This document shows positions 1 through 64,000 of a DNA stretch of 64,000 bases, piece by piece. The stretch's first letter is position 1; every line of letters starts with the position of its first letter. The notes under the pieces were generated by a model. It saw only the letters and a program-made list of their open reading frames with translations, ran no database searches and was not told the DNA's origin. The DNA is from the human T2T-CHM13v2.0 reference genome, Homo sapiens. Both the position numbers and the translations under genes were made by a program. The stretch lies in NCBI RefSeq assembly GCF_009914755.1, contig NC_060935.1. One strand, given 5' to 3'.

Positions 1-1627
1 GGAGAAGGCCTCAGATGTTAATAAGATGTAACTTGTAGCAAGCAGAGACCATCGAGAGCTGCAAGTGTTAAAGCAAGGCAGCTTTAATCTCAGTTGCATT
101 GGGAGATATAAGACTTAAGCCTTGTGGCATTAATAGGATTCAAGAATTATACAAATATAAATACAGCCATTTTGACCTTTTGCTTATACAAACAAAACCT
201 ATTTTGTTTAGAATTTTAAAGGATCACTTTTCTCATGTCCTCAAATTTTTAGTCCTTAAGTCTGACGTGTGAGCAGGTACAAAATCCTCCTGGCTCCCTT
301 GTGAAATGGATAGGTAGCTGAGACATTTGTATTTATGCTTAGAAGAACTGAGATACCAAGCAGAAAGTGACAGCATAAATATTATTATGTCTACAATCCA
401 GGACAGTGCCAAAGAATACCTCAAAGATCAATGGCTATTGAGTCAAGGGAACATGGGACACAGGAATCTATTTCATTCTGCCCTGGAGAGAAACCAGGCA
501 AATGGAAAGCTACTCCCCATGCCTCCTCACCCACCATACACACAGCCCATGGAGTGCCACAGCATCTTGCCCTGCGTCTGTTTATTCCTGATGAGCAATA
601 AAGCATGGGCAACAAAGCAAACATTTATTTTACTTCTCCACTGTTATTTAAGTAATTGACCAAAGAATGTTGTGGGGTAAAATAACACTGAACCAAAAAG
701 TAGCCTTCAAGTTAGTGACTCCCCCTGCCATGCCCTGCCCAGGTCTTTCCCCAGAATTACATTTTCCCAACATGTAAGAGTAATGACATTTTTATGCTAA
801 GAATTCATCCTGGGAGAAAACACAGATTTTGACTAGCTATTTGGTATTCAAATATGTTATCATAACATGGTCTCATGTGAAAGTGAACTTAATATCTGAA
901 TTGATCATTTCAAAATTCCCAAATTCAAATTTAATGGTTTTTGTTTAAAAACAAAACAAAACAAACAAAAAAAAAACACTAGCTGGTAAACCAAGAACTA
1001 GTGGAATTTGTGAGAAACAGAGTGTCTCCTGAAAACAGCATGGAGATGAGGACTTCAGATTCCTGAGGTCCCTGGGAATGCAGATCCATTGATTTGAGAG
1101 TTCTCTGGAGGAGACTCCCACTCACCAGAGGGCAGCACTGCCACCAGCAAGTGGAAGGAGAGAAGGGAGAGAGAGACAGAGGAAAAAGAATTGGGATCCA
1201 GGTGGGCATGGACAGAGAGGCCAGGAACAATGGAAACAGATGATCATCGAAAGAAAGCATGTTCTCTAAGAAGGCCGAGCAATTCACACACCTCTGTTTA
1301 TCCAGCTCAGACTCTGTGACTGCAATACTTCTAGGCTCTCTGACAACAGCCAAAACGGGTGTCAGGAAATGCAGGATAGGCAAAACTATTTGCAAGGTGA
1401 AGACCTAAAGCAACCTTTCTTGGGCCCATTCCTAGAGTTTAGACTTCCTGTCGGGGAATAAAGTAACCCAAAATTTATGGAGAAGGCCCGGGACTTTCCA
1501 TTCAAGAACAATAGCATCTGTACCCGCATAAGCCATGGCAGCTGTTATTTGAAAGAATGCAGCCCTCATCACATTTCCATTGTCCTTCAACTCTATCCTC
1601 ATTCCCAGCTTTTGTTTATGTTCCTAC

Positions 1628-1772
1628 CTGAGACACAGTGTTCAAGACCAGTAGGAACTTCCTGAGTTGCCATCTCATCCCAAAAGGGGTAGCAAGGTCT
1701 TTGCTGGTGATAATTGGACTGGAAACCACAGTTCATTCGAGGATCTTCATAAGTGTTGCTAGGTCCTTGCCT
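1628..1772 (-). CDS. ETS1: ETS1 long isoform coding exon 3 (145 nt)
   Basis: Minus strand reads a pyrimidine tract ending ttgcacag|AGGCAAGGACC...TGTGTCTCAG|gtagga. It translates as RQGPSNTYEDPRMNCGFQSNYHQQRPCYPFWDEMATQEVPTGLEHCVS + 1 nt, matching my recall of the ETS1 isoform 1 N-terminus. Phase 0 start fits exon 2. Confidence 0.97.
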
Positions 1773-2439
1773 CTGTGCAAGAAAAAATAGAAGAAAATAT
1801 ATTAGGAGGAAAATCTCTGTTGTTTAGCCCTAAAGAACTATGACTTCATATTATCCAATCACATGTAAGTAAGAATCATCTATAGATGATGACAGAACAG
1901 AGCCAACTCTTGTTTTCTTCCCTTATCCCCCCACATAAAGACGCAGGGAACGAGAAGAATTTCTGACTCAGACTATGTATGAATTTATCTTCCTCCATTT
2001 CTTCAAGTGTTTAAGGACTACCTTTTCTGGCCTTCAAATAAGAACCCATGGTTAACAGCAGGGCCGAATGCTGACCATCTTGAATTTATACACTCCTGGC
2101 TTATTTTTAATGGTACCTTACTCTGTAAAAACGTCATGAAAGGATATTCTTACAAGGCTTACTCCACAACCATACAACAAGTAAATGATACATGCCAAAG
2201 GAAAAAAAAATGGACCTATGTAATAAAATTCACCTCATTTTTTGGTTAATCAGTGTGTATAGGCTTTAAATACATTGGTTGCTAGGCAGAAATTGTCCAT
2301 TTGCCCCAATTTTCGAAGACTTGTGCCACACTCTTAGTAATTTTATGAACTCCATAAAATATACAATCCCAATCTACATAGTACTCTCTAAGGAAGACAG
2401 ATGTGCTGTGTGGAAGGTCATGTTTTGCTGTGTTTAAAA

Positions 2440-2860
2440 CCCTAGGCTTTGAAGCCAGGTATACATAATTCAAATCCCAGCTCTATCACTTACCAACATG
2501 GAGCCTGGGCCTGTTCCTTAATCCAAACCTTAGTTCATGCAATTGTAAAATGAAAATAATAGAAACTGGAAACATGTACATATAGCTCTAGCTACTCGGG
2601 AGGCTAAGGCAAGAGGATCACTTGAGCCCAAGAGTTTGAGGCTCAGTCAGGGCAACATAGCAAGACCCAACCTCTAAAAATAAAGTGAAAGTAATAATAC
2701 TTACTTCATGAAGTAGGACGATTGAATGAAATAATGTATGAGAAAATTGTATATAAAGCAAATTAAAATATAAAATTGCATTTAATAAAACTATATATTG
2801 TATGAAATGCATGTGATAAGTATGTGAGGCCTGGTCTTCAATATAAGTTAGGCATTATTT
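2440..2860 (+). mobile_element. MIR interrupted by a FLAM (monomeric Alu, ~2575-2685)
   Basis: MIR core ttcaaatcccagctctatcacttac...tgtaaaatg; inner gctactcgggaggctaaggcaagaggatcacttgagccc...gggcaacatagcaagacc. Confidence 0.75.
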
Positions 2861-3686
2861 TAATTTAAGAGATCCTTAACATTCCTGGAAATGGCCACAT
2901 AGGTTAAAAACTAAGACACAAAAGGAAAAGTAGCAAATTCACAGAAAGAAGATTTCCTGAGACCAGGATTCTAATCGACACTGGCCCATCCTCAACTTTC
3001 TTTTTTTCTTTTTTATTATTACTCTCTTGGGTCCCTGCACCTTCATAAAAACCCCAACTAAGGAAACCAAACTCTGCTAGAATTTAATATGGTTAAATCT
3101 ATTGACATTAAGGTCTCAATAAAGGTAGCTCATAAGATGGTATTCTCACCCCTGAAGACTAGCTTGCAACTCCCAGAAAGATTCTCCAACTGGAGAACTT
3201 ACGTCTTCTCTTCTTCTGAGCATACAAGAATTCAGTACTACTATGTTAGATTCAGTTGCCCACTATCTGCTCCCTTTCCCAATTTGCAATGGCCCATTCA
3301 CTTAAGATCAGTAAAAATAACAGAAGAGAATATATTGACACAGAGAAAAATGACAATGAACCCAAAAGGCAGAAGAAGGTTCCATGCACATGATATTGGA
3401 CCTGGTGTTCTATAATATTCATAAAATCATTCAAATTAGAGCTGGACGAAGTTTACTTTGGGGCTGTTTATCTTCCAACTGCATTAAAGGTACTGAGGAT
3501 GTAAGTGGGACTCAGTGGAAATGTCACCAGTTGTGTTGCATCGAAGGCTAACATCCTTAGCCTGCTGTTGCCAGGGGCCTTGATGAGCACTGTGAAAATG
3601 TACAATGGCAGATTTGCCACCTATATGTGTGTGGGGCCAAGAGACAGGGGAACCATCAGCAAGAATACACTACTGAGCATCAGTCA

Positions 3687-4074
<388 letters not shown>

Positions 4075-5431
4075 TTAATGCTATATGCTCCTGAAGCAGC
4101 TACATTAAATACTTCTTTTGGATTCCCAACAATAAGCAGGTCTTTAACAAAACTTTGAAACTGAATCAGTTCAAAACACACTTCCTAGTCTTATAAATCA
4201 AGCCTTGTGCTCTCAATATCATCCTCATCTTTTTCATATTCCTTTAGAGCCTTTTTTCAAAATTTAATGTCAAGTATCAGAGTTGTAGGAATAGGGTCTT
4301 GAGTGAGAAAATTTTGATTCTAAATGCTGTGAAGAATTCTAAGTTACCCACATCTGTCTTCTTTTGGGACAGCATGCATGGTTTGCCAAAAACAAAAGAT
4401 CCTCGTAAAGTGGTAGTAGGTAGTTGGTTCTTTTAAGTAGGTAGACAGGTAGTTTGTTACAGGCCCTGCTAGGGTGGTGGGAACCTAAGAACCTGAATTC
4501 GGATTTAAAAGTTTGGGTTTTGTCTGCTAAAGAAAAGCCACTTGAAGGCAAGGTGACATTGGCAAAGAGGGGATGAAGAAAAGTGACCTGGGAACAATGT
4601 GCAGAGGACAGAGAAGGTAGATAATCGGTAAGTAGGTAGGGCACAAAATAATGTGGGTCCACACCTGGGTGATAACAGGGTAGCCATATTGTAGGTCAAC
4701 TCACAGGCTTTGAGTAACAACCATGCACAGAATCAGCTTGATTTTATGTGGTTGGTTTTTTTCCTGGAGTCTCTTCTGCCCACAGCTGGGCTCTTGGTCA
4801 ACACGTTTTTTATTTTATAAATGAAACCCTCTGTATATTTTTAAGGCATAGTTCCTCTGTAACTGTCCTCCGTGGAGCCACTGGATCCTATTTTTAAGAA
4901 TGAGAAGGCAATAATGTACAAAAACTACCATTAACCACGAGAATCTTTACCAGGGGATGCTCCTGAGAAGCCTTTCATGGTTTTGTTATCTAGACACCTG
5001 CCTGTTTATTAGACATTTCATGAACTGACTTAATAACTATTTCATAGAGTATGAAAATGATATTTTTACTCAAGAGAACAACATCACCAGTTCCAATTCA
5101 TTATGAAACTGCCTCAGTTGAGGAGAAAAAAAGCAGGTTATTAACAGGTCAGAAATCTGGGCAGCCCAGCCCCCACCTCATTGCTTGAAAAGATCACCAC
5201 ACCAAACAGGTCCCTGCTTATTGGGCCTCTTCATTGGCATCTTCCTTTCTTGGCTGCAACTGGAGATGAGTCAACAAGATGCAAGCAACACTCCCCATCT
5301 CTGCCACATGTTTAAGAAAACCATCTGACAGGTTCTCACTCACCCATCCCACAGGTGATTGCCGAAAGGACCTAACAAACATCACACATCTGTTCAGTGC
5401 CCCCTGGCACTCTGCATCAGAGATGGTCTCC

Positions 5432-5731
5432 TTTTTTTTTTTTTCTTTTGAGATAGAGTCTCACTTTGTTGCCCAGGTTGAAGTGCAGTGGCGCAATCTC
5501 GGCTCACTGCAACCTCCGCCTCCTGGCATCAAGTGATTCTCCTGCCTCAGCCTCCCAAGAACCTGGGATTAAAGGCATGTGCCACCATGCCCAGCTAATT
5601 TTTGTATTTTTAGTAGAGTCGGGGTTTTATCCTGTTGGCCAGGCTGGTCTCGAATTCCTGCCCTCAGGTAATCAGCCTGCCTCGGCCTCCCAAAATGCTG
5701 GGATTACAGGCATGAGCCACCGCGCCCGGCC
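5432..5731 (-). mobile_element. AluS full length
   Basis: Reverse-complement Alu with poly-T at left; flanking GAGATGGTC duplication. Confidence 0.95.
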
Positions 5732-6009
5732 GAGATGGTCACTTTTAATCCTCACAACAATCCTGCAAGATTAGTATTTTCATCTTCATTTTACAGAAGA
5801 GCAAACAGGTTTTAAGAGGTCAAGTAAATTTCCCAAGGCCATGCAGCTAATAAAACAATGGAGACAGAATTCTAACCCAAGTCTATTTGATTTCAGATTG
5901 TCTTTTCTGCTACGTGCACAACATGCAGCTTGCATGGCTTAAGTACAAATTGCTCAAGAATGGTGGTTACTGTTCCATAATAGGTACTTAATGAATTATG
6001 GCAATGTGC

Positions 6010-7430
6010 ATTCATGGACTAATATATTTGGTGCACCTAGTCTATGACAAGTATTATGTTAGATGCTAAGAATGTAATATAAGCAACAAATAAACCATGG
6101 CCTTAGGAGCGTACAGACAAGTAAACAGGAAATTACAGTGAGGGATGGGACAGAATTAAGTACCAATGTGTAGGGGGAGGGGAATAGCAGCAGGGAAGGC
6201 TTCCTGCAGGAAGCAGACTAAGGTAATAACTGTTAAGATTGAGTAAGATTTGCCCTGAAACATTTGATGAAGGGCCACATGAGCAAAAGAAGAGGAAGAT
6301 AATCCATCCAAAGGTAAAAAAGAACATATACAGCTATGTAAGGAGGAATAAGAAAGATTCAGGGAGGTGTTATAGAGAGAGAAAGACGGTGTTGTTTGGA
6401 GGTGACAAGCAGGAGGAAAAGGTATGCCCTTGGGCAATGAGGATGGTAGGAGTGGAGGGTAAGTAGTAAAACTTCAAGCCGGAGGGCAGGGTAAGACCAC
6501 AGTGTAGAGAGCCATGCAGGCCAAGCAGGAATCTGGCCTCAGGAGAGAGCCACTAGAGGCCATGCTAGAGGCCTGGGACATGGTGAAGCAATGCCTTCAA
6601 GAAAGACTCATTTGATGGTGCTGAGTAGGACAGACAGGGCAGGGCAAGAAGGCGAGGAGGCTGACACAGGTCAGGAGGAGAGCTTTGCTGAGCCACATTG
6701 GGAAAAATCAGTAATACTGATCTTGACTTTATTTAAAATTTTGATTTTTTTCATAATAATGTTTGCATTAATTCTGATTTTTCAAAGATATTACATTAAG
6801 ATATTATTCAACTTGATTACTGAGTTTGGGGGCACCCCATGCGGATGCCTCACTCACCTCACTGTAGTCCAGTTCTGAAGAAAGAGTTGGGCCATGGGTG
6901 TCGAGGGGAAGAGGAAATAAGAAATATTGGATGTGTTTTAAAGGAAAAATCGACATGATTTTATGACTGATTGGTCATAGGAGATGAAGAGAGGGAAATC
7001 CAAGATGCCACTTAGATTGCTTATGTTTATGCAGTGAAAATGGTGAATCTACGGGACGGACATAAATAAGGAGAGTGGAAGACAATGTTGCCTTTGGTTG
7101 AGTTCAGATGGAGTGAGGGCAACTTGGTGGAGGGTCTCTAAGGTGAATGCATGATGGGAGAAGGCAGGAAAGAGTCAAGCTAGACCTAGCAGCAAAAAGG
7201 ATGGAGGTAGAGCACAACTCAAGGAAAATGGCAGTCAGGACAATAAGGGAAAGAATTGAAAGTGGATCTGTAAAGCTGCTGACAGTTAAGAGGAGAAACA
7301 AGGGAGAAAAAGCACAAAGAAGTACTGGTTGAAGACGTAGGAGGAAAAACAAGCAAGTATACAGGATCATGGAAGCCAAGAGCAGAGCTTTAAGCACCAG
7401 GGGTGGTGAACAAGAGGCCACTAAGAAAAG
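6010..7430 (-). mobile_element. Degraded L2 fragments, with a probable MER96-like hAT insert at ~6660-6877
   Basis: L2 3'-end-like motifs (gcacctagtctatg...tgctaag) and purine-rich body; insert ends cactcacctcactgtagtccagttctg. Confidence 0.5.
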
Positions 7431-7439
7431 GGTGGTCTT

Positions 7440-7888
<449 letters not shown>

Positions 7889-10349
7889 CTACCAGAGGAC
7901 ATGAGCCCACAGCCTGAATGCTCCACCCATCTAATCCTGGGAATGAAATGAAGCCCCGGAAGCCTGGAAACTAGTTGGACAATGGACACACCTTGGTCCT
8001 GCTCTGCTCTGAGGTGAGCCAGCCCTAAAGCCACCACCTGGGCCGACCACCACCACCATTCCTGCAAGGAAGCACTCATTGGTTTGTGACCCTTCCCTAG
8101 CACCACTTCCCAGTGCTTCAAAGTCAGGAACTTGGATCTTGCTAGCCCATTCCCTCCTCCACTGCCCACAGTCATCTCCCTGGAACTGCCTATTCACCTG
8201 TCCCCTCCAGCCAGCCACATCTTAAAGCCATTCCTTTTGCTCATAGCTTTCCCTGTCTCCATGCCCCAAAGTCCCCAAAAATTGAAAAAAAAAAAAAAAG
8301 AATAGGAGAATATATTTTTACAACAGAAAATCATGAACATGAGGAGTCTGTGTCTGTGGAGTGGGTGATCTATTCTTTCGGTCTTCTGTCTTTAGCAGAA
8401 CAGTCTTCAATGTCCACATGCGATGAGTAACTCCCTAGTTGCTCACCTTCTGTATGTGTTACTTGGAGCCTAAACTCCATAGGAGCAAATCTGTCTTGTC
8501 TTTGCTTGACTTCAGAATCCTAGGGTTTAGCCTTAGTACAGGGTCATAAACATGTAAGACACTATACATATTTCTAGATGCTAGTGCTTTCTAAAAATAT
8601 TTTAAACCCAGAAGCAAGGCTGAGTCAACACTGGGTGGATGGGCACTATGATTTGCCACCATGGAAATAACTTTGTATTATTTTTCTAGGAATGTCATAG
8701 ATGCTCATGCACTTTAGCAGAAAGACACAAGACTAGAAATCAGGCAGCCTGGGTTCAAGTCCTGCTGTACATCTAAGGAGCTGTGTAACCTCTGGGCTAT
8801 TCCTTAACCTCTCTGAACCTTTGCTTCCTGAGGAGTTCGGCCTCCATGATCTCCAAGTTCCTTGCCAACTCTGTGTCATTTTTGCTGATCCATCCACATT
8901 CTTTCTCCTGACCTTACGACTGACAACCTTCATTGGATAAACAGCCACACCACGGTGGGCGAGCCTGCAGAGCCAAAAGTTATCGGAGGTATAATGTGGG
9001 TCTGTGACATACAATGTGCCCTTGAACTGCATGAAAGGTCTTACATTGTTTGTCTTCATTCTCTCCCGAAGCCCTGCTCCAACAGTTTTGTCACCATCTG
9101 CCCCACATTTCAGTAGAGAACAGTGAAGCTCAGTAAGAGTCTTGCTACTGAACAGTTATAGGGGCTCTCACCTGGCAGGTGCTCAATTAAAGTGTGTGCA
9201 ATACCTAGGCCATTTCTCTGCTTAAACCCTTCCTCCTGGTTGCATGTAGTTGCCCTTGTGCGACTCCATGCACTTCTGATAAAGTCTGGACTTCCTCATC
9301 CTCAGAAGACGCTTTAGCACCTCCGTACCCTCCCAACCACCCTACGGATAGGCTGTTTGGCAATGGTGAGGAACAGTTTTGGTCAGAGGGTATTTGGCCT
9401 CAGAAGGACATGGGCAAGGGCGTGGTTTCTGGGGCACATCTGTTCAGAGGGCACGTTTGTTCTGCTCCCTTGAGAGGTAAAAGGGAAGGAGGCAAACAGA
9501 ACCACTCCCCAGCTCTCCGGAGTTTGCTGATCAAGCCTGAGGGTGGTGAGGGGGTGCAGCCACCAGGAGAAGCAGGAACAGACAAAATAGGAAACTCTCA
9601 AAGGGCAATTTAATTTTAGACTCAAGGCCAGGAAATTCTTTTTAAAACAATAAGAGTAATGGGCTTGGGCCTTGGTGAAAGTGCAGGCCTGACACGCTGC
9701 AGGTTTCTGCAGAAAAAATTCTGAAGCACAGAGGGTTGTAGAGAAGGGGATGTCTAATTATGCTCTTAATGCAAAGCTGTGCTTAGCTTCCCTAGGGACC
9801 CCCTGGGGAAGCACACAAAGTCGGAGGTAGTGCAGCCAACACCAACACTACAACTCATACCAGCCTGAGACCAGGACAGCCTCCACTCACAGCCAACACT
9901 CGCTGAAACAGGCTGAAGGACGGGGAGGGGGTGGAACTTGAGACCACAGTCCTGGGGACCTGCAGTTGACACTCTCTTGCTGAGAGGTCTTAGGTGAGAG
10001 ACATTTTATTTGTAAGCTTCTAGATCTGCAGGTTTCAAGTTGCCCCTCGCTTAGCATGAAGCCTTCAGAAGCCCAGTGGTACCATGGGTGACAGCTTTAG
10101 GCATCTTGTGGTATGGAGATGGAGACTGAGGCTGACTCAAAACCTGGTTATGGACACGGTTGGTGGAACTTGCCATGGCCAGAAGACTATCCAGTAATTT
10201 CAATTTGCTCAGCAATCTACACAATGGAGTTTGGGTTTTTTGTTTTTTTTTGTTTTTTCCAGAATCAGGAAAAACTAATTTTTCATAAACAAGGCATACA
10301 AATACATGAATGAAAATACATTATAAGTTCTTACATATCACCAAATATC

Positions 10350-10352
10350 AAA

Positions 10353-10391
<39 letters not shown>

Positions 10392-10398
10392 AATAAAT
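10350..10398 (+). repeat. (TAAA)n microsatellite
   Basis: About 11 tandem TAAA units. Confidence 0.95.
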
Positions 10399-10413
10399 GT
10401 GTTTGTAAGGAGT

Positions 10414-10801
10414 TGTTATGGATGTGTTCCCCCAAATTTAGAAGTTGAAATGTAAAACACCAATGTGATAATATTAACAGGCGGAGGCATTATGAGGTGA
10501 GTAAGTTGTCAGGGCAAAGCCCTCAAGGATGGGACTAGGGCCCTTTAAAAGGACCTGAAGGAATGGGTTTGGCCTCTTCCCTCCCTTCCGCCACTGAGGA
10601 CACAGCGTTCATCCCCTCTAGAGAATGCAGCAGGAAGGGTCCATCTTGGAAGCTGAGACGGGACTCTCACCAGACACAGAGACTGCCAATGCCTTGATCT
10701 TGAACATTCCAGCATCCAGAACGGTGAGCAATAAATTTCTATTCTTTTTGAATTACCCAGTCTCAGGTATTTTGTTATAGCAGCACTAATGGACCAAGAC
10801 A
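10414..10801 (+). mobile_element. ERVL-MaLR solo LTR (MST family, MSTC/MSTD-like)
   Basis: TG...CA termini, 5-bp TSD GGAGT (10409-10413 / 10802-10806), AATAAA and the typical end ccagtctcaggtattttgttatagcagca. Confidence 0.9.
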
Positions 10802-11833
10802 GGAGTGCTATAACAAAATACCTGAGGAAACTCCAGTAATTCATTTAACCTCTTAGGATCTGAATTTCCTGATATTGCAAGATGGTCTTTACATTGTGGT
10901 CTGACTCTGAAATTCTCTAGCTTGTGATGATTGAACCTAGTAGCTTACAGAAGCCCCACAGTCCAAGATGCTGGAAAAATATAGGTTATTTTCTTCTTTC
11001 CTTCAATTTCTATGACAACCACTAAGAGTTATGAGCATAAATAATTTCCCTAAACATTATGTTTCAGCAGTCTCATTCCCACTTTGGTTTTAAATTTCTT
11101 TTTGTGGATTCCCACTTCTCTAGTACCAAATAATTTGTCCATTGCTCTCCAGGATTCCCAGAGAGAAGGAAAGGGTGTCTTCACTAGGCTTCATGGTAGC
11201 AAGCACAATCACTGCATAAGAAGTGCAGGGACAGCAGAGTGACCCTTCTGTGAACACATCCAATGACTGGAGTCCGGAGGCCTATGGGCTGGAAGTGAGT
11301 GTGCCAACAACCAGAGCCCTGGGTAAGAAGGGAACTGCATCGCAAGGAGGCCCAATTAAACTGCAATTACTCAAGATAAGAAAACGAGGTCTGTTTACAC
11401 AATGGGGTTGTAAACCACCGGCTGTGACAAGAGAACTTTGATCTGGTGGCAAGGGAGCTGTTTCTCATGCAGGGCAGTGATGAAACAAGGAGGTTTCCCA
11501 ATGAGGATGTCTCCATCTTCACCCCAGTAGCCCCATCTTCTTCTGGTAGCACCCTTGCATGGACAAGCGGAAATCCTCACCCCTTCCCAGCCCCAGTATC
11601 CACCTAACACAATCAAAAAGTGAAGAATAGAAAGAGATGAGATAGTGACTAAAAGGAAAAGAGAATTGATGGAGGTCATCTTTGTGGAGGCGCTTGACAA
11701 GCATGCTCTCACTGAACCGTCACAGTGACCTTCCACGTACCTTATACCATGCCTATTTTACAGATGAAGACACTGAGGTTCAGAGGAGGTAAGTAATTTG
11801 CCCAAGATCAAATAGCTAAAGAGTACCAGACAG

Positions 11834-12130
11834 GGCCGGGCGCAGTGGCTCACACCTGTAATCCCAGCACTTTGGGAGGCTAAGGTGGGCAGATCACGAG
11901 GTCAGGAGATCGAGACCATCCTGGCTAACACAGTGAAACCCCGTCTCTACTAAAAATACAAAAAATTAGCTGGGCACGGTGGTGGGCGCCTGTAGTCCCA
12001 GCTACTCAGGAGGCTGAGGCAGGAGAATGGCGTGAATCTGGGGGGCGGAGCCTGCTGTGAGCCGAGAGGGCGCCACTGCACTCCAGCCTGGGCGACAGAG
12101 CAAGACACCGTCTCAAAAAAAAAAAAAAAA
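11834..12130 (+). mobile_element. AluY inserted into a MIR (~11750-12200)
   Basis: AluY diagnostics gagatcgagaccatcctggctaacac and gaatggcgtgaa; TSD AAAGAGTACCAGA. Confidence 0.95.
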
Positions 12131-12927
12131 GAGTACCAGAGTACCAGACAGAATTTACTCCAGGTCTTTCTGATTCTAAAACCCAAGTGCTTTCCACTAG
12201 AATTTGGCTGGGACCCATTCCACAGCTGCCTGGACCAGGAGTAAAGGCTCTATCTCATGTCTGGTGTCAAGAAGACAGTGTAAGGTGCGTTGGCTTCTGC
12301 CTCACCAGAGGGCCTGAAGGTGGAAATAGAGTCCTGTGGATCAATCAACCAGTCGATCAATCAATTACGGAAGGAAGAAAGAAAATGTATAAAAGAGGAA
12401 TTGCCCAAAAGGTTTTGTGACAGGGAGCTGCTCTGAGGGCCGTGGTTAATTTGGAGCTCTTTTTCTGCAATGCACTTAGCTAAGCCTCATGGCAGGACTA
12501 CCCTCTATGCTGGTACCAACTAGAGATTCAGCTGACCCCCCAGGTACCCATGTCCCACTGGAACTGCACAGGAGGGACGGAGGCCAATGCCCAGAGCTGG
12601 CAATGACTGACAGCCTCCCTGGGGTCCCTCCCAAGGTGACATCCAGCATGAACTCAGGCTTATTTCCAGTGCCCTGTTCATTCAGTGCTCGTACGTCTGC
12701 AATACCCTTGATTTCACAATATTTTATTCTGTATAGTGAAAGAAATTAAGTGTCTAATAAATGGGATCCAATTTATACAACATTGAAGGCTTTCATGGCA
12801 TAAATTCACAAGTCAAAAAACAGTCTTTTGTTGGACAGTTTCTGAACCCCTGTTTTCATTGAAACAACATAGGGACCATGTTTTAAGAGAAACACATTTG
12901 ATTTAGGGAGAGTGAAAGAGTGGCAAG

Positions 12928-13265
12928 TTTTTTGTTTTTTGGGTTTTGTTTTTGTTTTTGTTTTTGTTTTTGTTTTTGTTTTGAGACAGAGTCTCACTCT
13001 GTTGCTCAGGCTGGAGTGCAGTGGCATGCTCTTGCCTCACTGCAACCTCTGCCTCCTGGGTTCAAGCGATTCTCCTGTCTCAGCCTCCTGCATAGCTGGA
13101 ATTACAGGCGTCCAATACCACACCCGGCTAATTTTTTGTATTTTTAGTAGAGACGGGGTTTTATCATGTTGGCCAGGCTGGTCTCGAACTCCTGACCTCA
13201 GGTAATCCACCTGTCTCGGCCTCCTAAAGTGCTGGGATTACAGGTGTGAACCACCGCGGCCAGCC
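12928..13265 (-). mobile_element. AluS with (TTTTTG)n tail
   Basis: Reverse-complement Alu whose tail has become a hexamer repeat. Confidence 0.95.
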
Positions 13266-14381
13266 AAGAGTGAGGAGTTTTTAATACAGTTACTTCACCC
13301 TCAAATTACCAGGAATGTCCCTTAAGCCCAGAGTCTTATCATAGGAAATTCTGGCACTTGGGGATATGTAGTTAGCCTCTTGGGCATAGGTGCCTTCCCT
13401 GAGGTGGAGCACAGTGGGCCACTCCTGCCCGAGCATGTTGTTCTATCTCCCAAAGTCTGTGGCTCTGGGAGGAGGTGAGTGGGCAGTTCCTTTCCTCTGT
13501 ACAGCCCAAGGTGTTTCCTAAAGCCCGCATGGCCAAAGGGGTCACTAGTCCCCCAGGAACTCCTCCGCACATCCTCCTTGCCGGTGAGACATCCCAGGCT
13601 GGGCCATGTTTAGTCAAAACTGAGAGCAGCCCAGCCCGCTCATTCCCGCCACTCTCAGCTGGGCCAGCACAGTGCTGTGAAGGGGAGAATGACGCATGAG
13701 AGGACAAAAGTACTGGGCTTGCAAGGGACTTCCAGGCTCACAGCGGGCTTGGGCTTGCAGAGGCAGCATAACAGGAAGGAGCACTTCCTCCCCATGGATG
13801 AAAGGGTCCCTGACACACAGCCCATAGAAGTACCTGGAAAGGTCATCCCTCCCACACAATGGCCAGACAACTTCCCAAAGTGTTGCTTCTCCACCTCCCC
13901 ACTGTGACACCACCTCATTCATTATGGCCTCCTGAAGGGCTGACCTTACGCATGGGGAAACCATGAGTCCTGCTTTTGAGAAACTGACGCTGAGGCAGAG
14001 AATGTGAATTCTGTGCAAAACCATGATTACCTGAGGCTGGCATGGATTTTAACCACTGTGGCTCCCATGGTTTCCAGGCATTCTTCCGCAGCAAATGACC
14101 AGATAACGTTAATGTGACCTCTAATTTACAAGCAAGGACTCCGAGACTTAGCTATCTTCAGGCGCAGAAAATACTGACATCCTATTTTCGAAGAGATTGT
14201 TTCTTGGCCAACTAATGCAGCATGCTAAGTAAGAGCCCCTCGGAGCAGGAACACAGTCTTACTTTCTTTTGTTAGATTTCCCTTTCTAAAGCAATAATTT
14301 ACTAGTAACCAAGACCTGCTTAGAGCAGTCTGTACACACAGTCCCATTCTGCTTTCAAGTTTGATCTGTGGCTACTCTAGA

Positions 14382-14592
14382 CCAGGTTTCTCAACGTCAG
14401 CACTATCAGAATTTGGGGATGGATAATTGTTTGTCATAGGAGGCTGTCTGGTGTACTAAAAGATGTTCAGTTACATCCCTGGCTTCTACTCTGATGCCAG
14501 GAGCACCTCCTAAATTTTAACAATGAGACACATCTCCAGGCATTGCCAAATATCCCTTTGGGGGACAAAAGCACCCCCTACTGAAAACCCCA
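14382..14592. mobile_element. MER20 (hAT-Charlie) relic
   Basis: caggtttctcaacgtcagcactat...catccctggcttctac...cattgccaaatatccc. Confidence 0.8.
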
Positions 14593-14648
14593 ATACTCTC
14601 ATGGTTTTCTTTTCACTCTGAATTTACCATACATGGGACAGAGTTTCT

Positions 14649-14650
<2 letters not shown>

Positions 14651-14690
<40 letters not shown>
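14651..14690 (+). repeat. Poly-T40 homopolymer
   Basis: 40 consecutive T. Confidence 0.98.
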
Positions 14691-14691
<1 letters not shown>

Positions 14692-15558
14692 GTGTGTCAG
14701 ACTAACTAAATCAGAGACTAGGGCACCAGGTAGGAGGACTTGGATTATTGGATTAAGCACCACGGGTTGAGCTCTGGACAGGGAGGCTCCAACAGAACCG
14801 AGAAGACTCTGGTTGCCTGGGGCTCTGACTTTCTTATCTAGGAAAGTTAATGAAGCTATGCTTACCCCTCCAGGGTATCTTAGATTGCAACTGAATGTGA
14901 GGTTTGTTTGCTGGTGTCTCTAGTGCCAATGTCCTAAGGTTATATTTTGTAGACAATTTACAGATTCTCTGTTTATCACAGCCCAGTCTAAAGTTAGAGG
15001 TTATGGTTTGAGTTGGTTTACTAAACTTGAGTTTATACCAATAAGTGTTATTTACTTCTTAATTTTTATTAGAGAAAGAGTATGTGAAAAAATTAAAGGG
15101 CTTCTTTGCTTGCTCTGGAAGGTTGCCTAAATCGTTTCAGGGACAGAGAAACTGAGGCCCAGAGAGAAGTTAGGAGTGAAAGTGCAAGAACAATAATTCA
15201 GCAGCTCTTTTGTACAACCTTCTGCTTTTACCCAAGCAACTTTGAACTTTTTAGTGAAAAGGATCTCACATGTTAATGTTTTTCAGATAAGGCTGTCATG
15301 GGTGGGAGTAAACGGATTATTTGGTTTGAAACCAATGGAAGCCATTCAAAATTTATTTAAAATATCCAGGGTGTTCAATTGCAGGGAGGTGTCTTTAGTT
15401 GAAATTATGCACTTAGAGTTATTTGGTTTGGGATTTTTTTATTCTCCCACAATTTTGAGATACCCTGCCTAGGATGACATTATATTATATCTGCAACTTT
15501 TATACTTATAATAGGCTTTTTATCTCAGTGTCTAAACTAAGTACATATTTGTGTGACA

Positions 15559-15890
<332 letters not shown>

Positions 15891-16495
15891 ATGGCATTTC
15901 ATTCTTAGCCAAAATATTAATCTGTTTTAATTTGATTATAGTACCTGTAAATAGAATTAACATGGACTGGCTTTTAAATCTTATTTTTCAAGTCAATGAC
16001 ACATTTTGCTCTGAAATCACAATATCATTATTTATTTTAACAAATTTCTACAATATCGTCTTTAAGGAAATTTTAATGTCATTTGTGTTAACTTTAAATG
16101 ATGACCTCTATGTGAGGAAAAGGAGGAGGAGCCCTTTTCTGGCAACTTCTTCAGCCCTCGATATGATCTTAAACTGCAAGTCCTTTGGCAATCGCTACTA
16201 AGCAAACTCGAGTGACTCCTTGCCTGGACTTGTCGTGTAGTGGAGTGTTGGGGAGTGGGCAGTTTAAACATATTTCTGATATATATTATCGTCTAAACCT
16301 TTTTCTGATTCTAATTTTTTGTAAAAGTAAACGGTGCTTACATGAACACAGAAGCCATTTTAAAAAGAAGAAAAATGTGGTAAAAACAGCTACTGAAGAG
16401 AGATGTCTCAATCATCCTTAAAATGTGTCTTTTCCTTTGAACAGAATAGCTACTGAGAGTTTTTGGTTTTTTTTAATGCTAAAAAAAGAACTTCA

Positions 16496-16870
16496 GGCTG
16501 GGCGCGGTGGCTCACGCTTGTAATCCCAGCACTTTGGGAGGCCGAGGCGGGCGGATCACGAGGTCAGGAGATCGAGACCACGGTGAAACCCTGTCTCTAC
16601 TAAAAATATAAAAAATTAGCCAGGCGTGGTGGCGGGCGCCTGTAGTCCCAGCTACTCTGAGAGGCTGAGGCAGGAGAATGGCGTGAACCCGGGAGGCTGA
16701 GCTTGCAGGGAGCTAAGATCGCACCACAGCACTCCAGCCTGGGTGACAGAGCGAGACTCCGTCCAGCCTGGGCGACAGAGCGAGACTCCGTCCAGCCTGG
16801 GCGACAGAGCGAGACTCCGTCCAGCCTGGGCGACAGAGCAAGACTCCGTCAAAAAAAAAAAAAAAAAAAA
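16496..16870 (+). mobile_element. AluYd-type element with internal 29-bp x4 tandem repeat
   Basis: 12-bp deletion (gagacca^cggtgaaa), cacgcTtgt, extra A in ctactctgAgagg; TSD A(n)ACTTCA. Confidence 0.88.
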
Positions 16871-17091
16871 AAAACTTCAAACAATTCAGGTCTTTTAATA
16901 TACAATTACAGTGAGAGGTCACAGTTAACTGTATCATACTTAACTTTAATCAGTGTTAAAAACTATACAGAATCTCTGGCAAGACAGTCAAAGACAAGTC
17001 AGAAATGCGTTCTTGTTTATTGGTGTTAATTCAGATCCATAAATGTACTGGGAAAAGTTAATAATAATAATAATATAATAAACTTATTTGC

Positions 17092-17707
<616 letters not shown>

Positions 17708-18392
17708 TTAGAAAGAATAATTAATGACACAGCTGCTGATATTAGTGTCTTTTAATACTGGAACTGATCAATATCAACATTATAAGATCCTCACACAATA
17801 CATTTTTGAGAAATTTGTCAAAGCATTTCTATTGATCAGCATATAGCTTGGGCAAGGATCTTCTCACCTATGGACAAAAAACTTCATCCAGTCCTATTTT
17901 AAAGTTTCTTTGTCCCCTCTTATTCTAGGATTTATGAAATTTTTCCATAAACTTATTGTCATATTCCATTTTCACTTTTAAAGTCTGTGATTAGAAAACT
18001 TGCATTATTGGCTTTTTATGTCTGAGGCCAAAAGTAAGTTCAATTATAATATGTATAGGAATAAGGTACATCAATATGTAAAAAATCATCAAATGAACTG
18101 GGCAGTGAAAATCAACTGGCTTTAACTGTTCATCATATTTGAGTCATTTCTCTCAAACTCAAACATACTAAAACTTCTTCAGCAAATCCATCAGTATTTG
18201 GTTTTCTTTTATATGCTGATAAAATCATAGATAATCTTACAATTGACATCCTCCAAAAGATTCAAAGCTGATTCGAACCTTGGAGTTCAGGTTCCTGGCT
18301 TCTCTGTCTACTGGGGGTCAGGATACAGGAAGCACAAGGAGGAGGGGAGAAGATTGTGTGGGCAAAGGGGCAGGGAAGGGGCCACCACTCAC

Positions 18393-18461
18393 CACCACTG
18401 CAGGACGAGGCGCTGAGTAAGGGACGGGGCTGCTCCCAGCAGAATCCACAAAGTAGCTCAT
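18393..18461 (-). CDS. ETS1: ETS1 long isoform coding part of exon 2 (exon spans 18475-18393; 14 nt 5'UTR + 69 nt CDS)
   Basis: cacag|GTGCTGAGAGCAGA ATG AGC TAC TTT GTG...GCA GTG GTG|gtgagt encodes MSYFVDSAGSSPVPYSAPRPAVV. A at -3. In-frame TGA at -18 once spliced to exon 1. Confidence 0.97.
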
Positions 18462-20410
18462 TCTGCTCTCAGCACCTGTGTGAGAGAAGGCGTTGGCTGA
18501 GCCTCTGGATGCTCACAGCTTTGTGGATTAGAATCCACAAGGAAGACACGAACCTTAGAACTAAAAGTCTCCTTAGGAGCCAACCAGTTCACTTCTTTGC
18601 ATGGCAGGGAAAGCAATGGAAATTCAGAAAGATCAGTGACTAACCCCCAGCACCGGTAAGAGCAGACCTCAGACAGAACCAGTTCCCTGGTTGCAAGGTA
18701 ACATGGATAACAGACCATGTCTACACACTGCAGACAGCAAGCAGTAAACCAGTGCACAAGAGGCACATTTTTGTAGGGTTTCTGAGCAGGAACCAGTTCT
18801 TGTGTGTCTCCCCCACCCACAACCAGGCCTGGCAGATAAGTAGGCATACAATACACAGTTGGGGTGTAAATTAATTGATAAAGGAATAAACATAGAAAGG
18901 ATTGGAGAAAGGAAGGATGGAAAAAGCTCTCCTGAAGAGGTATGTCACCCAGTAACCCAAGAAACAGATAAACAGAGAGAAACCCTGCAAAAGGGATTGA
19001 GCATTATTGATCTTGAAAAAAGGAGAAGGGCTATTAAATAACTTGTTGAGAGCTATTTTCTACATTGGAAGTCTGAGTGACTAGAATGCTTGAGCAATTT
19101 TCTGGCTGAAGGGATTTTCCAGTTAGCTACTGGTCATCATTACATATCGAACATCTCTGTTGACCTAAATACTTTCGAAAGTTCATTACACACTTTCATA
19201 AACTTAATACTATGCATTTAAAAAGTCGTTCTTGAATAATCTCGAAGATTAAATTCCTAGGCATACCACTCAGAGGCCAAATTCTTATTGTTAGGAAGTG
19301 ACGCTTTAACTTCACTGCTTTCCAGTTTGTATTTGTCTGCCCTTTTCCTTAATTCTACATTTAAAGCAACTGATACATTTCAAGAAAAATCAAGTAATAA
19401 GAAATGTCTTATGTTCAATTTGCAGTTTGGTTCACCATCTTGATCCTTTTTTTCATATGAAATGTATTTAAATGTTTAAATGATATAGTTAAACAGGCTT
19501 GGCAATATAAAACTATACTGCCTAAGGGCTACAACAACAAAGCTACTAATATCATATGGTTAAGGGATGTAAGCTACAAACCTCCTGAAGTCATAACTTA
19601 TCCTAGAACTATACTTTGTGTTTTTAACTAAAACTTTGCCTTTTTCTTATGTCTTTTCTTCCAGATGTAGAATGCAGTCAAAATAACATTAGTTTTAAAA
19701 AATTAACTAAGGGTCTGAATAGCTAGACTATGTTAATCAAGATTTTGTCCTTTAGTTTTTTAGGAAATTGATCTCCACTACAGCAAAACCACCCCAGGAA
19801 GAGCTCCTCATTGGTGAAGATGAATGGTAGGAAAAGCTCAAAGTACCCTAGGCCAGGGACATTGTTAACATCTGCGTCAGGGGTCACTACTCAGTGTTTG
19901 TTTCCAAGAACAGTGAGTACCTATGATGGGTCTGACTCTGTACCAGGCACTGAGCATGAAATAAGAGTAAGATGCATGTCACGTGGTTTAGATATGCCTG
20001 TCCTGACCATACACTGTGAGGATCATCTCACTGAGCTCCATGGCTCCTTTCCCACCAAAGTGTTCCTCGTTTTTACTCTTAGAATCAAGTTTTAAAGTCC
20101 TGATGAATCATCATCAAACCATATATCCCACTTCAAAGTTTTTGATCTACTTTGAGATCTTTGGTTGAGACATAAAAGTTAACAACATTGATTGTGTCAT
20201 ATGATAATGGCTTAACCACAATCAAATTCCCTAGGGAAATGTTGATCATCCCTCCAGGGTCCTGCAGGGCAACTAATACCTTCTAGAAATGAATACTTTT
20301 TGGAATTCCCCCCAGTGATGTGGGAATGCTGTTTCATGTAAACATTCAACCCTCTGATTTCCTCCAAAAAAAGCCCCAAGGATCTCCTGAGTCCTCACAG
20401 ACCTCAGTTA

Positions 20411-20759
20411 CAGTAGTCTCCCCTTACCCAAATAGGATTTGTTCCAAAACCCTCCAGTGGAGGCCTGAAACCTCAGATAGTACAGAACCCCATACATACT
20501 ATGTGTTTTCCTATACATACACACCTATGATAAAGTTTAACTTATACATTAGACGCAGTAAGAGATTAACAACAATAACTAATACATGACTAGAACAATT
20601 ATAACAATATACTGTGATAAAAGTTATTGAATGTGGTTTCTCTCTCTCTCTCTCTCTCAAAATATCTTACTGTACTGTACTCACCTATTTTCAGACCTTG
20701 GTTGAGGGAGAGTAACTGAAACCTCGGAAGGCAAAACCACAGTTAAGGGAGTACGATTG
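20411..20759. mobile_element. MER2 (TcMar-Tigger) MITE
   Basis: TA|cagtagtctccccttac...aagggagtacgattg|TA; degenerate terminal inverted repeats and TA duplication. Confidence 0.85.
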
Positions 20760-21697
20760 TATTTATCCAACAATCATGTAATAGGCGTCCTTTGTTAGTG
20801 GCTTGTTTATTCATTTGGTAAATAATCACTATGCACCACTATGTGCCAGACACGGTCCTGGGCACTTGAAACACACCAGTAAACAAGGATTCCTGACCTC
20901 ACGGCCCTTAGATTCTATCAGACTCAGGAAAAATCTGAGAAAGACAGGATCTCTATCTTCAGGCAGTGGAATCGACAGGCTCACACATAACTATAGCATA
21001 ATGTGATAAGTAGTTGGCCAACAATATGGAAAAAGAAATAGGAAGCAGTCAGTTCTGCTGGGTGCAGGGAATAGGAAATTGTGAAAGATTGCATAGAGCA
21101 AGGTGTAACCACATGGCCCTATAAATCATCCCTAGAGTCCCACAAGTGGCAAAGGACCTTCACCTTTCAAATGCCTATTTTACTTACGTATTTCTAAGAG
21201 AAAGGACTTTTGGAATTGGCAGCCACATCCTGAAGCCCACCTCAAAGATACCAAGGGTTTCTGTCTGCTGGCCAGACAACACTCTCCCTCATAGCAACAC
21301 TCCTGGAAAAGGGGTCAGTGGAAATATGTTTTCTCTTCTCATTGACAGAGTGAGAGAAGAAAGCTCTGGCCCAACATCTGGTGCACTCTGTGCTGGACTG
21401 TATTCTTGAAGCTATGACTGTATGAATGACACTTCCCTTGGGGAAAAGCCCTTTGCCCAGAGAGGAAACTGACAAGAGGGAGTTGCCAGGGCTCTCAAGG
21501 GCTCTCGTCTCAGGAAATAACTCTTGGACAGAAATGGATTGCTGCTTTATTATTTTTTTGGAGAAAGAAAAAAAGAACCCGCCCTTTTTCCACTTGTAGA
21601 TTGTGACACAGAACAGCTGCTAAAGACGTAAACCTTCTCAGAAGAAGTAAATGAAGTGTTTAGGTAGTTTTTTTAGTAGCGTTTGTTTTTTCTTTTC

Positions 21698-21905
21698 TTT
21701 TTTGGCTTTTTGGCAAAAGAGAATTCCCTCCCACAAGACAACTGCTTGAACATCAGCTGCACCAACTTTTTTCTTAGCATTGCACACGTTTATTGCATAA
21801 ATACAAAGCAATTGTGGCATCTGAAGATTTACTCCCCAGCGAAGAAGCATCCATGAGACCTGTTTGGGTGCAAAAATGATTTGGACGCTGGGTAACAGAG
21901 GGTCT
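21698..21905 (-). repeat. Source arm of a ~205-bp inverted repeat (unique intronic sequence)
   Basis: Its reverse complement aligns to 23047-23253 with 9 substitutions and 1 indel by manual count. Confidence 0.97.
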
Positions 21906-22129
21906 TGCAGAGCTGAGTTTATTTTTCTTGAAAAGGACCTGCGCCACCTGAGCCGCAGGATAAGTGGGTCAGAAAGGAGGCTGCCCTGCTCTGGACTGTG
22001 GCTTGCTGTGCCCCCCCATGCTCCCTCCCACCTCTCCAGCCCCCTCTCGCCGTGACCCCTGCACCCTCCACTGCAACATGGAACTCTGTTGTTTTCTTAG
22101 GCACGCGTTGCCAGGTCTCACTCCCCTGC

Positions 22130-22890
22130 CCTTCTCATGTTACCCCCTCTGCTAGGAATGCCCATCCACCCTCAAGATGAGTGAACCCTGCCTCCTCAGG
22201 GTTTTAGGCTCAGCTCAGAGGTTATTGCAGCCTGGAATCCTTCCTGAGCCACGCTTCACCCCAGCCAGGGTTAGCGGCTCCTTGTTTATGTTCCCAAAGT
22301 GTATTTCTATCACGGTGCTTATCACATTGTTTTATTACCATCTGCTTCTGTTTGTCTCTCCAGCTAAATTCTCATCTACTTGAAGGCAGGCACCATGCCT
22401 TTTTCATTTTTGTCTTCAGCACTTAAGACAGACCATGGGGCATAATGGAAACTCATTGTTTTTTTAAATCAGTGAATGAGTAAATGAATGAATTGGTCTC
22501 ACAAGACTAAAAATGTAAGAGGTAGATCAGATGTGAATATATTTGTTCCTCAAAATAGAGAATCTGAATAGATTGCAGGTCTAGATAAAGAACCACTTGA
22601 AATAATCAGTTTGTTTCATGATCCATTTCTAAGGGAAAACCGTTTCCTTCTATTCACATAGCTATTTAATGCCCCCTCATCTAAGAAGGCTTTTCCCATC
22701 ACCGCATATGAATAGCAGCGCCTTTCTCCGTACTCTGACACCTAGGTGTTTGTTCGTTGTCTTCTCCAAAGTCCACTCTGTTAGAATTTAAGCTCCCCAA
22801 GGGGGAGATTTAGTTCATTTATTCACTCCAGATCCCTGGATCCTAGGCCAGTATTGGAAAGTAGCTGGCACATAGATAACTGTTAAATAC
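22130..22890 (+). mobile_element. L2 3'-end fragments
   Basis: ctctgctaggaatgcc...tgaaggcaggcaccatgcc...tgaatgagtaaatgaatgaa; second fragment gttagaatttaagctcc. Confidence 0.65.
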
Positions 22891-23047
22891 AATAGTGTAA
22901 GTTAGAAAACTTGTACACACTTTTTCAGTGTAAACCCCTCTTTTTACAAATGAGGAGAAAGACTAAGGCGATGCTGCTAATTGGCCAAGCTGAGACCAGA
23001 CTCCTGGTCTTCAGCCTCCTCCTGTGCTTAGAGAAGATGCTTCTCTA

Positions 23048-23271
23048 GACCTTTGTTACCCAGCGTCCAAATCATTTTTGCACCCAAACAGGTCTCATGG
23101 ATGCTGCTTAGCTGGGGAGTAAATCTTCAGATGCCACAGTTGCTTTGCATTTATGCAATAAACGTGTGCAATGCTAAGAAAAAAATTGGTGCAGCTGATG
23201 TTCAAGCAGTTGTCACGTGGGAGGGAATTCTCTTCTGCCAAAAAGCCAAAAAAAAAAAAAAAGAGAGAGAG
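23048..23271 (+). repeat. Inserted inverted copy of 21698-21905 with A15/(GA)n tail and 18-bp TSD
   Basis: AGAGAAGATGCTTCTCTA occurs exactly at 23030-23047 and 23272-23289. Confidence 0.95.
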
Positions 23272-23869
23272 AGAGAAGATGCTTCTCTAAGCACCCTCAT
23301 CACCCTGGATGGCGAGGACAGAAACAAGCATGAGATGGAGAAGACAAAAAAGTCAACACTTTGGCTTATGTGGGTGTCTCATGTCCAAAAAATCACTTTA
23401 AAACTATGGTTCTGCTTGATTCTAGAGAGTTCTATTCTTCATAGAGCGAGTGACCACTTCTCCAACTTCCCACCCTCCCCAAACTGGCAACCCGGCCAGG
23501 ACCTGTAGGCTCTCACTTCCTTTCACCCAAAGCTTGCCAGGGCAGGGCAGGGCAGGTTGAGAGACACAGAATAAAGGAAAAATTAGGGAGGAGAGGGACT
23601 GTTCAGGCCAAGGCAGCAGAAGAACAAGAAATCCCAAAGAGACCAGGCTTGAATCAAGGCTGAATCCAGTTCACATCAACTCTGACCCTGCTTGGCTGTA
23701 TTTCTAGATAACTTTGACATCAGTTAAGCCTTTTTCATTTGGGGTTATGTATTCCTAAAAGAAAAACTACGCTTTTAGGTAAATACCAAGTAAATTACAC
23801 TTTAATTTTTTTCTTTTGAAAACAAAATTCTTTTGAAATCAGCAGTTTTTGCCAAACTAATACAATGTT

Positions 23870-24400
23870 ACCGCAAAAATTAAAATACAAAAAAGTAACA
23901 GATGGATATTAGAATCACCTGAAACCTCACCATGTAGAGATAATTATACTAATAATTTGTTCAATATTCTTCTGGGTATTTTTTAATCTATCTAAACGAA
24001 CATAGATGTCACACACACACACGTGATTACAATTTTACCTTCATGAGATTATTCTCCACATGTTCTTTTGTAACCTGCTTTGTTCACTGACATTTAACAT
24101 AATGCTATGGACATTTTTCTCTGTTGATAAATGTGGCTGTCTATCCTAAAGATGATGACTGCCAAGTATTCTATTGTATGTATATATCATACTTTTAAAG
24201 AGCCTCTTATTATCGTATAATTAATTTGTCCCCAATTCTTTGTCATTATAAAAATTCCTAAAATATTTTACATTCCCACTAAATGCCGAAAAAGAGCATT
24301 TTGGGGACAAAGAAAATATGCATTCCATATTTGAATACATATTGACTAACTGCATTCTATAATAGACCAGCCAAAATTAGACTCCCACTGACAAAGGCAT
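23870..24400 (-). mobile_element. Old L1M (L1ME-like) 3' fragment
   Basis: ttgtaacctgctttgttcact...tattctattgtatgtatatatcata...tctttgtcattata. Confidence 0.55.
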
Positions 24401-24630
24401 CATGTTTTAAATTTCAACTTGCCCTCTCGTCTTCATGTTAGCTTCATAGGCAATGAATTATGGTTAAAACATATCCTGGGTATGAAGATGGCACATGGGG
24501 AATTCAAAAGCACAATAAAGCTGTGGCAGAAAATGTAGATTTCTCCCCACCACCCCTCACCCCAGCCTTTCCTCTTTGAAAACAATGCAAAATTTGAATA
24601 GATTTCCAATGAGCATTTATCCTAATGTCA

Positions 24631-25118
<488 letters not shown>

Positions 25119-27534
25119 CTACAATGTATAGAGTTTTAATTTCTTTTTTCTGAATACTATAGAAATGTATTTTTGAAGACTCAGAGTATCTCCTCTTTCA
25201 GGAAGCTTTCCCCTCCCCCCTACCCTCTTTGGCAATTGCATGGACCTCCTTGATGCCCCTCCATGGGATTTACTGTAACGGTGTAACAAAGTTCATGACA
25301 CTTCCTGTATCTATGCCTGTTTCTGCTCCTGAATGATGAGTAACTTGAGAGTAAGGATGGTGTCTTTTCAGATGACACATAGTAGCCATGCAACAAGTGT
25401 CTGTTTACTAAATGAGGGAAAGTACCTAAAGTACTTGAAACAGAGTTGGTGTGTACAATCCTTGTGCGTCCTGAGCTTATCCAAGAGAGTAAGTTATCGT
25501 TTGGACATTAAAAAAAAAAAAAAAAAAAAAAAAATCCCTGTGATGAAGTGTGTCCTTGTGTGACCCTGAGGTTAGGCTTCTCAAGAGTTAACTACAAGCA
25601 AGATGGCACTTTTCTCTAAACTATAGGATGTACCAGATTGATGAGTTCATCTATACTCCTTCAGTGTGTTCTTTCTGATTCTCATGAGTAGCCCACGTGT
25701 ATTTCCCAAATCATTTGAGTAGATGTCTTCCCTGACCTGTCACTGTAACAAAAGCTCCCAAATCCAATTCTCTAAGAACTCAGGTTTAAGATCCATCATA
25801 TCTAGGAAAGCTGAACATTCCTTACTCCCCATGGAAACTTTGTGGTTACAACGCATAGAAAAGAAAAAGGATTAGAAGAACTGAAGATGGTTTTTCTGTC
25901 TCACTACTAAATCTACAAGAACCTCATTTGCTTGACTAAGTAATCCAACATTACAGTAGTAGTGAATATTCCTTCTTATTTTAAGTAGCCAGCACTGACA
26001 AATGAAGGCTGTGTTCCAAATTATGGGCTACTGTCTTCTGTGTCTTAAGCTAAGTGCATTTATTCTTTCACTAAGGTTACAGAGCAGCAACTCACAGTAC
26101 AATTAACATCTCAGTCTTTGTTTCTTCACAACTTCACTATAATTATTCCGCCAACCCTTGCTTAAATGGAAATGAGTCATATCCATCTCCTATTTCTCTA
26201 AAAATAAACCCATCTCCTAATTAAGCATAACACTTTCAAGTCCTGTATGAATTGACATAGCTCAACGAATCCTTCTTAGAATATTAAAATGAACTCATGT
26301 CATTATAATTTTAAAGAGTATATTGTTTTACCCTTCCTTGAGGAGTAACTCGCTACTATCTCCTGAAAAAGAGAAAGACTAGAAGATGTTTTACTCTGGT
26401 ATACCATAGCAGTTAAGAAATAAGGAATGCTTCATAGATTATTTTATGCATTTCCTTCTCAGTGGAAACAAATCCCTCACCATACAGTACTGAAATGGCA
26501 TTGTCAACAATGGACAGAAAGGTCTTGCTTCTCCTAGGCATCAAGGAAATACATTAAAACCTGCCGACTCTTAGGTCTAGGAATCTAACTAAGAAAATGC
26601 CAATTCTAGTCTCTGAAACCTTTGAAATACTAACAATCTACACTTTCTAGTCAATCATACTTCTGTCAGAACATCTTCCTGAAGATCAAAGGTAATATTC
26701 AATACACTGCCTTACCGTAAAAGTGGCCATAGCCTGTGTACAAATGCTATGCCTCAAATCCTGTATTTTACCATGAAATTCAACAAATGATCACACTTGG
26801 CCTTAGGATGTACTCCTGAGCCAGAAGCATGGTAAGTACTCATAAATAACTGAATAAATAAATAAGGATTGTGTTTTACTTCGAACCTCAAAACAAAAAA
26901 AGAATAAGCTGGAGGAATAATGTAGAGTACTCTTTGCTTTCCAAGAATGGTCGTAATAGAGGCCATGGAATAAGAGATTGTTTTCCAAGTCAAATGCAAA
27001 GAAGGGCCACGAGATTAAAAACGTCAACTCTAATCCAATGAATGCTGCCAATGAAACCTCTGAAGAGATTAGCATTTTAAAGAATTACATTACAGATTCT
27101 TAGCCTGTGAAGCATGTCAGACATAATCTAGAGTTTAGACTTGGCTCTGGCTCTAAAGGAATTCTCAACAAAACTGAGAGGCACCATAAATAGAAAGAGA
27201 TATTACAAGAACAATGAGAGGGGACTGGATAGTTGCAATAATGCCCCTTTAAAATTGAACTAAAAGATACCAGCTGCCTTAGATCTCTCAAATCCAGCAA
27301 GCAACTTCTTGGACTATGTCTGATTGTGATTTTCATGGTGGAGTTTCATTTGTTTTATTACCCGAAATGTAAGGTTCCAATTTCTCAGTATAATGCTAAA
27401 CAGCTTGCTAGCATTCTTATATAAAGAGGGATTGTGCAATTCCAGTGAATTTTGGAGTTGGAAAAAATTCATCAATCTTCTCATTTATTTCAATGAACTG
27501 AGTCCTAAGAGGTTACGTGTTTAGCAGTGATCAA

Positions 27535-27760
27535 GAACCCTGGAGTTACATACTATGGGTGAACGTAGAACTGCTTGCTGCGTGTATGGCCATGAGCAAA
27601 TTTCTTAACCTCACAATCAGTTTCCTCAACTATAAAATGCAGGTAATAATATCAACACTTTCAGGATTATAGAGGAGGATCATACAAAACACAAATACTT
27701 AGCAGCATGCTGTATAAATAGTAAAAATGGTCAATAAATAATAATTGTTATTATTGCTAT
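27535..27760 (+). mobile_element. MIR
   Basis: gagcaaatttcttaacctc...cagtttcctcaactataaaatg. Confidence 0.7.
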
Positions 27761-28330
27761 TTTATCAGTAGTGCCTGGCAATTAGTAAGCATTAGTAAAT
27801 GCTTACTAATGTCACTAATTAGTAACACTACTGTTTTATATTAATTACTTTTTTCTACTGCCCAACATGGCAGAGGTTATTTAAGTGTTAGAGCTAGAAC
27901 ATGGATAGCTAAATCTCTCATCTCTTTTTCTAAAGACTTGTATTCAAGTCATGAAAACAGGATTCCCTTTCATAATCATAGGTTGAGTAGCATTAGTCAA
28001 GAATTTTGCAGGAGAAAAGAGCCACAATTTCTGTTTAATGGTAGTCTGTTTGTACCATTGTTATGCATAAAACCAAGAAGTAAGCATTTTTCTTACAGTG
28101 GAGAACTAACTCATTGAAAGATTGCATAGCACAAATGGTGAAATATTGCAGCTTCCTGAGTTAAACCAACATCTTTTTGATATAATGTCGATCTTTTGTG
28201 GACTTACGCTTTAGCAACTAGATACAAATATAAGGAAGTAGTAAAGCACTGCGGAAAATAGTGCAAGATTTCTTGTTTGTTCATTTTTTTCATTTTTGCT
28301 TTTTCATTTGTTTTTGCTTTTTCTTTAGAG

Positions 28331-28495
28331 CAGTGCCTCCCAAACTGTAATGTGCATATGAATCACCCGGGGATCCTGTTACAATGCAGTCTGCTGCAGT
28401 AGGTCTGAGGTCTGGCCAGACATTCCACATTTCTAACAAGCTCCCATGTGGTGCTGATGCCGCAGGTCAGAGGACTTCACTGTGAGTAGCAAGGC
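28331..28495. mobile_element. MER5A (hAT-Charlie) relic
   Basis: cagtgcctcccaaactg...gaatcacccggggatcctgtt...catttctaacaagctccca...gagtagcaagg. Confidence 0.85.
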
Positions 28496-29689
28496 AGCGC
28501 TGGACTAACTTGGTTGAACTCATGAGTGATTATAACAAGGTAGGTGTTTAGGAGGCAGAGCCCAAGGAGGAACAGGCAAGACTTCTGTGCCAAGGCTGAG
28601 CAGATGCTGGTAACCTCAGGTGCAATACAAACCCGGCTGGGGAGAATTGAGTAGCTCAGGACCTGTCAGTGTCTCAGGAGCCATATGCCAGATGCACATC
28701 TGCCAAGACTTCTTGCTTTTCCTAAGAAGACATGGTTCTAGTTATTTGGTCCCTTTTATCAAGAAACTGGCAATGGTGCTTTCTCCCATCAACAGAAGTC
28801 ATTTGGATTAAGGATTACAAGAGGTGCCAAGAGATAATTTAAAAGAGTTATTTGCATTATATGTTTTTTTTTACAATTGTAAAAGACTCACATGTTTTGG
28901 AAACTTTTTGTACATTGTTTTGCAAACTTTTATGCATCTGGAATTATTTCAAAGTGAAAAGTTTTTTTTAAGTCTCTAAAAAGACTAAATCTCTTTTAAA
29001 TCTCTAAAAAGACCAAAATTCTGGAGTTTTCTACCTTTCCACATCTCTTGAAAATTTATATATTTTTTCCTCCCCATTGAGAATATTTTCCTGACATTTG
29101 CACTAAATGTTTGTTGCTTACTCTCATGCTAGTAAGTACTACCCAGCCTGTTCCCTCTAAGTTCTGAAGGCAGCCCCAACACTTGATTACTGGAATATGA
29201 AATCTATCCTCTTTTGAAAAAAAGGCAGATCAGAAACATCCTTCCCTCACTGCTCTAGATACCATTTTTTTCTACCTGAACTCCCAAAGCATGAATAGGT
29301 TATACTACACTACTTAATAATTATATTGTCTTTCATTTTTATCCTCTTTTCTAGTAAAGATTATTGTGTTAATTTTAAAAATGGAGTTTACATATTGTTT
29401 CTTCTGTGTTTGGTATGGTCTCCAGCACAAGGCTGGGCATGGAGTAGAAATAAAACTGATATTTGTCAGGGAAGGGACTGACTTACTTACCCAGGAAACT
29501 AGGCCTGGGTAGTCTTTCTTCAAAGTCAGTATCTTCATAACAATGAATAAGTAATCCACAGATACCACTTCAGAAAACAGGCTTAATCCAGTGTTCTCCT
29601 AGATAAGCAAATCAGTCTAAGCAGAAAAATCTATCCTAAATTTGTGTAAATGTCTTAGAGTTACTTAGATTCCTATGACATGCAGTTCC

Positions 29690-29905
29690 AATCACAAGCT
29701 CTGGGTTCACATTCCATTGGCTCTAATCAGGGTCCACCATGAGTTAACACGGTCATATGACTGAGCCTCAGAGTCCCCACCTGGTAAATGGGGATGACGA
29801 GAGTGGAGTGCCCACCTCAAAACTTCATTGTAGATTAAATGAAGCAGTCCCTGCAAAGCACCTAGCAAGGATGTTGGAACATACCAAGTGCTCAGTAAAC
29901 GTTAG
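29690..29905 (+). mobile_element. MIR
   Basis: ctgagcctcagagtccccacctggtaaatggggatga...aagtgctcagtaaacgtt. Confidence 0.7.
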
Positions 29906-30169
29906 GGCTGAGTATTCCTCCTTAGGTGAAATGAAGAAGAATGGATATGATAACTAGAAAATCATCTACATTAAAAGGTGGAGTTCAATAAGCTATACTT
30001 TCAGTACAGCAGGGATAAAGGAGATGAGGAAGCAAAAAGTAAGTTATGTCTTCACATCTAATTTTTCCCAGGATTGAAGAAACTTAAAAGATTTGCCTGA
30101 AATGCCACTAAATTGCTGCATACCACATTAATTTTGCTCAAATGCTAAATACTTTATCATTTCCATAAT

Positions 30170-30264
30170 GAAGAAAGAAAGGGAGGAAAGGGAAGGAGGA
30201 GGGAAGAGGGAGAGAGAGAAGAAGAAGAAAGGAGGGGAGAGAAAAGAAAGAAAGAGGAAGAAAA

Positions 30265-30330
<66 letters not shown>

Positions 30331-30390
30331 GAAAGAAAGAAAGGAAGGAAGGAAGGAAAGAAAGGAAAGAAAGAAGAAAGAAAGAAAGAA

Positions 30391-30426
<36 letters not shown>

Positions 30427-30452
30427 GAAAGAAAGAAAGAAAGAAAGAAGGA

Positions 30453-30508
<56 letters not shown>

Positions 30509-30614
30509 AAAAGAAAGGAGGGAGGGAGGAAAGAAAGAAGGAAAAGAAAAGAAAGATAGAAAGGGAGGGAAGGGAGGGAAGAAGGAAGGAAGGAAGGAAG
30601 GAAGGAAGGAAGGG
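30170..30614 (+). repeat. Compound polypurine microsatellite (GAAA)n/(GGAA)n
   Basis: About 445 bp of A/G with a single T (30557); (GGAA)4 at 30343-30358 and (GGAA)7 at 30584-30611. Confidence 0.98.
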
Positions 30615-32735
30615 TCCCAGCTCGTGGGACGTAATCATTCCCTTCTGCTGTTTGATGTGAACAGTTGGGAATTTTGAACTGGTAATTAGAAAATGATAGT
30701 CACTATGGAAAACAGATCTATTCACCAATAATTAAAATCACAAGGTACATCAGAACCTCAGTTATCAGTAAGAAATTCACCAGTGCAATCAAAGAGAGAA
30801 ATCTGTTGATTATTTGTTTGCAGTGTTTTGCCTTCTGCCTCACCCTCCCCTAGGTGAGAGGACCTGCACCCACACACCCAGTTTGTTGAAGTATTACTTC
30901 AGACAGTCCTTGACCTCACTGGCACTCTGATTTTTCATAGCCCTATGCTGTTTACTTCTATTCTCTCATATTTGTAAACCAGGCGGGGCGCAAATGATTG
31001 CTCACCTTTTAGAGATGAAGGGAAGAAGGCACAGACACGTTCAATCCCTGTTCTCTGTTACAAAGCTAATCACTGACATAATCCAAGTGCACAGCCACTT
31101 TCCCTTCTCCGACCCAGCGCTGGTTCAAGTTCTGACCCCACTTGCCTTTGAACTCCATTATCGTCCGGGACCGGCCACTGGCCCAAGTCGGTGCTCTGGC
31201 CACAGACTGCCAGATGCCAAAGGATCCCACCCCTCTACCAGCTTCCCCCAGGCTCTGCCTCAGGACATCCTTTCACAGCCAGCAACTAGCACCTCCGTGT
31301 AAGGAGCCTGCCGGGCAAAGATGCCCCCTCCATAATTAGGCTCTCGGCTTGGCTTCCCACATCCTCAGCAGCGGAACCAGGACGGAAGAGGCTGCATGGA
31401 TGCCTGAACTGTTTGTTATTTCACTATTGAGTTGGCAAGGATGGAAGTAGTTGATTTACAATTAGAAGCAGCATGCTTCTTCAAATATTAATATTAATAA
31501 CTGCACTACTGAACACATGAAAAGACCTTTTCATCTTCAAAGCACTTTGCAGACATTAACTCATTAGCTCTCCCTTCCCTCCATTCAGGAACAACAGGTG
31601 AGCAAGACTCTCAACAGCAGCAGTGGCCACCCTGCAGCCCTTGTGCACAGCCCACGGCCCCTGAAGAAAAAGCGTTTTCTCTTTGGATAAAAATAGGCCA
31701 CCAAATCCAAAACCACAACTGATGAAAGAGTTATAGTATCAGTAATTTTACAAATCAAATGGAGCTGATGGAGTTATCATTTTAGAATTGGTATTTCCTG
31801 CTGTTTAACAAATACTTTTTTCTCAGTTGCATGGCAGTGGTCTAAAGTAAGAAGGAAAATGGACTTGAGATTAAAAACAAAAACTTACCCAAAAGGTGAT
31901 AAAGAAATCCTGCAATAGAATGCATTGATTTCAGTGACCCAGCACCCTTTTAAGTTTGCCTGAAGAAAATACTACTTTAAAAGTTGGTAACAGAGACCTT
32001 TAACGGTGGGTGAGGAGTCACATACAAAGTGTCACGGCCAGATAAAATCACCGGATGCAGAGGAATTGCCATCGACATCTCCTGCCACTGAGTCCAGCTC
32101 TACCGTGGGGACAAGAAATACCTCCCTAACTCTGAGACAACCGCGGCCCACACCCACACCATGTCTCAACAACAGACTTAGGAACTTGTAGATCTTTGGA
32201 CAACTGCAGGTCAGTCCCAAGACAGAGAAAAACACCAAACAGGCTAGTTTGGCTAGCAAGATTCAAACCTGTAGCAATTTCCTCTCTATTAAAAGCAATT
32301 CATTAAACTACTAGCAGGAGAAAAAAGTAAAACAATAGATTTACTAGGAGTGAAAGAGAATAAAAAGAAATTTATATATTTAACTACAGCTTTATTTCTT
32401 TGGAAGTGCTCCAATTTGCAAAAAAAAAAAAAAAAATCAGGGTTTCTGACAAGTAATCTACGGGTATCTAAAACGTGCATGGTTTTACTTTTGTGAAGCA
32501 GGGAACATTTTTAAAAACATAGTCTTGCTTTCAGACTATTCTGACGAGGTTAGGAAGTATTTTTGAAAATTGTTAAACAATTAAATGGGAATATAGAAAG
32601 ACGTGAAAAGAGAAAGAGAAAACTCACTTGTATCCTGAATCTCCCTACCGACTTACTCTTTAATTCCACAGAAATTTTTTTAAAGCAGGAAAAGGAAAAT
32701 GGACTGAAAAGTTTTAGGCAGAAACTGACACACAC

Positions 32736-32806
32736 CTCACTTACTACTTTGCCGGAGAGCAGATCCTGAGTGAGCTTCCCTCAAAGTCTGTGGTCTCTTT
32801 CCAACT
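32736..32806 (-). other. ETS1: ETS1 long isoform non-coding exon 1 (5'UTR); TSS approximate
   Basis: AGTTGGAAAGAGACCACAGAC...GGCAAAGTAGTAAGTGAG|gtgtgt. The junction GTAAGTGAG/GTGCTGAG matches my recall of the mRNA. No AUG in the exon. The TSS position is from recall and cannot be proven from sequence. Confidence 0.85.
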
Positions 32807-33520
32807 ACCTGCGGGAATCCTCTGCTCCGTAGCTTAAGAGGATGCAAAGACCATAATGTTTCTAATAGAGCTGCCTCCTTAAATTGGGGGGTGTGGTCAA
32901 GCCAGGGAAAGCTGGAAAAAAGGCAGTCTTCCTCTTGCCCCTGGCACCAGGACAGCAGCCACTGGCACAGGCACAGCAGTCTAGGTGGAAAGCACTGTTG
33001 ATTGACAGTGGTGGCACCAAATCACACATTATTTCGTATTCTTCAAATTGTGCTTCAGCTGAATATAACTCAGCCTTGGAGAGTAACAGGGAGGGAGATG
33101 AGCAAAAGGGAACTAGTTCAGTGGGATAACACTGTATCTCACCTCATCATTTGCTGATGCATTTACTCTCTGCTGAATATGTAAATATTCATGCTTCATG
33201 TTCCTTGACTTTCTCAATGGAGCCCCCATTAACCTAGGCAAGGTCTCAGGTGAGGGAAAGGGATTGCTTTAGAAACACAGGACGTCCACCACCCAGTCAC
33301 CTGCTCAGGCTTCCCGTTTCTCTCTAATAACTTGATATGAAATGTGATATTTTCTAAAGAAAAGAAAATAATTTTGTGGAAGAGAGCTGACTGGATATGG
33401 ACTTGGGATTTCTGAAAAGTAAAGCTAAAAATCCCCTTTTCATATAAGTCTGGTTTTAGGCAATCTCTAAAATAAGGATACTTTTAGCAGCCCTGACTCA
33501 TGGTCCGTGGTGCAGGAATA
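32780..33520 (-). promoter_or_regulatory. ETS1: ETS1 distal (non-CpG-island) promoter region
   Basis: Repeat-free DNA upstream of exon 1. GT/CACCC box overlapping a RUNX-type TGTGGT at ~32885-32898, second TGTGGT at 32789, AP-1 TGACTCA at 33494-33500. No canonical TATA seen. Confidence 0.6.
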
Positions 33521-34559
33521 AAAGGGCAGAAGTGTTCATACATTTCTCATTTAGGGAAAATGTAAACAATATGAAAATCTTACATCTGTCCTAAGTGAAA
33601 ATACACAGCATCTTTTATTCACATATTCAGGACTATGGTAAGAATGTTACAGCATAATCTCATTTCTATGAATGGAGTTATTACAATTTTTTTTGAGAAG
33701 TCAGTATTTGGCTGCTTAATCTAAGACTTTTATCCTAAAAGATTCCATCTTCTTTGAGTAGGAGGTGGGAGTTAAGATTTGTCATAGTTGGCTTCTTTCT
33801 CTTTTTAATAAAGATACAAACTTAGAAAATCCTTGAAAATCTAATAACTGTCATTTGGAGCCATATCATCATCAGCCTTCATTGTATAAAGCTGGCAATG
33901 CAGTTAAGATGACATTGTAAGTAAAGCAAGATTTTACTGCTCATCTTCTGCCTTTGCACATTAACTTGGAAGTAAGGAAGAGGTAATGCTATTGGTTCAC
34001 TTTAGTTTAATAAATTGCCTGTGCCAGGCACTGTTCTAGGCACTAGAAAGATAGCAAGTTTGCATTGTAGTGAGGAGACAGACACATAAATCAACGATCT
34101 CCCCCCAAAAATGTAATACATGCTACAAAAGAAGTCTATGAAGAGAGCTAGGGAAGCTTCAGCCTGCCCCTGTAACCCAGTCAATTTCAGCACACTGCCC
34201 CATTTAAAGAGCCCACGGTCAATTATACCAATCATAACTAATTACAACTGTATTCACTATGTTTGCAGGATAATTGAAAAAAACAAAGTTGAGAAGACTT
34301 GGATTCTTGCTCTATAAGGGTGTACAGTGTGGCTGTCAAGGGGTTCTGAAGTCTGGAGTTGTCTATGCTGAGTTTATATAGAAAGCAACTCTTCAGGACC
34401 TTAGCTCCCTCCTCTGACACGGCCTTTTACGGTGTGGAAGAACATAAACTAGAAATCTTAATAGTGCAAAATAAGCCACCACTGTCATAAATTGCCTAGA
34501 GAATGCCCAGGAAAACAGTAAGTTTTGTTTTAAACAGTATTTTCAAAAATATAACATTA

Positions 34560-35814
34560 GATGGGTATCCACATATAAGAGCATGACATTGGACTCCTAC
34601 CTTACACCATACTCAAAAATTAACAAAAATCTATCAAAGATCTGAACATAAGAATGAAAATTATAAAATTCTTAGAAAAAATCAAAGAAGAAAACTTCAT
34701 GACATTGGATTTAGCAATGATTTCCTGGGATATGACAGCTTATCCCAGGAAAAAAAACTTGGGCAACAAAAGAAAAAATAGATAAGTTGGACTTTATCAA
34801 AGTTTTAAAATGTTGTACATCAAGGGGCACTATTAAGACAGTGAAAGGGAAGTCCACAGAATGAGAAAAAAAATTGCAAATCACATATCTAATAAGGACT
34901 TAATACTCAAAATATATAAAGAACTCCTACAACTCAACAGCAACAACAACAAATAACCTGATCTAAAAGTGGACAAAAGACGTGAGTAGACATTTCTCCA
35001 AAGATGCAGAAATGGCCAATAAACACACGAAAAGAAGGGCAACATCATTAATCATCAGAGAAATGCACATTCGAACCACAATGAGGTACCTCTTCACATC
35101 TATTGGGGTTCCTATTATCAAAGAAACAGAAAATAATGGCAAGAATAAGGAGAAATAGGAATAAGGGTGTGTTGCTGCTGAGAATGTCAAATGGTGCAGC
35201 CACTGTAGAAAACAGTGTGGTAGTTCCTCAAAACAATTAAATATAAAATTACCATTTGATCTAGCAATTCAACCTCTACATATATAGCCACAAGCATTGA
35301 AAGAAGAACTCAAAAAGATGTCTGCACAATATTGTTCATAACAGCGTTATTCACAATAGCCAAAAGGTAGAAACACCCCAACTATTTATCCACAGATAAA
35401 TAGATAAGCAAAATGTGGTATGTACAGAAAATGGAACATTATTCAGCCTTGAAAAAGAATGAAATTCCAATACATGCTACAGTATGATGAACCTTGAGGA
35501 CATTATGCTAAATGAAATAAACCAAATACAGAAAAGACAAATATTGTGTAATTCTACCTGTATGAAGTACCTAGAATAGTAAAATTTATAGAGACAGAAA
35601 AAGGGATAGAAGTTAACACAGGTTGGAGAAAGGAGAATGGGGAATTCGTGTTTAATGGGGACAGAGCTTCGGTTGGGGATGATAAAAAAGGAATGGAGAT
35701 GGATGTGGGTGATGGTTGCACAACATGTGACTGTACTTAATGCCCCTGAATTGTACACTTAAAAATTGTTCAGATGGTAAATTTTACGTTACATGTATTC
35801 TACCACAATAAAAG
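34560..35814 (+). mobile_element. L1MB-family 3' fragment (ORF2 end + 3'UTR), decayed
   Basis: acaccatactcaaaaattaac...gacatttctccaaaga...ggtgatggttgcacaaca...tgaattgtacacttaaaaa...accacaataaaa. Confidence 0.9.
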
Positions 35815-38319
35815 AATATGTTGTCCCGAGGAAAAAAATATATATATATATAGCATTAGAAGTCAGTAGGCTTCCGCAGAAGGAATGCTTTCTGATCCAC
35901 ATGGATAATATAGGACAAAAGAAAATGATGCTCTAGAAGAAGAAGGTATGAAATCCCTGGAGGATCCCTCCACTGCACGGTGGTGGCTCCCCAGCCCCTC
36001 CCTTATGCCGGCTCTTGAAGAGGGTGTAGTAATACCAGCCCAACTTCACAGGGTTGCTGAAATCACCATGCGATTAGATGACTGTGTAAACAGTAGAAGC
36101 AATGCTTTTCTTTCCCATGTCCATAGATAGCTCTATGAGGAAAGACCTCAATTGATAGGGCAATATGACCATTATGATTCTCAAGGAAAAAATTAAAACT
36201 CAGTGATCCAGGGACATGGGTACCTTTTGATCCCATGTAAAAGGGATATGCAAAATGAGTTGTTTGCTTCTTTGAAGGAGTATCTCTGTAGCCTCACCTA
36301 AACAATCGTAGTCTCAATATAGTTTGGATACAAGTGAGACAGAGCATGAAGGAATTTCTAGAATAGCTTTTCTTACTGTAAGGAAACCTTTTTCCTTTTC
36401 TCAGTATAACAAGTTACCTTGTAAGTTAGTATGTCTTAAGAGGAAAAATGGAAGTAAATTCCCAGAATCTTAGCTCTGCAAAGGTCTTCAACGCTCCCAC
36501 CAGCAACCTTCCCTCACTGCCACCCCAACTCCCTAAAGTGCAGAAGTCCCCTTCAAAGCAACTTATAATGATTCTGTAAAACCACCCGCTGCAGGAAAAG
36601 TGTGAAGTTTGAAATTAAAAATGGCATTAAATTTAAGGAAAAGCAAAGCAAAACATTACACACGTATTGCATTTTCCATATTAACTTTCCTTCCATCTCA
36701 GAAAAAAGCCTCGTGATAATTCAGAAGACTTCATATGTGCAGAGAACCAGTATCTAAACAAACTACCAAAACCAAGTAGAGTGAAACCCAGATACTATTA
36801 CAAGCGTGGTTATCACCAAATATTGAAAAGAAAAAGAAAATATGCTGAAAATAAAGCAAAGAGCAGAGAACCATTGTGCATTCCCACTCCAGCTCTGGAA
36901 CTTCTTAGCCTGTACTTTGCAATGACTCTCTCTCCTTCCCATGATCAAAAGCAAAGCCTTTGTCTTGAGCCACAGCTGAGACTGCAATGGCACACATACG
37001 TGTGCACACATCTGGCACACAGGTGCTCATCCTTCTGTGTGTGCCAGAGAGCCTATGGAGACCCGGATTTCTTGGCGTAGTCTTCCCACAACCCCTGATG
37101 TGCTGCTCCATTAGTCCTTGCACCAACTTTCTGGTTTTTTCTTCCTCTCTAGAATGTAGAATGAGCTGGGCACAGGCCCCCAGGTAGACTCCCTGCAAAG
37201 TAGCTTAGCTAATGTCGGTCAAAAATTCTTCTCCATCCTGGTTCCACTGGGCCTGCTAAACATCCTGTGGACTCCACAAACTCAGAGAGTTTCAGCAGAA
37301 CGGACCCTTCTGGGATGTATGATAGCCCACTGAAAACCCCATATCTTGCCACCCCCTCCTTCCACCCCCATTCCTTTCTATGTACTTTTTGTCACTCTGT
37401 CTCCCTGGTCCCTTCTCCCTCAAAATACTTCTCACTTTTTCTCTCTGTCAGTCTAACTCCTACAAAGTTATTTTTCAATCTCAATTTAATTACAGGATGA
37501 ATATGCGGTTGTAGCATATTCAAGTCATACAGAAGGGTATGAATTCAAAAATGAGAATCACCACTTCGGGTCCCCTTCCACCCAGTCTCACACCAAAAAG
37601 CTAACTACTATTTAGGGTTTGATATCCAGCCCTCCAGTCTTTCCTCTATTCTTATACCCATACTGGGCCTTTTTAATGGGATTGTGTTCGATGTATTGTT
37701 CTGGGACCTTCTACCATGCATCCGGCAGTATGTTCAGCAGCTATGTCTTTCCAGATTGGCCCCTTCGGAGCTGCCTCAATCATCTCAGCCAGCCCCCGTA
37801 ATCCCCTGTGACATCCCTTAAGCTCCAGCTCCAGTCCTTTCTTTCTCTCCCTGTGCTTTTCCACGCAGCTATTGTCTTGCTCCTGCGTTGTCACAATGAG
37901 CTATTTAAGTTCCCGTATCTCCTGTCCACGTCTTTCCTGCCTTATCTTCCCCACTAGAATGTGATTCTGGGGGTGCAGGGTCTGTGCCCTTGACATTTCC
38001 TTATCACCAGTAGTCATATAAACTGCCTCCCCAGCACACTCCCTTGAACATACTATGGACTGGATAAATATAAAAAGTTAGAGCTTGACAGCTCAAAATA
38101 CATTGTGTACAGCATAATGCCATTTTTACAATCTAAAACCATAAATCGACTAAGTATTGAGAGGTTATTTCTGGTGGTATGGAAGATTTTTTGTTGTATT
38201 TTTGTTATGTTTGTGTTTTCTGATTTTTATACAATGTTGTATTGCACCTGTAACAAGAATAAAAAACCAAATTTTACAGTTAAGTACATGACTTTATCGG
38301 TCCAATGAAGACGACAGGC

Positions 38320-38565
38320 TATCATAGTGTGATAGCACAGCCTCTGAGATCAAACTTCCCAATTTAAATCCCAGCCTTTGTTCTTTCTCAGTTACCATGG
38401 ACATTTTAAGATTTCCGATTTTTGGTTTCCTCATATATAAAATGAAGATAATGGCACTGTACACCTCAGGGATTACTGTGAGGATTAAAGAGGTAGTGAG
38501 ACCTAAGTATTTAATTTAGTGATTAGAACAGACTTTATACTCAATAACTATTGACTGCTATTATC
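38320..38565 (+). mobile_element. MIR
   Basis: aaatcccagcc...gtttcctcatatataaaatgaagataat...tgtgaggattaaa. Confidence 0.7.
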
Positions 38566-40256
38566 AATGGCATGGCCGGGGTGGACCCAAGGCTCCCATT
38601 TCCCAATTCAGAGTCATTCTCACCACAATCCATAAATCTTCACAGGAGAAAACCCCAGGGGCTGATTGTCCCTTCTACTTGGAATGCTGGTTTGCTAATC
38701 CGGAGAGAAAAGACTGCTGCAGTCCCCAGTAATGTAATTAGCACACACTTGCTGGAGAAGGGTGTCCTGCTGAGTCTGTGGAAGGACAGACCACTGCAGC
38801 TATGTCTCAGTGACTCACACCAAGTCATGCCGACTGCATTAATTTTTCCTTATGCAGCAGTCCACTGATTACAGATGGAACCCAGTCTTCGAGTCAAGCC
38901 CTCCTCCCCAGCACAACTGCAATAGAGCCAACCTTTTGAGTTTCCCCAAGCATGTTTTCTAGTCCTAATTTTAGAAGGCGGCCCACTTTCATTGGAGGGA
39001 CGCTAAAACCATTACTATATTTCCTGACCTATACCAGATAAACTGGTCTTAAACTTCCCCTCCTACATGTGTGGAAGGCTAGAAGGGCTTCTGGGAGGTG
39101 TCTGGGCTCCGCTTTCTCCAAGGTGCACAGGAAGCCACCACCCTAGTTCCAGTTTCACAGTATCTGTGCCTTGGACTTTTCCATGCTTGCCCTGCACCTG
39201 GACTAACTAACTCAGTAGCTTCTGCTCAGATAAGATACGTTTTCCAGGGCAGAACATCATGACCAAGAATTCTAGAAGCCATAGTTTGTGAGCTGGGAAT
39301 AATCGTTAGGGATTCTGCAACATCATCACCTTTCAGATAAGCAAAGAGAATCAGGGAGATTAATCTCTTTTCCCTGAAGGGAAAGTGGATAAATCAATTT
39401 GCCAAATGTCATCAACACTAAGTGGTTAGCCTGTTGGTGGGACTGCATATTGAGCACCTTCCGTGAGTCTATTGGTCTATGTTTGGGACCAGGGTAACCA
39501 TACTAAAGAAGCAACATTCAGATTAATTGACCTGTCAAAGGAATAATCCTCCCATTTTCACACTAAATGTCTGAGGCTCCAGGGGATAGCTCAGTCCCCG
39601 GTAGACCAGGAAGAGGAAAGAACAATACAATGTACCACAAAAAATCCTCATGGATTTTGCTGTTTCAAAACATGCCTAGGGCCAGAAGTCCAGTAACTAC
39701 AGTCAGCTGCATCCATGAATGTGGTGAGGGATTTATAGAAAGCCACATTCATCAGTTGTTAATGTACTCATTATATTGGCCTGATGCTGATGAATGACTG
39801 GAAATAGAATGGTGTGTTTTTGAGCCTTTTTAGGACACCACTTCAACCAAATGCCAGGTTTGCTGCTGACATCTTTATCCTGGATACTTCCCTTACTCCC
39901 TCAACATAGCCAAGACTATCTGTGTACTCAGAGGCTCAGGGAGACAAACTAAGAAGATCCAGATGTATCAATCATACATCTGGTTTTGACCTGTATTCTA
40001 CCTCTACAAGGAGGTTTTCACTGACTATCCCTATCTCCCTCTTCTCACTAGATTCTGTCTTTCTACCATATGTTTCAGTAGTGTACTACTGTCCCTTTTG
40101 TAGCAAGAATTACATTGTAATTATTTGTGCATTGTCCTTTCTCTTTATTTATTGTAAAACCATGGGGGTAAGGAATGGATCAGCTTTGTTTGCCATTGTT
40201 CCTGCAACACTTACCACAGTGCATGAAACATAAAGTAAAGGCTAAATAAATATTTG

Positions 40257-40410
40257 ATGGATAGATATATGACTAGAATGATGGATGGATGGATGAGTGG
40301 ATGAATAGATGAATGGATAAATAGATGGAATGATGAGTGAATGGGTAAAAATGGATGGATGAAGAGATGGATGGATGGATGGATGGATGGATGGATGGAT
40401 GGAGAGATGG
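40257..40410 (+). repeat. (GGAT)n microsatellite at an L2 tail
   Basis: Perfect core ~40368-40402 with degenerate flanks. Confidence 0.9.
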
Positions 40411-41365
40411 AAAATAGATATTTGAATGTTGGATATATGTGATCTAATTAATCTAACAATTTCTTAACTTTTGGTTCTTCAAGCACTCATCCTTTCCCCA
40501 TTGTTCCTGCTGGTGTTCCACAACATAATACCAAAATGCTGGCACCTAACTCTGTCTCTTTAGTACACATCACACAACTATTTTAGCGTGAACTTTTTTC
40601 CAGTCAATACAAAAATAAATCTGTCAGGGGAATAATTTATCTTTTACGTAGCACAAAGTGAAGTGAAGAGCTGACAATTAACCAGAAAATTCAGGCTGCA
40701 TAAACAGACAGAATGAGTCACTACTTCACACCAGATTTCTTTTTGTCTGTTATCTGGGTAATTCAGTCTACATCTGGTGTCTTTTTCCTTGACTATTTGA
40801 GTAGTTGTCTCAATACATCCCTCATTTTATTTTTCCTCGAGGAGGAATAAAATAGAAAAAAATTAACTTGTGATTTCTGGACTGAACCTAGACTTCAGGG
40901 TTTTATTTCCCACCTAGTTTATTTTCCAAGAGTTTCAAGCCTGAAAAACACCTGAAATATGTTACTCATTCTTATAAGTGGCTGTCGGTTATGGGAAACT
41001 TTTCACATTGTACAGGTATGTAGAGATGGGATGCCAGTCCTGATTTGGAACAAGCGTAGAGTATGGCAAGAAACACTTTGGTTTCCAGTATTTTTAACTG
41101 GAAATGTCAAAAAAAAAATGCGCACATTTTTTTTAAACCAGCTGAGAAAATCACATAAACTTGAACTCAACCTTTGCACCAACCAGAAAGCATCCGGAAT
41201 AGCCAGAGATGCTGACCTTGTTCCCAAGGAGCAGCTTGTGCCTGGAGAGAATCTGGCTCATTATCTAATGGAATTAAACTGCCAATTAAGACTGTTTTTT
41301 GCAACTTGCATCACAGCTCATCCCTGGCCAAAGCACAACATGATACAGTCCAGTACTTCTAATCA

Positions 41366-41728
<363 letters not shown>

Positions 41729-43159
41729 AAAGAGAGCCAAAGGAACAGAAACAGAAAGAATAAAAGTGAAAAAGGTATTGTTGCTCCTTGCTTAGAGTAG
41801 AGCTAAATCTTCCAATGTGTAAGAGGTTCAGAAGGCTGATATTTGTCTAGATTGTGAAGAAAGTCAGCCCTAAAGGTGATCAAAATTCAAAGAAGCGTAG
41901 GATGAATAATTTATATTGAAATTACACACTTCCTTTAAAATCACTTTCCAAGACTGAAATTTAAGGACTTCAATCTTGAATCCAAAAGCAACTCTGCCTT
42001 CTATCTCTTTATCCAAATAGTCATTATTCTTCTTTAACTTAAAACTAATACACTTCAATTGTTTAAGATTTGGGAAATATGAAAAAGTCAAAACAAGAAG
42101 ATTAAATTCACCCATAATTCCCCGCCCAGAGGTAGCCAATGATAACATTTTAATGGATAGTTTCTTTGCAGTCTTTTCTGTGCAGATAGGTATTTTTTAC
42201 ATTATACAAAATAAAATAGGTTATATCATACATGATATTTTAACCTATTTTTTTCTTATAAGGCCATTAAATGGGTCTTCTGCAGTGTATTTTTATATAG
42301 CTGCCTGGTATTCTCACATGTATTCCTACAATTCAGAAATTTAGCACAGGACGGAGGCTTCATTTCATATTAACTTTTCTAGTAACAAGAAGAATCATCA
42401 GCCCCAGATTTAATTTCTAGTTTTACTAACTAGTTGTGTGTTTGGGGACAAGGTTTCCTCATCTGAGAAATAAAGGATTGCATGGTTAATTTCTTGAATG
42501 TCCAGGAGGAGTATCTGACACATAAATCATATAATGCACAGTTGCCTACCTGCTCAACTTTGCCTCCATGTCTGCTCCATATGAGAGGGATTTCCTCTTC
42601 CCCTTCATCCTTTGATTTGTTTTCTCTTTAATTTGTTCTACTTTCTTTCCCCTGAAACAATGAAATGTGATGCCTTTTATCTTTCATCAGAAGATGGGTG
42701 ATTGGCTTCTTCTTCTACTGCTTCTGCAAACTCCGCCCCCATCTCCTACTGAAAGCGAGGAGCCTGTTTTGAGCCCCAGGGATAAGCAGGTACTTTTACA
42801 TGTGCTCCTGCACCAGACTCATCTGACCTGTATGCTGCTGGTGTAGAAAATTGACTTTTGGAGGTTCAAGCAGGTCTCTACCTTCTTGAGGGCTCCAGCC
42901 AGAGGCAGACTAGGAGGAAATATAAAAGGCACACTCAAACAGAAATGTTGATTTTTCCTCTTTTAAAAAGAGCAGTAGGATTTTGTGTTCTACATCAAAG
43001 AGACAAGGTTTTTCCACTGTAGTCTCTAAAAATGGATAGAAGACTCAATTTGCTCACAATTTGGAATATAAAGAAATTCCTTAGGTCTGATACAGTAGTT
43101 CATAAAAACATTTATGGGGTTTTCTAAAACTTCCATATGCAATCCTGCACAACTGGATT

Positions 43160-43467
43160 ATTTTTATTTTTATTTTTATTATTTTTGAGATGGAGTTTTG
43201 CTCTTGTTGCCCACGCTAGAGTGCAATGGTGCTATCTCGGCTCATCACAACCTCCGCCTCCCGGGTTGAAGCAATTCTCCTGCCTCAGCCTCCTGAGTAG
43301 CTGGGATTACGGGCATGCGCCACCAGGCCTGGCTAATTTTGTATTTTAGTAAAGACAGGGTTTCTCCATGTTGGTCAGGCTGGTCTTGAACTCCTGACCT
43401 CAGGTGATCAGCCCGCCTCAGCTTCCCAAAGTGCTGGGATTACAGGTGTGAGCCACCCCACCTGGCA
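43160..43467 (-). mobile_element. AluSp-like full length
   Basis: gagttttgctcttgttgccc, catgttggtcagg; TSD ACAACTGGATT. Confidence 0.94.
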
Positions 43468-45544
43468 ACAACTGGATTCTTGAGAAAATTTTCAAGCCAG
43501 TTGCTTGAAAGAAAGGATTCTTCCCTGCCCCCAGGCTAACTAAGCTACTAATGCAACTGGTTTGAAACTAACAAAGGCCGGGAGATTAAGTACACGTTTG
43601 AATTTTATCTCTGCATATCTCTGGAGTCTGTCAATTTGGGTGTCTCAGAAAGACTCAACATCTCTCACCGGAGTCTTCTGAAGCACATCCACAGGGAAGA
43701 TACAAGAAGCTTCTGATGTTTTATTTTATCATGAATTCCATTGGCCCCAGAAACCTGTGATTCTGGTGTAAAATAGGAGGGGAGTGGGAATAGTCCTGGC
43801 TATTTAATTATCTCAGTAGGTGCTGATATTCCCACATATCAGCAAGAAGTATTCCAAAGAACGATGACATCAGATCACTGAGTGTCTTCTGAGACATTTT
43901 GTTCTTCATTACTTCTCTCCCCTCCTTGTCACTGTTACCAAACACAGCAATGACACTCATTGAACTAGGCACCACTCCCTACTGTTGGCCTGTGCTCTTA
44001 GCATAAGATCTCTTCTCATTGAGATGGTGAAAAATAAAATGAGAAAATAGAGAGAGAAAATGCTTTGAAAGAAGAACACTTTGCATATGAAAGAAATTGG
44101 AGATTTTGTTTATGATAGCTCAGATGAATCCTGCCTTGTCTCATTGCAACAGCCTGTTATAATATTTCATTGTTGGAACTGAAATTGCCTCATAATAGAC
44201 AAGTGTCATAGGACTTGGATCAGTAGATAAACACTACAGGGAAGCCTATTTCAGATCAAAATGGTGAAGTGCTTTTGAACATTTAGAGAGCTTTTGAATA
44301 TTTGGAGCCATTCAAAAACAAAATGAGTGCCTGGAAAGCACTGAATAAGTTGAAACAGAGCTATAAGACCAGCTAGCAGAGATGCTGTAGAAAAGTTTCT
44401 TGCACTGGACCAGACAACAGCTAACATTCTATCCCAGTAAGAATCTGGGAATTCACTACAATGATTTTTAATGCTGCTTTTAAATAGGTGAAGGGCTGTA
44501 ATGTAGAAGAGGAAGTGTTTTCTTTCAGATTATCAGACTAAGCCCAGTTGATGGAAAGTATAAGAAGACGAACTTTGGCACAATGCAGCCAATGCAACAA
44601 TATTCACAATATTCATGGCATTTAGAAATGCCATATAATTAATTTTTTCAAAGTCGGGTAGATGTGAGAATAATCTGACCAAAGCTAATCCACCAGTGTT
44701 AGACCTCAAACTTTAGATTCTGCATCCAGTTCTGAGTTCCATGTCTCACATACCCCTTCCAATCTAAGGCCACACATACTTGGCAAATAGTCTTTTAAAA
44801 ATTAGAGGAAAGCCATACGTTAGTGACCATTTGCTGACAGTCCTTATCCGATCCTACTCCCTTATAACTGCTTCCTTTCTCAGACTCTCTCTCAGGGGGA
44901 ACACTAAGTTATATGCCTGAGCTCATCTCAGGCCTCCAGAAACTAGATTGAATGGAATAAAAACTCTTAATGAGGAATTTTTTCTTGTCATGGGGGTTTT
45001 ACATGTCTACTACCATCTAGGAAGCCCTCTCCAACTTGATCCTATAGCAAAATCTTTTTTCAGCCTCTGTCTCTTCTGCACTTAGAAATTTTTCTGCCTA
45101 ACTTCACCCTTCTGAGAACCACCAGCAGCTCCACTGTGGGATCAGATAGTCACATTCTTGATGACCCTATAGATAAATCCAATGAGCAATTGCTGCCGTG
45201 CACATTACTTAATTGTTTACATTCAGAGTGATGACTATGTTTTACTCATCTTCATATTCTTAGCATTTTGCTTGGTAACTAAGTTCTTAGGAACTTCTCA
45301 GTATAGGTTTATTTGGTTGAAAATATGGATATGTTTTGCTTTATTTTAGAGCTGAGGTTAGTTACAGATGGATTCTATGACATCCTCAAATGCAACAAAA
45401 CGTGAGTATCTTTAAAACTGTAGATATCGTTAAGAATCTCCCAAGATGCCATTTTGGGATACTATGGAAAAGGAGCACAGCGTAAGGAAGCTCTTATCTC
45501 AAGGTCTTTATACTTCTTCTTCCAGCTGCAGTTCCACATAGTTC

Positions 45545-45878
45545 TCTCCCTCACTTCATGAAGGTCACATGAAAATGTTAACTTGTCAATGAGGTCTTGC
45601 CTAACTATCTTATATAAAATAAAGCCTCCATCCCCATCCATAGCACTCCCTACCCACCTTACTCTGCTTTATTTTTCTCCATAGGACTTATCGCCATTTG
45701 ACATACCATGTGTCTGCTCACTTATTTGTTCACTGTGTGTCTTCCCCCTCATTGGGCAGAAAGAGACTTTGTGGGTTCACTCATTGCTTTTTCCCCAGGT
45801 CTAGAAGAGTGCCTGGCACATACCAAGAAGCAAGGAAGAGCTCAACAAACATTTACTAAACAATTGAATGATGAATAA
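45545..45878 (+). mobile_element. L2a 3' end
   Basis: ctctgctttatttttctccatag...gtgcctggcacat...ctcaacaaacattt. Confidence 0.7.
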
Positions 45879-45884
45879 GAGAAT

Positions 45885-47850
<1,966 letters not shown>

Positions 47851-50597
47851 TTTAAAAGAAGAGATTATTTGTATTGGAAACTGCTGGCCCATAGCCACTT
47901 CTCCTATGACACTTGCTATGTTGGGATGAGACAAATCAGACCACAAAATTTTTTTCATGAAAATCTGGCTTTCTTTTTCTGAGATGGTTTACAAAGAGGC
48001 TATGAAGACCTTTGGAAATATTATAGAATTTGGAATCAAAAGAAACAGGATAATTGCATAAAAATCTTTTAATAAATTTTTATGCCTCAATTTTCCTACA
48101 CTTCAATGGGCTTCTTGCCCATAATTTTGCTCCTTTGAGTCCCAAGGAGATGAGGTGTTCAAATCCTGAGCTATAGGAAACCCTGCCAGTGGTCGTTTTC
48201 TGTCGATAAGCCAGGAGTTACGGACAAGAGCCGGGCAGTTTTTACACATTTCTGGCATGCAAATAAATGTGCCAAATGTTTAAATTACTCTGTATGATTT
48301 CTAAGTCAGCAGCTTCAATGCTCCCTATGGTAGAATCAAATTTCTGCATGAAGATCTTCTGAGGAAACTGCTGACTTACTGAACACTCTGTAGCCAGACA
48401 CCCACACAACTCACAGCACACCTTGAAAACACCAAGGTGGCAGGGTGGAGGATGGGGAGCCTTCTTTGCAGAGGCCTAAAGAGCCAGCCTCATCCTCCAT
48501 ACACATGGCTCTCCTTTCTTCTAGACAAGGGCCACCCCGGTTCCTCTACCCTTGCAGTGATGTTGTTTCCATGGGTTATATTGGGTTGGGGAAGTGGGTG
48601 GATAGGAAATATACAGAAAATGCAAAACAAAACTGATTTGTGCAAATCCTCATCTGGGAAGCCTGCATTCCTGGTTGCCTGCATTTATAATATTAAGGGG
48701 GTGGGGGAGGAAATTACAAATAAGGCAGTCAATGAGTTAGTATGAATCGGATCTTTGTTCTTTGGCAAACCCTGCCTGGAAAGCTGAGTGCAGGCTTCTC
48801 ATTGACTTGCAGCATCAGTTTTACCGAAATGGCTTTAAAATCTGCCCAAGGTCCATTCTCCTCCTGCCAGGCCAGAAAGAAAAAGAAAGGTGACCACACA
48901 GCTGGACACCCTGTGGTCAGTTCTTATGAAAGGGGCAAACTCTGTGCAGTGCCTATACACTCCATCAAAATATGGGAAAGGAGCTGGGGAAATGGTCCCA
49001 TGGAGAGACCTGGGAACAGAGAAAGGGAGCCGAAAAAGAAATAATTCTCCTGGCTCTGTTCTATGCCACCCACAGCAATGGGCTAGATACACTCTCTGAA
49101 TGCCAAACTTGTGCTTCCCAGGCACCCTGCTGCCAAAATATAGCTGGAGAAAGCAGCCAGAGAACCCCATAGTCAAGGCAAGCACAAGAGCTTAACTGGA
49201 GACAAGACTGTGGGGTTGAAAGGGAGGGAGATGAATCCTCTTAGATGTGTGTTGACTCCTTCCTAAGTTCAAAGCATTTATGCTTTTAAATCATCTCTCC
49301 TCCAAGTAAATTTGTGGGACAAGCTGTATTTTCTCCACTTAATAGACGATGAAATTGAGGCTCAGATTTGATTTGGATCATAGCCAGTTTGCATAGATAG
49401 CACCAGATTCTATTCCTTGGCCTTCTCACTTCAGGGACTTTTTCCTAGACCACATTACCAGTAGATGTCATTCTTTGACCAGCAGACAAATGCCAGAGAG
49501 TAGAAATTCTAGCCACTTGGCTGAAAGTTCAGGTTCAGGGAGTATCTTCAAGAGAGGGAGGGACTCGAGACCAGTGTGCCCAGCTCCTTCGCCTCTGCCC
49601 CACCCAGAGCTGAGGGCCTGGACCTCATGTGCCCTCCCCACACGGTGCCTACTTTCTCTTTTACAGAGACTCTGTGACCCCTCAGGGCCCCCAGATCCTC
49701 AATCCCACTGAGGCTTTGCCTCAGGTTGGGGGGCTACATGTTTCCTCCAGACTAAAATATTATTCCAATAGCTTTATTTTTATATTATTATTATGGTTTG
49801 TCTTTTGTTTTTTGTTACTTATCTCCTCTGGTCATGAGTCGCTGCATACCCTAGACCAGGTGGGTTCAAATTTCCCCTATTCTAATTTTAATTTCCACAT
49901 GATCAGAATAAACATGGCTGCCTTGAGATCTCATTTTCCAGTGCTGCCAGAAATGAAAATTCCACATAGCCTAGTGGACCTTCCCACCTCCTTTCACTGG
50001 ACAGCTTGCTGTTTAGAGGCTCCTGCCATTCTTAACACGGCAGCTGTCACAGCAGTTAGCCATGGAAAGACCCATTCTCTCATTTGATCCCATCTCCCTG
50101 CCAGGACAGGATATAGGCCTTAAAAGTGCTTCCTGGTGTAAGGACTGAGTCGGGGTTTATTTATCCTAGGTTACAGCAAACATTACTTCAAAAAACAGGA
50201 AAGAGAGTCTCATCTTGTTGATTATGATACCAGTTATAGCAATGAGGTGGAGGCGTTGTGGAAGTGGAGCTTGCATTTCCATACAAGGCTACCTTGGAAT
50301 CTCATCTATTGTTAGGGAGCCGAAGTGTGTCGCTGTGACAACCCTAATAGAACCTTAGGAGTACTGGCTACTCCTGCTCTCATGTTCCTTAGGGCCATCA
50401 GAAATAAAAACAATTATATCAGCTTGTGACTTTCTTAGATTGGTCCTAATTTACAAATCTCCTTATGGGCAAATTAACTGTCCCATTTGCCTTTCACTGG
50501 GATCAGCTCTAAGATACACTCAATAAAATGTTTAATTAAGACTGATGGAATACTAGAACTCATTCTTTCTAAATGCATTTTTGTAAGGAAATTATAT

Positions 50598-50805
50598 CTA
50601 ACGATAATTTGTTGTATAGTTCAAAACGCCTAGAAGAGAAGAATTATAATGTTCCCAACACAAAGAAAAGATAAATGCTTGAGGTGCTGGATATCTCGAT
50701 TACCCTGATTTGATCATTGCACATTGTATACATGTATCAAATTATCACATGTACCCCAATATCTGAACAATTACATAGCAATAAAAAGCAAAAACAAATA
50801 AAAAA
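50598..50805 (+). mobile_element. L1MA-family 3' end
   Basis: tgttcccaacacaaagaaaagataaatgcttgaggtg...taccctgatttgatcattgcacattgtatacatgtatcaaa. Confidence 0.88.
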
Positions 50806-50959
50806 GACAGATTGAAAAAGAGCCAGTTGATCAGGAAGGGAGGGAAAGAGAATGTGCAAAGGATTCCTGGGCTCATTTGCATGGAGAAAGCAAAGTTGAA
50901 TAATGTCTCACCTCAAATTCAAGAAGTATTTCCCTGCTAATAGCTGCATTGTTAATAAT

Positions 50960-51225
50960 ACTAAGAGCTAACACTTATTAGACGCTTACTGCTTGTCAGG
51001 CACTGAGCTAAATATTCAACAGGCATCATATCATTTAACAACACTAAGGGAAGTGGTGTTATTATTTCTATTTTGTTGAAAGAAAAAAATGACTGTACAA
51101 GCAGTTAAACAATTTGCCCAAGGTGACACACAGGTACGGATACAAGTAAAGGGCAACCTCAATTCAAATTGGAATTAATCTGACTCTTGAGCCTGTATTC
51201 TTGACCACATGCCATACTGCCTTTC
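50960..51225 (-). mobile_element. MIR
   Basis: gagctaacacttatt...tgtcaggcactgagctaa...ttgcccaaggtgacaca. Confidence 0.7.
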
Positions 51226-52969
51226 TGCTCTTGGTTTATTTTTGGAGAACCAGTGCTGTCAGAGAAGAATAGTGAGAATATTGCTGTTATTCACCAGGTA
51301 ATTTTAACTCTGCCTTTATTTGTGAGAGATAGTTGTTTTCCTTTTCCACCCTCCTTGGTCCTCAACCGACCCACACCTTGTCCTCCATGGCTCCCCTCTC
51401 CCACTTGATCTCTTTAGCCTCTTTCCCATCAGAACATTAACTGATGGTTGAACTAAGAAGCATCATGACCAATGACCTTGGATAACTCCACTTTCTTACA
51501 GCCCCTGCCTCAAACAGGGATTAAGGAAGAAAATAATCTCTGGGATGCTACCTTCCATGAATCAGGGTCTAGCACCAACAAATATTTGGGTATGATTCAT
51601 CCAGCATCTTCACTCTCATTGTCATATTTGATGTGTGGGACAACTATATGAATTAGGCCAGTCAGATAATACTACTTTACAGATAATACAACTGAAGCTC
51701 AGAAAGCAGGTGCAGTTGAGAGTTGAGCCAGATCCGGTTTCAAATCCTATCTGTTTTCTATAAAATAATGGCAGCCTCTTCTGAGAATGAGAATCTGCCC
51801 CATTCATGCCACCCTAAAGAGATGGTTTGCTTTACCTGGGACTTCGAGCTCCACCCTTGTGGCACAGATGTCATTCGTGGAGGTTAAGTGTTCTTGGCGG
51901 GCAGAGGTTTCCATGAGAGCTCATTTATGTTGGCTACAAGACTGTTCTTCTCCTAGCATGTAAACCACATTATTTTGGTTTTCTTTAGTTGTTTGTCTTG
52001 CTTTAAACATTGTCTTGATAGAAAAGGAAATATAATGTCTTAGGTGTCAATGTAAAGTTTATCAACAAGTCTACATAGAAATATGCATCTATAAATCCAG
52101 ACTATAAAGAGCAATGACAAATGAATCAAAACACCTGGACTCCAGCCCAGACCTCCCAGTGAATTTTATGAAGCTTTGAGAGAGCCACTTGCATTCTCCA
52201 AGCCTCAGTTTCCATAAAGGAAACAATGGTGGGCTAGAGGATCCCTACAGAGTAGCACTTTCCCGGTATTAAAAACCCATGGTTTTTAGGATCCTTAGCC
52301 CTGCCAATGGTTATCTGAGCAGGGGAAGCATATTTGTTTTAAGCAACTGGGAGTGTAGAAGACATGGGTGCTTCCTTCCTGGGATGGCCAGGCAACAAGA
52401 GGCATGTAAGAAGATTTCCAAGGAAGAGAAGGCAAGCCATGGGGCTGAGTGGGAGCAAGTTGGTCTGCTGGGAAGGAGCAGAAATACTGACCACCTCAAG
52501 TCCTGAACACCCAGTGGAGGTCATGCCTTTCCATGGGTGGTCTCCAAATTCTGGGCATGCTTTTTCTTCCTGTTTCCAAATAGCTTAGCAAGCTTAATCC
52601 ATCCACACAACATGTAATAAGCTCTTCTGTGTTCCAGATATTTGATAAGAACTGAAAATAAATGATAAAGCAAGATTCTGTTCTTAAAGAGCTTATCAGA
52701 GGAGTAAGTAACAAGAAATGGTGTGAATTTTTAGCAGAAGCTTGTAAAACATCAGACGAGAAAAACACGATATGTGTGTTCTATATGGATTGGCAGGGTA
52801 CATTATTTTATACCAACTCATGACGTTCCTTACCCATTTGATGTGTGTTAAATCCTAGTTCCCCAAGTCCATAAGGAGCTCCTTGAGGGCAGGATCAAGA
52901 CTCATGTTTATTTGTTCAACGATACCTCACCCAGCATTAAGCACATCAAAAGTTGTTCACTAATCTGGA

Positions 52970-53308
52970 CAAGTTCTTCCCCTATCTGGACATGTGGTAG
53001 AATCCCACTCCCTGCCCTGTTGAAATTGGGAGTGGTCCTAGGATGTGCTTTCACTGATGAAATTCGAACAGGGTCACTTGGCAGAAAATTAGAGGACCAC
53101 TGAAGAGTTTCGGCCTTTCTGTTTGTCTCTCTGGCACGTGTCAGGTGACAGCTGCTTATCAGCTAGGGCCCGGAGTAACTCTGATACCATGGAACAAAAC
53201 CCCCTGCCAGCCCAGTGTTCATGCAGCATGAGTAAGATGTGTTGCTTCAAGCCACTGAGGTTTGGCTCTTGTTACCACAGTGTAACCTAGTCCAGTCTGC
53301 CTGGTACA
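52970..53308 (+). mobile_element. MLT1 (ERVL-MaLR) LTR fragment
   Basis: aagccactgaggtttggctcttgttaccacagtgtaacctagtccagtctgcctggtaca terminus. Confidence 0.75.
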
Positions 53309-53799
53309 GAAGTGTTCCACAAATATTTGCTGATCTCTGTACTGATGCCTCGATTATAGCAGATAGGTAAGGAAGTAAATAAAGTAAGTTGGTAGCAGCC
53401 CTAGGAAAGTCTACCTCCACTGGAAAAATACTTTCCCAGCTCTTTCTAATATGCCGTTGTTCATATTTCTAGCAAAGCACCACAAGAGGCCATTGACATT
53501 CCATCTCTTTCAGCATTTCTTCCACTTTGAGGCTGCTTTGTGGCTGCTCAAACTCAGATTTAAGTTTGCTGTGAACCTTAGCAGTGAATGCCTCTATCTT
53601 TGCCTCAAGACTTTTGTAGTCAGAATAGGCAATGCAATAAGTAGTCCTAGATAGAGAATGGTAGACAATTTAGGGAAGAGTTAAATGAGAGATTGTCTGA
53701 AAAAGTGTGCGAAGATTGGAAAGGAAAAGTTCCACCGAGACAGAGCTTCCCAGGGATTGCAGTCAAAAACCACTAGGAAATTGAGATAGATGGTGATGC

Positions 53800-54115
53800 C
53801 TTTAGGAGCTTGGCCTCTGGCATCAGGCAAACCCGACCTTGAATCCCAGCTATTCACTCACCTACTGAGTGACTGAGCAATTTACTGAACCTTTCTAACC
53901 AATTCAGTTTCCTCATCTGTCAAACAAGAGTAAGGATTGAGCTCAGCTCTTAGGGCCATTGACCACATAGGAAAGTAATTTTCCTTAATAATAAGGACAC
54001 ATTTTTATATTATGTGCTTTTAAAAGGAGCCTTAAATAAAGAGAAGTGAGATCATTTTCCAGTGCACTTAGCATAGTAACGACAACATAGAAAGCGTTAA
54101 AAAAAATGACAGCTT
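53800..54115 (+). mobile_element. MIR
   Basis: ttgaatcccagct...cagtttcctcatctgtcaaa...gcacttagcatagt. Confidence 0.7.
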
Positions 54116-55302
54116 AAGAAAGCAAAGGATGTGGAAACACTCACTGAAGGGCCATGGAACATGAAAGAGGGCTCTGCCTGGGCTCAGCTTCCAGGAAACT
54201 CTCAAACTCTTGCCCAGAGCATCGTGATGTAGCCATTGGAACCTCACGCAGGCGATGATGATCCTTTTACCAGATATCAGAACTTACCTAACCTTCAGCC
54301 ACTTAAAAATGCTCTCTGGAAAGTATTCAACAAGGGCTTGAGAAACCAAGGAGACCCTGATGGAGGAGATGTCAAATAACGTGAGAGCCTTGTTCTGTCT
54401 AAGCTAATTTCCGGCACTTTCCAGAGAGTTAGAAGTGATTGGTCTTCGGTCTGCTCAGCTGACTTTGAAGCATTGGCCAAAGGGCTCGGGACAAGCAGGG
54501 AGAAGCTGGAAGTCGTCTATTGCCTCCACCTGGGACTGCCTCAATGTCCTTTTGTTCCAGCTGGATGTAGCCCCAGAAATAGCAGTAAAGGAAAAACATG
54601 TGATTTGAGTTTCCCCATCTCCCTTTTCTGTGCCCTCTCCCTTACCAGGGGATTTTTCCTGTGCCCAGGCACCCCATGTTTCTTGAAGTTCTGCCCCAGA
54701 GACAATTATTCCCTCCAGTGGAGTGGAGAAAACAAGAGACTTGGAATTAAAAGACACATACCCAAATCTGGATGCTTTCACATGCCAGTTCTTATCTGAT
54801 TGCCCCTGAGCCTCAGTTTCCTGGAAATAGCAGTAACCACCCCACAGTAGGTAATTATTTTATTATATTATAGTACTTTAACAGATTTGGGTTTGATTTG
54901 AACAGCAGAGATAAGAAGAATTAATTTCTGCTCTTGTAGATGAAGCGAAATTTTTCAACCAGGTAAAATTCCCTAACTTGCTCACTCCATTAATTCCTCC
55001 AACCATCCATTCACTCAATAAACATGTATTCTGAGCCTACTATTGTGTTAAGTAGCACTAATTGACGAGAGCTGAAAGAGAATTCAGACCTTGGGAATGA
55101 GGCTGACAGAGAAACAGATGGTAAAGCAGGAGAGTGGCTGCGGTGTTTAAAGCAGCCCAGCAGATAAGGAAGGGAAGCATAGTGCACCCTAGAGAGCTCA
55201 GGAAGAGCATCCTGAGTGAGGAAATGCCTACCCTTAGTGTGAAGTGACGGCTTAGAGTGTAATAGGTAAAAAAAAGGCAGAGGGAAAAGAAGGCAAGGAT
55301 GA

Positions 55303-55732
<430 letters not shown>

Positions 55733-58125
55733 TCAGAAGGTGGAAAATGATGAAAAACATAGATTTTCCTGGCACCCAAGAAACCCTCATTTTAGAAAGA
55801 GAACTCTAAAGTCAACCCCTCCTCCCAGAACTACCTCTGCAACTATCTGATCCTCCAAAGATTCCCAGGTATGTTTAATTCATGCTGAAAATGCAAGGAA
55901 AAATAAAATGTGATCGTCAAAATGTTCAAAGCTCCCTCCAAGTCTCTCTCCCATTTTCTGTCCCTTTTGTGAGCACCATCCCCCCAATGGTAGGAAGCAT
56001 TTGTCTAAAAATAGCCCTTCTAAAAGACCCAATCTTTTCTGAGTTTCATAAAACATCTGCTGAACAGTTTCCTATAACTGTTTTTGGCCATTAAATCAAA
56101 GCTGGCAAAAACAATGTTCTGTTTCTGCCTTTAAAGCACAGAATCGCCATCAGGCCTTCCTCTCAGACCCAGACGACAATGGGGCCAGAAATAGCCACGG
56201 GAGGCTTTGAAACACCTAAAGGCCCGGGTCCAAGCACAGAGTTACTAGTGTCTTGTTTTTCTCTCTTTTAAAGTGGCTGTTCGTCTCCCAAGTACAGAAG
56301 AGAAACTTAGATAGGCCTAGCCTCCTGGGAGACGCTCTGCTCCCCCATGCAAATTACCACCTGCAGTGGTGGGGCGGTGTGGTTTGTGCAGCTCAGGGCT
56401 GGCAGAGAGCAGAGACCGGTAGAAGTCTCGTCCTACGTTGGCAGGGGCAGCCACACATGTGGAGTGGGCGTGGGGGTGGGCTGGCATCTGGCTGTATGGT
56501 TGCGCCTTCTCTATGTTGTGTCTATGCTGTTCACTGGGCTCCTATTTGCTCAGGTGGCACAGAACATGGGGGTTTGCAGCAACCTGTGCAAGTCCAGGGG
56601 AAAACTCACAGACACAAGGTCGAAAGATCTAGTAGGTTCTGTCCAGACTGTGCTTCCCACTAGCTGAGTGTCTTTGGCAAGACGTTTTATCTCTCTGACC
56701 CTGTCTGGGCTGCAGGCATCAGTGCAAAAACTGCTGGGCCTTGTATACCGCAGGAGGAAGCCAGGGCTTGGTATGATGCAGACAGAGGAACTGCTCAGGG
56801 CCAGGCAGTCAGGCACTAAGAGCAGCTCAGTGCTGGAGGTCGGCCGAGGGGCACGCAAGTCAATGACAGTGCTGGAACTGAGACCTCTGTCCGTGTGTAC
56901 AAGACCCAGTCAGGGGCTGAAGACACATGAAACTGGATCCAGCCCCTGGAAGAAAAGAGGCTTTAGAATGCCTGCTTTCTCTAGGATAAGACTTCAGTCT
57001 GTACAGTGAACTTGAGGATTAGGTCAAAAACACCAAGGCAACCTCTTGATGCCAAGGAGTAAGAGGCCAGCACGACAGGTGAAGGGACACACGACTGAGA
57101 GATTCCAGAGCACAGGGAGTGTATCTGTGGTGCATATCTATAGGTCTCACATGGCACATGCTTTGGGTCCCAGGACTTCATACTGTCTTAAAATGGGTGA
57201 CGGGGACAAAGTCATCAAACATTCAATGCCGTTGTCAGAGCTGGCTCAGAATGGAGATGAACCCACCTGTAAGCAAGGTGTGAGCAGACGGGGATGAGAG
57301 CAGCTAAGAGTGCAAGGGTGGAAGAGGGCTGGACGCAATGCACTGTGGCCCTCCTCCCCGGTCAGCTCTCCAGGCTTCTGTGCACTCTCTCCCAATTTGT
57401 ACAGAATGGTCCTCACAGGCTTTGGTAGAAACTGGTTTCCATGTTCCATGTCCGTCATAATCTGTGATAGACTCATAAAACAATGGAGGATGGTCCCTGT
57501 AATCTGTGGATACAGTTAGGTGGATACCAGGTCTATAATTGCAAGAGCAAAATGAGGAGTGGGAGTGAACATGTCCTTCTCGTTGTGGATTTTCTCTGAA
57601 CATAGCCAAGTAATGATCATGACAAGAGAGATGTTCACTCATTTTCTCTTTTTCTTTCCTACCTCCTTCTCTCCCTCTGTCTTTTCCTTTCATCCCTCCG
57701 TCCCCCCCCTCCCTTCCCTTCTTCCTTCCTTCCTTCCTTTCTCTATCTCATGCCAGTTTGTATTAGTAGCACTCTGAGAAGAGTTTAATTTAAAGAAAAA
57801 AAGATTAATATTTTACCCAAAACAGCAAAGCCAAAAAACTGTTAAGGTAAAGAAAAATATACTAACAGTGAAAAAAACCTTCACTTAACGCTACTGCTAC
57901 CAGAAGACATGGTGCAAATTTGCTCAAAAAGGCATCATCTAGGAGATGCACGCAACATCTGAGCAAAGGATGCAAAGCCTGCCAACATTTTAGCTTGTTT
58001 GTGAAATTATTTCTGCACACTTGTCACTTTTTGAAGCAAAATGTGAGGTCTATTTATAGATCTATATTTATTTGATAGAATAGCATTGAATGGGCTGCTT
58101 TAGGGATTGCCTGTTGCAAATTAAC

Positions 58126-58128
<3 letters not shown>

Positions 58129-58170
<42 letters not shown>

Positions 58171-58175
58171 GTGTG
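58129..58175 (+). repeat. (GT)n microsatellite
   Basis: About 23 units with one GC interruption. Confidence 0.97.
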
Positions 58176-61100
58176 AACTTGGGATGCAGTAATGAATAGC
58201 TTGGGCTGTGCTCATAGCTCCTGCGTTCCCACCCCATTCAAAACCTACCCCTCACTCTTTCCTGGCAGCCACGCACAGACTCCCAGACCAGAGCTTGGAC
58301 CTGCATAGTGCCTCAGATGAGCACAGCATGTCAGCTACTAGTATAAGCAAAAGCTCAGCCAGGAAGAGGAAAGGAATGGGGCATCAGGTGGGCCAAAATG
58401 CTTGCATCCAATATTGTAACTGGGGGGAAAGTTTCACAGATGACCATTTTAAAATGAATTCAGTCAGTTTGCCATTTGGTTCTCATCCTGCCTATCCAGG
58501 GAGATGAAAGATCAGCCCCCAGTTTTCAAATATTATATTGGACCATGCAATAACAACAAAGTTGAGTAAGACTCTGGGTTTGCCCAACTTCTGGTCCCAG
58601 GCTCCTGTCCCAGCCAGCCCTCCTGCCCAGCCTCTCTATGCTGCTGTGCTCCAGCAAGCATAGCTGTGGCTGTGATGTGCACAAGACACACGTGGAGTGG
58701 TCCCTGAACCCCAGGAAGCAGACCAAGCTTCCCTGGCAAGGGCCTGCTGCTGCTCTTGCCGTGCTGTGGCTAGGCAGCTGGAACAGCAGGCACAGCTGGG
58801 TCTGGCAGTGGGCTCTGGGCATGGTGTTCATCTTCACCTGTCCTTCATCGGCAGGTTCAGGGCACTTTGCATTTGGCCTGGGAGTGCAGCCCGCTGGGTC
58901 CTCCCCAACTGCTTTTAGGGAGCCCTCTTTTTGCTTCTGCTTCACCCTTCCCTTCCTGTAGAAAAGACCAGTCCATTCCTTGGGGGAGGCAGACATGACC
59001 AAGACACCTGCTGTGGGTAGGAAGGAAAGGGGAGGACGGTTGGGCCGTCTCAGCTGTGCCCATGGTGGGCTTGCGTGACTGAGTGAGACCACGGCAGCTG
59101 TGAGTCCTGGATAGGGATGGGTTCTAGATTCAGAGGGGGCTCAGGTGGCTGTGGGTGCCATGCAATATTAAAATTCACCCAAGCCCTCATGCTGTGTGTG
59201 CAAAGGGGCAGGACTTTGGACCCCTCATTCTCTTGGAAGCAATGGAGCTTGTAGGGCTGAGAGGGCAGCAGGCAGCCTGAGACCTCACAGTAATGGGCAT
59301 CGGGCCCTCCAGAGCAGGCTTCTGTCTGGGCTTAAATCTAGGGATAAGGAGAGAAGGCAGCCACGGACAGCACTCCATAGAGGGGAGGCAGCCTTCTGCA
59401 CAGTGCAGTGCTGGAGCAAGAGCACAGAGCCTCATGCGTGCGTGCACACACACTCGCTTCCTCACTCACACCCCCCAGTCAGACAGCCCCAGCCTCCAGG
59501 CTGGCTCCTCCACCTCGCTTTGTGTCTAAGGGGAAATTGCTCAGCCTCTCTGAGCCTCAGATTCTTTCAACAACAACAATAGCTACAAAAATAGGCATTT
59601 AAATAATACTCATTTTACAGGATGGCTGTGATCATCAAATACAAGAGTATATATAAAGTGCTTCCCAGTTAGTGAACAAATATTTACTTAATTCATGTCT
59701 ATTCCGTGCAGGTCTATGCCAAGCACTAGGAAGACCCTAGAGAATGAAGTAAACACTGTGACTGGGGGTGCGGGTGTAGGAGACGGACAATAAACACGTG
59801 AGCATGAGGCAAATGTGCATTCACAAGTGCTGATGACGACCTCTGAAAGATGGTGCTGGGACAGAGCAGTAGGGTGGCAGAGGGGGGGCCGGCTCTGCCC
59901 AGGACCGTCCTTGAGGAAGGGACATTTGGGTCACAACCTGAGGGTGACAAAGGGGACAGCTGTCAAAAGTGGCAGTGCTGTGTCCACTCCAGAGCACCTG
60001 CCATGTGTCACAAGGCTCTTGAGACTCAAAGTAGAGCTTGCGACCTGGTGAGGGAAGACAGACGACAAACCATGAGCAAAAGAAACTGCAATGGGCATTG
60101 AGTAGGGTCCTGGAGTTGGGCAGATGGGAGTTGGGAGGGGCGGAGGAGCATGCTGCCACCTCACAGAGTGGTCAAGGCAGGCATATTGAAGAGCTGGTAT
60201 TTGAGAAAAGATTTGAAGACGGGGAGGAAAGAAGAGAATCATGGTCTCTCTGCTCTGGCTTCTTTGGAGGACACGCAGCTGACAGGAAAGCAGGAATAGC
60301 ATCAAGAAGGTATTGAGAAGGGCGACAGAGCCACTGCAGAACTCCCAGGGAGGCAGAGCCGGGGCTCATCCTGGCAGGGGGGCCATGAGGAGCCAGAAGC
60401 CGCTGGCTGCCCCAGAGAGTTGTAAGCAGATCCAACAGGCTTCGCTGACGAATGTGAGTTGTGAGAAACAGAGAGGTGTGGAGCACCACCGCAGGGGCGT
60501 TGGCCTCAGAAACTGGGAGCCTGGAAGGGAAATTGCAGAGCAGGAGAGGACTGTAATGAGCCGCTGTGTGGCGGAGACCAGGCGTTCAGCTGTGGCCGTG
60601 TGAATTCCGAGATGACTGTCCTGTGAGTTCCCTGTGTGTGGAGTCAGAGGGAGTGGAGTTACAGGGGCTGGAGTTACAATGTGGAGTTACTGGCACATAG
60701 ATGCCTTCTGAAGCCCACAGACTGGAGGAGAAGAGAATAAAGGACAGAGAACCAAGCACACCCCAAAGCTAAGAGATTGAGGAGAAGACCGAGAACCAGC
60801 AGAAGGGGCTGAGTAGGGACCAGAGAAGCAGGAGGGAGAGCCAGGGAGAGTGGCAGTCCAAAGGCCCACTGAGGAAGCACAGCAAGAGAGCGAGACTGAT
60901 GGCATCACCTGCCACCAAGAATAGCAAAACAAGACGAGGACCAAGCATCAACATGCTAATTTCAGAGGGATCCGAGGGTTGCCCAAAGGCCTCTATCTCC
61001 AGAAGTTTCCTATTCAGGGGTAATTCCCTCCCTGCATCCCTGAAATTCCTGCCTAGAATTGCTGATTGGACAGAACTGCAAAGGCCGGGCATGGTTTCCA

Positions 61101-61824
61101 ACACCAACCCGCCTCCACCCTCGGATTCACAAGCGCAAAGGGATGTCACCATGGGTCTAACCAAAGAAAAGTGGAATCAACCCTGGAGGGAAGGGGGTGA
61201 TAACAGGAGTATTGTGGGGGAAAAATGGTCCAGGGAGTAGATACAAGTGACAGCCCTCAACAGTCACACTTTTCAAATAATTTTGAAATTCCCTTCTGAT
61301 TCCTACACATCTCTCATCTGAAGATGCAGGTTGCTGAGGGCAGCTGGGCACAGGCTGGAGGTCCTGCTTTTGTACAGAGACAGCAGCAGCTGCCGTAGGG
61401 GGCCGAGGAGCACACAGGGAAGCCTCATCCACAGGTCCTGAAGCAACTCCCCCATCCCCTGCACTAGTGTTTACGGATAGGAAGGCCTGGGGCTGGGCCA
61501 TGTGGGGAGGAAAGCCCAGGGTCTGGTCTGCCTGCTGCTGATAAGTAATTCCACAAGACAAGCAGAAGGAATCCAGACAGAGATCTAAGAACATCCAGAT
61601 GCCCAGCGCAGCGGGCCCAGTTCCTGAGCCATGACAGGCTTTAATGTGCGCCCCAGCTCTTGGGGACAGAGGCCTGGCTGCCGGCCCTTCTGTTCTCTGG
61701 CGCAGACCCAGGCCCCCTGACCAGGGGAGGGGAATACTGGCTCCCTCTTCTCCACACTCCGAACACATGGCCCAGGCCCAGGACAGTTTTCAGAATTGAA
61801 CATGAGCTGCTTAGTATGTACTTG

Positions 61825-62035
61825 ATCATTTAAATGAGGTGTATGTGCAGGACCCTGTGCCAGGTACTTTAGATACTTCAATAGATTTGATCCTCACAGA
61901 GGAGCAAGCTGAAAAATAATCTCTATGGTGTCACTGAAAGGCAATCAGAACAGACAAATAAGAAAATGAGGCTCAGAACAATGAAGTACTTTTCCCAAGG
62001 CTGCACAGCTAATACACGGCCCTGCTGCATTCCCA
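61825..62035 (-). mobile_element. MIR fragments
   Basis: tgtgccaggtactt...atcctcaca...aaatgaggctcagaa...cccaaggctgcacagcta. Confidence 0.6.
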
Positions 62036-62672
62036 TCCAGTCCCTGCCACAGCGTCCCTGGGCCTGAGAACACAGCCCGCCACCGACACCAGCTTCCCGG
62101 ACATCTGTGGAGAAAGAGAATACTCAAACATTAAATGCAATTTTCCTCCTTCTAAAGCATTTTGCATCAAGAAAGAAAGGGAGGGGGATCTAACAAAGCC
62201 GCAGACCATGTATCAAAAAGCACAGCCCAAACATCTCTGGGTCCTCACTTCCCTGCATTCTCCTTTCTCCAGAAAAACAGTAAATTGCCTACTTCCTTCT
62301 CCTGTGAGTTTGACAGAACAAAGAAGCACAGGACAAAAGCAGGGAAGGATGAAGTGACAACCACAGAACTATGGCTAATCAACTTGCCCCATATCAGAAA
62401 GGCAATGACCAAAGCAAGGTCTTTCCGTGTGCCTGGGAAGAGGAGCTGCCCAGGGGAGGGGCTCTCCTTCCTGACTTGAGACCACTCATCATCCTGCCCG
62501 GCAGATGGGATAGCAGCACCAGGAGGTGGAGAGAGGCAGAGGGAGGAGAGGAAAGAATGGAGTGATGGTGAATGAGGGAGAGAATTGGGGAAGAAGGGGT
62601 AGGTCCAGAAGGCCAGGAGACCAGGCATGTTTACTTTGAAGTTTTCTTCTAGCCCCCAAGTCTATGAGGTCT

Positions 62673-62740
62673 GGTGATTATGGGAGAAAGGGTGATTAGG
62701 GGAGAAAGGGTGATGATTAGGGGAGAAAGGGAGATTAGGG
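62673..62740 (+). repeat. ~18-bp G-rich tandem repeat (x3.5)
   Basis: Unit GGTGATTAGGGGAGAAAG. Confidence 0.85.
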
Positions 62741-63704
62741 ACTCCAGGGCTTTCACTGGGAAAAGCCAAGCATGAAAGAAAAGGAAGCCTCTAGGTCTCT
62801 AGGGTTAGGATAGACAAGGAGCAGCTGAGAGAATGTGGAAAGCAGAAAATGGGGATGTGAATACATGAGAGAGGCTCTGAGATGACTAAAAGAGAAAAGT
62901 CACCAAAGTCACCAAAGATGGAATAGTGAGCGGAATGGAGGTAGGCAGTGAGATGCATCTATAACTCACCTTATTCCTGTCCTCCACCTCCTGGGCCAAG
63001 GCAGGGGCACACGATTCTCCAGCCTGGGACCCCAGCTGCCCCTTTCATAGCCGCAAAATCTCTTTGCAAGCTGTGGTTTGTGGGCCTCTGTAGTGCCTGA
63101 GTTCCCCACTAGCCCGAGCTCTATGAGAAAGTAGGTTTGTCTCACGCCCCAGGTTGGCACTCAGGGGTCACTGGTTGGGTGGATGGACAAATGAATGCAG
63201 GGGGCTCTTTCACCCAACGTGACTGATCCTCCACAGGTCTCTTTCAGGGGTCCCAACCCTACTCCCCGCCAGGCTCTGTGCTGTGTGTGGGGGGCTGCTT
63301 CTCTTCCCTCCTGATTTCCAGCTTTGCCTCCAGATCTGTCTTAGAGATGAGAAGCACAAGGTCGGCAGAGGTGTGGTCTTTGCGTTTGTCTGCTGCCTCC
63401 AATCTGTGCCCCGGCTGGGGGAGGCGGGGAGAGGGATGGGAGGTAGGAGGTGGAGAAGGGGCTCTATGAATACTGGAGGAGTAGAGAATTTTAGCCAGAG
63501 ATTTCTTTTTTATTGCAAGGAATGGGAGAGAAGGTAGTGGGACAGCAATGTCTTTTCCAAGCTGACCCTTGGCTCAACATGAAAAAAAAAAAGGCAGCAG
63601 TGGAAAGTGATGTCAGGATACCAGTAGTGTGTTTGAAAGGCAGGATCCCTGGGTCCAGTACCAACTGGCCCTGCACTCCCAAATCCAAGGCACTTCTACT
63701 GTAG

Positions 63705-64000
63705 TTTTTCAACAAATTTATATTCTGACCTGAGCTATACTAGATAGTACTCAGTGCTAGGATCAGGGCAGAGAGCAACATAGACCCCCTAGGCCCCCGT
63801 CCCAGTGGTGCATATGGCCTGCAGGGAGATGGGGGATTGAGCTTGCGAAAAGCTCTGTGGCAGAAAAGCACAGGAGGCTCTGAGAGCACAGAACAGGCCA
63901 CCTGGCTCCACCTGGGAGGTCAGGGAAAGCATCTCCTATGAAGTGACTTTCAGGAAGAGGCTGAGGAGCAAGGAGGAGGAGCCCAGAGACGATGGAAAGG
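63705..64000 (-). mobile_element. L2 fragment
   Basis: ttcaacaaattta...agtgctagga...gggaggtcagggaaagcatctcc. Confidence 0.55.

What the first reader, a model, noticed from the sequence alone, without database searches (positions are those of the whole stretch)
21698..23289. Intron copied back into itself: local inverted retro-like insertion of unique ETS1 intron 1 sequence
Seen: 23047-23253 is the reverse complement of 21905-21698 (~95% identical, 10 differences in ~205 bp), and I do not recognise it as a transposon. The copy ends in A15 + (GA)n and is flanked by an exact 18-bp duplication AGAGAAGATGCTTCTCTA preceded by TT (TT|AGAG, L1-endonuclease-like). The copied strand is the ETS1 sense strand, and it stops exactly at a genomic A-rich run (AAAAAAGAAAAGAAAAAA). 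Known: a 10-20 bp TSD, A-tail and 5' truncation are hallmarks of L1 target-primed reverse transcription, but retrocopies normally land far from their source. Inference: nascent ETS1 pre-mRNA was internally primed and reverse-transcribed in cis, 1.15 kb from its own template. This would imply germline or early-embryo transcription here and RNA-templated local insertion or repair. The alternative is a DNA template switch.
Basis: partly seen in the sequence, partly recalled or inferred. Interest (0 to 1): 0.8.

Follow-up and report, generated by a model that had tools for sequence, protein, structure and literature searches.

The report
Local inverted retro-like copy in ETS1 intron
About 200 bases of unique ETS1 intron 1 sequence were copied, upside down, into a small DNA palindrome 1.15 kb away, with the marks of LINE-1 insertion, though a DNA copying slip remains a serious alternative.

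Summary
Bases 23048-23247 are the reverse complement of 21904-21704, with 200 aligned positions, 9 substitutions and 1 indel. An exact 18-bp direct repeat flanks the copy, which ends in A15 plus a short GA run.

The sequence has only these two copies in the whole T2T genome. A control query from a repeat-masked stretch gave 6512 candidates.

The copied strand is the ETS1 sense strand. The copy ends at a genomic A-rich run, of which only 6 exist on that strand in 64 kb. The nick site is TT|AGAG. No TSD flanks the 21.8-kb arm, so the direction is 21.8 kb to 23.0 kb.

New here: the pre-insertion target was a perfect palindrome with 13-bp arms, one of two in 63.8 kb. The duplicated bases are its centre, so both nicks read CTCT/AA.

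Best reading (about 0.5): LINE-1 ORF2p target-primed insertion of a local unspliced transcript, a "class 1 templated sequence insertion" with a local donor.

Main rival (about 0.3): replication template switching at the palindrome, with the A-run copied from DNA.

Outgroup genomes were not available, so the empty site and the ancestral tail are untested. Divergence suggests roughly 10-47 My.

The parts
21704..21904 (-). Source segment: unique ETS1 intron 1 sequence, read on the ETS1 sense strand. It lies inside the RefSeq enhancer feature 21524-22025.
   Evidence: Searches give the alignment to the copy. Searches show it is the only other genomic match. One search finds no TSD around it. The enhancer feature comes from the hub's table.
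21686..21703 (-). Genomic A-rich run AAAAAAGAAAAGAAAAAA directly 3' of the copied segment on the sense strand. It is the proposed internal priming site, or a microhomology site.
   Evidence: It is one of only 6 distinct runs with at least 16 of 18 A on the minus strand of the window.
23024..23029 (.). Outer left part (GTGCTT) of the 13-bp left palindrome arm 23024-23036 of the pre-insertion site. Its last two bases are the TT before the nick.
   Evidence: pair I2.
23030..23047 (+). 5' target-site duplication, 18 bp (17 bp if the last A came from the template).
   Evidence: family D2.
23048..23247 (+). Inserted copy, the reverse complement of 21904-21704. It is 95.5% identical to the source over 200 aligned positions.
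23248..23262 (+). A15 tail.
   Evidence: (left of TSD2).
23263..23271 (+). GAGAGAGAG between the tail and the 3' TSD, of unexplained origin. It may be a later expansion of the AGAG at the start of the TSD, or stutter during priming.
   Evidence: One search gave 7 short genomic hits to this simple run only.
23272..23289 (+). 3' target-site duplication, identical to the 5' copy.
   Evidence: family D2.
23290..23294 (.). Outer right part (AGCAC) of the right palindrome arm 23282-23294 (CTTCTCTAAGCAC).
   Evidence: pair I2.

Best explanation
This is a one-off, ancient insertion made by the LINE-1 ORF2 protein. It is roughly 10-47 My old, or about 20 My at 1.0-1.2e-9 substitutions per site per year. 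The kind is a 'class 1 templated sequence insertion', whose template was not an L1, an Alu or an mRNA. The template was an unspliced sense-strand transcript of ETS1 intron 1, either pre-mRNA or an enhancer transcript, made 1.15 kb away.

Proposed steps:
1. The L1 endonuclease nicked the bottom strand at 5'-CTCT/AA-3', which reads TT|AGAG on the top strand.
2. The freed 3' end paired with the A/G-rich tract of the local RNA. That tract was either internal or extended by a short added A-tail.
3. ORF2p copied about 200 nt towards the RNA 5' end and then stopped or was truncated.
4. The top strand was cut 17-18 bp away at the mirror-image CTCT/AA (or TCTA/AG) site supplied by the palindrome.
5. 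The cDNA was joined with 0-1 nt of microhomology, and fill-in produced the 17-18-bp duplication.

Shown here: the anatomy, the uniqueness of the sequence, the direction of copying and the strand. Inferred: the enzyme, the RNA intermediate, and the use of RNA still near its site of synthesis.
For: - An exact 18-bp TSD brackets the copy. This is within the 7-19 bp reported for L1-mediated retroposons (PMC1687206 passages; 7-18 nt in PMC11727581 passages).
- The A15 tail abuts the 3' TSD on the strand and side that target-primed reverse transcription (TPRT) predicts for a bottom-strand nick at TT|AGAG.
- The nick context is YY|RRRR, found at 2.0-2.2% of window positions. TT|ARRR is found at 0.31-0.33%.
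- The second nick reads CTCT|AA or TCTA|AG, 17-18 bp from the first. The published Alu/L1 pattern is a first nick at TTTT|AA and a second nick 15-16 bp downstream at TNTN|AA (PMC2836564 passages).
- The copy ends exactly at an A-rich run. Only 6 such runs lie on that strand in 64 kb, as expected if an A-tract was needed for priming.
- The copied strand is the ETS1 sense strand (plus the hub's gene table).
- The donor is intact and has no TSD of its own.
- The sequence has only two genomic copies, whereas a control query from a repeat-masked stretch gave 6512 candidates.
- It is not a structured small RNA.
- Intronic and intergenic donors are documented for ORF2p-mediated class 1 insertions (PMC5110952, parts 1-2 read). 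Retroposons carrying downstream intron sequence are also documented (PMC1687206).
- ORF2p extends primers annealed over only 5 nt (PMC10830420 passages).
- A bias of retrocopy insertion towards loci in spatial contact with the parent gene has been reported (PMC10733166 abstract and passages).
Against: - The tail coincides with an 18-nt A-rich run in the source DNA, so it could have been copied rather than added.
- No AATAAA or ATTAAA lies within 10-30 nt of the end. The nearest AATAAA is at nt 112 of 217, about 88 nt upstream. Class 1 insertions are described as having such a signal.
- The nick site carries two G in place of A.
- A random L1-mediated insertion would land within 1.35 kb of its donor with probability about 9e-7. 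This is my arithmetic: 2 x 1.35 kb over the 3.117-Gb genome.
- I found no published local case in searches.
- The target is a perfect palindrome with 13-bp arms, one of 2 in 63.8 kb. TPRT explains only its inner six bases on each side.
- The GA run between tail and TSD is unexplained.
- ORF2p copies DNA and RNA templates about equally well, so even an L1 nick does not prove an RNA template.
- No outgroup was examined.
Confidence: 0.5

Rival explanations
1. DNA-only replication template switch, a kilobase-scale version of the four-point template-switch, FoSTeS or MMBIR type of event.

Proposed steps:
1. A nascent strand copied into the second arm of the palindrome.
2. Its last 17-18 nt folded back as a hairpin and the 3' end left the template.
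3. That end annealed to the opposite strand 1.15 kb away and copied about 215 nt, including the A-rich run.
4. It returned by purine-rich microhomology to the template bases left unpaired by the hairpin.
5. Re-copying those bases made a duplication that mimics a TSD.

No RNA and no L1 enzyme are involved.
For: - It explains the short distance and the inverted orientation directly. [quoted passage not shown]
- It explains why the target is a rare perfect palindrome, 2 with 13-bp arms in 63.8 kb, when 20 shuffles gave 0-2 with arms of at least 10 bp.
- It explains why the duplication is centred on the dyad.
- The TSD region folds as an 8-bp-stem DNA hairpin of -5.2 kcal/mol, z = -2.48.
- The source run contains AGAAAAGA and the TSD starts AGAGAAGA, a 7 of 8 match. 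The end of copying could therefore have been set by microhomology.
- The 'tail' has a DNA template at the right place.
- There is no polyadenylation signal.
Against: - The predicted junction would keep the source's interrupted run joined directly to the TSD. The observed junction is a pure A15 plus 9 nt of GA before an exact TSD. That needs several later changes in about 30 nt, against 4.5% divergence elsewhere.
- Microhomology at the first switch is only 1 nt.
- The duplication length, the YY|RRRR boundary and the copied strand being the sense strand with its A-run at the 3' end would each be coincidences. YY|RRRR occurs at about 2% of positions.
- The template-switch events catalogued in the passages I read were filtered at a fragment length of at least 10 bp within mutation clusters. 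That is much smaller in scale than 200 nt copied from 1.15 kb away.
Confidence: 0.3
2. Hybrid reading. The L1 endonuclease made the two nicks, but ORF2p, or a cellular polymerase, extended the nicked 3' end on nearby single-stranded DNA. That DNA would be the sense, non-template strand of the source, displaced for example during transcription or replication. No RNA template is involved.
For: - ORF2p polymerises on DNA and RNA templates with about equal efficiency and extends 5-nt primers (PMC10830420 passages).
- This reading keeps the endonuclease-like nick sites and the TSD.
- It explains the locality and the DNA-encoded A-run.
Against: - I found no precedent in the papers read.
- It has the same difficulty with the pure A15 plus GA run as the DNA-only model.
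- It needs the donor duplex to be open 1.15 kb away.
Confidence: 0.08
3. Ordinary trans retroposition of a released, stable or polyadenylated intron or enhancer RNA that landed next to its source by chance.
For: It shares the L1 hallmarks of the best explanation. Intronic and intergenic donors are known for class 1 insertions.
Against: - The chance of landing within 1.35 kb of the donor is about 9e-7 per event (arithmetic from the genome size).
- The RNA shows no special stability: fold z = +0.22, no Rfam family reaching its gathering score and no tRNA-like gene.
- No other retrocopy of this RNA exists anywhere in the genome.
Confidence: 0.03
4. The two arms are members of a transposable-element family, or the 23-kb arm is the original and the 21.8-kb arm is the copy.
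For: None found. The whole-genome search does not detect very old repeat families: a 251-bp control stretch that I took from memory to be an old repeat matched only itself.
Against: - There are only two copies genome-wide, at 95-96% identity. Two independent copies of an ancient family would not be 95% alike.
- The TSD and the tail flank the 23-kb arm only. The best direct repeat around the 21.8-kb arm is 10 nt with 1 mismatch, in A-rich sequence, and it does not abut the junctions.
Confidence: 0.02

Closest known systems
Class 1 templated sequence insertions (TSIs/TSIPs; Onozawa and Aplan, PMC5110952)
   Same: A non-repeat, non-mRNA genomic sequence, with intronic and intergenic donors reported, is inserted with a TSD, an A-tail and an L1-endonuclease-like site. 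The donor is left intact.
   Different: [quoted passage not shown] The screen described there started from junctions between non-homologous chromosomes, so local donors would not have been seen. Those cases typically have an AATAAA 10-20 nt before the tail. This insertion has none within about 88 nt and ends at an internal genomic A-run. Here the donor is 1.15 kb away in the same intron.
Type-2 snoRNA retroposons (Weber 2006, PMC1687206)
   Same: [quoted passage not shown] The author proposes polyadenylation of nuclear processing intermediates.
   Different: Those begin at the mature 5' end of a snoRNA. No snoRNA or other Rfam family is present here, and the RNA has no unusual fold.
Four-point template-switch mutations (Loytynoja and Goldman 2017, PMC5453318), and FoSTeS/MMBIR templated insertions (named from recall)
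   Same: [quoted passage not shown] This can create inverted repeats, and palindromes favour it.
   Different: The scale is much larger: about 200 nt copied from 1.15 kb away. The product carries a TSD-length duplication, a pure A15 and a pyrimidine/purine boundary, none of which that model predicts.
Processed pseudogenes and retrocopies of mRNA
   Same: The same enzyme and the same hallmarks are presumed. A reported insertion bias towards loci in 3D contact with the parent gene (PMC10733166) is the nearest published hint of a proximity effect.
   Different: No splicing, no exon and no canonical polyadenylation site are involved. The donor and the copy lie in the same intron.

Membership tests
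L1 ORF2p-mediated insertion (class 1 templated sequence insertion / retrocopy) | A target-site duplication of about 7-20 bp brackets the insert exactly. | tested here: met
   An 18-bp exact repeat lies at 23030-23047 and 23272-23289. Only 28 of 3000 random flank pairs share even 13 nt with one mismatch or fewer.
L1 ORF2p-mediated insertion (class 1 templated sequence insertion / retrocopy) | A non-templated poly(A) tail lies at the 3' end, next to the 3' TSD. | tested here: inconclusive
   A15 is present at the right end. However, the donor DNA has an 18-nt A-rich run (16 A) at the same position, so non-templated origin is not shown.
L1 ORF2p-mediated insertion (class 1 templated sequence insertion / retrocopy) | The first nick lies at the endonuclease consensus 5'-TTTT/AA-3' (TT|AAAA on the insert strand). 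| tested here: inconclusive
   The observed site is CTCT/AA (TT|AGAG). The pyrimidine/purine pattern is kept, but two bases differ from the consensus. YY|RRRR occurs at about 2% of positions. The second nick, CTCT|AA or TCTA|AG 17-18 bp away, resembles the published TNTN|AA at 15-16 bp.
L1 ORF2p-mediated insertion (class 1 templated sequence insertion / retrocopy) | A polyadenylation signal lies 10-30 nt upstream of the tail. | tested here: not met
   The nearest AATAAA is at nt 112 of the 217-nt source and there is no ATTAAA. Only AAGAAA and AAAAAG are found, inside or beside the A-rich stretches.
L1 ORF2p-mediated insertion (class 1 templated sequence insertion / retrocopy) | An RNA intermediate, shown for example by spliced exons or by a tail absent from the donor. 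| not testable with these tools
   The donor is purely intronic, so splicing cannot mark an RNA. Outgroup junctions are needed to see the ancestral tail.
L1 ORF2p-mediated insertion (class 1 templated sequence insertion / retrocopy) | Copy-and-paste: the donor is left intact and carries no hallmarks of its own. | tested here: met
   The source is continuous with its flanks and has no TSD.
Template-switch (four-point / MMBIR-type) templated insertion | A reverse-complement copy of a nearby template. | tested here: met
   The copy is inverted and 1148 nt from its template.
Template-switch (four-point / MMBIR-type) templated insertion | Microhomology at both switch points. | tested here: inconclusive
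   There is 1 nt (A) at the 5' junction. At the 3' junction a 7 of 8 match is possible (AGAAAAGA against AGAGAAGA), but the observed junction has 24 nt of A15 plus GA run in between.
Template-switch (four-point / MMBIR-type) templated insertion | A secondary-structure-prone (palindromic) departure site. | tested here: met
   The empty site is a perfect palindrome with 13-bp arms and a 3-nt loop. It is one of 2 such in 63.8 kb and forms a DNA hairpin with z = -2.48.
Dispersed repeat / transposable-element family | Many copies in the genome. | tested here: not met
   There are 2 matches genome-wide for the copy and 2 for the 701-bp source region. A control query from a repeat-masked stretch gave 6512 candidates. 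The search is blind to very old families, and no Dfam or RepeatMasker was available.
Retroposed small structured RNA (snoRNA, tRNA-derived SINE, other Rfam family) | The source matches an RNA family or folds unusually well. | tested here: not met
   Rfam gave 6 matches with E = 1.3-8.1, all far below their gathering scores and none covering the arm body. ARAGORN found 0 genes. The fold z-score is +0.22.
Orphan L1/SVA 3' transduction | A full-length source element lies just upstream of the donor on the same strand. | not tested
   This rests only on the hub's mask table, which lists no masked stretch over 532 bp in the window. No repeat annotation tool was available.

The most novel reading that the evidence does not exclude
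ORF2p, or another nuclear reverse transcriptase acting at a staggered break, can use RNA that is still at or near its site of synthesis. A nick in the non-template strand of a transcribed gene would then be primed on that gene's own nascent pre-mRNA at an internal A-rich tract. This writes a short inverted copy of downstream intron sequence back into the same intron.

If this is general, it would be a local, transcription-coupled, RNA-templated class of insertion. Catalogues built on distant or interchromosomal donors would have missed it. It would also create long intronic inverted repeats, and here a duplicated piece of an annotated enhancer.
Probability: 0.3. Interest if true: 0.65.

Novelty: new variant of a known kind. 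Interest (0 to 1): 0.4.

Why it matters
If the L1 reading is right, this fossil shows that the L1 machinery can copy unprocessed nuclear RNA close to where it is made. That bears on how ORF2p picks templates in the nucleus. It also bears on whether transcription-coupled, RNA-templated insertions exist in the germline.

The published screen for templated insertions that I read started from junctions between non-homologous chromosomes. A local class would therefore have gone unseen.

If the DNA reading is right, the locus is a clean example of a kilobase-range template switch at a short palindrome that mimics L1 hallmarks. That would be a caution for pipelines that call retro-insertions from a TSD plus an A-run alone.

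Under either reading, the event put a 200-bp, 95% inverted repeat into ETS1 intron 1 and duplicated part of a RefSeq-annotated enhancer. As a single old event it changes little by itself. Its value is as a seed for a genome-wide census.

Tried and rejected
- **Known RNA families.** An Rfam scan of 21000-24000 at E up to 10 gave 6 matches with E = 1.3-8.1, all far below their gathering scores.
- **tRNA or SINE-like origin.** ARAGORN found 0 genes.
- **Structured stable RNA.** The source RNA folds no better than shuffles, z = +0.22.
- **Dispersed repeat.** Rejected, with a positive control and a sensitivity caveat.
- **Reverse direction of copying.** Rejected because the 21.8-kb arm has no TSD.
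- **More such events nearby.**
  - The window self-BLAST gave 100 pairs. The arm pair has the highest identity. Of the other 39 pairs listed, 38 fall entirely in stretches the hub lists as masked; one runs up to 52 nt past a masked end at 24958.
  - A self-BLAST of 264 kb covering all of ETS1 gave 842 HSPs and 9 low-copy pairs.
  - This pair is the only one closer than 5 kb at more than 80% identity.
  - The other short-range items are a 366-nt direct pair at 74% identity, 4.3 kb apart, and two self-inverted stretches at 71-78%.
- **Literature searches for a published local or intragenic L1-mediated copy of intron sequence**. No such case was found. One search was swamped by an ambiguous acronym.
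- **Supplementary tables.** Those of the retrocopy and TSIP papers were not opened and might list local cases.
- **Outgroup genomes, RepeatMasker/Dfam, CAGE and expression data.** None was available, so the empty-site test and any test of germline transcription could not be run.
Full report
**1. The observation**

- One search finds an inverted repeat with arms 21689-21901 and 23050-23262, 213 nt and 95% complementary, 1148 nt apart.
- One search also finds an exact 18-nt direct repeat at 23030-23047 and 23272-23289.
- A global alignment of the core, 23048-23247 against the minus strand of 21704-21904, gives 200 aligned positions with 6 transitions, 3 transversions and one 1-base indel.
- Read on the plus strand, the copy ends ...GCC, then A15 (23248-23262), then GAGAGAGAG (23263-23271), then the second repeat copy.
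- The first repeat copy is preceded by GTGCTT, so the boundary is TT|AGAG.
- On the minus strand, which is the ETS1 sense strand in the hub's gene table, the source continues after GCC into AAAAAAGAAAAGAAAAAA (21686-21703).
- Both arms lie between exon 2 (18393-18475) and exon 1 (32736-32806) of NM_001143820.2. They are therefore in intron 1 of that transcript.

**2. It is more than chance, and it is not a repeat family**

- A search of the whole 3.117-Gb T2T assembly with the copy found two places only, itself and the source at 96%.
- A 701-bp query around the source found itself and the copy only. The match covered query bases 250-462, so homology stops at the arm ends.
- A 901-bp query around the insertion found itself, the source and 7 short hits of 31-48 nt to the A15/GA simple run.
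- Positive control: a stretch that NCBI masks as repeat (24710-24958) gave 6512 first-look candidates, of which 40 were scored: the query's own place at 100% and 39 others at 87-89%.
- Sensitivity caveat: a 251-bp stretch that I took from memory to be an old, diverged repeat matched only itself. 'Unique' therefore means no other copy at roughly 85% identity or more. Two independent old copies could not be 95% alike in any case.
- In the window's self-BLAST the arm pair is the most similar of 100 pairs. Of the other 39 pairs listed, 38 fall entirely in masked stretches; one runs up to 52 nt past a masked end at 24958.
- The 18-nt exact flanking repeat is far beyond chance. Only 28 of 3000 random flank pairs shared even 13 nt with one mismatch or fewer.

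**3. Direction and age**

- The duplication and the tail flank only the 23-kb arm.
- Around the 21.8-kb arm the best direct repeat is 10 nt with one mismatch, in A-rich sequence, and it is not at the junctions.
- So the 21.8-kb arm is the donor.
- The Kimura distance is 0.047. This gives 10.6, 19-23 or 47 My for rates of 2.2e-9, 1.0-1.2e-9 or 0.5e-9 per site per year.
- No outgroup was available to polarise the changes or to see an empty site.

**4. What the source is not**

- No Rfam family reaches its gathering score. There are 6 matches at E = 1.3-8.1, and the only one touching the element covers the A/GA run.
- There is no tRNA-like gene.
- The source RNA folds no better than shuffled sequence, -50.4 against -51.4 +/- 4.7 kcal/mol, z = +0.22.
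- It is not an annotated exon in the hub's table.
- It lies inside a RefSeq enhancer feature (21524-22025). An enhancer transcript is therefore as possible a template as ETS1 pre-mRNA.

**5.

- With the insert and one repeat copy removed, the target reads as a perfect palindrome. The left arm GTGCTTAGAGAAG (23024-23036) and the right arm CTTCTCTAAGCAC (23282-23294) are exact reverse complements around a 3-nt loop (pair I2).
- The reconstructed 63.8-kb window holds only two distinct perfect palindromes with 13-bp arms and four with arms of 10 bp or more. Twenty shuffles gave 0-2 with arms of 10 bp or more.
- The duplicated 17-18 bp are the exact centre of the palindrome.
- The last A of the repeat could come from either the target or the template, because the source has A before GACC. 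The duplication is therefore 17 or 18 bp.
- With 17 bp, both strands were cut at the same sequence, 5'-CTCT/AAGCAC-3'.
- The repeat region folds as an 8-bp-stem DNA hairpin of -5.2 kcal/mol, z = -2.48.

**6. Weighing the mechanisms: evidence for LINE-1 target-primed reverse transcription (TPRT)**

- The duplication length is typical: 7-19 bp in PMC1687206 and 7-18 nt in PMC11727581.
- The tail is on the side and strand predicted for a bottom-strand nick.
- The boundary keeps the pyrimidine/purine pattern of TT|AAAA. YY|RRRR occurs at about 2% of window positions and TT|ARRR at 0.3%.
- The second cut is an endonuclease-like site 17-18 bp away. The published pattern is a second nick 15-16 bp downstream at TNTN|AA (PMC2836564).
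- The copied strand is the sense strand.
- The copy stops at one of only 6 A-rich runs on that strand in 64 kb. That is what an A-tract-dependent priming step predicts.
- ORF2p-mediated insertion of intronic or intergenic sequence is an established class, the class 1 templated sequence insertions (PMC5110952).
- Retroposons carrying unspliced downstream intron are known (PMC1687206).

**7. Weighing the mechanisms: evidence against, or for a DNA template switch**

- The donor is 1.15 kb away. A random trans event would land that close with probability about 9e-7 (my arithmetic from the genome size).
- Searches turned up no published local case. The nearest is a reported insertion bias towards loci in 3D contact with the parent gene (PMC10733166).
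- The rare palindrome at the target is what a replication stall and hairpin would need. A nascent-strand hairpin also explains why the duplication is centred on the dyad.
- The 'tail' has a DNA template at the same place.
- There is no AATAAA within about 88 nt of the end.
- The source run contains AGAAAAGA against AGAGAAGA at the start of the duplication, so microhomology could have set the end of copying.
- ORF2p copies DNA as well as RNA (PMC10830420).
- Against the DNA model, the observed junction is a pure A15 plus 9 nt of GA before an exact repeat copy. It is not the source's interrupted run joined to the repeat.
- Also against it, the first switch has only 1 nt of microhomology, and the L1-like boundary, length and strand would all be coincidences.
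- My rough likelihood weighing leaves the two models within a factor of a few of each other.
- My estimates are 0.5 for L1/ORF2p on a local transcript, 0.3 for a DNA-only template switch, 0.08 for an L1 nick extended on local DNA, 0.03 for chance proximity, and 0.02 for a repeat family or reversed direction. The remainder is unassigned.

**8. Comparison with what is known**

The event works most like a class 1 templated sequence insertion. It differs in three ways: the donor is local, no polyadenylation signal is present, and the end lies at an internal genomic A-run.

It fails one listed feature of that class (the signal). Two others, a non-templated tail and the consensus nick, are inconclusive. 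I therefore file it as a variant, not a plain member.

The screen that defined the class began from junctions between non-homologous chromosomes, so local cases were outside its reach. I did not open the supplementary tables of the papers read, and these might contain local cases.

**9. Is it isolated?**

In 264 kb spanning all of ETS1, 842 self-BLAST HSPs gave 9 low-copy pairs. This is the only pair closer than 5 kb at more than 80% identity. So ETS1 shows no sign of repeated events. A genome-wide census could not be run, because the genome is served only in 10-kb stretches.

**10. Verdict**

Its mechanism is not settled.

LINE-1-type insertion of a local transcript is the best single explanation.

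As one old event it is of moderate interest (0.4). Outgroup junctions and a genome-wide census would decide the matter and could raise that score.

Noticed in passing
window 21689-21901 and 23050-23262: The two arms form a roughly 200-bp, 95% inverted repeat with a 1.15-kb spacer inside ETS1 intron 1. They also lie inside the span of the plus-strand lncRNA LOC105369565. In either transcript they could pair as long double-stranded RNA, like inverted Alu pairs (RNA editing, effects on splicing).
   Followed up: no
window 23216-23221 versus 21730-21735: The copy reads CACGTG (an E-box, with a CpG) where the source reads CTTGTG on the sense strand (alignment positions 168-169). The source lies in a RefSeq enhancer feature (21524-22025). 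The copy is not annotated as one.
   Followed up: no
window 27539-27568: This is the only other perfect palindrome with 13-bp arms in the window. It has a 4-nt loop and is 77% A+T. Coordinates are in the reconstructed window; add 242 for true window coordinates, about 27781-27810. That would place it inside the RefSeq enhancer feature 27729-28447.
   Followed up: no
window 22270-22520 and 22740-23029: From memory, the sequence between the arms and around the target looks like old MIR-type SINE fragments. If so, the palindromic target may lie in such an element. The genome search found only the query itself, and no repeat library was available to check.
   Followed up: partly
L004/L005 versus L011/L012 (window coordinates -176836..-176139 and -109777..-109078): A 701-nt direct pair at 92.4% identity lies 66 kb apart downstream of and within the ETS1 region, with low local copy number. 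It may be an LTR or another interspersed element.
   Followed up: no
L022 (window coordinates -2800..-2525) and L006 (-162156..-162067): Two stretches match their own reverse complement: 278 nt at 71% and 90 nt at 78%. They are large imperfect palindromes in the ETS1 region.
   Followed up: no
window 21902-21950 and 21680-21700 (minus strand): A-rich words flank the source arm, AAAAATAAAC upstream and AAAAACAAAC downstream (10 nt, 1 mismatch). They do not abut the homology ends and are probably chance in A-rich sequence. They are noted in case the source is itself an older retro-insert.
   Followed up: partly
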